This document shows, one piece after another, positions 1-64,000 of a stretch of 64,000 bases of DNA. The translations under genes were made by a program, and so were the position numbers. The DNA comes from Tubiluchus corallicola (taxonomy: Eukaryota; Animalia; Priapulida), in the NCBI GenBank assembly GCA_030141605.1, contig JAQGDQ010000297.1, positions 224,537 through 288,536 of the forward strand. The letters run 5' to 3'. Position 1 is the first letter of the stretch. Each line of letters begins with the position of its first letter. A model generated the notes under the pieces. It saw only the letters and a list, made by a program, of their open reading frames with translations. It was not told where the DNA came from and did not search any database.

Positions 1-2151
1 GCTTCAAACCGTAAACAGATAAAATCAGTTTATATTATTGTCAATGCACCCGTTTATCAGCCTGCGTACGCTTTATTCTTTTTCTGCCGTTATTTCTTAT
101 TGATTTTTTTCCGCAGGCTACTCCGCACGCTGTTCCGCAACGGAAATCGCATCCGCACACTACGTAAACGCCACATTACTTTTATTATGACATTGTTACG
201 TGTAAATAAAGATGTAAATCAGTCTCGCTACGTTCGAGTGCTGATGATATAAACTTTACTTTGCTTGGAAAAGAAACTTTAATAGCCAGAGAATTGTCCA
301 AAAACATTAAATTACTTCACGGGTAAAAATATTGAATAGGTTTCGTAATATTTCAGTGGGAGATTTTAATCACCTACTCACTCACACACCGTCGCAGTAT
401 CCATTACGTGACACGGTTTTTGTTCAAATTCAGATCTTAACTGCTTAGTTTCGATTAGCTTTTGGCAGAGCCTTCTTGAGATTCTGTTTTTTAGTTGTTT
501 CCAAGTTGCTTAGTTCGCGTTTATATTCTATACCACAATTAAAAGTTATCTTATGAACTTTTAGATATTGAAATTTAAATGTTTTTGGAATGGGCTATAT
601 TAATTATTATTCTTAATCCCACTGCCAGTTTCTCCAAAGATAACTAACTGTTGAGTAAACTTTGGCCATCATATTAATACATATACATCATACACACGCA
701 TAAAAATTTAACTTAAGAAGTATGTATGGTTTCAAATGTCTGGGAAAATAATAGGTAGAGTGAAAGGATGTAAGATGTGAACAAACAGGTGTGAATTACG
801 ACTTTTATTTCAGATAAGTTAGACTTGCCTTATGTTCAAAACCACCCGAGTAGTTCAAACAAAGTTATCTTTTCCATAATAAGAAAAGTCAGCAGAAACA
901 TGCGCGGTTATCACTGATAAGAATAGGATTCATTTTTGCCAGTTCTCCATTTACGTGGTAGGATGTCAACAAAATCATTTTACAGTTTCAAAACTTCATT
1001 GCAAACACGCTATTGGTGTTTGCTAAACTGGTGTACATGGGTACAGCTGCTTCACCAGTGAAAACCGACCAGAGAAAATCCGTAAAATTTTGCATATCGG
1101 CCAAATTCGACAAAAAATACTTAAAAAATAAAAGAGAAATGCGTACTCTGCGAGAAGAGAGAGAAGGATCGTTAGTATTTGTGCATGCGCCTATAATGAC
1201 ATATCTATAATGATGTATAAATGTTTAAGTAATGCTGCCTGAGTCAGAACTTTCAATTAACTACAAGTGTTCATAATCGTGTTACAAGGTCACAGTTACT
1301 GTCATCTAATCAGCTATATGTAAATGTTGTTAAGCTTGAGTATGATAAGCGTACATTTTATTACTCGGGGGCTATGCTTTGGAATACTCTTCCAAATTAT
1401 ATGAAAGGCGCACGATCTTTACATACTTTCAAAAGATTTGCTAAAACTTATTTTTCGTGTATTGAATAGTCTAATATCAGATATAACCTACAGTTATATA
1501 TCTTGTTACTTTACTTATTTTGTAATTAACGTAATTTTATGTTTCTTTAGTGCAGTAATGACTAGAAAATCATTTTATTCTGTTAGAGAATCATAAACGC
1601 AGCTGTTGTAATGAAATTGTATGAATGAAATGTATATATATATATATCTGTATGTATGTATAATGTTAAAAACTGAGGGCTGTTTGGAAAGCAGTGTTAA
1701 GCACAAAATATTAATATAAATAAAATATATAAATAAAAATAAATAAACTATCAACGACAAGTGGTAGTTTATTTATTTTTGTTTATACAATTACATTATA
1801 TTTTATATGTCACATAATATGTTATATTTTATATATTATATAATATATCAGTGATTTGTCGTTATTATTTGTTTAGTTAATGTAATAGTCGTAAACCTAG
1901 TAACTGCTTTGTGAAACCAGAACCAGGCGAAGAAAAGGCAATTATGAAATATGTCCCCATAAACTTTCCACGCAAAATTATATTACGCATCATCACGCTT
2001 ACTTGCTTGGAAAACTTATGTAACCAGAAAAAGAAAGTTTTAGAATTTGAAATATTCGCGTCACTTAGTAAAATGCAACTGAAACTCACTTTCCCAGGGT
2101 GCACCAGTAACTCACCACAAAAGTATTTTTAATCTTATTGACAAGCTACAG

Positions 2152-2274
2152 CTCACGTGGGAAGGGAGGTCATGGAAATGGAAGTGCTAAGAAACAGAAG
2201 AAGAGGACGACCCAAGCGGAGATGATTTGAATGTGTTAACGGAGACCTTAGAGAGAAAAACCTGAGAAGAAGAA
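2152..2274 (+). mobile_element. 5'-truncated RTE-clade LINE remnant
   Basis: Translates HVGREVMEMEVLRNRRRGRPKRR*FECVNGDLREKNL, the typical RTE ORF C-terminus (RRRGRPKRRW, W mutated to stop). It ends in an (AGA)n tail and is flanked by gacaagctacag (2140-2151) / gacaagatacag (2275-2286), a 12-bp TSD with one mismatch. Confidence 0.75.
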
Positions 2275-3140
2275 GACAAGATACAGTTATTTATACTTTT
2301 GCGTGGTTGGTGAAGTGTGCAGTACGAATTCTTTGAATAGTTTTCTCCAGCTCTACGCAATGTTATCTAAACTTGTTTCAAACGACCTAACGTCAAAATG
2401 GCTGGGCTTAACAGTCTCACGGAGTTCAAATTTAGTTTTATATAGGGTTACCACTAATGCAAGCTCGTACATACACAATAAGATTGTATGTAGGTGACAC
2501 AAAATTCTATGGCGATTTTTTAGTTTTATCTAAGTAAAGGGTTTTCTTGTGCTTTGAGTTAGAGTTTGTTATGACTCCTGGGAGAAGGTTCTAAGCTGTA
2601 ACAGACACCGGCAACACACAGATGTTGAAAAGAAACCACTCTGGATGTGAATGGCGACATGCCTTCTGCCAACATATGATTATAAAAAATAATCACTGTT
2701 ACATAGCTGTGTGAAATTTACTGCGTGTAACATTTCAAGTCGCGAATGTAGCGGTTACGGAGTTTACGGAAGTATGCAGTTATAGTGCTCGTGCCAAATT
2801 TTGAATAATTATATTGCGCGAACATGTCAACTTACATTAAGTCAAATTCAATGAGTTGTCCTCTTGCTTTCACTGATTTATGAGAACATAACCCCAGGTT
2901 GTTTAATCTGTGACGTAGATATGTGAATTTTTGGCATGAGTAACGCGGATGTTCGGCATGCCTGGAAATCATATCAGCTAAACTTAGTTCACATTTCATC
3001 AGTCTTTCATTTTGCAGACAACATAAAACCTTTGGGTGTCTTTTGCTCTAGATTTTTGACTGTTCGGGTTCAGTGCCTGAGTAATTCATGTGGACCCTAT
3101 CAATTAAGCTTGTTTACAAATATCTTTATTTTTCCTTGAT

Positions 3141-4345
3141 GTCGTGATTCGCCCTGCTCAAGGCTTTATCAGGAACTATAAAACGAACAAAACATGACAT
3201 TATTTACTTAAACACACCTACACGAAAATTTCACTAGGTTATGCACTGATTATCAATTAGAAATATTTCAAATTTTACCAAAATTGTACTATATTTTCAC
3301 AAAGAATTAATATGTGCACAGAATTAATTTAGTAAAACTAAAGGTAGTACTTAGAAGTATTTAGTACTGGTGGTATCCTAGGGGGTACAAAAGCAACGAG
3401 TAATCACAGCAATTTATTACATCCGTGTACTGCTGAAACAATAGCGAATCTATCAAACCTCTGTATTTAGTATAAGGGCCTTGGTTGTGCTGTTTCAAGT
3501 TGGACATGAAAAATGGAGACAGTTACAAGTTCCTGTCTTAAATTACATGTAGCTAATGGGCAAACATATATTAGGTGTTCGGAGTTTGAGATGTATGATG
3601 ATCACATTTACAGAGCTCATTGTCAACCAGCCCTATTCGGTATTTAAACGACTTGCGACCTCTGTTAAGCAAAAGGGCAAATGCACTGGTTTCTGTAAGG
3701 CGGTTGTATCTGCAAAAAGGCATTTTTAGTGGATAAATATAAACTACACTTATTTTAGTTGGGTTTCCTGCAGTTAATTGTTTTGTACAGTTCTCTGTAC
3801 GTTTACAAATTCATCAGGTTCTTTCTGCTTGTATTTTAGATGTTGTTCATCCGTAAATATAACCGCAACGCAAGGCTCTTTCTTTGAACAATTTCAACAT
3901 CGGGTTGTATCAGGTTGGCTGAAGGGTAAGATCGAAGCAACGACCCGAAAAACTTTGCGATTAATTTTTTCACTTAAACAGAATGGCAATTCACTGCACC
4001 TCAACCCACAAAAAACACTCGCGCTGTCCTGAAGGGCAAACTGGTTGCTTAGAGGATTCAAAAACATGCTGAGTATTCCGCCTGTATTTAATATTAAAAG
4101 TTTTTAGTATTTAGTAGTAGTAGACAGCCTTGAAGCTATGGTTTGCTATTACTGAATAAAATTTTACTAAATTAATTCTATGCAAATATTCATCTTTTGT
4201 GAATATATAGTACAATTTTGGTAAGTTTTTTAATATTTGTAATTGGTAATCAGTGTAATTTTCGAGTAACTGTATTTGGTGAATAATGTTACGTTTTATT
4301 TGTTTTTTAGTCCCTGATGAAGCCTTGCAAGGTGAAACACGTGCA
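3141..4345. mobile_element. Diverged inverted repeat pair (arms ~3141-3338 and ~4162-4345), each ending in a degenerate minimal hammerhead motif; Penelope-like pLTR relic
   Basis: The arms align in reverse complement (e.g. ttaccaaaattgtactatatt / atatagtacaattttggtaa). The + copy reads CCCTGATGA-AGCCTTG-CAAGGT-GAAACACGTG at 4312-4343; the - copy reads CCTGATAA-AGCCTTG-AG-CAGGGC-GAATCACG at 3173-3143. Confidence 0.55.
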
Positions 4346-4414
4346 GAACGTTAATGAGGACATTTGATTAATGAGACTGCACTAGTTGTTGCATTAGTAA
4401 TCTTGACTACATTT

Positions 4415-4902
<488 letters not shown>

Positions 4903-5122
4903 TGTGAATAAATAAAAAACTTTTTCCGGATTTTTAAATAACTTACAATTCAATACTTAGGCTTATAACTTGCCATTTACACGCATAATGGTCGAAACAA
5001 TTACAACAAAGTCATTAAATATATCGTTATATAACCTTTTGTACAGCACGCTGGCAAATTTCACGACGCCTTGTGTCAAACCACATTGAAAAAACACACG
5101 TAATAATCATGTATGACAATAG

Positions 5123-6432
5123 TTATTTGACACCATTTTGCCGCTTGTTTACCGTTTGAGGCATTTTGTAGTTAAAAATGTTGAAATCTGCCTGGTAGAG
5201 TTTAAGTAATTTTTGAAATCTCGCTGCATGTGTTTTTGAGACCAAGCTTTCCGCTAAGTGTCTGCTCCGTTCATTTTTGTTTGCTCTATCTGCAGGAAAT
5301 TTCAAATCTATTTCTAATCTTTCGAGGAGAAATTCTACATCTTCATCCATAGTCTCCCTCTTTCCAATGTACTGGTAATCTACAACACAAGGGTTACACA
5401 ACTTTTGGTAGCTCTCCCAATGGGGATTCAAATTGCCTCCTTTATCGACTGAAAGAGGGTCTTTTTTACGTGTTCTGTTATTTACCAAATAGGCAAGGAA
5501 TTTGTTAATTTTCATTGTTTCACTGTCAGTTGGTGCACCATTGATTGGTGCTAATTGTTCGTATGTCTTGTCAATATATTTTCTGTAATCTTTATATTTG
5601 CTCCGTGTTTTCTCGTCAATGATGTACTCGTCACCATTACCGCTTTTTGAGCGACTAGGAAAAACGGCATTAAATGAAGACATTATGCGTTCCAGTGGAT
5701 TACGGACGAACATAAACTTTGTATAAGTTCTCAAACGCTTCATTTGATCTTTAAATTCGTATTCACCAAGTCTTCTAAGGCCAGCCTCAGACAGGGATTT
5801 GGAATTGTGCACGTCAGAGTATGTAAGCTTGTCAATGTGACCAATGCCTTTTGCAGCTAACAAAACTCTCAGCCAGTTGCTGGTCATAGAATGAGGCGTA
5901 TAGCAGTACATTATCTTTAGTTCGTCGTCCACTAAAACATTTCTCAAGAATCGAACTCCAACATCGTAATTCCCTTTGTGTTTCAAACATTCTGTCATAG
6001 CATGGTGTCGGCGATGTCTGAAGCGTTCTTCGGGATTATTGGATTCCTGTTGGTGTTGTGTTTGTTTTTTATTTTGATTTGGCTGTTGTTGTTGTTGGTT
6101 TTTGTTTTTGCTTGTTTGTTGTTTTTGTTGGTTTTTATTTTTGTCTGATTGCTGTTTTTCCTGCTGGTTTTTATTTTGGTTTGGTTGTTGGTTTTGTTGA
6201 TTTTGGTTTTGATTTGACCGTTGTTTTTGCTGTTGATTTTTATTTTGGTTTTGATTTTTGTTCGATTGCTGATTGTTTTGATATTGGTTTGGATGCTGCT
6301 TTTGCTGGTTTTGGTTTTGACTTGATTGCTGTGGTTGTGTCTTATTTCGTGATGGAGTTGGTTCAACTGTAGTTGTCGTTTCGTCTTCTGATTCCCAGTT
6401 ATATTTGTCCTCCTTAAATACGGTAATATTTC
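5123..6432 (-). CDS. Terminal coding exon of a carbohydrate sulfotransferase (Sulfotransfer_2; CHST8-14/HNK-1ST-like) with Q/N-rich stem
   Basis: The frame of ORF 5123-5998 stays open upstream to an acceptor attttattccag|GA at 6432 (phase 1). Family motifs: VLVDDELKIMYCYTP..NW.R (5'-PSB region), KFMFVRNPLERIMS (3'-PB), HW..YQKLCNPC...Y.YIGK.ET..ED and LY.ADF.IFNY. The signal-anchor exon is upstream and uncertain. Confidence 0.9.
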
Positions 6433-6987
6433 CTGGAATAAAATAATATTAAGTGCAATAAGTAATCTAATAGCATGATACTTGATGATTATTCGTAATT
6501 ATTAACGAATTACGAATTATTAACGAAGTATTATTATGTTTAACAGCGTTTTTGATAATTACTACAAAGTTAATGATATTAAAGAAATTACAATAATGTC
6601 CGCTACGTTTTATTACTCAGCGGACATTACTTATTACTTACTAAACACGTATATTACTCAGCTACAAAGCAATATGTCTGTTGTCGTAATAGCCGACATA
6701 TCTTTCATTTTTAGTATTCTGAGCTGTTTTGATAATCTTAGATAATAATCCGATCATAATTGAACAGTTTACTGGGATCAGCCTGTAAGTTGTTGTAGAG
6801 CTTACAAAGTTGCCCTTTCAGTAACCGCTGGTGAGTTATTGGGTGAGTCCAATATTTCCAGTGTATATGCGTCTTGTTATAAATGAAAAATACAACCATA
6901 CAACATGGAAAAATGATGCAACATCTTTAAGCTCTTTAGCGCCATTTGCACAATTTAAAATTACGTGTTGCGCGCCTGATTTTGGTG

Positions 6988-7405
6988 CAGGGCCGGAACT
7001 AGATGTGGCAAGCGGGGGGGGGGGGCGCGAGTATCCGAAGTGGTTAAATAATGGTTAAGCCAATTTTTAACCCCTTTTATACTGCATGCAGGCCTATAAT
7101 TAGCATGTGTGTAGGACGGAGTAGCGGACAGAGCAATAATGAGAAAATTAACTCTCAGTTAACCTAACGTTATTAATGTGCCTCTAACTAAATTGTTATT
7201 TACAGAAATTTTATCACACACAAGTTTTAAGAAAATAATACACTGAAGCTACCAAACATTTTTTTACCTAATTCTAATTCATATTGAAAATGATTACATG
7301 CGAACTGCAATATTCACTGCAAAAAAAATTATTTGTCCGATTTTGCAGGGGGCGCAAATTTTGACAGGGGGGCACCCCCCTCGCTCCCTCCTAGTTCGGC
7401 CCCTG
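6988..7405. mobile_element. Non-autonomous hAT-type element (MITE), copy 1
   Basis: Imperfect TIRs cagggccggaactag / ctagttcggcccctg and a perfect 8-bp TSD ttttggtg (6980-6987, 7406-7413). A second family member lies at 52650-52962. Confidence 0.9.
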
Positions 7406-10400
7406 TTTTGGTGCATCAGTAACTTTTGCAAGTTGCAGTTGAGTTGCGCAATTGAAAATTGCATGGCTGGACATGACCTTACAAGTTAAAAATAACTTTA
7501 AATTTAATCAACAGCAGACATCAACGAAGTGCTACCAGGATTATAAAACGTTCAGTGTCATATTTGTACCAGTTGACGTAAGGATTACAATAACTGAAGT
7601 AGATTGTTTTACTAATAAGTTGGCTGTTTGCAGAGCAGTTCGTCATGGTCTTTTAGGCACAGAAATGAATATTTATTCTTAAAATTATTCCTTATAACTC
7701 GCCTGTGTGTGTTCAGCTTGTTTCCTACATCAACAATAATCATAAAAGAAGTCTGTAAGCTTAAGTGACTAGATTTTATAGTTAAATTATATTGTAGTAA
7801 AATTATATAAGTTATAGCCTAAAGGCTAAAATGCATTGCGCAAAACTTTTATAACATTAAGTTTGAAATATGGAAAATTAACGAAAATTAATAATTAAAT
7901 GTGATTTTACGATTGGAAATACAGCCGAAAAGACAGATTTGGAACGTGAACACAGACACTAGCCACAAGTAAAATTCAGTCCAGCCCTGTGATAACGGAG
8001 TCGTTCGCCAGCTCCGCAACATGGTTCACCATATAGTGTTTGTCGTTGTATAGTGTTTGTTCTACCTTGCTTATTCTTTTCAATTTTTTTATATTTTGTA
8101 ATTTTATGCTGTACTATAATTCAATATTTTGGTTGTAATGCTGATAAATAAACTTAATGTTATTTTAACTCTAATTTTTTTTCTTTTTAGTAGTAGTTTT
8201 TTTATTATGATTAGTTTTCGTTGCGTGTGCTAATATTGTAGTCTCTAGTATGTAAAATTGACATTGTAGTCCAGTCTAATCTGTGCAACCTGCGAAAACG
8301 GAGTCATTCGCCAACTCCAACACACAGTATACCAGATTTATTTTGCATTAATTTCTTATTACACAAACACACTCATAAATACCTAAGTTGTTGTGAAATT
8401 TTTGAGGATTGAACAGAATCTGTATCTAATAACCCTGCTAGTAGGTTTCTCCTTTGCTACACATAATTATGTGCTATTAAAGTACATTATAGGCCTATAT
8501 GTTTTACCACTTACATAGTGATTAGAATATAGGTAATCAGTACAATAAGTTATATGTGATATAGTCTATAGTTTAATTATGAGTCTCTGTGTCAGTGAGT
8601 CAGTCTGTGACTAACTAACTGAACAAAAGTTTCAAGTGTGATACGAATTACTTCTGTGATAATTGTACTTTTTTGCCGCTTTTACTCCTATAGTTACGTT
8701 TTTTTAAAACAACTAAATGACTGTAAATGAAACAAAACGCCGTAATCTATTAGCAACAAAGCGTTTAAGCTGCTACTCGTAAATAACAGGAGCTGCACAT
8801 TTCTGTCCGTTATAAAATATAAACTTTGGTGATATGTCCATTAATTCGCTTAAGCCTGTGCAATTTCAATCAATAACAATTTAATCTAGAACCAGTTCAA
8901 AGTTTCTTCTACAAATTACAAAAAATTGAGAAATTTTCACGAAATCCATGAAACGAAATTGCTTGAAATCATGTTGAAAATCTTATAAATGTGTGATAAA
9001 GGAATACATGATGGTTTTGGTACAACAATAAACTACCGCATATTCTAAGTAACTAATTTGTAAAATAATTATCTAGCGAACTGACCTACAGGGTTAGAAT
9101 TTTCTATTTGCAATTTAGTAGTTTTTGTATTCACAATTATATGTTTTGTATCTTGCCTCGGAACCTGTTGTCTAAAACTAAGCAAAGTGTTTCTTATTAT
9201 GACAGTTATACGTAGCTTGCACTATGGTGAACTAGAAACGTTAACGTGATCTGACTAACTTGTACTAACAGACTTCTGTAGTATGGCTGGGGATCTTATA
9301 ATAAAATGAAAGTACTATGATACAAATTGTGCACAGAAGTGACAAAACGTTGCAAAGTCTTGTGCAGACTAATTTTCACCGTATTAGGCAAAAATATCCA
9401 CTTCGAAAACACTAGGCCGACTAGAATAGCAGTTTTTCTACGAAACTAATAAAAACTAGTACAAACCTTGTAGACGAGTTTGATGGTAAACTGTCAAAAA
9501 AGACCAGCCGCACACAAGCAGTAGAAAATATCGCACGTACACATGATTTGATGAAAACATTGCCACTAGTCTAGTTTTTTACCGGACAACCTGTTTGGTG
9601 CAATTGGTGCAATAGCTGTACGCGCAAAATAACAGCATCTAAACCTGTTATTTTAAAAAGTGACTCATTTGACGTAGAACTCTTACCACAAAAGCAAATT
9701 GAATTGAAATCTGTTAAATGAAAATTGTCAAGGTAAAGCGAAAGTTGTCAATATTTAACATGAAAGTAGTGACTAGTGTTGACTTTGCAGGTACTCATCT
9801 ATATGCGGTTTATTATTAACACCGTGTTAACATGTATTGCTGTCAGTTACTAGAATGACTTGCCATTCAATTCAGGTAAAACTTTTAAATGTGTCAACGT
9901 CATCCACCCGGAAATCGTCTGTCAGTCTCGTTCATCAAACTTGAATTGTCAGCTTCAAAAGATTTTGTTCATAAAAATGTTCGCTTAGGGTAAACTCGGT
10001 TGGTTACTGTAAACGAATGTGGTAACTTTTGACACACAATAATCGCTATTATTCGCACACTGTCATAGTTGTACTGTAGTTTAACTGAACGTTGTGAATT
10101 TGGACAATGTGTATAAGAAAAACACCAAATAAAATAGACTAGAAACAAAGCACATCAAAATAATAGCCCAGAAGGTTTGCAAGATTACCTGTTGAAAGAA
10201 GATTAAATTTTTGTGATTTTCCCTAAAGGCAAAACAATAAGATCATTATCAAGTATAATACTCTCTTGTGTACAGCTTGATACGCTGCCAGATCGGATCC
10301 AGTACGCAAGAGTCGATTTTCCTCCTTTAGAAGGTTGTGGCGGGCCGGACCTAGCTTATTATCTCCAGCTAATACTCAAAGATGAGACACTGAACCAATG

Positions 10401-10767
10401 AGTTGTCTTACAGATTTAGAGACGCCTTACCTTAAAAAATTGCACAAAATCAAAATAACCAATAAAAACTTCCCAGAATATTACTCTAACTAAGCCCTGC
10501 TATAGCTTTGCCTGTGTTTCAGCTCTGTTAGCTTTCTGACCGCGCCTGGATCGGTTTCAGCTTTGAGGGTAGACAAAAACACAAAAACGGCCAAATCAGA
10601 ATTTGTATGTTGTGCTATGCATGATATTAATGATGTGTGTTGTCTTGAAAAAACTTCAGGTCTTTTGGTTATGTTTTCCCAGAAGTCATATCCTGGTGAT
10701 CATTTACTGAGTAGAACTAGCATTGCTTCAGTCACTCAACACAGACGGTTAACACCATTTCTCTTAC

Positions 10768-10894
10768 CCGCGACCTTGTCAATGACTTTGTCCCTACATA
10801 GGATCCACGTTGAAATAATAACTACTGAAAATTGTGACACGAGTAATCCCAGGAACCTTAGGTGGCGGATTTAATTTGCAGCTGCCGTCTTCAT
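10768..10894 (-). other. Candidate first coding exon of the sulfotransferase (signal anchor), interrupted by an in-frame TAA
   Basis: Reads MKTAAAN*IRHLRFLGLLVSQFSVVIISTWILCRDKVIDKVA-G|gtaaga. The phase-1 donor is compatible with the 6432 acceptor, and basic residues precede a 20-aa hydrophobic stretch. No transcript support. Confidence 0.3.
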
Positions 10895-13800
10895 TTCTAA
10901 TTAAGCGAATTTGAAACAATCACCAATGCACAAATACAATGATAGATGTTTGACGAAAAGAATATATCGAATATGGCGGGGATGTAGGTTGCCGAGAGTT
11001 TTCAAAAGCTCTATAAAAAAGTCTTAAACATGAAACGGATTGCTTCTGTACAAAATGTTTATTGCACAAAAACAAAAGAGTTGTTAGATAGTTTGGACGC
11101 TTTCGATCAAGTACATTTGTTTACGTTTGTCTCCCTCTCATAAGACTCTTTGTGGGTGAAGGTGGTAAAGTAGCGTCGAAAAATCGAATAGCATCACATA
11201 TAACCATCAATGCCTGGCGTTTTTCATTCTTCACATTATTTAGACTTTTCCTAGACATTGTTGATGTTTGATATCATGTTCATGTTGATTTTGTTACTCG
11301 ACGGTATTGATGCTTTTTCCTGATGACCATTGTCGCTGATTGATGCTTTTACACGCTTAGATGTCGTTTGATGTTATTAGCAAAACCTGCGAGGAAATAG
11401 CTGAGCTGAGCATGCGCTTAGCTACCTATAAGAGTAACACTAAGCCTGGGCAGCAGACGGCTGGGTGACTATACACTAATGTCTTCTTTATAATTTAATA
11501 TATCGTCATTTTAATCCTTAACTGTAATATCAGTTATCGTTATTCAAGATATCACTGTGTTCTAAATACTTCTTTTAGTTTGCACCTTTATTTAATGATG
11601 GCTGCAAAAGCCGAAAGTGTTTACATATCCAACTTTCAATAGAAAAAGCATCAGAGTAATATTAGCGCACCAGTTATTGGTGCTTACAGCATGCTTATCT
11701 GCTAGTACATAGATAATAGTAAATAATTTTGTATTATCAAAAATAACTGTTGTTTAACATGGTTAGATGTAGTGTGCCTCTTCAGGCAAAGCTTAATTAA
11801 AAGGGGAAGAAAGGGTAATTTTACAACACAAAGTTATGTCACTTAGCATTACGATTATTTGTTTGAAGGACGTATGTAAATGGAAAAGAAAATTCTTTGT
11901 ACAGTAATTTAAAACGTTCGCGGAGACTAGTAAAAGGTTGCTGGCTCACCAAAAAAGACGTGCTTTAATCTTACTGACAAGACAAAAGAGTTAGTGATGT
12001 CTGCACTGCGAATGCACTGAAAGTTACACTATGTTATTTAAAATCTTTCTCAATGACTTAAGCTAACCGTTAAAATGGCCGCCCCTAACAGTCAATGCGG
12101 AAGTTTAAATTTTAGTACAAGTTTATATACTGTTATTGCTAATACGAGATGAGCGGAGTAAAACGGCATGCTTTAACTTTTTATAAGAATTCTGTGTTCT
12201 TGTCATTTAATGTTCATATCGCGGCGTAGTATTTACAGGATTTGCAAGTCATGAAGAGATATATGCCTGTGTGCAATTTCAGGAAGGATTACACTACCAA
12301 CGAGGAGGCAACGGCGCAAAACATACAATGGTAAATGATTGCTTGCAAAAGCGTTTATATAAGTTTTAATCAAATACAAAAAGTGCATTAGGATTTTCTT
12401 ATACACAGTTTATTACATTACAGAAGATCTTTTCGGATGGGAACGAGAACAGAACATCGTAGAACATCAAAATGCGATGTTTATATTTGATTAAGACATT
12501 GTTCCAATGGGGCACAACAAAAAAGCACATTATGACACGACCCAGTTAGTATGTAACAGTCTACGCGGTTGCGATGAGCTACTGCCTAGCTCATACCAAG
12601 GATAATAATTGGAGATGACACACCTCACCGATGCTGAGATGCATGTTGTGCAATCTCCCATCGTACTGTGAGTTTTTCTAACAGTCACCCATCTATTTAT
12701 TTACGAGACTCGAATCCACCCGATGGCGTTTAATTTGTAGCTAAGCACGAACAGTCACTCAACCAACATGGTTATCGTAGCTCAATGAATGGTATTTTTC
12801 TTTTGATTCTATAAAATAACTTCAATGTTCGATAAGCTATATATACATATTCGCCAGCATTGTTTTCATTAATTATACATTGTACATACAACACTTATGT
12901 ACATTATAAGTCTGGCATGCACGGCTGATGTTTATCAAATTGAAATTAAATTCAAAAGTACGATAATAATTAGTTAATTAGTTCATTAAGCAATTAATGC
13001 GTGAAGTAATTACGCCATACACACTTTTTGTAACCAACAGAATAATCAACAACAAATGTAGACCTTTGACTACTTAAAGGAGCAAAAAACCCTTTATTTC
13101 CACACACGCAAATGCCATTGGGTGCAAATAATGAACGGACATTTATATATTAAGTTTCTATCACGACATTTAAAAATAAATAAACATCCATGACACTGCT
13201 TATCATTACAGGAATGACAATAATATGTCTCTGTACAAGTATTTTTAATAGGCCGACTTTGCGTGGCACTCTGTACAAATACTAAAACTCGCTAAAATTC
13301 ATTCAAAACAGTCTTTGCCTGCATAAAGTTGGTAACAATTTATTGATTTTTGAGAAGTTAGCAGGTCAATGTATGCGAAAAAGTGCAACAAATACATGAA
13401 GAAATATGCGTCCCAAAAAGACATGTATGCAAATATAGAGAGCTATATTAGCTCAACACAGCAAATTCATTCCAAACAGTAGTATACAACAGTTCTGTTC
13501 TAACATTTGGCGAGTCTATCACGTATTTTTTTTTTACAAAAGCCGTAGGCCTAAAAAATTTCAATTACGCTTGTTTTTACTTGCTCAGTTTCCCGATATT
13601 GTGAAAAAATAACAAAAATAATCATTGGTGCCTACTTCTCCAGTGGCTCTTGTGTATGTAAAAAATCTTTTTGTAAGATTGTGAGTAAATTACAGGCTCA
13701 TGCAGTCACATAAAGTTTAATTTGTCAGACATTTTTATCTTCAAGATTTGTAGTATAATTCACGCTTTTGTACGTACCAATTCTTTTCAATTGTAGCTTG

Positions 13801-15032
13801 GGGCAATAAGATTGTCACTATTAATACACTATAGTCCAAAAGAAGTTACCAAAATGCCACATTGAGAGCAATAAAGATAAAATAATGTGCTATATAGTTA
13901 AGTACACTAATTCTACGCCTATGCATTACTGTCACAAAAAATACAGTACTATAGGTAACAAGTCTGTGAATAATCTCTAGTATTGGTAGAAACTTTGTAC
14001 ATGATTAATTTTGCTTGACGAAACACAGTGGCCCAGACTCAAAATTGTATGAGCAACCCTCAATTTTTAAATCTAAAATTGATTATTAACTTTAATATGA
14101 TATACTTCTTTGTTCAATAATTCAAATTTATTTTAAAAAATTGACGGTTCCATAACATAATTTGTTGCTACAATAAACGTGATGTGTTTTAATAGTGTTT
14201 TGATATATTGACTCATTAACTTATGCCTAACTATTAATTAAAATGTAAATAAATGTAAATCGAAAAGCAGAAAGTTTGCGGTTCTGCTCTATACTTACTG
14301 CCAAGTGTCTAAGTTACTGACTGCACATTTCTCAAGGTTTCTTAAGATAAGTCTGTGACATTAAAGAATCACAAACGTAAGCAGAAATGCATCAGCAAGT
14401 AATAATGTTATAAATTATGCCGTCTCTAAATCAGGCCATAGGCCTATCGTATTCTTGAAACGTTCTTTTAAAAGTGGATAATCGGTTACTAATCCACTTC
14501 AATTGAACAAGCATTTTCGTTAATCAGTTTTCATTTTACAGTGCTGTAGTTTCTAACAATAATTAATGCTCTTACGTAAACTTTATAAATACTTTAAAAT
14601 CATAGCTGTGTAAACTTCAGTGCCACTGTTGTCGCATTTTCAAACTTACAATTTAACTTTTTGAGCAATTTTTATTCACAATTTATATACAGAATAGTAT
14701 TATATACAACAAAAGTACAAACATATTACCTGGTTTAAGCAAAATTTATAATAATATTACAGTAATGATCGTGTGGGCATATTACAAAAATTTACTGTGC
14801 GTCGGTGATAGCAGCTATATAATTACTTTCACTGCTAACAGATGACGCTCTAGATCCTATGTTCCGATATGTTCGGTGGGACGGGGGTGTGGGGGAGGGC
14901 TGAAGTTTTGGGTAGTAATGGGTAGGGATTACATTATGTTGGCACTCTAAAACTTAAATTGGTTCGAAATTCTGATGTTTTCCTGTGTGATCTCCTTAAA
15001 ACATACATGATCTAATAATGTTTATTTTGTTG

Positions 15033-15423
15033 ACATATAAGTTGAAAAACTGCAGGATGTTTTCCTGCAGGCATTGCCTGCTTCAGCACTCTGCGCTGCC
15101 TTTAATGGGAAATGTTAATCGAACTTTTAAAGCGTTAACTCAATTGTTTAAATAAGCTTTAAATTCGCGATGCAGGACCATTTAAGATACTTCTCAGCGT
15201 TATTATGAGTAGACCTACTTTAAGATTTATTATAATATCTTAGAAAGCACATTTTCATTGCAAAGTGTCAACTGTTGACATTTTACGATGAAAATGTGCT
15301 TTCTAAGATATTATAATAAATCTTAAAGTATAAATATATATATATATTTCCCGTTAAAGGCAGCGCAGCGTGCTGAAGTAGGCAATGACTGCTACACATC
15401 GTGCAGTTTTTCAATTTATATGT
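15033..15423. mobile_element. Fold-back/MITE-like element with outer inverted arms and an inner near-perfect palindrome
   Basis: Outer arms 15033-15113 / 15346-15423. Inner palindrome 15216-15330 centred on tgtcaac-t-gttgaca. Confidence 0.8.
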
Positions 15424-15507
15424 TATCTATATATATATATATATCGGGTTGCAGTAGTAGATTTTCCTGTCTTTCTCGAAAACAAAGCCACGAGTAGACC
15501 ACCGCCA

Positions 15508-16565
15508 AGATCAACGTAGAGTAACCTCTAGAGCAACGTAGAACAAACCATGAGAACAACGTAAAGGCAACTACAAAAATAATGTAGAATAACTTCTAGA
15601 TCAACGAAGAATATCTTCTAGATCAACATAGAACAAACTATAAGAACAACGTAAAAGTAACTACAAAAAACAACGTAGAATAACTTCTAGATCAACGAAG
15701 AATATCTTCTAGATCAACATAGAACAAAATATAAGAACAACGTAAAAGTAATTACATAAACAACGTAGAATAACTTCTAGATCAAGGTTGAACTAACTTC
15801 CAGATCAGCGTAGAATAACTTCTAGATCAACATAGAACAAACTATGAGATCACCGTAACAGTAACTACAAAAACAACGTAGAATAATTTCTAGATCAAGG
15901 TAGAACTAACTATACAGGATCAGCGAAGAATATCTTCTAGATCAACATAGAACAAACTATGAGATCAACGTAACAGTAACTACAAAAACAACGTAGAATA
16001 ATTTCTAGATCAAGGTTGAACTAACTTCCAGATCAGCGTAGAATAACTTCCAGATCAACATAGAACAAACTATGAGATCACCGTAACAGTAATTACATAA
16101 ACAACGTAGAATAACTTCTAGATCAAGGTTGAGCTAACTTCCAGATCAGCGTAGAATAACTTCTAGATCAACATAGAACAAACTATGAGATCACCGTAAC
16201 AGTAACTACAAAAACAACGTAGAATAATTTCTAGATCAAGGTAGAACTAACTATACAGGATCAACGAAGAATATCTTCTAGATCAACATAGAACAAACTA
16301 TGAGATCAACGTAACAGTAACTACAAAAACAACGTAGAATAATTTCTAGATCAAGGTAGAACTAACTATACAGGATCAACAAAGAATATCTTCTAGATCA
16401 ACATAGAACAAACTATAAGAACAACGTAACAGTAACTACAAAAACAACGTAGAATAACTTCTAGATCAAGGTTGAACTAACTTCCAGATCAGAGTAGAAT
16501 AACTTCTAGATCAACGTAGAACAAACTGCAAGATTAACGTTAAATAAATTACCAGATCAACTTAG
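15508..16565. repeat. Satellite array of ~22-23-bp monomers organised as a 113/115-bp five-monomer higher-order repeat
   Basis: Monomer consensus ~tctagatcaacgtagaataact. The marker catagaacaa recurs at 15627, 15718, 15831, 15946, 16059, 16172, 16287, 16402 and (variant) 16515. Confidence 0.95.
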
Positions 16566-18050
16566 ATATTAATCTAATAACATTAATTTACTTTGTTTTA
16601 CTATCGTCACAATATAGTGTTAAACCTATTCTGGTCTTTGTGCTGGTTATAAGGTTGTTACAGCACATCCATCCTATAAAATAAATATTACTCTCTAAAA
16701 TATACACCAACTACACAGACACTCGCCATCACTCACACTAATAACCCTATCGACATGAATATGGCCACGACACTGAAGTTTATCTATTTTATGTTGATTC
16801 TGAATGATTTAAATTTTAGTTACAGACCTTCAAGAAACTGTTGAATATTCTGGGGGCTTCTGGCATTTGCAAGAAGACTTTCTAGTCTTGGTGGCCAAAT
16901 GTAAAAGATGCGTGAAGTTATCACTTACAGGAGTCGTCCATGCAATAAATATTCTGAAGTAAAATTGTAAGATTTGTCACAGCGGTGACATTAAAAACAT
17001 ATTTAGCACCCTTGCAGAGCGTAGAAAAACGTATTGTTTGAGAGTTTATTAATGTATGTAAATGCATTTCTTTCGAAACAGAAACAAACCTTTGTATAAA
17101 TGATTGCGAGTATGCATGAGTTTGGTTTGGTTGTTCTGTGTTCTTGCTGGTCTACAATACTGCATGATTTAATCATGCCGAAATTTACCAGTATTAATGG
17201 CAAACCATGGGCCAGCACAAACTTTTCACAAAAATCTAAGGCAATGGAAATAATCAAATTTTTTTACACACCTTGCCTAATGTTGTGTGTTCAATAGAGA
17301 AGGAACATTTGCTCAAATCTGTCGATATGATGCAGTCGATAAATCCGTGTTTGGACACCGCTATATACTGAATTTATCCGTTTACAAAGGATGGCTTCAA
17401 AGCATTATTGCGGAATGTTGCTGTATCCACAGCTGTGCCTTTTCATTATTACCACAACAACGATAACTACAACAATGACAACTATTTCAAGAGTGACAAG
17501 ACTGGCCATTTTAGCATTTGGGCCGATAAAAATATATGCAGCAAGCACTGCTCAAACTGCAAGTGCTCAGAGCTGGCGACTAATTGTCACTCTTTGTATC
17601 AGAATTTCATCTTTTTCAACTGAATATTTTTTATGCTTTTTAGGAGGAAGACAGATTCTGAGGGATCAATCTTATATAAAATTCATGGCCAAACATTCTT
17701 GAAATTTCAATATTGAAATCAATTATACCGTAGTACTAGAGAAAAAATCGATTATCAGTAATCGCTTCGACACATCATCCAAATTTAGTGTTGAGGTTAG
17801 AGTCTTCCATTGAGCTGCGTAGTGTTCATTAAAACTGCAACTGTGGTGTGGTTGCGCTGCACAAATAATGGATGTGAAACGTGATGCATAAATTATAAAG
17901 TGATGACGATTCAATGCAGCTAAAACAATGATGCACTGAATGCAGAACTGGTGAGAAAATAAAACCACAAAACGCTCGATGGTTTTCACCATTAGTAGTT
18001 TCTAACATGAGACAACATGCACAGTCTTCGAAAGTACACAATTGTTGCCA

Positions 18051-18236
18051 CTAAGCAATTACATCGATATATTCTGGCACTGTTTTCTCCACTTCCTGTA
18101 AGCGCGCATGCAACTGTGATATTGTGAGTCTTTCCTCTGGCGAATGCTTCCAGCATTCCAACATGATGTTATACACATTGTGTGGACAGACAGACGGACG
18201 GCTGAGTAATTTTCCATTTCGTATGCAAGTAATAAC
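18051..18236 (-). CDS. Trk: Trk last exon: kinase C-lobe end and C-terminal tail
   Basis: tttcag|VITCIRNGKLLSRPSVCPHNVYNIMLECWKHSPEERLTISQLHARLQEVEKTVPEYIDVIA*; 186 nt, phase 0. Confidence 0.95.
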   Translation of the reverse strand, partial: VITCIRNGKLLSRPSVCPHNVYNIMLECWKHSPEERLTISQLHARLQEVEKTVPEYIDVIA

Positions 18237-18847
18237 CTGAAATTGTTCAAAAATGAAGTGGAATAGGCGATTAGGTAATAGAGCGCACAAAATGATAAGA
18301 GGTGAGAATAAAACTGAAGAACTCGGTAAATTTTTCTGGCAGTAATAGCAGTGCTGACAGTAGTGTGGTAATCGTGCAATGTTCTATACTACTGTGGTAT
18401 GGTGCTGATTGAAAAGCTCGCGTTTCAATATTATTATTTTTTGACATATTGTGGTTTACAAGATAGTGATATACTGGAATATAATACCGAAAGCTTCAAT
18501 GTAGGTAAACAAGTGAATCTAATACATTTCTGGATAATGCTCATTATTGGATATTACTGTTGAAGTATGAAACTTACTCCAGCGGTAATATTTAGTGACC
18601 CAAATCTGGTAATTTGCTTTTGAGACCCATGTTACAACCCATATGGTAAATTTCTACGCGTAATACATGACTTGTTGTGGTGAAAGAATTGGCAAAACAA
18701 AGAACAATGTTAGATTCTTAGAAGAGAAACAAAAAATATACATTTTCTGCATTTATTATTTATTATTTGACTTGTTTATGTAGCTGCAAATAACCTTTAA
18801 TGTTCTTTTGAATTAAGTGAATTAACTGATGCAGACCACTTTGTTTA

Positions 18848-19672
<825 letters not shown>

Positions 19673-20234
19673 TTAACACTTATTTTGCAACAAACGATTC
19701 TGTGGAGATTGCAGAATGAGATCATAAAGAATGCAAAAACAATGGCAATTCCCAGAAAGCCCTAACAACTTTATTATACAAGGGAACATAAGGGAAGTTC
19801 TGAAAGAAGCAACATTGAAAACTAGGGGAAAGATCGGTCAATAAAGTGAATATTCAAATTACTAGTTTATTGATTGTTAAAGAAAAAAGCCACGCAGCGA
19901 CTTAATTTGATAGTAACATAAGTTTTATGAAACATCTATGTCCCGTAATAGTTTTGTTTGGGATAATTTGTTTAAAAATGCAGAACCTTTTGTATATTTT
20001 TACCGTCTTTGTTGATTAGCATAACAACATTTCTTTTTCAGTAATAGGCCTATTCCTTTAAGAAGTAGAAATATTTTAATATTTAAGAAAATTAAGAAAC
20101 TTTTAAGAAAATATTTTACTATTTTGTTACGAATTGTTTTTGTCCTACTGGAATCTGCAGGTAATTTGTGCAAGTGTTTGTAGAAATTTTCTGCGGATTC
20201 CTGGAACACTTTTATAAGTGATATGATCACATAC

Positions 20235-20472
20235 CCTGTAATAATCATGACTGTAGAGGTCTCTGGACATCCCAAAATCACCAATTTTGACGACAAGCTG
20301 ATCGCTGACTAGACAGTTTCGAGTAGCAAGGTCCCTGTGCACAAAATGTTGCGAGGCAAGGTATTCCACACCTGCAGCTATCTGTGTAGCAATATGTAGC
20401 AACTGGTCTACAGTTAATTTGCTGTAGTTTCGATGTGCTTTACATAATACAGAGGCATCTGGACCTCGGGAC
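20235..20472 (-). CDS. Trk: Trk kinase exon (catalytic loop and activation loop)
   Basis: ttttag|(R)SRGPDA...[14 protein letters not shown]...[19 protein letters not shown]|gtatgt; 238 nt, phase 2-0. Confidence 0.96.
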
Positions 20473-20748
20473 CTAAAACGAAAATATACAATGCAACCGG
20501 CTATCAAGTAATAAAATGTTACTGTAAAATAACAGTACTGTAACACAGCACGTTATGAGGCAGTAAAGTAAAGTAACCCTTACTTATTGACCACAGTTAA
20601 ATAGCCCACAAGGGAAGAACAGACTCTCTGGGAAAGAATTTATCTCTTTAAACATTCTCAACCTGCTCGATAATGGTAGATTTTTTACTGAGAACTACTA
20701 TAACTGCCTTATGTGGTTTAGGGCAAACTTGGAATCTGAAAAACTTGC

Positions 20749-21046
20749 CTCAAGAAATTTTTCAGGTCTCCATTTTTCATGTACTCAAAGACCATCATCA
20801 GAGGTTCACCATCAGTACAAATTCCATGAAAGGAGACGATGTTGGGATGCTTCAGAGTGGTCATGATATCCGCCTCCAAGTAAAATTCATTGACGGTGTT
20901 CTCATTTGAATGAGCTTTCAGCGTTTTCACAGCAACAAATTTTTCTTGATCATCATTGGCGATCTCACCCAGAAACACTCTGCCGAAAGCTCCTTCGCCG
21001 AGTTCCTTGATAAAGCGTATTGTGTCTCTTGGAATGGAAGGAATGG
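20749..21046 (-). CDS. Trk: Trk kinase N-lobe exon (GC donor)
   Basis: tttgtag|(A)IPSIPRDTIRFIKELGEGAFGRVFLG...VAVKTLK...MVFEYMKNGDLKNFL(R)|gcaagt; 298 nt, phase 1-2. Confidence 0.93.
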
Positions 21047-22485
21047 CTACAAAGACAAGTGAAATTAGTAAAATGCTTTCTTGAAATAGTCAAAACTGAA
21101 GAAAGGCTAAACTAATGAAAGCATTCAAATCCAGTACAGAGGTCTCTAGAACCATAAAGGTCATACATGAATGAAAACTGGAATCAATTTTTAGGCCAAA
21201 ATAATCGCTATGTCTGTGATACTCGAGTTTTTAACAGCTTTTTGGAAATCTTAACTCGTAACTCGTATAGAGCAACCGCTACAAATTCAGATCAAGTGGA
21301 ATAGTTCCTGGATGTTTCAAAACCAATTTTAATACCAAATTTGAACAAGAGTTGCTTAATTGTAAAGTAATTCACGTCATGTAGAATGATTTTTCAAACT
21401 ACTAAAATAGACTAAGAACTCTCAAGGTGAAATTAGACCTAATGAAAAAATGTTTGCTACTAATTAAAATCGGAAAGATCAGTTCTCTAACAACACTGGC
21501 TTAATTATAATACGCAAGGAAAAATTACCGTGACTGCACAAGTAGCTTACATGTAAGAGCCTTTCTAAACTACTTAACTCCATTAATCAAACATTTCCTG
21601 AAACCAGCAAATCAAGAAAAATGATTTTCACAAAGTAAGATGTGTAGTTGATGCATATGTGTGAAATATAGAATAGAATAAAATGATTTCTGAATTGTAC
21701 AGTCGAACAGAACTAATTGTGTAGTTAATTATACTTTCTTAAGTGAACGGGGTGCATTTGCCATAATCCAGTAACAAACTCATGCTTTGGAGAGAAACTT
21801 AGTTTAGTTTAATGAACAACTTTTTCTTTGCCCTGAACTATCTCGATCTGATCCTTGTAGCTGCTCGTTTACAGTATTGTTCATGTATTATGCATGTTTT
21901 ATGTTTTCATCTCTTATTACCACCCATAGGCATTGGCCAGAGAATTAACTGTGTTGGAGTAACATAACTTTGTTTTTTTTCTGTCAGTTGGTTTTGTATC
22001 ACACGATATTAAGTTTACCATTTAGTATTTGTCTTGTTTGCTTCTCAAAATGCTGATTTTTTTGTAAAAATATTTACACTGTATATTTATTTATATTGAA
22101 TTTTCACTTTTTGATCATTAGTTTAGTTTATTTGACATATGATTAACAAGGCAGATACATTTTAAGAAAAAACACATATATCAATCTACATGCATATGTG
22201 AGAGTGTTTCGCTACAGTGCATTAAGGACAAAGACAACATTTATTTACCGTCGCTCTTTGAACAAACAATATTAGCACTAATGGCTAGGATGCAGCACAC
22301 AAACAACGAATAACTTCTAGGCGGCATGTCCTTGTGTTGCCACCCGCTAGCTCTAAGTCAAGAATGTGTGGTTGCCACTCAAGCCAGGACAAATGATTGG
22401 ATGACTGGATCATTACATTAGACGACTGCATAATATGGGGATAAGCATAATAAAATACATAGTAAAATTAGGTGAGCATTCAAAC

Positions 22486-22699
22486 CTGCAGCTGAATTTT
22501 CACTTGTTTGTTTTTCGTAATTAGGATTGTGCACGAGGGGAATAGTTTCATTCTGGTACAGTCTTGCGCAAGCCTGAGCGTCGCTGTTGTTGTCATGGCT
22601 ACTCCGTCTGCGCTGTTTTCTTAGCCAATAAAAGCGTACGAGAAGAGCGACCACCACCACTATCAAAATTGTGACTCCAATTGCTGCTCCGATGTAAAC
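22486..22699 (-). CDS. Trk: Trk transmembrane and juxtamembrane exon with NPxY
   Basis: tttttag|VYIGAAIGVTILIVVVVALLVRFYWLRKQRRR...PLVHNPNYEKQTSENSAA|gtttga; 214 nt, phase 0-1. Confidence 0.92.
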
Positions 22700-23511
22700 C
22701 TAAAAATCAATAAATAATTTATAATACTGTATTTCTGACAAGCCCTCCCGCAGATGAGAGCAGTTTCATGATTTTTTGAAAAAGCTTTTAATAATAATGC
22801 AAGGATACTAATTTCAAGTTAAAATTTTAAAATTACACTTGTGGTGCGCAAAAGTAAATGTAGTACGACTAATGCTCCATTTTTGACGTTCGTGTCAGAT
22901 CACTTTCTCGATCTATTTGCTTTTGTATGGGTGAGCCCAGGCTAGTTATAAGCCACATCTGGGCTAGTACCTTACTTTTTGCCCTTAACCCACTCGACGA
23001 TTGTCAAATGAGGTCAGATATGGTTTGGAATCAGCCCTCCACGTTGAAGCTCTGTGGCTACATTAAACCTCTTTTGTTAGTTTTATGAAAGATTTCTTCG
23101 GGACTGGTGCCTAAATTTCGACAATTTCCCTGGAGCACTTGCTTTGCCAGGACTTCTCACATTCTAACCAGAACATTCCTAGATACATCCGACACATAAC
23201 AGCTGATTACAAATTCAGTTTTTGCCTGAGCTTCTTATCTGTGGAACTCTTTATCAGAAAATTGTTTCATGAGAAACTTAACTACATTGAGACGAATGTT
23301 AACAAATTCTACTTCCTATCACCAGTAAAAACAGTTACACGAGTTCGATTTTTCTAGACATTTATTTACGAGTATGTATTTATTTCTCTACGTTATCTTC
23401 AGTGACCCAGGCTTTTGAGGGGGTAATTTGTATATTCAAAAATTTACGCACTTTTTATGACGAATTGAGCAACGTGTTATATAAACTTCTGCAACATGGC
23501 AGGGCACTTAC

Positions 23512-23618
23512 CGTAGCCTTGCCTTCTGGAGCCACAAGAGGTGGTGGCAAAGATGGATTTGTGTTAAAGTTCACATTTGCTGTGTTAAAATACGGCCGAA
23601 GTACGTTCTTAGGTGGTG
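23512..23618 (-). CDS. Trk: Trk extracellular juxtamembrane (Pro-rich) exon
   Basis: ttttag|(P)PPKNVLRPYFNTANVNFNTNPSLPPPLVAPEGKAT|gtaagt; 107 nt, phase 1-0, bridging the flanking exons exactly. Confidence 0.85.
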
Positions 23619-24565
23619 CTAAAACAAAATAAAATACATAATTGTATAAATAAACCTTCGAACCCCTCCCACAGGTATGTATGTAAGTGGCAGGCACATC
23701 TCTACTGCGATTGCAATTTCCACACATACTTCAGATGAGAAGGCACGACTATTACGCCAACTGACCCCAAGAAACAGAAAATTGAATCTCATTAAACGCA
23801 AAACTATGGCTTACTCCTATACAGTATAGCATCTTGATGTAGTGATGTTTCATAATTACTATTGCTCCTGAATCGCTTACGTCAAGGGGTCAGTTAGCTA
23901 GATAGGTGTAGTACAGTCTAGATAGCTGTAGACTGTAACACCTGAGAAACACGAACGTTGGCATAACCGAAGGAAACGACCCTGCCAAATCGCGAACATA
24001 GAATTGATGCAGAACATTAATTAATCTGCACCAATACTATATTCATGATGCGACACAGTGTTCTCACATTTAATGCTACTAATCTCCAATATAATCGCTC
24101 ACGCAAAACTCTATGACTTTGATTAGCAAATAAAATTCTGCACGCAAGTTTTAAAGCGCACTACATTTGCCAACATTAAAGGTTTGTATAATACCTGTGA
24201 CTGCCTGTGACTACCTGGCATCTCTGAACAATCATGGCGTGATCTTATACTCAAAGGACTTTTAGCTCTCTAAGTTTATATAATGCACCTGCCCCGTTCT
24301 TAACCACAGTATATCATTACTCCCCGTGCGACTTCTTGCCATGATCAAGAAACTAATAAGGGGATCTTTCAGTCAAAATGCTGCAAGTGATAATTTTGAG
24401 AACGGCATCGCAAAATCCACTTTCAGCACCGTGGTCAAACGGCCAGTCGATTGGTCGGGACGGCGAATTTGTCTTTATGTGCAATGAAGGAAAACCTGTC
24501 AAGTTTACGCATTAAATCTGTATCAAATGTATCCTAATAATGATTGCTTTCTTTTTTAATCAGTT

Positions 24566-24625
<60 letters not shown>

Positions 24626-24633
24626 TCTCTCTC
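24566..24633. repeat. (CT)n microsatellite with a (CG)n core
   Basis: Seen directly. Confidence 0.9.
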
Positions 24634-25529
24634 CACTTCTGTCTCAGTTTTTCTTACTCTCTCTTTCACTACCTTTCACTTTCAGTTGCATGACAGGCAG
24701 TGACGTGTTTGAGGATTTAGTTTCTTGCTATATCATCAAATGCACACAGAAGTAGGCAAAACTGTCATACCTAACATGGCTGGATAATTTTACTATTTAT
24801 TTAAAATGTATATAGTTTGTGCCTAATGAATAATAAATAAATGATTGTTTCTCTTTCTCTACCCTCTCTCTTTCTCTCGCAAACACGCTCTCTTTCTATT
24901 TGGCTTCGTCCCTCTTTCTTTCTTTCTCTTACTCATCGTCCTTCTCCTCTCTTCTCTCTCCCCGCTATGTCTCTCACTTTCTAATCGGTTTCACTTTGAC
25001 TACCCGTTTTCTTTTTCCATTTTATCGACTTTCTTTTTTTCTCTATCTACCTCTTTTTATCCTCACACGTATCCCAACTGCCCTCTTTTTTACAATTATT
25101 CTTTCAAGGAAACGCGCTCTAAATCAGACAATTCAAACACGTGGCAAGAATTGCATTACGTATTTTCTTTGGTTCACGGCTTACTGTTGTCATTTAAAAA
25201 TGCTAAAACGTTAGTGCTCCAAATCGTGCAGCGCCAAGGCTTACTAAAGATAATTACGTACATATTGATTTGACAGATTATAGCGACAGAAAATAAATTA
25301 GGTATAATGACAAATTCATTCAAATTATATTAAATTTTCTCTGCTTTTGAAAGTAAGGAAATTAAAATTATGTTCTAGAGTCAAATCAATTTCAGTCTAG
25401 AATTACAGCTTACAGAGTTAATGTAATTATCGTACAGAAATCACGCAATTTAACAGTATGCTCACTGTGCACTTTGTGTATATTTGTATCAAGCAATTCC
25501 GAATGCGTTATATGAACAAGTTAACCTAC

Positions 25530-25643
25530 GTTTTAAATCCAGAACTAGCTCCACTGTTTCATTTGTAGATCCAAAACTGTTGCTGGCTACCAACGTGTAG
25601 TTTCCGTTGTCACCAAACGTTGCCGCCGGAATGTGAAAGTAAC
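25530..25643 (-). CDS. Trk: Trk Ig2 (d5) C-terminal half, constant exon
   Basis: ggtttag|(G)YFHIPAATFGDNGNYTLVASNSFGSTNETVELVLDLK|gtaggt. It carries the NGNYTLxAxN motif of Trk d5; 114 nt, phase 1-1. Not in the ORF track. Confidence 0.92.
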
Positions 25644-26109
25644 CTAAACCGAGTTATATGAGATGGTACTTGAATTCATTGTATTAACAATTTAACATTA
25701 ACGTGTGTTCCTTTTTCCAACGAGATTTTTCGTTTTATTTTTCGTTCCTTCAGTAAACTAGATAATAATCTACATGCTGTGACACTACCATGTATAGCAT
25801 TGTAACTCGTAACAGCGCAACACTAGAATATTTACAGTTACCTAATATAAAATTATTAAAAATTTTCAACATTTTACGATTTAGACACTTTCCTGAATAT
25901 GACTGATACTCCCTCATTAGTATTTGCATAATAATCGGACAAAGAATAGAAGAAGAAGCACAATATCTAACCAGCTAACTTGCATGACTGTGTGAAATAG
26001 GGCGAATAGTAGAGATGATTGAATCTTTGCTGCATTTCAGATTTATAAGGCAAAGTCTACACTGAAAAACGTCACTAATAATCTTTGCTTCTGCTTCTGC
26101 TAGACTCAC

Positions 26110-26307
26110 CTCGTTTAATCCAAGGCACCTCAAATGTTTTTAAGAAGGGAAACCGACAGGTGTCGCCACCGTTCCGGCGACGTTTGTTTTTATACCAAAT
26201 GATATTAACGTCTGAAGCCCGGTCTGTCTTTATTGTATACTCTATGCATATTCCACCGCATATGTTGCAAGGTGCTGGCTTACTAACAAATAGTATCTTT
26301 GGCGCAC
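26110..26307 (-). CDS. Trk: Trk Ig2 (d5) N-terminal half, variant B (putative mutually exclusive exon)
   Basis: tttttag|(G)APKILFVSKPAPCNICGGICIEYTIKTDRASDVNIIWYKNKRRRNGGDTCRFPFLKTFEVPWIKR(G)|gtgagt; 198 nt, phase 1-1, open frame. Confidence 0.82.
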
Positions 26308-26375
26308 CTAAAAATCGTACAAAATATACACAAAAACTGTTTACATGCAATTAACGCACATCTATGTTCTCTTAC

Positions 26376-26549
26376 CTTTGAAAGGTTCCTTAGAAGCAAT
26401 ACGGTGTATATAAGAATTATTGGGCATCAAGTAGGCGCTCTTGTACCATGTTATTATTGGATAGGGATTAGCCGCAATGGCGTATTCGGCGCACATGCCT
26501 TTGTAGAAACAGGTTGGCACGTGCTTCAGATACAGAATCACTGGGATGC
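26376..26549 (-). CDS. Trk: Trk Ig2 (d5) N-terminal half, variant A (putative mutually exclusive exon)
   Basis: tcttttcctattcag|(G)IPVILYLKHVPTCFYKGMCAEYAIAANPYPIITWYKSAYLMPNNSYIHRIASKEPFK(G)|gtaaga; 174 nt, phase 1-1, open frame. It resembles vertebrate d5 C..F.V.GNP.P.L.W. Not in the ORF track. Confidence 0.88.
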
Positions 26550-27809
26550 CTGAATAGGAAAAGAGACAGAAGAACGTGTTAGTTTGTTAGTAGAAAGGAA
26601 AAGAAACGAAAACAGTTGTTGAAGGTATATTAGTATAATTAAGGTTTCTTCGTTCTTGATAATTGTTGCAATGAAATGCCAAGTTAATCAGTGGAAAGCG
26701 TAAGAAATATGAGAGCGTAAAGTAATTGGCATGACGTCAAAACAACTAGAAATATGTTAATAAAGAAACTGATTATCGTTTATACTTCATTGAGTCTGGC
26801 ACGTCCCTTCTATTTTCTTATCTGTATATGCAAAAGATTTTTCATCACACAAGTGTTAAAATTTGAAATTTCGATTCATTTTTTCAGAGTTTTCTACGCG
26901 TCGATATTTTGACGCAAGATCGCCCAGATAACAATATTCAAGCAGACAAGCCTGCAGTTATTACACCACTGCATAAAATTTCACTCGCTAAATGTGTGAA
27001 GACATGACGCACATCCTCTTACTGCAGTCCATTATCCGGTCGTTAGGTTATTATGAAGATAAATTTTTAGAAACGCTACAATCGTTTAATAACATAAGAA
27101 TAACCAGAGTATCAGCAAAATCAATGCGCAAACAAAAGGCAAAGAAATATGAATAAAAAATGTAAATTTATAATCGGCATAGTAATAAACAGGAAAAATA
27201 AAAGCAAAGTATATATGTAAAATGTTCAAAGAAAAACTGACAAAACATGAAACGAATTTGTTAAACAGATGATCATTATCATCATTCATACCAGATTTAA
27301 TTAAACAACAAAAACAAAGGCAACAAAAAACTAGTAAGAGAGGAAAGAAAGAGCGCATAAGAGAATAAAATAAGAGAGCAATCATTATTAGAATCCATTT
27401 GATATAGATTTAATGCGAAAACTCGAAACAAATTTTTTTAATAAAATGAGCGAAATACAGTCGTATTAGAATGCAGAAACGGGAACCGTCAGGGACACGA
27501 TAATGCTTCATAAAGCTGCTGTCGCTTTGTATAGTCCTGAAGTGATGCATATTATATTAACAAAGTTTCAGATTAACGATGCATACCGTAGGAACATTTG
27601 CTTTTTGACAAAAAAATCTAATTACATTATATATATATATATAATAATATATAAAACATCCGATGGATCAGCAAATTTTACAAGTTTGTTATAACACAGC
27701 ATGCAATCTCTTCACTATGATACGCAATAGAATAGCCCATTATTCTTTGCAGGTCCGTACAACTGTGTTAAAAGCCACGATTATTCATGTCCAACAAATT
27801 TTGACTTAC

Positions 27810-28079
27810 CCAAAACATTGAGTCGTACACTGGCAACACTTCTGCCCACAACATTCTCAGCAACGCAGACGAGGAAGCCATTGTCTTCAACGCTAACATT
27901 CTGCAGCTCAATTTCAGCCTGGACTGTCTTGTTGGACTCTGTGAAATATTCCACAGACAGATTTGAGGAGATCCAGAAGACCTTCGGTCGTGGCGACCCG
28001 GTGGCGGTACATACCACTCGAACGTCGTCCCCCGCTGTCACATTGATAACAGAGGGGGTGATGTCAGTCTTCGGGATAG
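27810..28079 (-). CDS. Trk: Trk Ig1 (d4) exon
   Basis: cttacag|(A)IPKTDITPSVINVTAGDDVRVVCTATGSPRPKVFW...LQNVSVEDNGFLVCVAENVVGRSVASVRLNVL(G)|gtaagt; 270 nt, phase 1-1. Confidence 0.95.
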
Positions 28080-29111
28080 CTGTAAGTAGAAAGACTATAG
28101 GTTAACAACGTATGTCACAGATTGGTCAGCTCTGTTAATACAATCGCGATGGACATAATCGAATTCTTGCTTATATGGACACAGTGATGGTAACAGCAGT
28201 CGCATGTGCATCTGCTGCCCGTGGACGTTACATAACAATCATGCATTAATGATCAAACCTCAAATAATTTTAGACATTTGTATGTTTTCACGTACGTAAT
28301 AATCTTTCCCAAACTGTGAAACCGCGAGAATTAAATATTAGGTGGAACAGTTTCTAAAAAGCACATTAAGTAATGAAATTTGTCCTGCTAAAGGTAAGAT
28401 GTTTGCGTCCACATTGAAGTTATGTTTAATTTAAGCGAATGCTGCATTGATGAGATACTATCGCACGTGTTGCACTAATTTGTGATTTAAAATAGAATAG
28501 ATTATTACTCATCTGCAGCTGCCTCAGCAGGTATTAATCAAATCAAGAGACAGGTGTTTGAACAAAGATGATTCATCTTTTTAAGTAAACATAACAAATT
28601 TAGAATTTCTTACCATCTTTCGAGCGTTTTAGAGTACAACTACATAGGAAAATAAGCGCAACCTTTATATACAGATGATGTTATATAAGCTATCGCTAAT
28701 CCTGTTATGCTACTATATAATCTGTGGCTGGGATTTATCCCATTCCAGAGTGATCCCGTTATGTAATTGCTAAAGGATGGAAATAGGTATTGCATAATGA
28801 ACCTTTCGAACTAGTTCTAAACTCATTTAATCGAGGGGGCGAGGGCATAGGTGAGTTATGCTGCATCGTGTACTTGGCTACGAAGTTAATCATTGTACAA
28901 CCGAGTTAGTAAATGGATGTATGACCCCCGGTGTGTAATCTTCGTTATGTTTTATTATAAAAATCTTAAAATATGTGTATTCTTATATTTTTCATTTCCA
29001 CCGAGAACGCGCCGTGTATTTGTTTCTTTATAATTCTTTCTTTTTTCTTTTTTTTGTACTACCTTATCATTGAAATGTTTCACACAGCAGTTATTGTATC
29101 GAATAACATAC

Positions 29112-29278
29112 CGCAACCGTATATATCGTAACTGAGTAGTTCGAACCGGCTGCTCCGATTTTTCGAATCGACGCAGGTGAGCTTGTCGACAATGTTGAAT
29201 AGTTCCGGATGATTCTGTGCCTTTAGCTGAAGCCATTTAATGCTACAATTGCATGGCAAAAAGTTGCCCTCCAGTTCT
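29112..29278 (-). CDS. Trk: Trk LRRCT cysteine-cluster exon
   Basis: tttcag|(L)ELEGNFLPCNCSIKWLQ...KLTCVDSKNRSSRFELLSYDIYGC|gtatgt; 167 nt, phase 2-1. Confidence 0.93.
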
Positions 29279-29442
29279 CTGAAACATCACAATGTTTTAT
29301 ACAAACAGCTTACCTTACAGAAAACATGTAACTGTACAGGCCTAAACTGTACCGAGGCAAGGGAGTGCTAATGCTAATGCTCAGCAGGTGAATTTGAGTT
29401 GAGACAGTGTCTGCTTGTCTTTGCGGGTTGGTACATTGGTCA

Positions 29443-29708
29443 AAACGCTGACCACTGTAAAGAGAGCCATTTAGGTTACACGTTGAAAGCACATGCTCAA
29501 AATGCTTCAAACGCTGATCACTATAAAGAAAGCCATTTAGGTTACACGTTGAATGCACATGCTCAAAATGCTTCAAACGCTGATCACTATAAAGAAAGCC
29601 ATTTAGGTTACACGTTGAATGCACATGCTCAAAATGCTTCAAACGCTGATCACTATAAAGAAAGCCATTTAGGTTACACGTTGAATGCACATGCTCAAAA
29701 TACTTCAA
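29443..29708. repeat. 66-bp minisatellite, ~4 copies
   Basis: aaacgctga recurs at 29443, 29509, 29575 and 29641; the copies are nearly identical. Confidence 0.95.
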
Positions 29709-29941
29709 TCAGATGCTTTAATCCTGTTTCTTATTGTTTACGAAATCCAATAAGACTTTTCTACGAATTTTATTAGACAGTTTTACTCATTCCAATTATA
29801 CGGTTAATTATATAAGTTATGCTTAGTAAAGCCGATAATTGCGAACGGCTGGCTGGCTGGCAAAATAACATAAGAACAAAAATATAGCCACCACCGAAAT
29901 GAATTATTATTTAAGTATAAATAAATTAAGAGAGAACTTAC

Positions 29942-30028
29942 AATTGTATAATAGGAGAAGCACTAGTGTCCGTTCTTCTCTCAAACGCTAACCAGTTGAT
30001 GTAAGAAATGTTATTTTGGTCCAGTTTA
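29942..30028 (-). CDS. Trk: Trk LRR3 exon
   Basis: attgcag|(V)KLDQNNISYINWLAFERRTDTSASPIIQ(L)|gtaagt; 87 nt, phase 2-2. Confidence 0.88.
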
Positions 30029-30111
30029 CTGCAATATAAGACACTTCTTAGATGATCTTGGATTGAATCACATAAAATTTTCTTTGTTCATCCATCATTA
30101 TCGTGTTTGGC

Positions 30112-30525
30112 GATGATAATGATGATGACACTGATGATGATGATGATGACGATGATGACGATGATGATGAAATCAATTACGATTGATAGTGATGATAGTG
30201 TTTTTGGCGAGATGACTGTAGTTATAGTGACAGCATGATTGTGATATCGTTGGTGATAGTTGAGATGACGATAATGGTGGTAATGATGACAATGACAAGA
30301 ATGATGGTTACATCAAAGATGAGATGATGACGAAGACTATGGTGATTGCGATAAAGACGAATCACAATGATAGCGATGATGGACACTGGTGATGAGCAGT
30401 CAATGATCCTGACAACAAAGATGATGAAGGGATGAATGTGATGATGACGATAATATGATGAAGATGATGATGAAGAAGACGAAGAAGAAGAAGAAGAAGA
30501 TGATGATGATGATGGTGATGATGAG
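30112..30525. repeat. Degenerate (GAT)n/(GAA)n low-complexity tract
   Basis: Seen directly. Confidence 0.85.
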
Positions 30526-31171
30526 ATGCCAATGTGAGGATAAGATGGACATCAAAATTTCGTTGTCGACGATAATTTGGATCGCCATTAACGAGTAACA
30601 TTAATTACAAAAATGATTGTAATGAATTTCGTATTGTATTGTGACTAAAGTCTGTCATTCATACAGGGAGTACTATAAATTACTGACTACTGACTGAGAG
30701 GTTGTGGAACTCCTTGCAGTTTGAATTGTGGGTAACCTTGAGCCCATATTGTCGCTTGTCCGTATTACTTAAATTCGGTTCTCTAATCCCACAGTATTTT
30801 GGTGATGTGTAATTGAACATTAAACTTACCGAGAAGTCGATACAGCTACCCTACTAAAATCAGTCGTTCATCATACATGCATAATGTTTGACTATCCAAC
30901 TCCTTATACAACTGTATTTCGTTAAGCTGTAATTGACCTTTGAGAGAGAAACACCCATTCAACATCACCCGAATAAAATCTGTCCTTCGTTTGGTGCTAA
31001 GTTATCAAAGCTTAGTTACCAGCTTCTTAGATCTTTTGAGTCTCGAGCCCTTAATGTAGTTTTGTTGGCTGAACCAATCACATTACTGCTTTGAAGCCAT
31101 TTAGATTAATATAGGAAAACCGAGCAAGAAAGTCTTAATGAATTAGCAGCGCTATTATTAGGCTGCACATT

Positions 31172-31524
31172 TAATTTGCAAAGAATCTTAAGACTTTCAA
31201 AACACCATAGTAAGTATATTTAAGCTGCTTTCGAAAAGCCATAAAGGAAAAAGACTCGGGCAACGGTAACGGTCTATGACTGAAGACAATCACAAATAAT
31301 TTGCGAAGAATCCATTTTCGGATTTCCATAACGCTATTTCGCGTATGTTTAAGCTTCTTTCGAAGGGCCACAAAGAAAATGGACGTGGGCAACGGTAACG
31401 GTCTCAGACTGAAAACTTTCGCAAATAATCCATTTTCGGATTTTCATAATGCGATAGCATGTATGTTTAAGCTGCTTTCGGAAGAGCACAAAGAAAAAAG
31501 TATGGGTAACGGTAACGGTCTCAG
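31172..31524. repeat. Three diverged tandem copies of a ~117-129-bp unit abutting the LRR2 exon donor
   Basis: aacggtaacggtct recurs at ~31262, 31391 and 31508, with shared tttaagct..tttcg..ag motifs. Confidence 0.85.
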
Positions 31525-31533
31525 GGTACTCAC

Positions 31534-31605
31534 ACAATTTTTAATTCCTTGTTGTTTCGAAACGCATCGTCGGACACCGTTAACAGGCTTGTGCGTTGTA
31601 TTGTT
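31534..31605 (-). CDS. Trk: Trk LRR2 exon
   Basis: ttttacag|(I)TIQRTSLLTVSDDAFRNNKELKI(V)|gtgagt; 72 nt, phase 2-2. Confidence 0.9.
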
Positions 31606-33257
31606 CTGTAAAATAAAAACAAAAAAAATAAATATTGCAAGAAAGAGAAACAACGAAGCGCCGAGTCAGAAAATTGGGAAGATTGCAATTACTATAGGAT
31701 AGAAGAAATAGCGTTAAAATCTCGATTTGTGAGATTTAATTGCAGCACAAATACTTTTTGTTTTATTTTTCTGATTCAGCAGGTTATATAGTTTTCCAGA
31801 AAAATTAACCTCGTGATTTGGCCTTGGGGAAAATTTTTTTAGGACCGGTTTAATTTTAGGTTCAGATGAGCACTTGAAAATGTACAAATTTGTGCTTGGC
31901 AAAGATAAGGGTTACAATGCTGTAATCACATGAGATTTTTGAGTTGAACTTATTAGTATTATGCTGTGCACCATTGTGATTATCTAGATAACAGCAGAAA
32001 AATAAAGTGAATACATCAGGATGCACTACCCTAAAAACTGTCCCGTCAAAGAATAGCCGAAAATGTATTTATTATTACCCTGTTTATTTGTCTCAGGTAA
32101 CTTTTCATTCCTACTAAAAAAAATTTCCTATACAATGTACTGCTCCAGACATTGTTATGTAAAATTTTAGAATCAGTGATTACTGAGAGTGGGACATTAG
32201 TTAGGTACGTGGCGTTATGTAAAGTCACACCCAAAACGTCACATTGTTGGAATACTCTCCTTCATTAAACAACTTTATTGATAATAAGGCAACATGGATA
32301 ATCGAAGTGATTATTAAAATAGTATATTGGATCATTTTATTTTTCTAATTATGGACTCTTGGTGCGAGAATGCACGTTTATCCCATTAAAACATTACCAA
32401 AGATATGACAATACCTACTTATTACATGCTCATAAGAATGCCAGTAACGACATAGTTGCTAAGGCTGATGCTGTGTCGGACGGTCCTAAAATTTAACCGA
32501 CCCTAAGTAATTTTACCCAAGGCTACCTCCTGGTGGGAATTTTTCTGTAGTACTACATAGCATCCTGATTCCCAAAAGGGTAGCCTCTGTATGCAGTTAT
32601 CAGATCACGTGACTAAACGAATGATTTCTATTGTTCTCATCTGCTTTTGTCTGACACAAATTTCTGAATCGAGCCCGCACACGAGAACAGGATGAGTTTG
32701 TCAAAGACAGAAAATTAAGCAGGATTAGTATGCGACAAAGTTGATAAAATGGTGAGCAATTAGGTTGGCTTATCGAGTCCGCAGACGAGCAAAAATCTGC
32801 GTCAGACAAGTTGCTGCAGGCAGATATTTACCGTGTGCGACTAGTATTAGTATGCTGGTGCAGAATTTTTTATATACGCTCGTTAATTGTTAATATCCTA
32901 TAGTTACCAATGCGCTTTCCAGCAGTTTCCGAAGTAATTTTTCTGCTACAGACGAGCAACGAGCGCATGTTTTTCCATGTTAGAATGGCAAAAATCACGG
33001 CAAAAAGCTGAACAACAAACTATTTCGCTAGTTTAGAAGTTAGTTCTCCTATTCACGTTTTAAGCACATAAACTACCTCGTTATAAAGAGTAATCGAACA
33101 GCACAAAATGTACTACGTTCAGGACTTGGCTTCAAAACAACCAAAATGGACAAACTTTTGACCTGCGACGTCGAAACAAGGTTGCAAGCTTGCAGTCCTG
33201 TGGATTTGGCTTGTTTTTTTAACAAAATAATATATAAACAGTGAGTTTGATACTTAC

Positions 33258-33332
33258 ATTTCATCCAGGTTAATATAGTTGCGAAACGAAGATGACGTGA
33301 TCTCAGTTAGGCCAGATTGATTGTAAATTACC
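33258..33332 (-). CDS. Trk: Trk LRR1 exon
   Basis: tgtttcag|xVIYNQSGLTEITSSSFRNYINLDE(I)|gtaagt; 75 nt, phase 2-2; resembles vertebrate Trk LRR1 (I.NQ..L..I.......Y..L). Confidence 0.9.
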
Positions 33333-34472
33333 CTGAAACATAATAACGTTTTACAATCATTATTGTTGCTGTATAATGTAGTGATAAAACTAACTAATCA
33401 GTTGGTTAGTTAAACCTGTTACTTCACCCAACAACAATGCTTTAAAAATAAAACGACAACAACAGCTTTACGGTTTCAAAAACATTGGGCTTATACAATT
33501 TTACCGCACAGGTTTTTACGGGTTTAAGCCTCTTAACGTTTGCGTACCTACAAACAGATTAATTCTGTTATAGTTTGTAGACGCGTTTGTCTATTTGAAG
33601 TTGGCAACGTATTAAAATAGTACGTCTAAAAGTTAGAGGCTTTTATTGCATTTTGTGCTTTCTGGCGATAGAAGTTCAGGTAAATTTCAGTTATTACATT
33701 TATGCGTTTTGGAAACCTTCGATGTTAATTACATTTTTAATTACATCAGCGGTCAGTTTCTACGTTTCTATCGCAATATAGGGAACTTATTAAATTAATA
33801 GATGCATAAGAAGTGTACTGATTTTTGAATACTATCAAAAGCACTAAACACAAAATAAACCCCAGTCTTCAGATAGGAAGACGTTTAAAGGAAAACCGGA
33901 CCCTTACTGTTTTTTCACGAATGACTTACGCGAAAGGACTATTATCACAGAAACGTAATTTCGTGTTCGCACGGGTAGTTAACAACATCAACCAAAAAAA
34001 ACAGGCGCTGTATCTCTCATTTTAAGTGTGTTAAGTTGTGACGCTGTGCACACGTTCGCGAGGTCATGTGTGTGGACAACGGTAAATTTTAAACTTGAAT
34101 TTTAAACTTAAAATTTGCCGAATTTTTGTATATTACGCTGATTGAACGATGTGCTGTAGTACTGTACTTCAATTTTCGCATCGTCTAAATACTTCAATAA
34201 ACACATACAACACGTTCTTGGAATGTATGTGCCGTTGAAAATTGTGTTCATTTGCGACGTAGTCACTAGCTGGGCTCGTCCATTGTTAATTAAGTTTGCA
34301 ACTTATTATTCAATTATCAGAAACGGTTTAGCATTATTACAGGTGTTAAAATCTATTGTTTTTGCCGCATTTCAAAATTGGATAAGGCATGAAAAATCAT
34401 CCTGTTTTCCTTTGAGCAAATTGATAAAGGCAATTGACGACGAGTTGATTGATTTGGATCTTGATGCTAAGC

Positions 34473-35089
34473 CAGTGGTTCCCAAAGTAGGGGTAAATTA
34501 CCCCCCGGGGGTAATATTGTTTTTTTTTGGTTGGGGGAATGGGCACCCCTCTGAAAATTTTTAAAACTTCGCTCCGAATGCATTTTACGTAGTTTTCTTC
34601 TCATGGGGTCCATCATTCGCACGTTCCCACGATCTCTGGTGCGATCCTGGGGAGAAGTCAAAGTTCACGATTGTTTCTTTGGTTTCTTCTCTATCGACAT
34701 TTCTGCACAGCGTTTAGAGTTTAGAGAAAGCTATGCCCCGGATTGAGAAACTGGCGTCCGAAAAACAGGCTCATCCGTCCCACTAACTGAGATTTTGTTG
34801 TGTCATTCATTTCTTCTTGTTTTCGTTTGTTCGAGTAATAATTACTCGAACGAACCTGCTCACTCAGTAATGAGCAGGTTCAGTAATTGTAATTCTTGTT
34901 TTGGCAACAATACAACAACAACACCTGGAAATTTATTTATGTCACGAGCAAACATAAATAATTTTGCTTGCTTGTGGCATATACGTGTGTTTACTTTTTG
35001 AGTTGGAGAAGTAGTACTAGGTGGGGGGTAATGGACACGACCGGGTTTCCCGATTTGGGTAACTGTCCGAGAAAGTTTGGGAACCACTG
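34473..35089. mobile_element. Non-autonomous hAT (Charlie/Buster-like) element
   Basis: Perfect 14-bp TIR cagtggttcccaaa / tttgggaaccactg and perfect 8-bp TSD tgctaagc (34465-34472, 35090-35097). Confidence 0.93.
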
Positions 35090-35488
35090 TGCTAAGCGGA
35101 AACTTCAAATTACGACTTTATACCACAGCAAGCCATCTAAACCTTTTTACCCAGATTCGCATGTAGCTCAGCAGATTGCAACTGCAATAAACGTAACTCA
35201 TACCGATTTTATATGAAAACCTCCTCCGGCTACTAAACGATTAACTAATAGCAAAAGCGGCGTTCGTCCACCGCTAGGTAGCTCTTGCGGCGGTTGACAA
35301 TACTGCTGAGCTGTAGTTGCATTACGTATCACGGATGACCATCATAAGCACAGTAGACAATAAAGCAGAATATTTTCGCGTTACTAACTATGTTTAAATT
35401 TACTTAAATTCAATTAACCACGATCCACGTCACATCAGAAACATTCATCATTTATTAATCCCAGCATGAGTAGCATGATTTATAAGGT

Positions 35489-36121
35489 ATGTTATGCAAT
35501 TTCGAGGAGATAATGTTGAAATACAGAATATAAAATGTACACACTTAAATTTGCCGCTTGGAAATAATGAAAGGAAAATAGAATCCATTGCCATGTCCTT
35601 TTTAACTGGCCAGGGGAATTTTAACAGCTTTTTGTATAGACTTAATATGAGTGATACTAGTTTATGTCCATGTGGAGAAGAAGAGCAAACTCCTCAGCAC
35701 ATTTTATTCAGATGTAATAAAGTAGATAATGCAAAAAGAATGCCGTTCATGGAAATAGCTGATGCCAATTATACACGTAATATTATGATTCAATCTGATA
35801 AAAATTTAATAATGGCTTTCACTAACCTGATCAGAGACAACTTTATACTAAGTAATTGTTAATTTAGGCCCGCTCCAGTATACAAAAATAAATTATGTAG
35901 TTGTGTAAAGTTAATTTGTTTGTATAATACTTGTGATTCGTTTGAAATTATATCTAATTTAACTATAAAATGTTATTCGTTGTACATAGTGTGAAACTGG
36001 ATTTAAAAGATTTGTTATGTGAAAATGTAATTTGTTGATTTGAGCCTGCAAAAAGAGGCACCTTTGTGTATATATATTCATTTCTTTAATAAAGATTTAT
36101 TATTATTATTATTATTATTAA
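35489..36121 (+). mobile_element. 5'-truncated non-LTR retrotransposon (R1/LOA/I-group-like 3' end)
   Basis: ORF 35494-35862 has LTGQGNF..FLYRL.....LCPCGEEEQTPQHILFRC (C-terminal CCHC). It is followed by a 3'UTR, aataaa and a (TTA)n tail, with 9-bp TSD ttataaggt (35480-35488, 36122-36130). Confidence 0.9.
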
Positions 36122-37545
36122 TTATAAGGTCATGCTAAAACCACAATGCTTAGTTAAAATCACATTAAGTAGAATGTAAGTTAAAGCCACAGTAATTAAA
36201 ATCACACAGAAGTAGAATTAGAACAATAATTTAATTAAATTAAAGTAAAATCACATTGGAATCACAGCAAAATTATTAGCGCCTAATGAATATTTCGGTT
36301 GACTAACGCAGCGTGAGGCTTACCTCGTTAACACCTGTCCACAATACACCAAGCCTGTTGCGAAGTCGACTAGCCGCGATCGTTGTTAATTAGGGTTACA
36401 TGTTTTCGCATGATAGCGAACAATAGGGCTTGGCTGCGATTTAACCGAAAACTGTCTTCGTGTAAATCCATATCATTTTGAGGCAAGCGATACGTATTTT
36501 AAATTTTTATGAAAAAACAGATTCATAAGAACGGTAGAAGGTGTTCGAAATGAAGCAAATCCATAATTTTGCATAAGCCTACATTAGAATGAAAGAAACC
36601 ACCACAGTGTAACAATGTATGGGTAGTTTCAAAACTACTACCGTTGTCTAGAAACAGCAAAAGGGTTATCTTTTTATCAGGTATGTAATAAGGTTGCCAG
36701 CAGAGTTGGAAGACATCATAAGCCTTCCCTTTTAACGGTTGTAAGTATGTGTATCTTAATATCCCTGCAACTTTGCTATTTTGAATTGAATATCAGGCCC
36801 TGCCATTAAAATTTTACGACTGAGATAGAGTTTGTAAACGGATTAGAGCTATTTGTCCTTTCTTCTACATGTGATTGCTGAAGATTCTACTTCTATGGGA
36901 GACAAGACTACAATACTGATTTCGTGAGAATCCATGGTTGAGATTCAAGTGCCGCAAAGGCATGCGGCGATTTTGATTTCCTAGCAAGACGAAGCAACAA
37001 TCGTCACTCGTCAACGACTACATGGAGATTCCAATGGTATTATGGAGGTTTTGTGATTTCCAATTACGTATTTCCGCTGTCAAACCGATTATTTGTATTT
37101 GTTTGCAACTGAGGTTTCGTGGTTTATGGTTTTTAAGCAATTAGGTTTTAATTAGTTACATTGCAAGCTATTGTAACTTTACAATTTATATGGTAAGTGA
37201 TTGCAATTATTGCCAGGAGTCATTTCTCAGTTACATACAGATCGTAAACGTAGGTCTTCACGCAGACCAGCGTCATTATTTACAGCTAGACAGCTAGTTA
37301 TTAATGACGGTATTTAACGCTTCAGTATGTACATCTGAAGTTGCAAGATTCATTTAAATTGCTGTAATGAAGCTTTGCTATGCATGTTATTTAATTAATT
37401 ACCACGAAATGTGTACAAGTCTCTCACAACCAGCAGTTATTTAATTGCAGCGTTGTGCGCGGCTTAGTCATGTAGTTGATTGATAATTAGGCCATTAGTA
37501 TTTTTCGTGTTTCCTGCCGCTCCATATCCTCTGTTATGCTGGAAT

Positions 37546-38583
37546 GCAGGTAAAAATGGCACGGATAGTAAAATATGAGTTTATGTGCATTAAATTAGTA
37601 TTATATTAGAATCAGAAGCAAACAAATTTTAATATTTGTTCTTTATTAGTTATTATTATAAGTAGACCGATGTTTATGACAAAGTCATAAACTTAAGATC
37701 CTGCAATATGACCAAAATTAGGACTTCACAATATTGTCTTCAATGAATTCACCATGCTTGATTACCTAAGAATTGCATTTCTTTTCAAAGAAATTACAAC
37801 TCTTTTGACCCGTGACCTTGGGTCAAAGTCAATTAATCTCCGATCACCCCATCCCGCTCAACTTGTCTCATCGAAACCTTTCATTTTCTATACTAGAAGC
37901 CACTATTCTTCAAAACTCAAAGAACGTATGTGACAATTCACCCATTTTCATGTTTTGGCACCTAGCGGAAATTTTTCTCACTATCTAAATGACCCACATT
38001 CAGTCAAGCATAAGAACTAAGGGCCCATCTGGCCGCATATGAAAAACTGTGGCCCTAGCTCAAAACTGTAGGAAGAAATAGAGCTTAACAAAAAACAGAT
38101 AGATGTCTACTGGCCCTTTTTGACCTTTTGCCCCAAGGTACTTGTTCCATAATTCGTTGTCTGACCTATTATAGGCAAATTAAAGATTATGTACTATACA
38201 AATAGAAAATGTTAAAATTGTGGAATGAACTTTTATCTCCAAATTTTCTATTTTTATATCTCAGGAAGATACCTATTGTTTACGAATACATGAAGCTAGA
38301 TGCTTAGTAGCTTGAACAGCATTTCCTTTTCATGCGCTTCTTTGCAGTATTTAACGGATTATCAAAACAACCTGTTAAGCAGCGTCTATTGTATATTACA
38401 TGTTGCATCATAATCATTTTAATTATTTTCTTATTATTGAAATTATCTGCATCAAAGCAATACATGTGCCATTTTTGAATACTTTTCCATTTGTGCCATT
38501 TTTACATACTTTTCCATTTTTGACATTTCTTGTGTGCCATTTTTGCCTGTGCCATTTTTACCTGTACCATTTTTACCATGCAC
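37546..38583. mobile_element. TIR-element relic with ~15-bp subterminal ggtaaaaatggcac repeats (same family as 48046-49101)
   Basis: ggtaaaaatggcac at 37549 faces multiple gtgccattttt copies at 38466-38580. 38410-38580 is the reverse complement of 48046-48169 joined to 48976-48998. Confidence 0.55.
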
Positions 38584-40257
38584 CGTTATACAGTAAACTG
38601 CTCTGTGCTTGTCAAATGGGATAACAAATGGTAGATCGAGAAACCAACTTAGGTACAAACTGACTTCTAAGGCACCTGTTAATCTTCTGCTATGGCTAAT
38701 TTCTCCGCAGTGTTGAGAGTCTCACTTTGGCATGCCACTGTGGAGGCCAGGTAGATAAGTACTAACCCGTCCCTGTTAGCCTAGTAGTTCCAGATATGTG
38801 TTATTGTGATTATTATTGTGTAACCGTTGATATTGCTTAAAACTTACTAAATTTGCATTTGCGTTTTCTATTCGATGCTGGAACGTTGGATTTGCAAATG
38901 TGGAGATTAAGTGATTTGATTACTTTGGTACAACTTATTATCTTGTTTTTTTTTATTTTTTGAAAGGTTAGATTAATATTTGAATGACGGTATTTGAATG
39001 AACATATTAACTGTTTAGAGATGCCTCAGTGAATACGTTTATTATTAACTGTATTAGATTTTTTTAATTCGCTAATAAACAGACCTGGCGCATTAATTAT
39101 TTTCAGCGTCCTCTTCAGAAATGGTTAATTTTGTAAATTACATCTTCGCTGATGCTTTCATGCCACACTTTATAAAGCACCATATTTGTTTGTTTATTAT
39201 ACAACTCACTGAAGCAGTGTCCGACTTCACTCAAAGAACTAGGGTAATGTCGGGCAATTGAATTTTCGTGTTAGTTCTCTGGCCTGAATTAGGTAAGTAA
39301 CATAGATTTTTGACAATGAAATGTAAAAATAACATGATCCTAATCGTTCTAGAAACATAGAGAGGAAACCGTTATCGAGGAAACCTGGAAAGAAAAAATG
39401 CTGCAATTACGAAAAAACAAAGAATCAAAGAGAAAAAAGAAAAACTTCAGCTGTAGAGCTCTGATCAAATGCAATCTGCCTTCAAATCTAATCTAATCTA
39501 CACACACACCACGCACGCACACACGCACAATCATACGCACAGCTACATATGCGAAAATCTGCCCAACTTCTCCCATATGACAACAGCCTTAGCAGAGTTT
39601 TATACACGGCACACTAAATTCACGGCAAATTATGCACGTTTTATGCCTTTAAAAATATGGCAAACGAAAATATTACTAACTTAATGCAGAATTTAGACAA
39701 CAAACTATTAATTTAAAAAATAATAAACTCCAAGTCTATAACATAAGACAAAATGCTTGTGCCGTGTAATTAAGGCTGTCAACGTTGGCGTAAAAAACCT
39801 GACAATGTAGCAAAAATTTGTAAAGCTGATCTGAACTGACTCCGTAGAGGGACAGAGAAGGTACTCAAGGGAGAGACGATAAGATTTCCAGATTTGTGCC
39901 ATCAAGTGATAACAGTATTCAAGTTTGTAAAGCTTGTATGCTGTGTTGTTTTCGGCGGCTGTAAACAAGTAAAACCGTCGAGCAAAAAAGGTTTTTTCCT
40001 GCTTACGTGAACGATCAGTAACGTTTCTCTCATGTCGCCACTGATCAATCTTGCATATTGCAAAATATTTAAAAATATTTATTTACCATAACCACAACGT
40101 TATTGCTGTTAATTATGTCCGGCGTTACCCTGCCAAACTGACCGACATTACCTGCAAGTGTCCGACATTACCCCATTTTTTGAAATGACGTCGGAAACTG
40201 TTTAATTATCCCAGTATTTTACATTTCATACAGCCACCGATTTTCCAGATTCCTTAA

Positions 40258-40867
40258 CCCTTATAGGGTCACCTGGGGGGTAAAAATCACCCACAGACCG
40301 GTTATAGGCGTTTTACCCTTTTACCACACGCATCCCAGTGAACCTTTTCTATGACTTTTTCTAAATATGTTTTGTGCACAAAATACTTTCAGTTATTTAT
40401 TTTAGGCGCATTGTCTCACGACGAAATCAAAGTGAAAATGCAATATGTCGATTTTTTAAAATTGTCGAAACTTTACTTTGTCTATACATTATAAGGACGA
40501 TGTATCTGATAAAACAAAATGTCAGACGTCTGTATGCTGACGCAGAACTAGTCTATTCACAACTACAAAGACAATCAGATCATAAACTCAGTCACTCAAC
40601 ATCTTCAGATGTGGCAAACGGGCAAACAATACAAGAATAAGTGATCGTCTTATTCGCATGCCAAGGGAACGTAACTAACTGAATTTAAATTTCGTATTAC
40701 TAGTAACTTTTGTCATTAAGCAGAGGTATAATGTATCCTATGATGGTCAGCATAACCACAAATGAAACACTGCGGTTTATCAAAAGCAATTTACGAATTA
40801 TGGTGGGGGGAATTTTTTACCTTCCGGTTACCAAAATCGGTTGTAAAAAATCGTGACCCTATAAGGT
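40258..40867. mobile_element. piggyBac-like MITE
   Basis: ttaa|cccttatagggtcac ... gtgaccctataagg(t)|ttta, with an imperfect inner inverted repeat (gggtaaaaatcaccca / tggggggaattttttacc). Right end degenerate. Confidence 0.7.
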
Positions 40868-43305
40868 TTTAGCAATACAGTTTTAGTTAGATATATATAG
40901 ATAGAAACCCAAAAAAGCCGATTTTTTTCCGACATTATCCCATTTTACTGTATATCTTCTCTATTCGTGTGAATTTACAAATGATTAATTTTATGTGGAT
41001 TAATTACAGTTGAATGTATTTGTTATGTTAAATCCAAAAAGTTGGTCCATTTCTGATTTTTATAATTTGGTCGAAATGATTAATGCTGCCACACAAACTC
41101 ATCTGAACCATTTTAGACCTCGAATATTACACCCCTGTGATTAGTTTCGACCCTCGAAGAGCTACTAGAACTGCTACGTCATTGCTAGGGGCTTTCACGG
41201 GTAGCCAGTTAAGTACTATGTCGCTCGGCTAGGAACTTGAGAACCCAGCGACTACCGAATGCCATCGGGAAACTACCCAGCACACCCGGGACGTTACAAC
41301 GTGTATGTGTATGTGTGTATTTTATTGCCTAGCAGCTATGTCCACAAAACATCGTTGTTACACTATTAACATTCAATCGGATTCGAAAACAGTATATTTT
41401 GCTCAACTGTAAACTCGGTCTTGTCATTAAGGACGTTTTATCATTCTTACGAGTTCCGAGATTTTCTTAAGAGCGGATACCCCGCTAGGACAAAATGTGC
41501 AAGAGCGATGTTTTCTTCAGCTAATTTCCCGCAGAAATTGATTTTAGAATCGAGTTAATTGTTACACTTCTTAACGATATCCACAGCTCTAGCTGTTTCT
41601 ATAGTAATACATGTCGAGGTAATTGAACAATTGCTCAGCGACAGCGCTAACATTTAGTAAACGAAACCAAATAATAAAGCTTCTACTGGCAGCTAAAACG
41701 AAATAACGTTCTGTTCCCGAGATGCACTTTTTCACACAGAAGTAGATGCGGAAATACTTAACATATTTACATATCTACACAACTAGTAAAAAGCACAGAA
41801 TAGACAAAAAGACTGTCTAAAATTGTTTGGATTCACACCTGTATAATTTTGCACCACCTGTAATTTACCAAAACCACTTCAATTCACTTCAAAACGTCAT
41901 TTAACGTTATTTAACTTGCGCAGTATTTTGTATTATAAAAGCGCCAGTAATTTACGACTTGATCGCTTGTTTTTTTCTCGAAAATCATGTTGAAAATACA
42001 AAAAATAGGTTACAGTCCTCGATATGGAGAATAAAAAAGCTGTTGGAATGAATATTTTATATCTTTAAAAAAATTGCACGCACATATAATTAAGTACTTT
42101 AGTTTACTTACATTTAACTGTGGTTTAAGTTTTGAAACAAGAAAACATGTATACTTTAGCTGCTTAAGCTGACAGAGCTGCAAGCAGAGAAATTTTCCTG
42201 CGGTTTAAATGTAAGAAAATGTATGTTTTTTACACCTGTATTACTGAATCACATCTTCCTGGCTGCTGCAACACGCGTATAAAAAGCAAAAAACAAAATA
42301 TATAAGTGCGCAACATCCTGCATGAAATTTATCATAAAAATACACCTTGCTATTAAAAGTCGTAACAGGAAGTCTAGAAGCTCTTTCTCGCCTGTAGTTA
42401 AAGCACAAGAAAACCCACAACTCAAGCTTAAAAAATTCGTCTTGAAATTTTATACCAAGTACACACTGCCTTTTTGCATATTAGACTTATGTCGGCAATA
42501 ACGCTGTATAAAACATGTAAACTTAAACTCCCGCGATGATTCTTAGACGCAGCTATTTTGACGACAAGTCTTTTGAAACAAGTTTAGGAAACATTCTGTA
42601 AAGTTTGAAAAAATAATCGGAGCTTTCGTAGCGCACACGTCACTAAATAAAATTTAAAATTACTGTGTCTTGTCAATAAGATTAAAAATACGTCTCTGGT
42701 TAGTGAGTCAGCGACATTTTACCAATTGGAGAAAGCATTTTAAATAATTAATAATTTCTTTTCTAGTTACATAAGTCTAGTTACAAAAGACGTAGTTCAC
42801 TTCTCAGATAGGAAACTATTTTATTTAGCTTTTAATGGTGCCATAAAACACCAAATCGTCTAAATAACCTTTAAGTAAATAATTAGTACAAGTGCCCAAT
42901 GATTTAAATTGTGTAAAATAAGTTCCATCATCATTACTTTCAAATACATTTTACCAAGAGAATTATTTTTGCTTAATCGTTTTGTAATGCAAAATTTTTT
43001 TCTGGACTATACAAACACTGAGTTCACATTTGTAATGCTATTAGAGATTTGAGTTAAGTTCTTTAAAATTTATTAAATACAAAAATCACGTCAAAGTATA
43101 CAAGTCAGCTAACGTCACATTCTCTCCTCAGTTGCCTCAGCGACTGAATTGGTTCTCTTTATTTCCTATGTATATAATTTTGTATAAAACTCATTTTGCT
43201 GGGGAGTTTTGTACATGTATCTACATATTTTTTACTACATAGCTCATTATTATTATTGTAGTTCAATAATTGTTATATTTTGCGAGCCTTAATAAGAGTA
43301 ATAAC

Positions 43306-43443
<138 letters not shown>

Positions 43444-44087
43444 TGCGCCAAGATCAGACTTTTAGTTCTTATATCGGTACGAGTATTAAAAACTTGATCA
43501 TCTCATTAAAAAACGAGGTGGATAAAACCGTTGGACTTTTTAGTAAGGCATATTTAGAATTCCCGAGAGGGCCACGGGGTCCCGCAACGGGCGTTTTCCC
43601 GGACCCAACTCGCGATTTTTTCGAAATTTTGGCCAAACAGCCTGCGGGAAAAACGTTCTAGCGGCGCCCGGTGGGACTCTCGGAAGGAGATATATAGCTC
43701 TTTACAAAGAGGAAGGACAGGGCTACACGATGATGTAGGTTATATTTTAGGGCATGTCCACCGAGAGGAGTATCAACGAGTTAATTTCGTGTTCTATTTT
43801 CCGCAAATTTCGACAATTTTCGCTTAGAAAACTGCGACACATTCCATTGTGCTGACGTCATCCATTGTACTCTGTCTATAAGTTTAATTCAGTAAAAAGC
43901 TGCTGCTGGCTTTGCGTTAGATAAACAGACATACAGTAGGCATGATGTGACGGGTTACAGGCTTTGCGTTAGGTAAGTAGGCAGGATGTTACGGGCTTTG
44001 TGTAATAAATGAGGACTGTGTAGGATGTTCGCGTATTATTGATTACACGTGTATTTATACGCAGAATCTTTTGCGGGGCCTTTGCTA

Positions 44088-44207
<120 letters not shown>

Positions 44208-44634
44208 GTAATGTTTATAATTAATATCATTTACTATGTAATTCGGGGAAACCCGATTAGCAGGCTCACTGCGCAGACGACAGGATATTGATAGATCATA
44301 ACCAAATGTGGGTGACACAGTTTTGTCTACGCGCAGGAACCTAATACGCATCTACAGGTTTAACAAATGGAGCCGTACTCCCCAGCCCGGCTGAGAGAGA
44401 CCTAAGCCTTGGATCACGTCATACCAGCTTGTATCTACGCCGTTTAGCTCTGTTGTATGTATTTAATCAATGCTGATTTTATAATTTGAGACTTTATGAT
44501 TTTACATGCCTTTTTGGCTGTTCACGCACCCTAGCACATACGGACCACCACAACTGCCAAAAAACAGCAGCTACAAATAGTTCTGTTTACTATTACAGCA
44601 AACAGTGTCAGCTACGTCACTTAGCTAAAACAAG

Positions 44635-45257
44635 TCTAAGTGTACTTAAGGCACACATTTTAATCGTAATTCAGATACGGTATGTACGAGTAACAGCTAC
44701 GCACACGTAAGCTAAGTGTACTTAAGGCACGCATTTTAGTCGTAATTCAGATACGGTATGTACGAGCAAGAGTTACGGACACGTAAGCTAAGTGTACTTA
44801 AGGCACGCATTTTAGTCGTAATTCAGATACGGTATGTACGAGCAAGAGCTACGCACACGTAAGCTAAGTGTACTTAAGATACGCATTTTTGTCGTAATTC
44901 AGATACGGTATGTACGAGCAAGAGCTACGCACACGTAAGCTAAGTGTACTTATGGCACGCATTTTAGTCGTAATTCAATTATGGTATGTACGAGCAAGAG
45001 TTACGCACACGTAAGCTAAGTGTACTTAAGGCACGCATTTTAGTCGTAATTCAGATACGGTATGTACGGGCAAGAGTTACGCACACGTAAGCTAAGTGTA
45101 CTTAAGGCACGCATTTTAGTCGTAATTCAGATACGATATGTACGAGCAAGAGTTACGCACACGTAAGCTAAGTGTACTTAAGATACGCATTTTAGTCGTA
45201 ATTCAGATACGGTATGTACGAGCAAGAGTTACGCACGCGTAAGCTAAGTGTACTTAA
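44635..45257. repeat. 76-bp minisatellite, ~8.2 copies
   Basis: gctaagtgta recurs at 44711, 44787, 44863, 44939, 45015, 45091, 45167 and 45243; no unique spacers. Confidence 0.97.
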
Positions 45258-48169
45258 AGATTTAGAAGCGCATTCAAAACAGTAAAAGTTTGTGGCTCCC
45301 ACAGGTGTGAAAGCTTAAGAATGGTCGGTAAGACTCTTAGCGCTATTATTGCAGTACTTCGGATTCGTTTTCACCAGGTTTGCGTGGCTACATACATCGT
45401 TATTATTCATATGGTGATAGGTATTGCAATCATTATAGACAAACAAAAGATATACTTTTTTACTTAGCAGTTCAGTTCCTGTTTTTAAAAAAAACTCTAA
45501 ATAGTACGAATTTTGAAACCCATATTGTCGAAATTTCGCATTTCCAGTTAGTAATACCATTTAATTACATATTTTAATTTCAAGATTATTATTAATGAAG
45601 CAACGCGACCCCATAGTTGTTAAATCAAACTTCTATGTAAATGTCAAGAAGTCAGATATAGTCTGGATTAGAACCAGGAAGATATGGGATAGTTTGGCAG
45701 TGAATACCTTAAACAGTACAAATACAGCCCAATATTTTTGTAGTGCCACTGTCAGTCTTACTATCTGCCTACTTGCCTACCCACCTACCTACCTACCTGC
45801 CTGCCCTGCTACTACAAGGAATTTATTAAAGACGAACACTACTAGTGTTGCAGTCAATGTCTGTGTCATAAGTAGGTATGTATGTAGGAGGCAGACAGGT
45901 AGGCAGGCAGGTAGGTGATATGTAGACAGGCAGGCAGGGAGGTACGTAAGTGTAGATCGGTAGGTAGGTAGATAAGTAGGTACTGACAGTACCCAAATTT
46001 CACTGCCCTATTGTCCATTGTCAAATGTATACTGCCAAAGCAATTGCAATTGAGTTGCTATTTCGTTATTTTTTATGGAAATTATTTTAAAATAGACAAT
46101 TCATCTAAGGCCTAAGTCGCAAGTCTATCGATTGGTCGGTCGAAAAAATTTAAAATATTAACACGTAACCCCTCTAATAAGAGAGAAAACCCATCATTAA
46201 GAAGAACCGCGGCCTGCCGCCAGCGCACACTAAAGTTTATTGAATTTCAACTGATAGTTATTTGTCACAACAGTTATGATTGGTTAAGTGCGTGAATGTC
46301 TGCTTGCGAGAAGCTTAATTTAAGACTTAGATGTTATTCAGGTTCATGTCGTACGCATAGCTAAAGTGTGGTACCCGAATTCCTCGTAGCCTACGTGTTC
46401 AGGCTTGGCTTATTAGAAGAGAACTATGCAGTGTCCAATCTTAGTCATTTAGTCCCTTGTACTCATCTACCGCTTTCATTAGAAGTGTCTGAATTTTCTT
46501 GTTAGCCATTTCCCTTTTTTGCTGTCTCAAGGAAGGAAGTACGCCCAATTATTGTCACAGTAATATTAAGACTAATGAACTTGGCTCATAACAATAATTA
46601 GTGCTGGCGAATTGTAATCATAAGCGCAATGCTGCGACACTCCCCTGCTGCCATAATCGTGTTATGTAATGATGCTTGTTACGTAATGACATACAAGAAA
46701 TCACTGCTTCCGGATACTCCTAGTGTGTGTTGTGCTCATCATTTCCGTTAATATTTAACTGACTGTCACCGCCTACAGATTTTGCTCTTATAATCAAAAT
46801 TTGAAACTATATTATTATAGTTATTCAAGCGCATCTAATCTAAAGACGAAATGTCAAACTCATTAGAGTAACAAAAAACAGGAAAATGACAGCATGTTGT
46901 GATGCAATTTTGAATATAGCGTGATGATAAAAGTCGAAACAAAAGCGAATTTCAAGTTACATGAATGCCGCAGTAGTGATGGAAAAACTTCAAGAAACTA
47001 GATACTTTCCTGACACAAAAAGTCATATTATCTATACGCTAAACCGAGACATAATGCGCGCGTTCATGAGTGAATAGGTTATCGGTCCACGAAAGGTCTG
47101 ATTATTTGTTTCGGTTTAAATGCGGATAAGTGCCAACATTAAAATTGTATTGTTACGAATTAGAAACTGAAGAGGCATCTAGGCCATTCAGAACAGTACT
47201 TAGTTTTACAAGAAATGCAATTGTAAAAACTTAAAACAATCATGCACTATAGTCACATATGTGTAACTGATGTACTACGAGTAATAAGATCACGAATATT
47301 TAAAATAAAAAGGTTCCGAGGAAAAGTTAAAAATCAGTTAAATGCAGTTATGGGGATGGGACGAGTGATGACCGAGTAGTCATGTTGCATGCCTGGCAGC
47401 GTGTATTTGAACAACGGGCTTAGTCAGAGAATGGATTGGTGACTGGCAGGAAGGTTCTGCGATGTTTCATTTTTCTATACCACCAAAATATTCATGGGTT
47501 TTTCGTTTCGTATCCTCTGTTTGTGTACAAAGTAGTATCGACTGTTTGCCCCAAGGACGAAAAGTTTAATAACTTCATTAGGCACGCGCCCATCAATTGA
47601 TTTAATTAATCAGCATTAATCCATAGTGTCAGTAATCCAACTGGCATATAGCTGCCAAGCGTGGACAGACAATCTTATTATTGAGGTCAATACAGTCTAT
47701 ATTTTTCCATATATAACTACATGTTTTTCGCCAACATGGTTTGATAATTGAAGCTAAGACTTCAACTGAGAAAATTACCAGGTATACTTGTGGTAGTAGC
47801 AGTAAAATCAGTAAGACATCGGTAAAATAACACAGTTAACTTCCTTGGAGGAGCCGAAATAAGAATGCGAACTTACAGAAAGGTTAATTTATAGCCCTGT
47901 ATAGAATATGATGTAATCAGAAAACAGTTTTCTGGCAACATTAATTTTAATCACACATCTCACAGGGAAGCCATCATTGCTAATTACTTTAAATGTATCA
48001 CATTGTATGTAATGACACATATCCGCGTTCTAACTTAGACCGAATGTAGGTAAAAATGATACAGGTAAAAATGGCACAAGAAAAAAATGGCACAGGAAAA
48101 ATGACACAAATAGAAAAGTAGAAAAAATGATACATGTGTTATTTTGATGCAAATAATTTCTATAACAAA

Positions 48170-48457
48170 ACTAGAATGCACTCAGTACGAAGCAGATCAC
48201 TACCAAAGTCGAGCAATCCTAAACTTATTCGTCTGATTCTTTTGATTAAAACGACATAAAACAATGATAAACAAATAAACATTCAAAAATACAGCTGTAT
48301 AGGTACTATATAGACAAGCAAAGAACTCGCAAAAGAATTTGTTCATTAAAAAGAATTATAATCAATAGTGCGTGAACGTTCCACATAGTTCACAAATGTG
48401 ATTCGCAAATATAACTATTTACATACGCAGACTTTTAAGGCTATATATGTGTGTGTG

Positions 48458-48550
<93 letters not shown>

Positions 48551-48977
48551 ATAACCAAAGGTTACAGACAGCATTACACAGTTTTCCAAGCGAGAATGTC
48601 TCGAAATGAAATCGGGAACTAACTCATAGTTGTGTGTCCTGCTGAAGATAATAAAAACGAATTAATTAGGCTATCTTGTAGCTAAGTCCTCATTTCTCCA
48701 AAGAACTACGAGACTCACTGAGAGACGCCCACGAAGTTTTTTGATATGTGGCGTTTGGTCAAGACTTGCGAAAAAGAAGGGGCGAAAAAAGGCGATTTAG
48801 GCAGTTTCTCCCCTCCACTTGTCCAGGAATCTGCTTCAAAATGCACGTTTTTGTCCCCTACCCACATTCTCAACAGAATTTAGTGGAAAGTTGTTTTTTT
48901 GCGTAATTGGCTAACTGCTGTATAATAGACAAAAACAAACAAACAGCGTTCAAGTATAACTTTCTCGGCAGGGGTAA
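48170..48977. mobile_element. Helentron/DINE-1-like non-autonomous insertion containing (GT)n, nested in another repeat
   Basis: Ends actagaatgcactcagt... and ...ataactttctcggcaggggtaa, with internal (GT)n at 48447-48546. It is inserted in an A/T run without a TSD, and the empty site is visible in the paralogous copy at 38410-38450. The family call rests on general resemblance only. Confidence 0.5.
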
Positions 48978-49161
48978 AAATAATTAAAATAATTATCCCC
49001 CATGGTAACCCTAACTGTAAACTCATATTTTATAAGTGTGGCATTTTTTTCCTATTTTTCTTTTTGTGCCGTTCCATCTTGTGGCGTTTTTACCGAGCAC
49101 CAACTTGGACTTATTACGCTCATTTCATACAGGACCATTTAGGGCAAAGAAAATGACGCAT

Positions 49162-49443
49162 GGAATTGTTCTCACAAAATCAGAAAATTTCCTGAAAAAA
49201 ATCGAGATCTTCGCAATAACCCGTGCAGAAAGTACATCCTTTTCTCACAGGAGCCGCGCGATTTCTACCAGCTGCTCCAACATTCAGTGCCTTGTACTAT
49301 TAAGCCCATTTCATAGCATGACGCACTGAGCAGCTGGTAAAAATCGCGCGGTTCATGTGAGAAAAGGACTTTATTTCTGCATGGCTTATCGCGAAGATCT
49401 CGATTTTTTTCTGAAAATTTTCTGATTTTGTGAAAACAATTCC
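49162..49443. mobile_element. Hairpin MITE-like element with ~115-bp inverted arms
   Basis: 49162-49277 is the imperfect reverse complement of 49328-49443. A related diverged arm begins at 49771. Confidence 0.8.
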
Positions 49444-50121
49444 TCACTTTTCACATTTCACTAACTTTGCATTTTGCGATTTATACAAATTACAATTAAT
49501 AGGCTTAATTAATGGCAGATTTTTTAGAGTAACTATTAGACTAACAAATTCATAGTTTATAAACATAGATATGTAATGATTATATGCAGATGCTCTTTAT
49601 TCCCTTTTAAAATAATATAACCAGTGCTGTTGCTTTAATATAACAAAAATCGTTTATATCGAACAAGATTGAATAATTAAACAATTTAATTTTAATAAGA
49701 ATTCCGCGAATAATTTTCAGGAAAATCTAAGGCCCATTTCACAGTGAAAATGCAAGGAAAAACGAAGCACGGAATTGCTGTCAGAAAATTGGAAATTTTT
49801 CAGAATATTTCTGATTTTTTCTCGAAATCCTGTGCAGCAAGAAAGTTCATATTACAGTGAAACCGCTCGGTATTTTCCACGCGTCCAGTTAGCTGGCTGC
49901 AGTTACTATGCGAGGTTTAAACAATATAATCACGTCTAAATCAGTTCTATTTGCCGTATTTCTCATATACAAAGTGCAGTTAATAATGTTAGTCAATGTA
50001 ATGTCAAGCCTGTTTGTTTTTTTGCAAAGTTCTACTAACAACTTCAATATCTGAAAACATAAATAAATAAAATAAATATATGAGTGCGTTATCTTCTTTT
50101 TCACGAACATAGCCATCGATG

Positions 50122-50589
50122 TGCATCGAATAAAACATAAAATCGTCAGTCTGTTAAAAGAGAAATTTAATCTTAGAATTTTATGCTGAAATGTGTTAAT
50201 TTTTGTTCGTTAAATAAGAAAGTGAATAGTTCACAGTGAAGACGCTCAGCAAAATGCTTCGAGGAGAAATTCCTTGCGGCCTAGCTCATGAAAATGGAAC
50301 ATATTATTTCTACGGGGCATTTCATATTGACCCCACATGAGGAATTTTTCTGGTGCAATGCAACTCCTCGTGACGAATTTTGCTGCCAGCTAGAAGCCAT
50401 GCGTCCTCCTAACGAGGAATATTGCCGCATCTCAGAAATGCATTTTCCATTTTCGTGAGAAATCCTCGGAGAATTCTGCTCAATTACTTCTTTCTTGTTT
50501 AACGAATAACAATTAACACATTTCAGCATAAAATTTTAAGTTTTAGTCTCTCTTTTAACAGACAGACGATTTTATGTTTTATTAATGCA
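50122..50589. repeat. Inverted repeat with ~100-bp arms
   Basis: aataaaacataaaatcgtcagtctgttaaaagaga...tgctgaaatgtgttaatt (50129-50222) versus its reverse complement at 50490-50583. Confidence 0.8.
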
Positions 50590-50849
50590 TCAGAATTATA
50601 TATATTGAATGTATCTATCTGAATGTATATACTGAAAGTATCTTATACATATATATATATATATGCTTCACAGATGCTTAAAAACTTTCATACTAGTCAA
50701 TTCTCTTGTTAAGGCTTATTGCTTATACCCTATTTTTGCAGCTTAAATGTAAAAAAAAAAACTCTTTTTTCATGGTCGGTTTGTTTCTGACAATCTGTAT
50801 TATGCTTAGAACACTATCGAGCTATTTGCCATTAGTGGTTTTTCGACAG

Positions 50850-51013
50850 GCGCCAAGTTTACCACCTTATAATCCATTAAAACTGGCACGCATGTCCAGG
50901 AAAGAGTACGGAACAGGAGGTTTTTCCCGCCAAGAGGCATTGGCAATGCTTGACAAGCTTTGTATGTCAAGGAAGGGCAATGCCTTTGCCTGCGGGTGCG
51001 CTGCTCGTTACAG
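50850..51013 (+). other. Candidate orphan coding exon on the strand opposite Trk
   Basis: tttttcgacag|APSLPPYNPLKLARMSRKEYGTGGFSRQEALAMLDKLCMSRKGNAFACGCAARY(R)|gtgagg. GC-rich island with one open frame; no partner exons or family recognised. Confidence 0.3.
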
Positions 51014-52649
51014 GTGAGGGGATACTTCCATATAACTTATAGCTCTGAATAAACACAGGTCGCGACCAGAGCTGGCTAAAACTTTATCCTTGACTGGGTC
51101 ATTTGCTGTAGTAAAACTTGACGCAGTTTTTTACCGCATCAGTATTTCTATGCATCAAACCTTGTTATGTGTGATATCTCAGTGAACTGAGATCGGGTAC
51201 TATAAAAAGTTACATTTACAACAGCAAACGTTAATACTTTGTAAAACCTGGTTTTCCCAAAATACTATATTAAACGCTCTATGATAAATAAGATAATAGT
51301 AGGTAGAACCTGAATTTCCGCTCTAGGACCACAATGCAATAATAATGGGTATATTAATGAGAAATCACATATGTATTGTAAATATCAACTAAAAACTGAT
51401 TGTTCCAATTCTGATGTGTCTTACTTTTAAATTAAAATTCATAAAAGTGAAATTCGACGAATAACAACAGGTATCATTTGGTGAATAAAAAATTAAAAAT
51501 AATCATCTGGTTTAAAAAAAGTAATTAATGTTATTAAAATATAATAAACCTCGCTTATTTGATCTGAATTGTTTCTTTTTGTTTGGGCGAAATAATCAAT
51601 ATCTTTGTTATTTCATAATAAAGAAATAATAAAAGTAAAAAAGAAATAATACAAGAAGTCAGGCAAATTAAAACAGCATGAAAGGACTTAATGTTAAGCT
51701 TAAATTACAGCTTCGTTCACACCTATTTCAGCGCATTGTATTTTGTAGACGAAAAATGTTTTGCAAAACTTTTAGCGTGACGTCACTGATATCCCACGCT
51801 GGACTGCTTTATTATTACAGCTAGCTTAATTATCTGTGTTCTTGATCATTTCTGCGTTTTGAGTGTCTCACTGCCAGGTTGTCTTCTGCCCGAAGTGTCG
51901 TTCAAACAATGCTTCTGACATTTTTACGTTTTCCAACAGATAAAATTGTAAGAACACATTGGATTCTTAGGTGAGATTAACTGTCCGACAAGAAAAAAAT
52001 TGGACAGCGAAGCAGCATGACAAAATAATAAAATTATGCCCCGTTTTGTGGCACAATGTATAGAGAAACTATGTGAATCAAGTTTGAGCTTCTCAATTTC
52101 AACAAGGAAACTTAAATTACAGGTTTGTTTTGTTACGAATTCAAGCGTTTGTATGACATCAAGTTTTACGTTCTATTTACTGAATGAATGAATTCACATA
52201 AAGGGAGGAATCACCAGGAGCAAAAACAGCTAAATCGTTTATCATAGCCTGCAAGCAGACAATAAGACCATATTACAGCGCAACTGTAACATAGCCTCAG
52301 TACATGTATTACGATATTTCAAGACAACTAAAACCGGATGTGCTTGTGTTCGCAATTTCCGGCAGTTCTTCAAAGACTGGCTGAAGCTAACGGTAGCCAA
52401 AGCTCATTACAGAAGCTACAAAAACGTAGAATAGATGGCACGATAAATAAAAATTAGCTTTCATAGGAACGTAATATCATGTATATTATGTAGTTTCTCA
52501 CGCTTACAGTTTGTAGTTGCGAATACTATTTTAAAAATAGATTAAATCAATTTTTGTTCTCAAAATTTATAAACCGTATAAAAAGGATACAAAACTTTAC
52601 TTTCACCATAAACAATGTGAATAATTTCACTTCTTTTTTGCATATATTT

Positions 52650-52962
52650 CAGGGCCGGAACTAGATGTGGCAAGCAGGGGGGGGCGCAAAAATTTTCTGG
52701 GGGGGGGGCGAGGTATCCGAAGTGGCTAAATAATGGTGAAGCCAATTTTTAACCCCTTTTATACTGCATGCAGGCCTATAAATAGCATGTGTGTAGGACG
52801 GCGTAGCGAACATTTTTTACCTAATTCTAATTCATATTGAAAATAATTACATGCGAACTGCAATTTTCAGTGCAAAAAAATTATTCGTCCGATTTTGCAG
52901 GGGGGGGGGCGCAAATTTTGACAGGGGGGCGTGCGCCCCCCCCCCCGCTCGCTCCGCCCCTG
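52650..52962. mobile_element. Non-autonomous hAT-type element (MITE), copy 2
   Basis: Same family as 6988-7405 with an internal deletion; ends cagggccgg / ccgcccctg; perfect 8-bp TSD atatattt (52642-52649, 52963-52970). Confidence 0.9.
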
Positions 52963-54711
52963 ATATATTTATACTAGTGAAGTGCAGAATAACTGCGGGC
53001 GGGGCGGTACTTTACCGACTACGGTTAAAACTACCCAGGTTGGTTCGGCGCCAACACATGCAGAGCCCAGAAGTCTCCAACTCTTCTGACATCCATCCAC
53101 GAATATGCAAGAAAAACGATACCTCTATTTGCAAATTACATCAAGTAGTTTCAAAAACAACGATGAAGCAGAGTTTAACCATCGTGGATTAAGCTAAATG
53201 AACTACTAAAAAAGAAGAAAAAGCTGTTTTTAATATAGGCCAAATGTATAACTTGGCTTCAACAGAAACTTACATTTAGCGTGAAAGGGGTGTTCGGTAC
53301 TATAGCTTGGATGTCTTAAATTACTATATTTAATCTTGTTTTAATATTTTTCGTTGATACAGGTTTTTACTTTTTAACAAGTTTTTGTAGCACCTATGAA
53401 TCGATGCTGAATTGAATAAATACGCAAAACGTGACTATCCCATTGGATTTTACATATATTTCTTAGTAATTTTTTTTTTCGGTTTATAGAATGAAGCTGT
53501 TTGACTATAAAAATTATTAAAATTGGTTCAAAACAATAGTAACTACAGAAAAGTAAACAATAGTAACAATAGAAACAGTAGAATGGTAACAATAGTAAAC
53601 AATAGAATGTTAACATTCTTTGAGATAGTCTAAGTATAATTTTTCCAACTAAGCGATATTTGCACAGCGTGCCATGAACATAATCATATGTCTACATTTG
53701 TAAGATTAATGATAAATGGTTTACCATTTACAGCAGGTAAATTGAACAGCAATAATTACATAGGCCCTTGTTCGCTTTGGTAAAAATATTACTGTAAACT
53801 TGGAACTGCTTTGTTACTTCATCTTTCGTACTTCTTCCAACTCAAGCGGCATCGAGAAAAATGCTAATACCAAACCTAATGAAGTAGTTATCCACTTTAT
53901 GATGGGCATTTCCTTACGCGAAAGATAAAAAATCAACCGCAATTAAGTTGAAAACCGTTTTTTCCTGATATTAGGATATTTATTATGAAATGATGAATAT
54001 TGGTTAATTTTATCAATTTTACGAAATGTTAAGTCTCAAAACAGCATTCATAAATTTTATAAATTTTATAAATCGACACTAGAGATTAGTAAAATGCACG
54101 CATAAAAGCTAGGCTGTATCACTGGTGTTTAAAGGAAAACAATACGATTTTTCAATATTTTCGTTTTCAGAATATCCTAACCCATCCAGTAAATGTATAT
54201 GTTTTAACAAATTTTCAAAGGCAGTTGGGTAGAAAAAACTCAATAAGCGAGTAACCTAATGCTCCGCATTCTGGTCTAGTTGTTTATTTTAAAAATGTTC
54301 ATACAGGAAATTTTTAAGCAAAAAATAGCTTGTTTACAAAAACATCCTGTGCATAATATCATGAAATACAACACATCCTAAAAATTCATTGTTATATTAT
54401 TATTTAGAAAACAACAATTTACAACAATATTGCGGTGTTCGTTGAAGATAATGCTATGCGTGGAGCAGGCGCAGATTTCTGGAAATATTCAAATTACTGT
54501 TAAGGTCTAGGTTTGATCAATTTTATAGTAGATTTACGCGCTTGTAGCGTATCAAATGACTGCAAATTTAAAATCGCGGAGACTAAAATAAAACGGCAGT
54601 TAAACGAATTTCTTCATAAACTGAACGACGACTCATTAATTATTCAAACGAAGCGAATAGTCGCTTAACTCTGATTTCTTACTTGATTCAGTAAGAAAAT
54701 GCTTTAATATA

Positions 54712-55681
54712 CCGTAAAACGGGGTGAGTTCGCCACCCGAGGGTGAGTTCGCCACCCCTTACGTAAGGGCCATTGTAGGTTTGCTGTAACTATTGTTCAG
54801 TGTTTAATGAACAGATATCATGATCACCGTCATTATAAACAGTTTGGGACAGTTATCTTCTTTCAATTCGCACTAGAAGTATTCCATTCTGCGTTACATA
54901 TTATTTGTCTACTATTTCTTGCTACTTAACATGCCACGCACCTGCACCCCTGTACCGGGTCATAGATACCAAAATTATACCCCAGAAGCTCTGGAAGCTG
55001 CCCTACATGCCGTCAAGAATACCAACAGGACAATCAGCGCAGCGGCGAGGCAATTCGGAGTTCCAAGAAAGACCCTTTCTGACAAACTCTCAGGAAGTCA
55101 TCCGCGGAAGACCGGAGGTCAGCCAGTGTTCTCCGCCGCCGAGGAGCACGAAATCGCCAACACTCCAAGTGGCCGCTGAATGGGAGTTCCCAATGACTGC
55201 CATCGATCTCCGATTACTGACTAAGAGTGTTCTTGACGCGAAGGGAATCCAAGAACGACGATTCAAGGCAAACACCCCTGGAATAGACTTTGTTAAATCA
55301 TTCGCCCGAAGGAACAATCTGGTTTTCAGAGTGGCTGGCAACATCAAGGGCGCCCGCGAAAAGATCAGTGCACAAGACGTTCAAGCCTTCCTTGCCAACG
55401 TAGAAGTTTCTATTTGAAAACTAAAACTAGACATTTTTCATAATTTTTTCATAGGGTGGCGAACTCACCCCCAACCAGCCAATCACAACCAGTTAACTTC
55501 AGCTGCCTAGAATGGCATTAAAGAGTGTAAAATCGTTAATGGCGAATTCACCCCACGATAGTGTTTCATTCGAAAGGCAATATAAAGCTTGAACTAAGAA
55601 AATTGGTTTGGTAATTCTCTTGCTATGGCAGGAAACGTAAAAAATACCCCTAAAAAGTGGCGAACTCACCCCGTTTTACGG
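54712..55681 (+). mobile_element. pogo/Tigger-like (Tc1/mariner superfamily) internally deleted DNA transposon
   Basis: Perfect 25-bp TIR ccgtaaaacggggtgagttcgccac / gtggcgaactcaccccgttttacgg, TA TSDs (54710-54711, 55682-55683) and subterminal copies of the gggtgagttcgccac motif. Confidence 0.93.
54931..55417 (+). pseudogene. Truncated, frameshifted pogo-type transposase (psq-HTH + CENP-B-type HTH, no DDE domain)
   Basis: MPR...YTPEALEAALHAVK...ISAAARQFGVPRKTLSDKL...GGQPVFSAAEE, then a frameshift near 55160, then LQVAAEWEFPMT..DLR...PGIDFVKSFARRN..L. Confidence 0.88.
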
Positions 55682-58600
55682 TAACTGGGTAAGTACATAC
55701 GGGAAAAGAAGCATGCGATTTTAAGGTTAAGAAGCCAAATAATAGCAGGGCATCTATCAAACAAAACCTCGGACTCCATAAAGGGACTATGAGGCAAACT
55801 TTAAAAAAGGTACAATTTTTATATACTTCCCCTGCCCGAGGAACGAATTAAGAGGACCACCAGGAAAATTATTAAGAATCTTTGCGATTACTTTTTAATT
55901 ACGATTTAAATAAATAATGGGAATTATAATATAATAATAATAGAAGTTGGTAGGTCTATGTTGATTTTTCAGAAATATTATCAACAGGTGCCCTACTCTG
56001 ACAACACGTATTGACAATTTTGGAGCTCGCTACCAACATTTTTCGTAATTATGTTTCTTCCTAAATTAACATGTTCGTTCTATTAAATTAGATACATAAT
56101 GTGTGTTTAATTAGGGACGTCAGGAAGTGGTTGCCTCGTCATGTACAGAATAAACCGAAAAGACGACAAAAATCGGCAAAGGCATGAGAAAGAGCTTTTA
56201 ATTTTGATAAGATAACATTTGCAGCTGTGAGAGCCATAAGAAGACATGTTGGTTTCATGGATATTCATATTGGTTTCTCAACGAAAATGGCAATAACAAA
56301 TGAAAAGAGTAAAACAGAGTAAAATAAGAAGTATTTTAATGACCAAAATACTTTTTAGTTTACTTGTGATAACTTTCACGAGCATAACTTTCAACCATAG
56401 AGGATTATCATTTCTTAACACCATGTAGAACATCTTTGATGCTCTCATGCAAAGATTCACGACAGCTTTCTTCGTTCGGGTTGTCTTCGGCCTCTAGGGT
56501 CTCTGGCTGCGCTCTCACCAGCTGCGCCTTCACCATGCTCAGAAACGTGACTTCGTTAGACTTCGCAGCCAACAAATGCGTGTTCCCCAGTTAAAACTGA
56601 CCTGTTTACTAGATGCTTTTACGGCCTGTCGAGTACTTAACAACCAGCTATACAGACACAGGAGTGAGCAAATACAATAAGTTTAACTTGCTTTCCTGCA
56701 GCATTTCAACGCGTTTCCCAGAAAACTAGAGATGACAATCGCAGAGGAAGTGAAGGAACTGGAAAACATTAATTGTCTTGAAATCCTTTTTGTTGATTTT
56801 GCAAGCGTGAAATGGAAAGTTCATACGGGCACGTAGCAGGTTAATGGGTCAGTAATGTAACAAGTGACTCGCATTATGGGATAACGCTCCGCATCCATTG
56901 CAATCTCTGCCGGTTAGTGAACTCTCTCCTAAGAAAATTTCCCGCCAAAATTTGTGAACCAGAAAGTCGCTTTTGTAGAAATATTCCAGAGATATATAGC
57001 ATGTGTTGTATACATGCTGCGTATTATTGTGTATAATTTAATAGTTTAGGCTTCTTGCCCAATGTAGCCTTGTATTATCATTATATTATTTATTATTTAT
57101 ATATTATATATCATATATTATTTATATATTGTTTCGATTTACAGATATAATTGGCTGAAAGTAAATTCAGTTAAAAAGCCTGGAAAGACTTGGTAGTCCA
57201 ATAGGGACATTTGCGTAGCTATGCTAAGTAACATAAACTGTCTGTCTGTCTGTCTGTCCGGGTCACAGTTCCTCTATCCGTGTACGAACTATCAACAGCA
57301 GCAGCTTAAACTCTACAAAGCTAAGCTTTCAAAGATAAGCGATTTCAGTAAGTACAAATTTTGAAATTTTAATCTCAGAAGACTAGTTAACAGTGTTACA
57401 ATGACAGTCGCCACCGCCAGCATCATATTCATCATCATCATACCGTCAGCAACAAAAACAAAATATCACCGTTAACAAGAAACTTAACTTAAGTAACAGT
57501 AACAAAAATGCAATGAGTAGTGAATTATGCCTTGATTTGGCTTTGTAATTCAAAAATTTACAACTGATTTGCTGGTTAACAGGTTAAGTAGCATTTCAAA
57601 ACATGCTACACAGCTTGACCAAAAACATAATTAAATATTAATTGTAATTAAAGTGTAGCATACCGTTAGGTAAGCTGGCTAAACAAGCAACATGTGAAGA
57701 CTCTAGAATATGCCACTACGCCTAAACACTTGTTTAGGGAAAACTACCTTTTGGGAAGCTATGCAGGTGCTTCAAACTATTACCAAAACCCACCTGATAG
57801 ACTGCAAGTACGTACATTGTCAGTCCGGTTGGGTTTGACCACATTAAGCGTCTGTTATCGGTGTTTTAAAAGTATATGCTCTCACAGTTTTTTACCAATG
57901 GTTCCTAGATGTTGGCAATTTGGTATTCGTTTTCTTACTGCAATATCCGAGACATTCCTAGATTTCATAAAATGCCGACATTTGTTTCTTTGCTGATTCA
58001 ACTTTATTTGCTATAAGATGAACATAAAGGGATGATCTTCTACAACTTATATACTCAACTAAATCAGTATTTGCTGAATTCAAGAAGCAATTTCCCGTTT
58101 CATTGAGCCTATGTGCTTATAACGCACGGAAAACCATTTACCACAGATTTTGAAGAAACGCCATCAGAAACTCCAATGCCTTTCTCTATACGTAATCAGG
58201 CACATTTTTGCATGGATTTGATAACGGTAACAGTGTCTATTTTCTTAAAAGTAATTTCTAACTTTGATCAGTAAGTTTTGAAAATTTAATAACCAAACAA
58301 TACTGCAGTACATCTGACGTGTACAGTCAAGTTGGTAATAGTCGAAAGTATCATTCAAGTGTTTTATAATAAATGGTAATTTTCGTGCAGTACTTATACA
58401 AACGACTTAAAAAAGACAGTTTGAACCACTTTTTAGTTTTTTACACAAGAGTTTGCAGGAATTGAAATGTTTGTGAATTGAAATAATTATAGGCAAAAGT
58501 AGCCGAAATTTGACAGACGCCAAAGCGGTAGGCCTAGACTATTGTACAATTGCCGGCCGCAGAATTAATTTGCTTATTTGCGAAAAGAAGTTTTGCTGTT

Positions 58601-59319
58601 AAAAACTATAGGACTAATCAGTAACCATTCATGCACGCTTGCAAAGCACGTAGACGTTCACTGTTGCATTAAACTCTTGTATTTTACTTAGACGTATCTT
58701 TCGCGTTTATTATCCTTAGAAATAAACTTGTGCATTCTTGAGTTTCCACATAAAATTTTGTCAGTGGCGCAGAAAATTGACGTAATATCTGCTGTAAAAC
58801 TTTATATGAAAACAATAAAAGAAGCAATGAAGCGATCATTTTTCAGACGAAATTTGGATAAACGTATAATAGATGCATTACAGTTTTTCGTCGTAAACTT
58901 CACTGTTTGTAAAGATTATAAATTTTAATTTTACTGACCCTCAACTGCAAGTTTTCCAATCGTATGAATAAAGGATACCTATATCAGCGAAAGATATGCA
59001 ATATGCAAGATACACAACCGAAATACCTGATTCATTTTTATACAAATCACCCCAAACGACACCAATGGCCATTCAGGGTAAGGGGCTGCAATAAAAAGGT
59101 GATATGATGTTTGATCGTAATTTATTATATTGTGCTAATTTAAGCTTCTGTACGCTATTTCGTAAAATTTACATTTTGTGTTTGTATTTGTAAAACCATG
59201 TGTTGTAAAGTTCTTTGAAGCTATTTGAAACAACAACAACAGCAGCAATGTCAATGGCAGCGGCTGCTACTACTATACTAGTACTGCTAGTGTTATTATT
59301 ACTACACTACCACTACCAC

Positions 59320-59681
<362 letters not shown>

Positions 59682-60561
59682 CCTCTGCTGTTGCTACTAC
59701 TACACTATATGAATACATAACCAGAAAAACAAAATTTGTTACAACTACATTGCAGGTATAGAAGGTAACAATTGATATTTTTCTAAAAAATAATTTTCTG
59801 GTACAGAATTCTACAAATTAGAAGCCCACGAGAAAAATTGGATTTATAAGCGCACGTTCTACATCTAGGAACGATGGGGTTAAGTCTCTGAGAAGCAGCT
59901 GAAAGGGCGAGTACAAAAAACAAATTGTCGGCCTTTAGGAACCAGTGAGTAGGGGTTCTCGTGAGAGCGTCTTCTGTACTGTCAGAAAACTTTGAGAAAC
60001 ACGTTTCTTTTCCGATAAATCCAATTCATTTGGTTATGTACATACATTTAGTGAGACCCAAACAACACGCATCAAGTCACAACTCTGAACATCTGTCTGC
60101 CCGGTGAAATAAAGTAGTTGCGATACTTGCGAAGGTGTAGGGTACTCCAGCCATGTGCTACAACGGTATTGTACTCCTAGCCATAAACCATGTCTTTGAC
60201 GGTACTCCATAATAGACTCGTGTCCGTCATAATAGACTCGTGTAGCAATCGAAGTTTCGAACTTGGCTTCCCTGAGTGAACGAAATAGGCATACTGACAA
60301 GCTTACTGCAACAGACTCGGCACATAAAGAGGAATAAAGATGAAACAAATTTACAAGCAAGGTACTGCTGTACAGCAACAACAGCAAAGTAGAGAAAAAC
60401 GATTAAACTTTTAGACTGCTTCAACGTTCTGGCTTTGACAAAAGCTACCGAAAACCGGTTCAAGTCTGACCAGTGACGTACAGTTAAAAAGACGAGCATC
60501 AAGTGTTCACAACTGCATAATCTTAGCTAACTGAACACAACAGAGCCCTATGTTGAAAAGG

Positions 60562-60865
60562 GTGTTCTGGCATCTCTAGCCATTACGGAACACTAAACTA
60601 CCATTAAAAAACAGTGTTCTGGCATCCTAGCCTAAAAACAGTGTTCTGGCATCCTAGCCTAAAAACAGTGTTCTGGCATCCTAGCCTAAAAACAGTGTTC
60701 TGGCATCCTAGCCTAAAAACAGTGTTCTGGCATCCTAGCCATTACGGAACACTAAACTACCATTAAAAAACAGTGTTCTGGCATCCTAGCCTAAAAACAG
60801 TGTTCTGGCATCCTAGCCTAAAAACAGTGTTCTGGCATCCTAGCCATTACGGAACACTAAACTAC
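60562..60865. repeat. 27-bp minisatellite with interspersed 51-bp variant units
   Basis: cagtgttctggcatcctagcc occurs at 60612, 60639, 60666, 60693, 60720, 60771, 60798 and 60825; the extension attacggaacactaaactac occurs three times. Confidence 0.95.
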
Positions 60866-62634
60866 GGTGACTCGCTATACATGCAAAGTGGCTGTACGTC
60901 GCCTATTCCTAAATATTCGCCTCATTGGGAACTCGATAAAAACATAGAACTGTTTAAGCTAAGGCCGACGCTGCCTGTCGCATAAAAGCCGTTCAATTGT
61001 CTTTCAACATAAAAGGTAAAAACACGAAACTGTCTACAAAAACACAAAAAACACGCCGAGTAGTATAGACAAGCTGTCTGCCTAAAGCAAAATGCAGCAC
61101 TCACCAAACCCAATAATGTCGATCCATTCCAGGCGGCAATTTCGGATCCCACTTATGTGCCCCAGTGTAACGGATCCGGGTCCTTTTCAGGCGCCGATCC
61201 GTCTCCTCAGAATGTATCGAGCGGCATACAAGTTATGAAAGTACTACAGCAGACGAGAAAAGTAAAAAGATACGGAATGCGAGTGTAAATTTAACTTTAT
61301 TGCACAACCGGTAACTCCAAAAGAAGGACATGTGAACAGACTTTTGTATAAAAATTAGCAAGTCTACAGCATTCACCCTTACAGACAGAAAGGCCAGGTT
61401 GGAATCGTCAAATTACGACATGCATTCTGTTTTATACAGGTACATTTGCATTACTGGGCTTCTCGACTATACCCATTACTAACATTATGGGGTTAGTCAA
61501 AACCTGTCTTCGTAACAATATTATGAGATTATATATTGAATCAATATAACGAGTTGTTGCATTGGCTGAACAGCTGTGAATTATTACTTAATTTACAGAA
61601 GATAAATGATTATTTAATTCAGTATTTAAGCTCATATTTAAGCAGTATGCCAATTTTTCCTGTCATCAAATTATTATTTTAAATGCATCAGCACCGTTTA
61701 TTTACCGAAATTGGTTTGGCTATGGGAGCACTATCTTGTGTCTGCGGAGATGTATTAGGTCTATGGATGTTGTTGAGACAAGTTAAGTCATTTTTGGATA
61801 TAGTGTTACAACGCCAACGCTATAATTGATGACGTTCTAGTTTCTGTTCATGAAGTGCTTGTGTAAGTTGTTGTTGTTGTAGATCTATCACTGTTTTGCT
61901 TGACTATTTTAATCGGCAGATTCTTGACTATTTTAATCATCTAATCTTTACAGATGTGCATTAAAATTGAATTTGCTTACACGTATTTCAAAGTTTAATA
62001 CTGTTGAAATCACAAATATCGCAAATCACGAATGTCATTTATCGTCATCGTCATCATAATTTGTTCCATCCATAGATTAAACTTGATAATTACTGCTGAC
62101 ATATGCTGTCCACTATATATTATTTCCCAGTACGTACACACAGACCTTTTGCCCTCTTGATTGCGCGTACATACGTCACAGGGGGCTTCACGCACGTAAT
62201 CCAAGAACAAAACATACATTTGTGGCTGCATTGTAATGTAATTATACGGTCTCTCATTACAGTGCTGTTCAGACGATAACTATTATTTCATTTTGCCATC
62301 ATTTATCATTTTGCCTTTAACATTCTGCGTAAGTTTTGTAAGCCAAAAAGCGTTAGAATGAGGCACAGAACGAACAATGAACTAAACATTTTTATACTGA
62401 AAGGGATATAGCAATTTTCACGCTAATTAACTAGCATTTGTTATAATTAGTTAATTACTCGCCTATCATTGCTACTACAAGCCTGTTATGTCATTACAGC
62501 ATTTTTTACTTTCAATTAAAACTAAAATGCCCACCAAAAAATTATTATTTTTGCTTTGTGGAAGTTAGGTTTGCAATAGGCCACTTCTGCTTCCTATGAC
62601 TGACCAAACCACGAATTATAATTTTCCAAATTAA

Positions 62635-62670
<36 letters not shown>

Positions 62671-62806
62671 TGATATATCTACTTTATTATGTAGTGTCTA
62701 TGTAATTATCAAATGCGTTGATATATAACTAGTATCTTATAGATGACTCTGATTGGTTGTGTACTACTAAGAGGAGATTTGAGACGTACTCTACATGTAA
62801 CTATGG

Positions 62807-62886
62807 TGAGCCAATTCCGTTAAGTGACAGAGCGTGCAACCTGCACGTAAGCACATGGTTCTGGGTTCGAGTCCTGGTTGTCTCAT
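62807..62886 (+). pseudogene. tRNA-derived relic (SINE head or tRNA pseudogene)
   Basis: B-box/T-arm ctgggttcgagtcctgg and an imperfect acceptor-like stem gagccaa/ttgtctc; D and anticodon arms do not fold well. Confidence 0.35.
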
Positions 62887-63635
62887 TATTTTTTAACTAA
62901 TTAGCCATTAGATTAATTGTTGTCAAGGTGATTTTTACTTAATGCCCATCTGTATATATTGAAATATTACTATTTTCGAAGAATGTGTTGTTGCTAGAAA
63001 CGTGACTTTTTTAATTTGAAAATTATGCATGCTTGATTGAATGACATTTAGGCTCTAATGTTGCTACTGCACATAAAACTGTGCTGACATTGGCATTTGA
63101 GTACACTCTATTATTCTTCTCAGCGGAAGAGCTTTCAGTAATTTTAGGGCTTGCTTAATCTTCTCAGAAGTTGTCCAGCTAAGGTTTCTGTTTAAATTGA
63201 CATGGGATGGGACCGTGCGACAGATAGCACAGAGTTGTGACTTGATGCGTGACGTTTGGGTCCCACTAAATGTATGTACATAACCAAATGAATTGCAATT
63301 ATCGGAAAAGAAACGTGTTTCTCAAAGTTTTCTGACAGAAGACGCTCTCACGAGAACCCCTACTCACTGGTTTTTAAACTCCGACAGCTGCTTCTCAAAG
63401 ACTTAACCCGATCATTCCTAGATGTAGAACGTACGCTTATACATCCAATTTTTCTTGTGGGCTTCTAGTTTGTAGAATTCTGTACCAGAAAATGATTTTC
63501 CAGAAAAATATCAACTGTAACCTTTTATACCTGCAATGTAGTTGTAACAAATTTTGTTTTTCTGGTTATGTATTCGTATAGTGTAGTAGATGCAACAGCA
63601 GAGGCAGGTGCTGCTACTACTGCTGTTGCTGAAGT

Positions 63636-63639
63636 TGTA

Positions 63640-63714
<75 letters not shown>

Positions 63715-63715
63715 A

Positions 63716-63813
<98 letters not shown>

Positions 63814-64000
63814 ATAAATAGTAGTAGTAGTAGTAGTAGAAGTAGTAATAATCAGTACATTAGTAGTAGTAGTGGTACTAGTTGTGATTATTATTGTAAT
63901 TATTATCTTCATTGTCGTTATTGTCATATTCTCGTTATTATCGTTGTTGTCGTTCTTATTATTATTAATATTGTTATTATTATTATTATTATTATTATTA
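63636..64000. repeat. (GTA)n microsatellite grading into (TTA)n/(TTG)n low complexity
   Basis: Seen directly. Confidence 0.95.

Follow-up and report, generated by a model that had tools for sequence, protein, structure and literature searches.

The Trk receptor gene analysed here, from the priapulid Tubiluchus corallicola, has two neighbouring exons (A and B) that each encode an N-terminal half of the second Ig domain (Ig2, or d5), and one exon (C) that encodes the C-terminal half. Does such a gene make one receptor or two and, if two, do they differ in the ligands that they recognise? We analysed the whole stretch of 64,000 nucleotides in which the gene lies (the window), and all coordinates are positions within it.

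The Trk gene and its relatives

The gene lies on the minus strand, where 14 exons (33332-18051) give a single open frame that runs from LRRs through a Cys cluster, Ig1, d5, a Pro-rich stalk and a TM/NPxY segment to a tyrosine kinase (Table 1). In this in-frame model the ectodomain follows the Trk plan (LRR, Cys cluster, two Ig domains and one TM). The NPxY juxtamembrane site and the C-terminal Tyr motif are both present in the translation and align to those of relatives, and in PDB the first kinase exon has 27 matches at E<=1e-20, every one of them to TrkA, TrkB or TrkC. The kinase, the ectodomain plan, NPxY and the d5 homology considered below thus all agree with the Trk identity proposed in the preliminary description. 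Pfam gave no match for the short LRR exon pieces. A first coding exon, which would carry a signal peptide and N-terminal Cys cluster, could not be located in the 30 kb upstream of 33332; it is either too diverged or outside the window.

Table 1. Features of the Trk gene, as positions in the window
Feature	Position	Strand	Evidence and properties
Three LRR exons	33332-33258, 31605-31534, 30028-29942	minus	by eye, in-frame model; first matched by tblastn
C-terminal cysteine cluster (LRRCT-like) exon	29112-29278	minus	tblastn to Owenia/Centruroides/Solemya Trk; spliced X2 contig
Ig1 (d4) exon	27810-28079	minus	Pfam I-set E 6.7e-13; upstream junction in X2 contig
Exon A, N-half of Trk d5 (Ig2)	26549-26376	minus	174 nt, phase 1-1, BC-loop prolines kept, 2 Cys
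A-B intron, GT-AG	26375-26308	minus	68 nt
Exon B, second d5 N-half	26307-26110	minus	198 nt, phase 1-1, BC-loop prolines lost, 4 Cys, strongly basic
Exon C, single d5 C-half (rest of strand E, EF loop, F, G)	25643-25530	minus	profile scan, in-frame model, d5 model
Pro-rich extracellular juxtamembrane exon	23512-23618	minus	in-frame model, by eye
Transmembrane exon with NPxY motif	22486-22699	minus	in-frame model, alignment to relatives
Four tyrosine-kinase exons, C-terminal Tyr motif	21046-20749, 20472-20235, 19024-18866, 18236-18051	minus	Pfam PK_Tyr_Ser-Thr

One contig among the 70,053 records of an RNA-like run (X2) matched the window, at the Cys-cluster and Ig1 exons only (85% and 80% likeness). 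In this contig (~91% identity) the Cys-cluster exon is followed directly by Ig1, with the junction where the model predicts it, which shows that a related animal splices the gene. Over 29112-29265, X2 and the window differ at 14 of 154 coding letters, and five of the seven changed codons listed are silent. Despite these differences X2 bears the same species label as a DNA-like run (X1, see below), and may come from a cryptic or mislabelled relative. Two peculiarities of the introns were also noted: the intron after the first kinase exon (20748-20473, minus strand) is GC-AG, the frame holding only with the GC donor; and at ~29440-29710, in the intron preceding the Cys-cluster exon, there are by eye about four tandem copies of a unit of ~66 nt.

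The closest of 10 homologues is a Trk of Priapulus caudatus (74% in the kinase), with a second Priapulus Trk at 63%. Seven of the 10 carry source names, of which five are Trk names and two unnamed or hypothetical. In a tree of 11 kinase pieces, which contained no non-Trk outgroups, the window gene and the two Priapulus Trks group at 97/98, and the window gene is sister to the first (74%) Priapulus Trk at 84/83. P. caudatus has two Trk paralogues (XP_014662367.1 and XP_014665565.1), so the lineage already has two Trk genes. The earlier proposal that a single Trk gene had diversified by exons rather than by duplication is therefore unfounded.

At the level of protein models, each Priapulus Trk holds one d5 N-half, whilst the window gene has two. 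The XP_014662367.1 model, the nearest to the window gene, begins just upstream of its d5 N-half with a repeat-like leader, and its kinase exons are disordered; the leader and the disorder suggest a gene misassembled or mispredicted precisely where a second exon would be. Isoform pairs of Centruroides (two) and Panulirus (one) differ outside d5. A profile search of 1.84 billion representatives was dominated by multi-Ig proteins, and of the 150 matches listed the only single-stretch ones were the two Priapulus proteins used for training.

Anatomy and age of exons A and B

A and B are sited between the Ig1 exon (end 27810) and the C-half exon (start 25643). Both have lengths that are multiples of 3 and no stop, AG precedes and GT follows each, and each has a split Gly codon at its start and at its end. 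The preliminary description of two open, mutually homologous phase 1-1 exons that end on the same split Gly therefore stands, on the minus strand and with AG/GT flanks, as does its statement that the domain has a single C-terminal half: two HMM scans of the window revealed neither a third d5 N-half copy nor a second C-half exon. The splice sites had also been called strong. The donors (GTAAGA for A, GTGAGT for B) are both of the ordinary GT-AG type, and in a matrix trained on the gene the B donor has the top score of all the gene's donors; the A acceptor, however, is among the weaker ones, with 9.8% of AGs scoring as high.

When the splice matrices were trained on the gene's other exons and the thresholds set at the weaker of the A and B scores, so that A and B pass by construction, no other open symmetric stretch of 150-240 nt passed on either strand of the 64 kb. 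GC content is 0.43 in both exons, which is exon-like, versus 0.35 in intron; codon usage parts A and B poorly from intron, with 7-8% of 255 intron windows scoring equally high. A single X1 contig (368 nt, 2 differences) runs from the last part of A through the intron to the far end of B. The tandem arrangement is thus not a join error, although X1 may be the source sample.

At the protein level, 14 of the first 39 residues of A and B are identical (BLASTP E 3e-4), and their alignment score was matched by 1 of 5000 shuffles. The d5 N-halves of the two Priapulus Trks are likewise matched by A and by B (in all four comparisons, 0-1 of 5000 shuffles did as well), which supports the d5 homology claimed for the pair. 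DNA similarity between A and B is undetectable, the local score being reached by 1455 of 2000 shuffles. Across 55 aligned codons, identity at codon positions 1, 2 and 3 is 0.51, 0.53 and 0.29, the excess at positions 1-2 being partly an effect of aligning on protein; different codons are used for 14 of the 19 residues common to both exons, and silent sites between them are saturated.

In a neutral simulation run to the observed amino acid distance (d=0.5, 36% identity), none of 5000 runs with indels left exon B open with its splice sites intact, and 1.2% did so without indels; with indels, survival was 25% at d=0.05 and 0.4% at d=0.2. Saturated silent sites together with intact frames and splice sites argue that A and B have both long been under selection, as had been suggested, and the simulation supports this. 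On this sequence evidence, A and B are old tandem duplicates of the d5 N-half that were selected for most of their history. Given the fast neutral decay in the simulation, a loss of B would be possible only if it were very recent.

In a tree, A and B cluster at 77% bootstrap, with none of four alternatives rejected by the AU test. An independent d5 profile, made from eight further Trks, gave 20.1 bits for A and 6.7 bits (E 1.3) for B. Compared with Trk d5, exon B has a 2-residue insertion in the BC loop, and both the BC-loop prolines (GxPxP) and the hydrophobic residues after the Trp strand are gone. It has 13 K/R versus 5 D/E and includes a basic run that presumably resembles a convertase site. 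Exon A alone matched TrkB d5 at E 0.6 only, and exon B alone gave no TrkB d5 match. Homologue searches using exon A and the Ig1 exon found no homologues, and an ESM Atlas search with exon B reached a best score of 0.84, which is at most a lead.

The part of d5 predicted to be exchanged

A profile made from the Priapulus d5 with A, B and C matches the d5 of TrkC (E 2.4e-12), TrkB (5.3e-12) and TrkA (1.1e-9), these being the best single-domain matches, with multi-Ig proteins ranking higher by summed score. In an AlphaFold model of one Priapulus d5 (pLDDT 79, five-row alignment), strands run over residues 4-9, 19-26, 32-37, 52-58, 61-68, 77-85 and 88-96. The exon junction is at residue 64-65, inside the strand at 61-68, and exon C starts at 65. 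With the modelled strands named by Ig topology, A or B would give strands A-D and half of E, and C would give the EF loop, F and G.

The ABED face makes up the specificity patch of TrkA, whose conserved patch consists of the AB, C'D and above all EF loops (PMC6353895; bioRxiv 10.1101/2025.02.27.640519). With the junction inside strand E, a swap would alter most of the predicted specificity face and retain the most conserved contact, the EF loop. By homology to TrkA, the swapped exon is thus predicted to encode the ligand-specificity surface.

Two Cys lie near strand B in A, B and both Priapulus Trks, and the position of the TrkC strand-E Cys is taken by an aromatic residue (Tyr/Phe) in the Priapulus Trks as in the window gene. 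The second Cys of this priapulid-type d5 sits 5-7 residues before the strand-B Cys. The two-Cys pattern was seen in none of six other invertebrate d5 N-halves, and from these residues priapulid-type d5 appears to have rewired its disulfide. Exon B has extra Cys, one in the AB region and one in the C'D region; both are at the same end of d5 and could pair as a second disulfide. A complex prediction for exon B with exon C scored 0.27, where the mark was 0.34.

Probable exon choice and possible ligand choice

We consider it probable that A and B are used mutually exclusively, each mRNA keeping one. The exons adjoin, are similar in sequence and length, share the same frame and contain no stop, which are the features given in PMC5740500 for mutually exclusive exons (MXEs) that arose as tandem duplicates. 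The A-B intron is the shortest of the 13 in the model, the other 12 being 276-1911 nt. By the pattern used, its only branch-like motif lies 25 nt from the A donor, such motifs being an imprecise guide (they occur within 70 nt of 11 of the 14 acceptors). Under the steric-interference criterion of <50 nt that was used for human exons (PMC5740500), this makes steric exclusion plausible; C. elegans excises introns down to ~40 nt (PMC4165533), so an intron of 68 nt is spliceable in some animals. Transcripts with A only, B only, A+B or neither are all in frame, and thus NMD cannot enforce exclusion. A search for docking/selector pairing gave nothing convincing: there were 67 inverted-repeat pairs, with none prominent among the 25 listed.

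We envisage that an intron had already split d5 inside strand E and that the N-half exon was then duplicated in tandem, long ago. The distance in the short intron from the A donor to the branch point would be too small for A to be joined to B, and Ig1 would be spliced to one of these two exons, which in turn would be joined to C. Two receptors would result, with different predicted ligand-selecting sheets and with the EF loop, membrane span and kinase common to both. The A form would be the canonical neurotrophin receptor; the B form would have been remodelled, its loops having changed and a basic patch and perhaps a second disulfide being present.

Other uses of the exons have to be weighed against this. 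A could be constitutive and B a formerly functional or slowly decayed exon that is now skipped or spliced as noise. The lost prolines and hydrophobic residues of B, its insertion and its poor fit to the independent d5 profile would suit such a history, and neither Priapulus gene model has two copies, though one of them is broken just upstream; yet the frame, length and both splice sites of B are intact despite the saturated silent sites, so only a very recent loss fits, and its donor is the strongest in the gene. The single X1 variant in B is silent, which as one site has negligible weight. We regard decay of B as unlikely. More unlikely still, in our judgement, is that A and B are both included, or that B is a cassette after A, so that d5 would be lengthened by a second copy of one half, or the ectodomain would be extended or have swapped strands. 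Such transcripts would keep the frame, the A-B intron is bounded by canonical GT-AG and is rich in pyrimidines towards its 3' end, and animals of the C. elegans type remove shorter introns (PMC4165533), but with one C-half only, one half-Ig would be left without partner strands; moreover, the gene's other introns are at least 276 nt and the branch-like motif is very near the A donor. An assembly artefact or a chance open frame is barely conceivable: A and B have no DNA similarity and hence are not a collapsed or duplicated haplotype, the X1 contig runs across A, intron and B, and no other stretch passes the exon filter.

Even with mutually exclusive use, which we prefer, the B form might have no other ligand and might instead be ligand-blind, matrix-binding or cleavable, tuning signalling. 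This we hold to be possible, though short of probable. Its excess of basic residues, the convertase-like run and loops that are off the Trk consensus all point that way, and one ancestral neurotrophin is usual per bilaterian, so that a second ligand may not exist (PMC7535936). Against this, the core pattern of strands is retained in B, as is the Cys pair of the lineage, with the extra Cys of B at the same end of d5 and perhaps paired, and some invertebrates, such as sea urchin, have two neurotrophins (PMC2772990). A true ligand switch between the A and B forms is on present evidence somewhat doubtful; if the exons are indeed exclusive, the odds are roughly even between such a switch and a B form that is blind to ligand or otherwise tuned. 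Such a switch, in the style of FGFR, would have exclusive exons swapping the d5 specificity face with the EF loop fixed, and, in addition to Trk gene duplication, would yield two receptors for different neurotrophins or for one neurotrophin and one ligand of another class. We put this model forward only tentatively.

In vertebrate FGFR1-3, exons IIIb and IIIc are mutually exclusive and switch the ligand, the swapped part being the C-half of Ig III. The window Trk is alike in being an RTK with tandem homologous exons for half of a membrane-proximal ligand-binding Ig, the other half being shared; it differs in belonging to another receptor family and in swapping the N-half of d5, not the C-half. 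Both exclusion and ligand switching are proven for FGFR, whereas for the window Trk both are proposals. In Dscam there are duplicated half-Ig exon clusters for the N-half of an Ig domain, one exon being used at a time. Dscam, an adhesion receptor, has RNA docking sites and its variants number in the tens, in contrast to the pair of exons in the window Trk, for which no docking site was found. FGFR1-3 are listed among MXE genes in PMC5740500, and the sizes of the Dscam exon clusters are given in PMC4165533.

Another parallel is the choice between exons 5B and 5A of C. elegans egl-15 (FGFR), which likewise involves an ecdysozoan RTK ectodomain, two exons of 3n length and a short intervening intron, by which the egl-15 exons are kept exclusive (PMC4165533). 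There the intron is 14 nt and clearly unspliceable, compared with 68 nt in the window Trk, and the two exons are barely homologous (10% amino acid identity) and encode an insert (PMC4165533), unlike the half of a ligand-binding Ig encoded here. Within the Trk family, the mini-exon 9 of vertebrate TrkA encodes a 6-residue cassette that alters ligand preference (TrkA-I/II; PMC2772990). This is like the window Trk in that splicing bears on ligand choice, putatively so in the window Trk; the TrkA cassette is outside d5 and the exchange in the window Trk within it. The d5 of vertebrates and amphioxus is a single exon and that of Daphnia is split over two, as in the window gene, and the account of Daphnia Trk in the same paper describes no duplicated d5 exon (PMC2772990). 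A split d5, as in Daphnia, would be a precondition for duplication of the N-half, a match in intron position between the two genes not being implied. A full-text literature search, covering mainly open-access papers, turned up no Trk in which d5 exons are duplicated, and neither did a search by word through the paper on Platynereis Trk (PMC4812194). A mutually exclusive half-Ig switch, known from FGFR, thus seems to be undescribed in the Trk family.

In vertebrates, the choice of ligand by Trk receptors is believed to have diversified as a single ancestral receptor and its ligand gave rise to more by gene duplication (PMC7535936). If the proposed switch is true, it would be the first of its kind in the Trk family and a second route to Trk diversification, in an early-branching ecdysozoan, and would hint at more than one ligand or signalling mode in the lineage. 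It would also be a natural experiment on the determinants of Trk ligand choice, and the two isoforms would be at hand for comparing how the surfaces of d5 confer specificity. Splicing on this principle is already well known from FGFR and Dscam, which limits the surprise.

Elsewhere in the window, a long single ORF of the Sulfotransfer_2 family with a Gln/Asn-rich stem lies downstream of the Trk gene on the same strand (5126-6448, minus; Pfam E 4.8e-34). On the plus strand, at 54839-55414, there is a frameshifted HTH_psq fragment (E 1.8e-7) that is likely to be a decayed DNA transposon.
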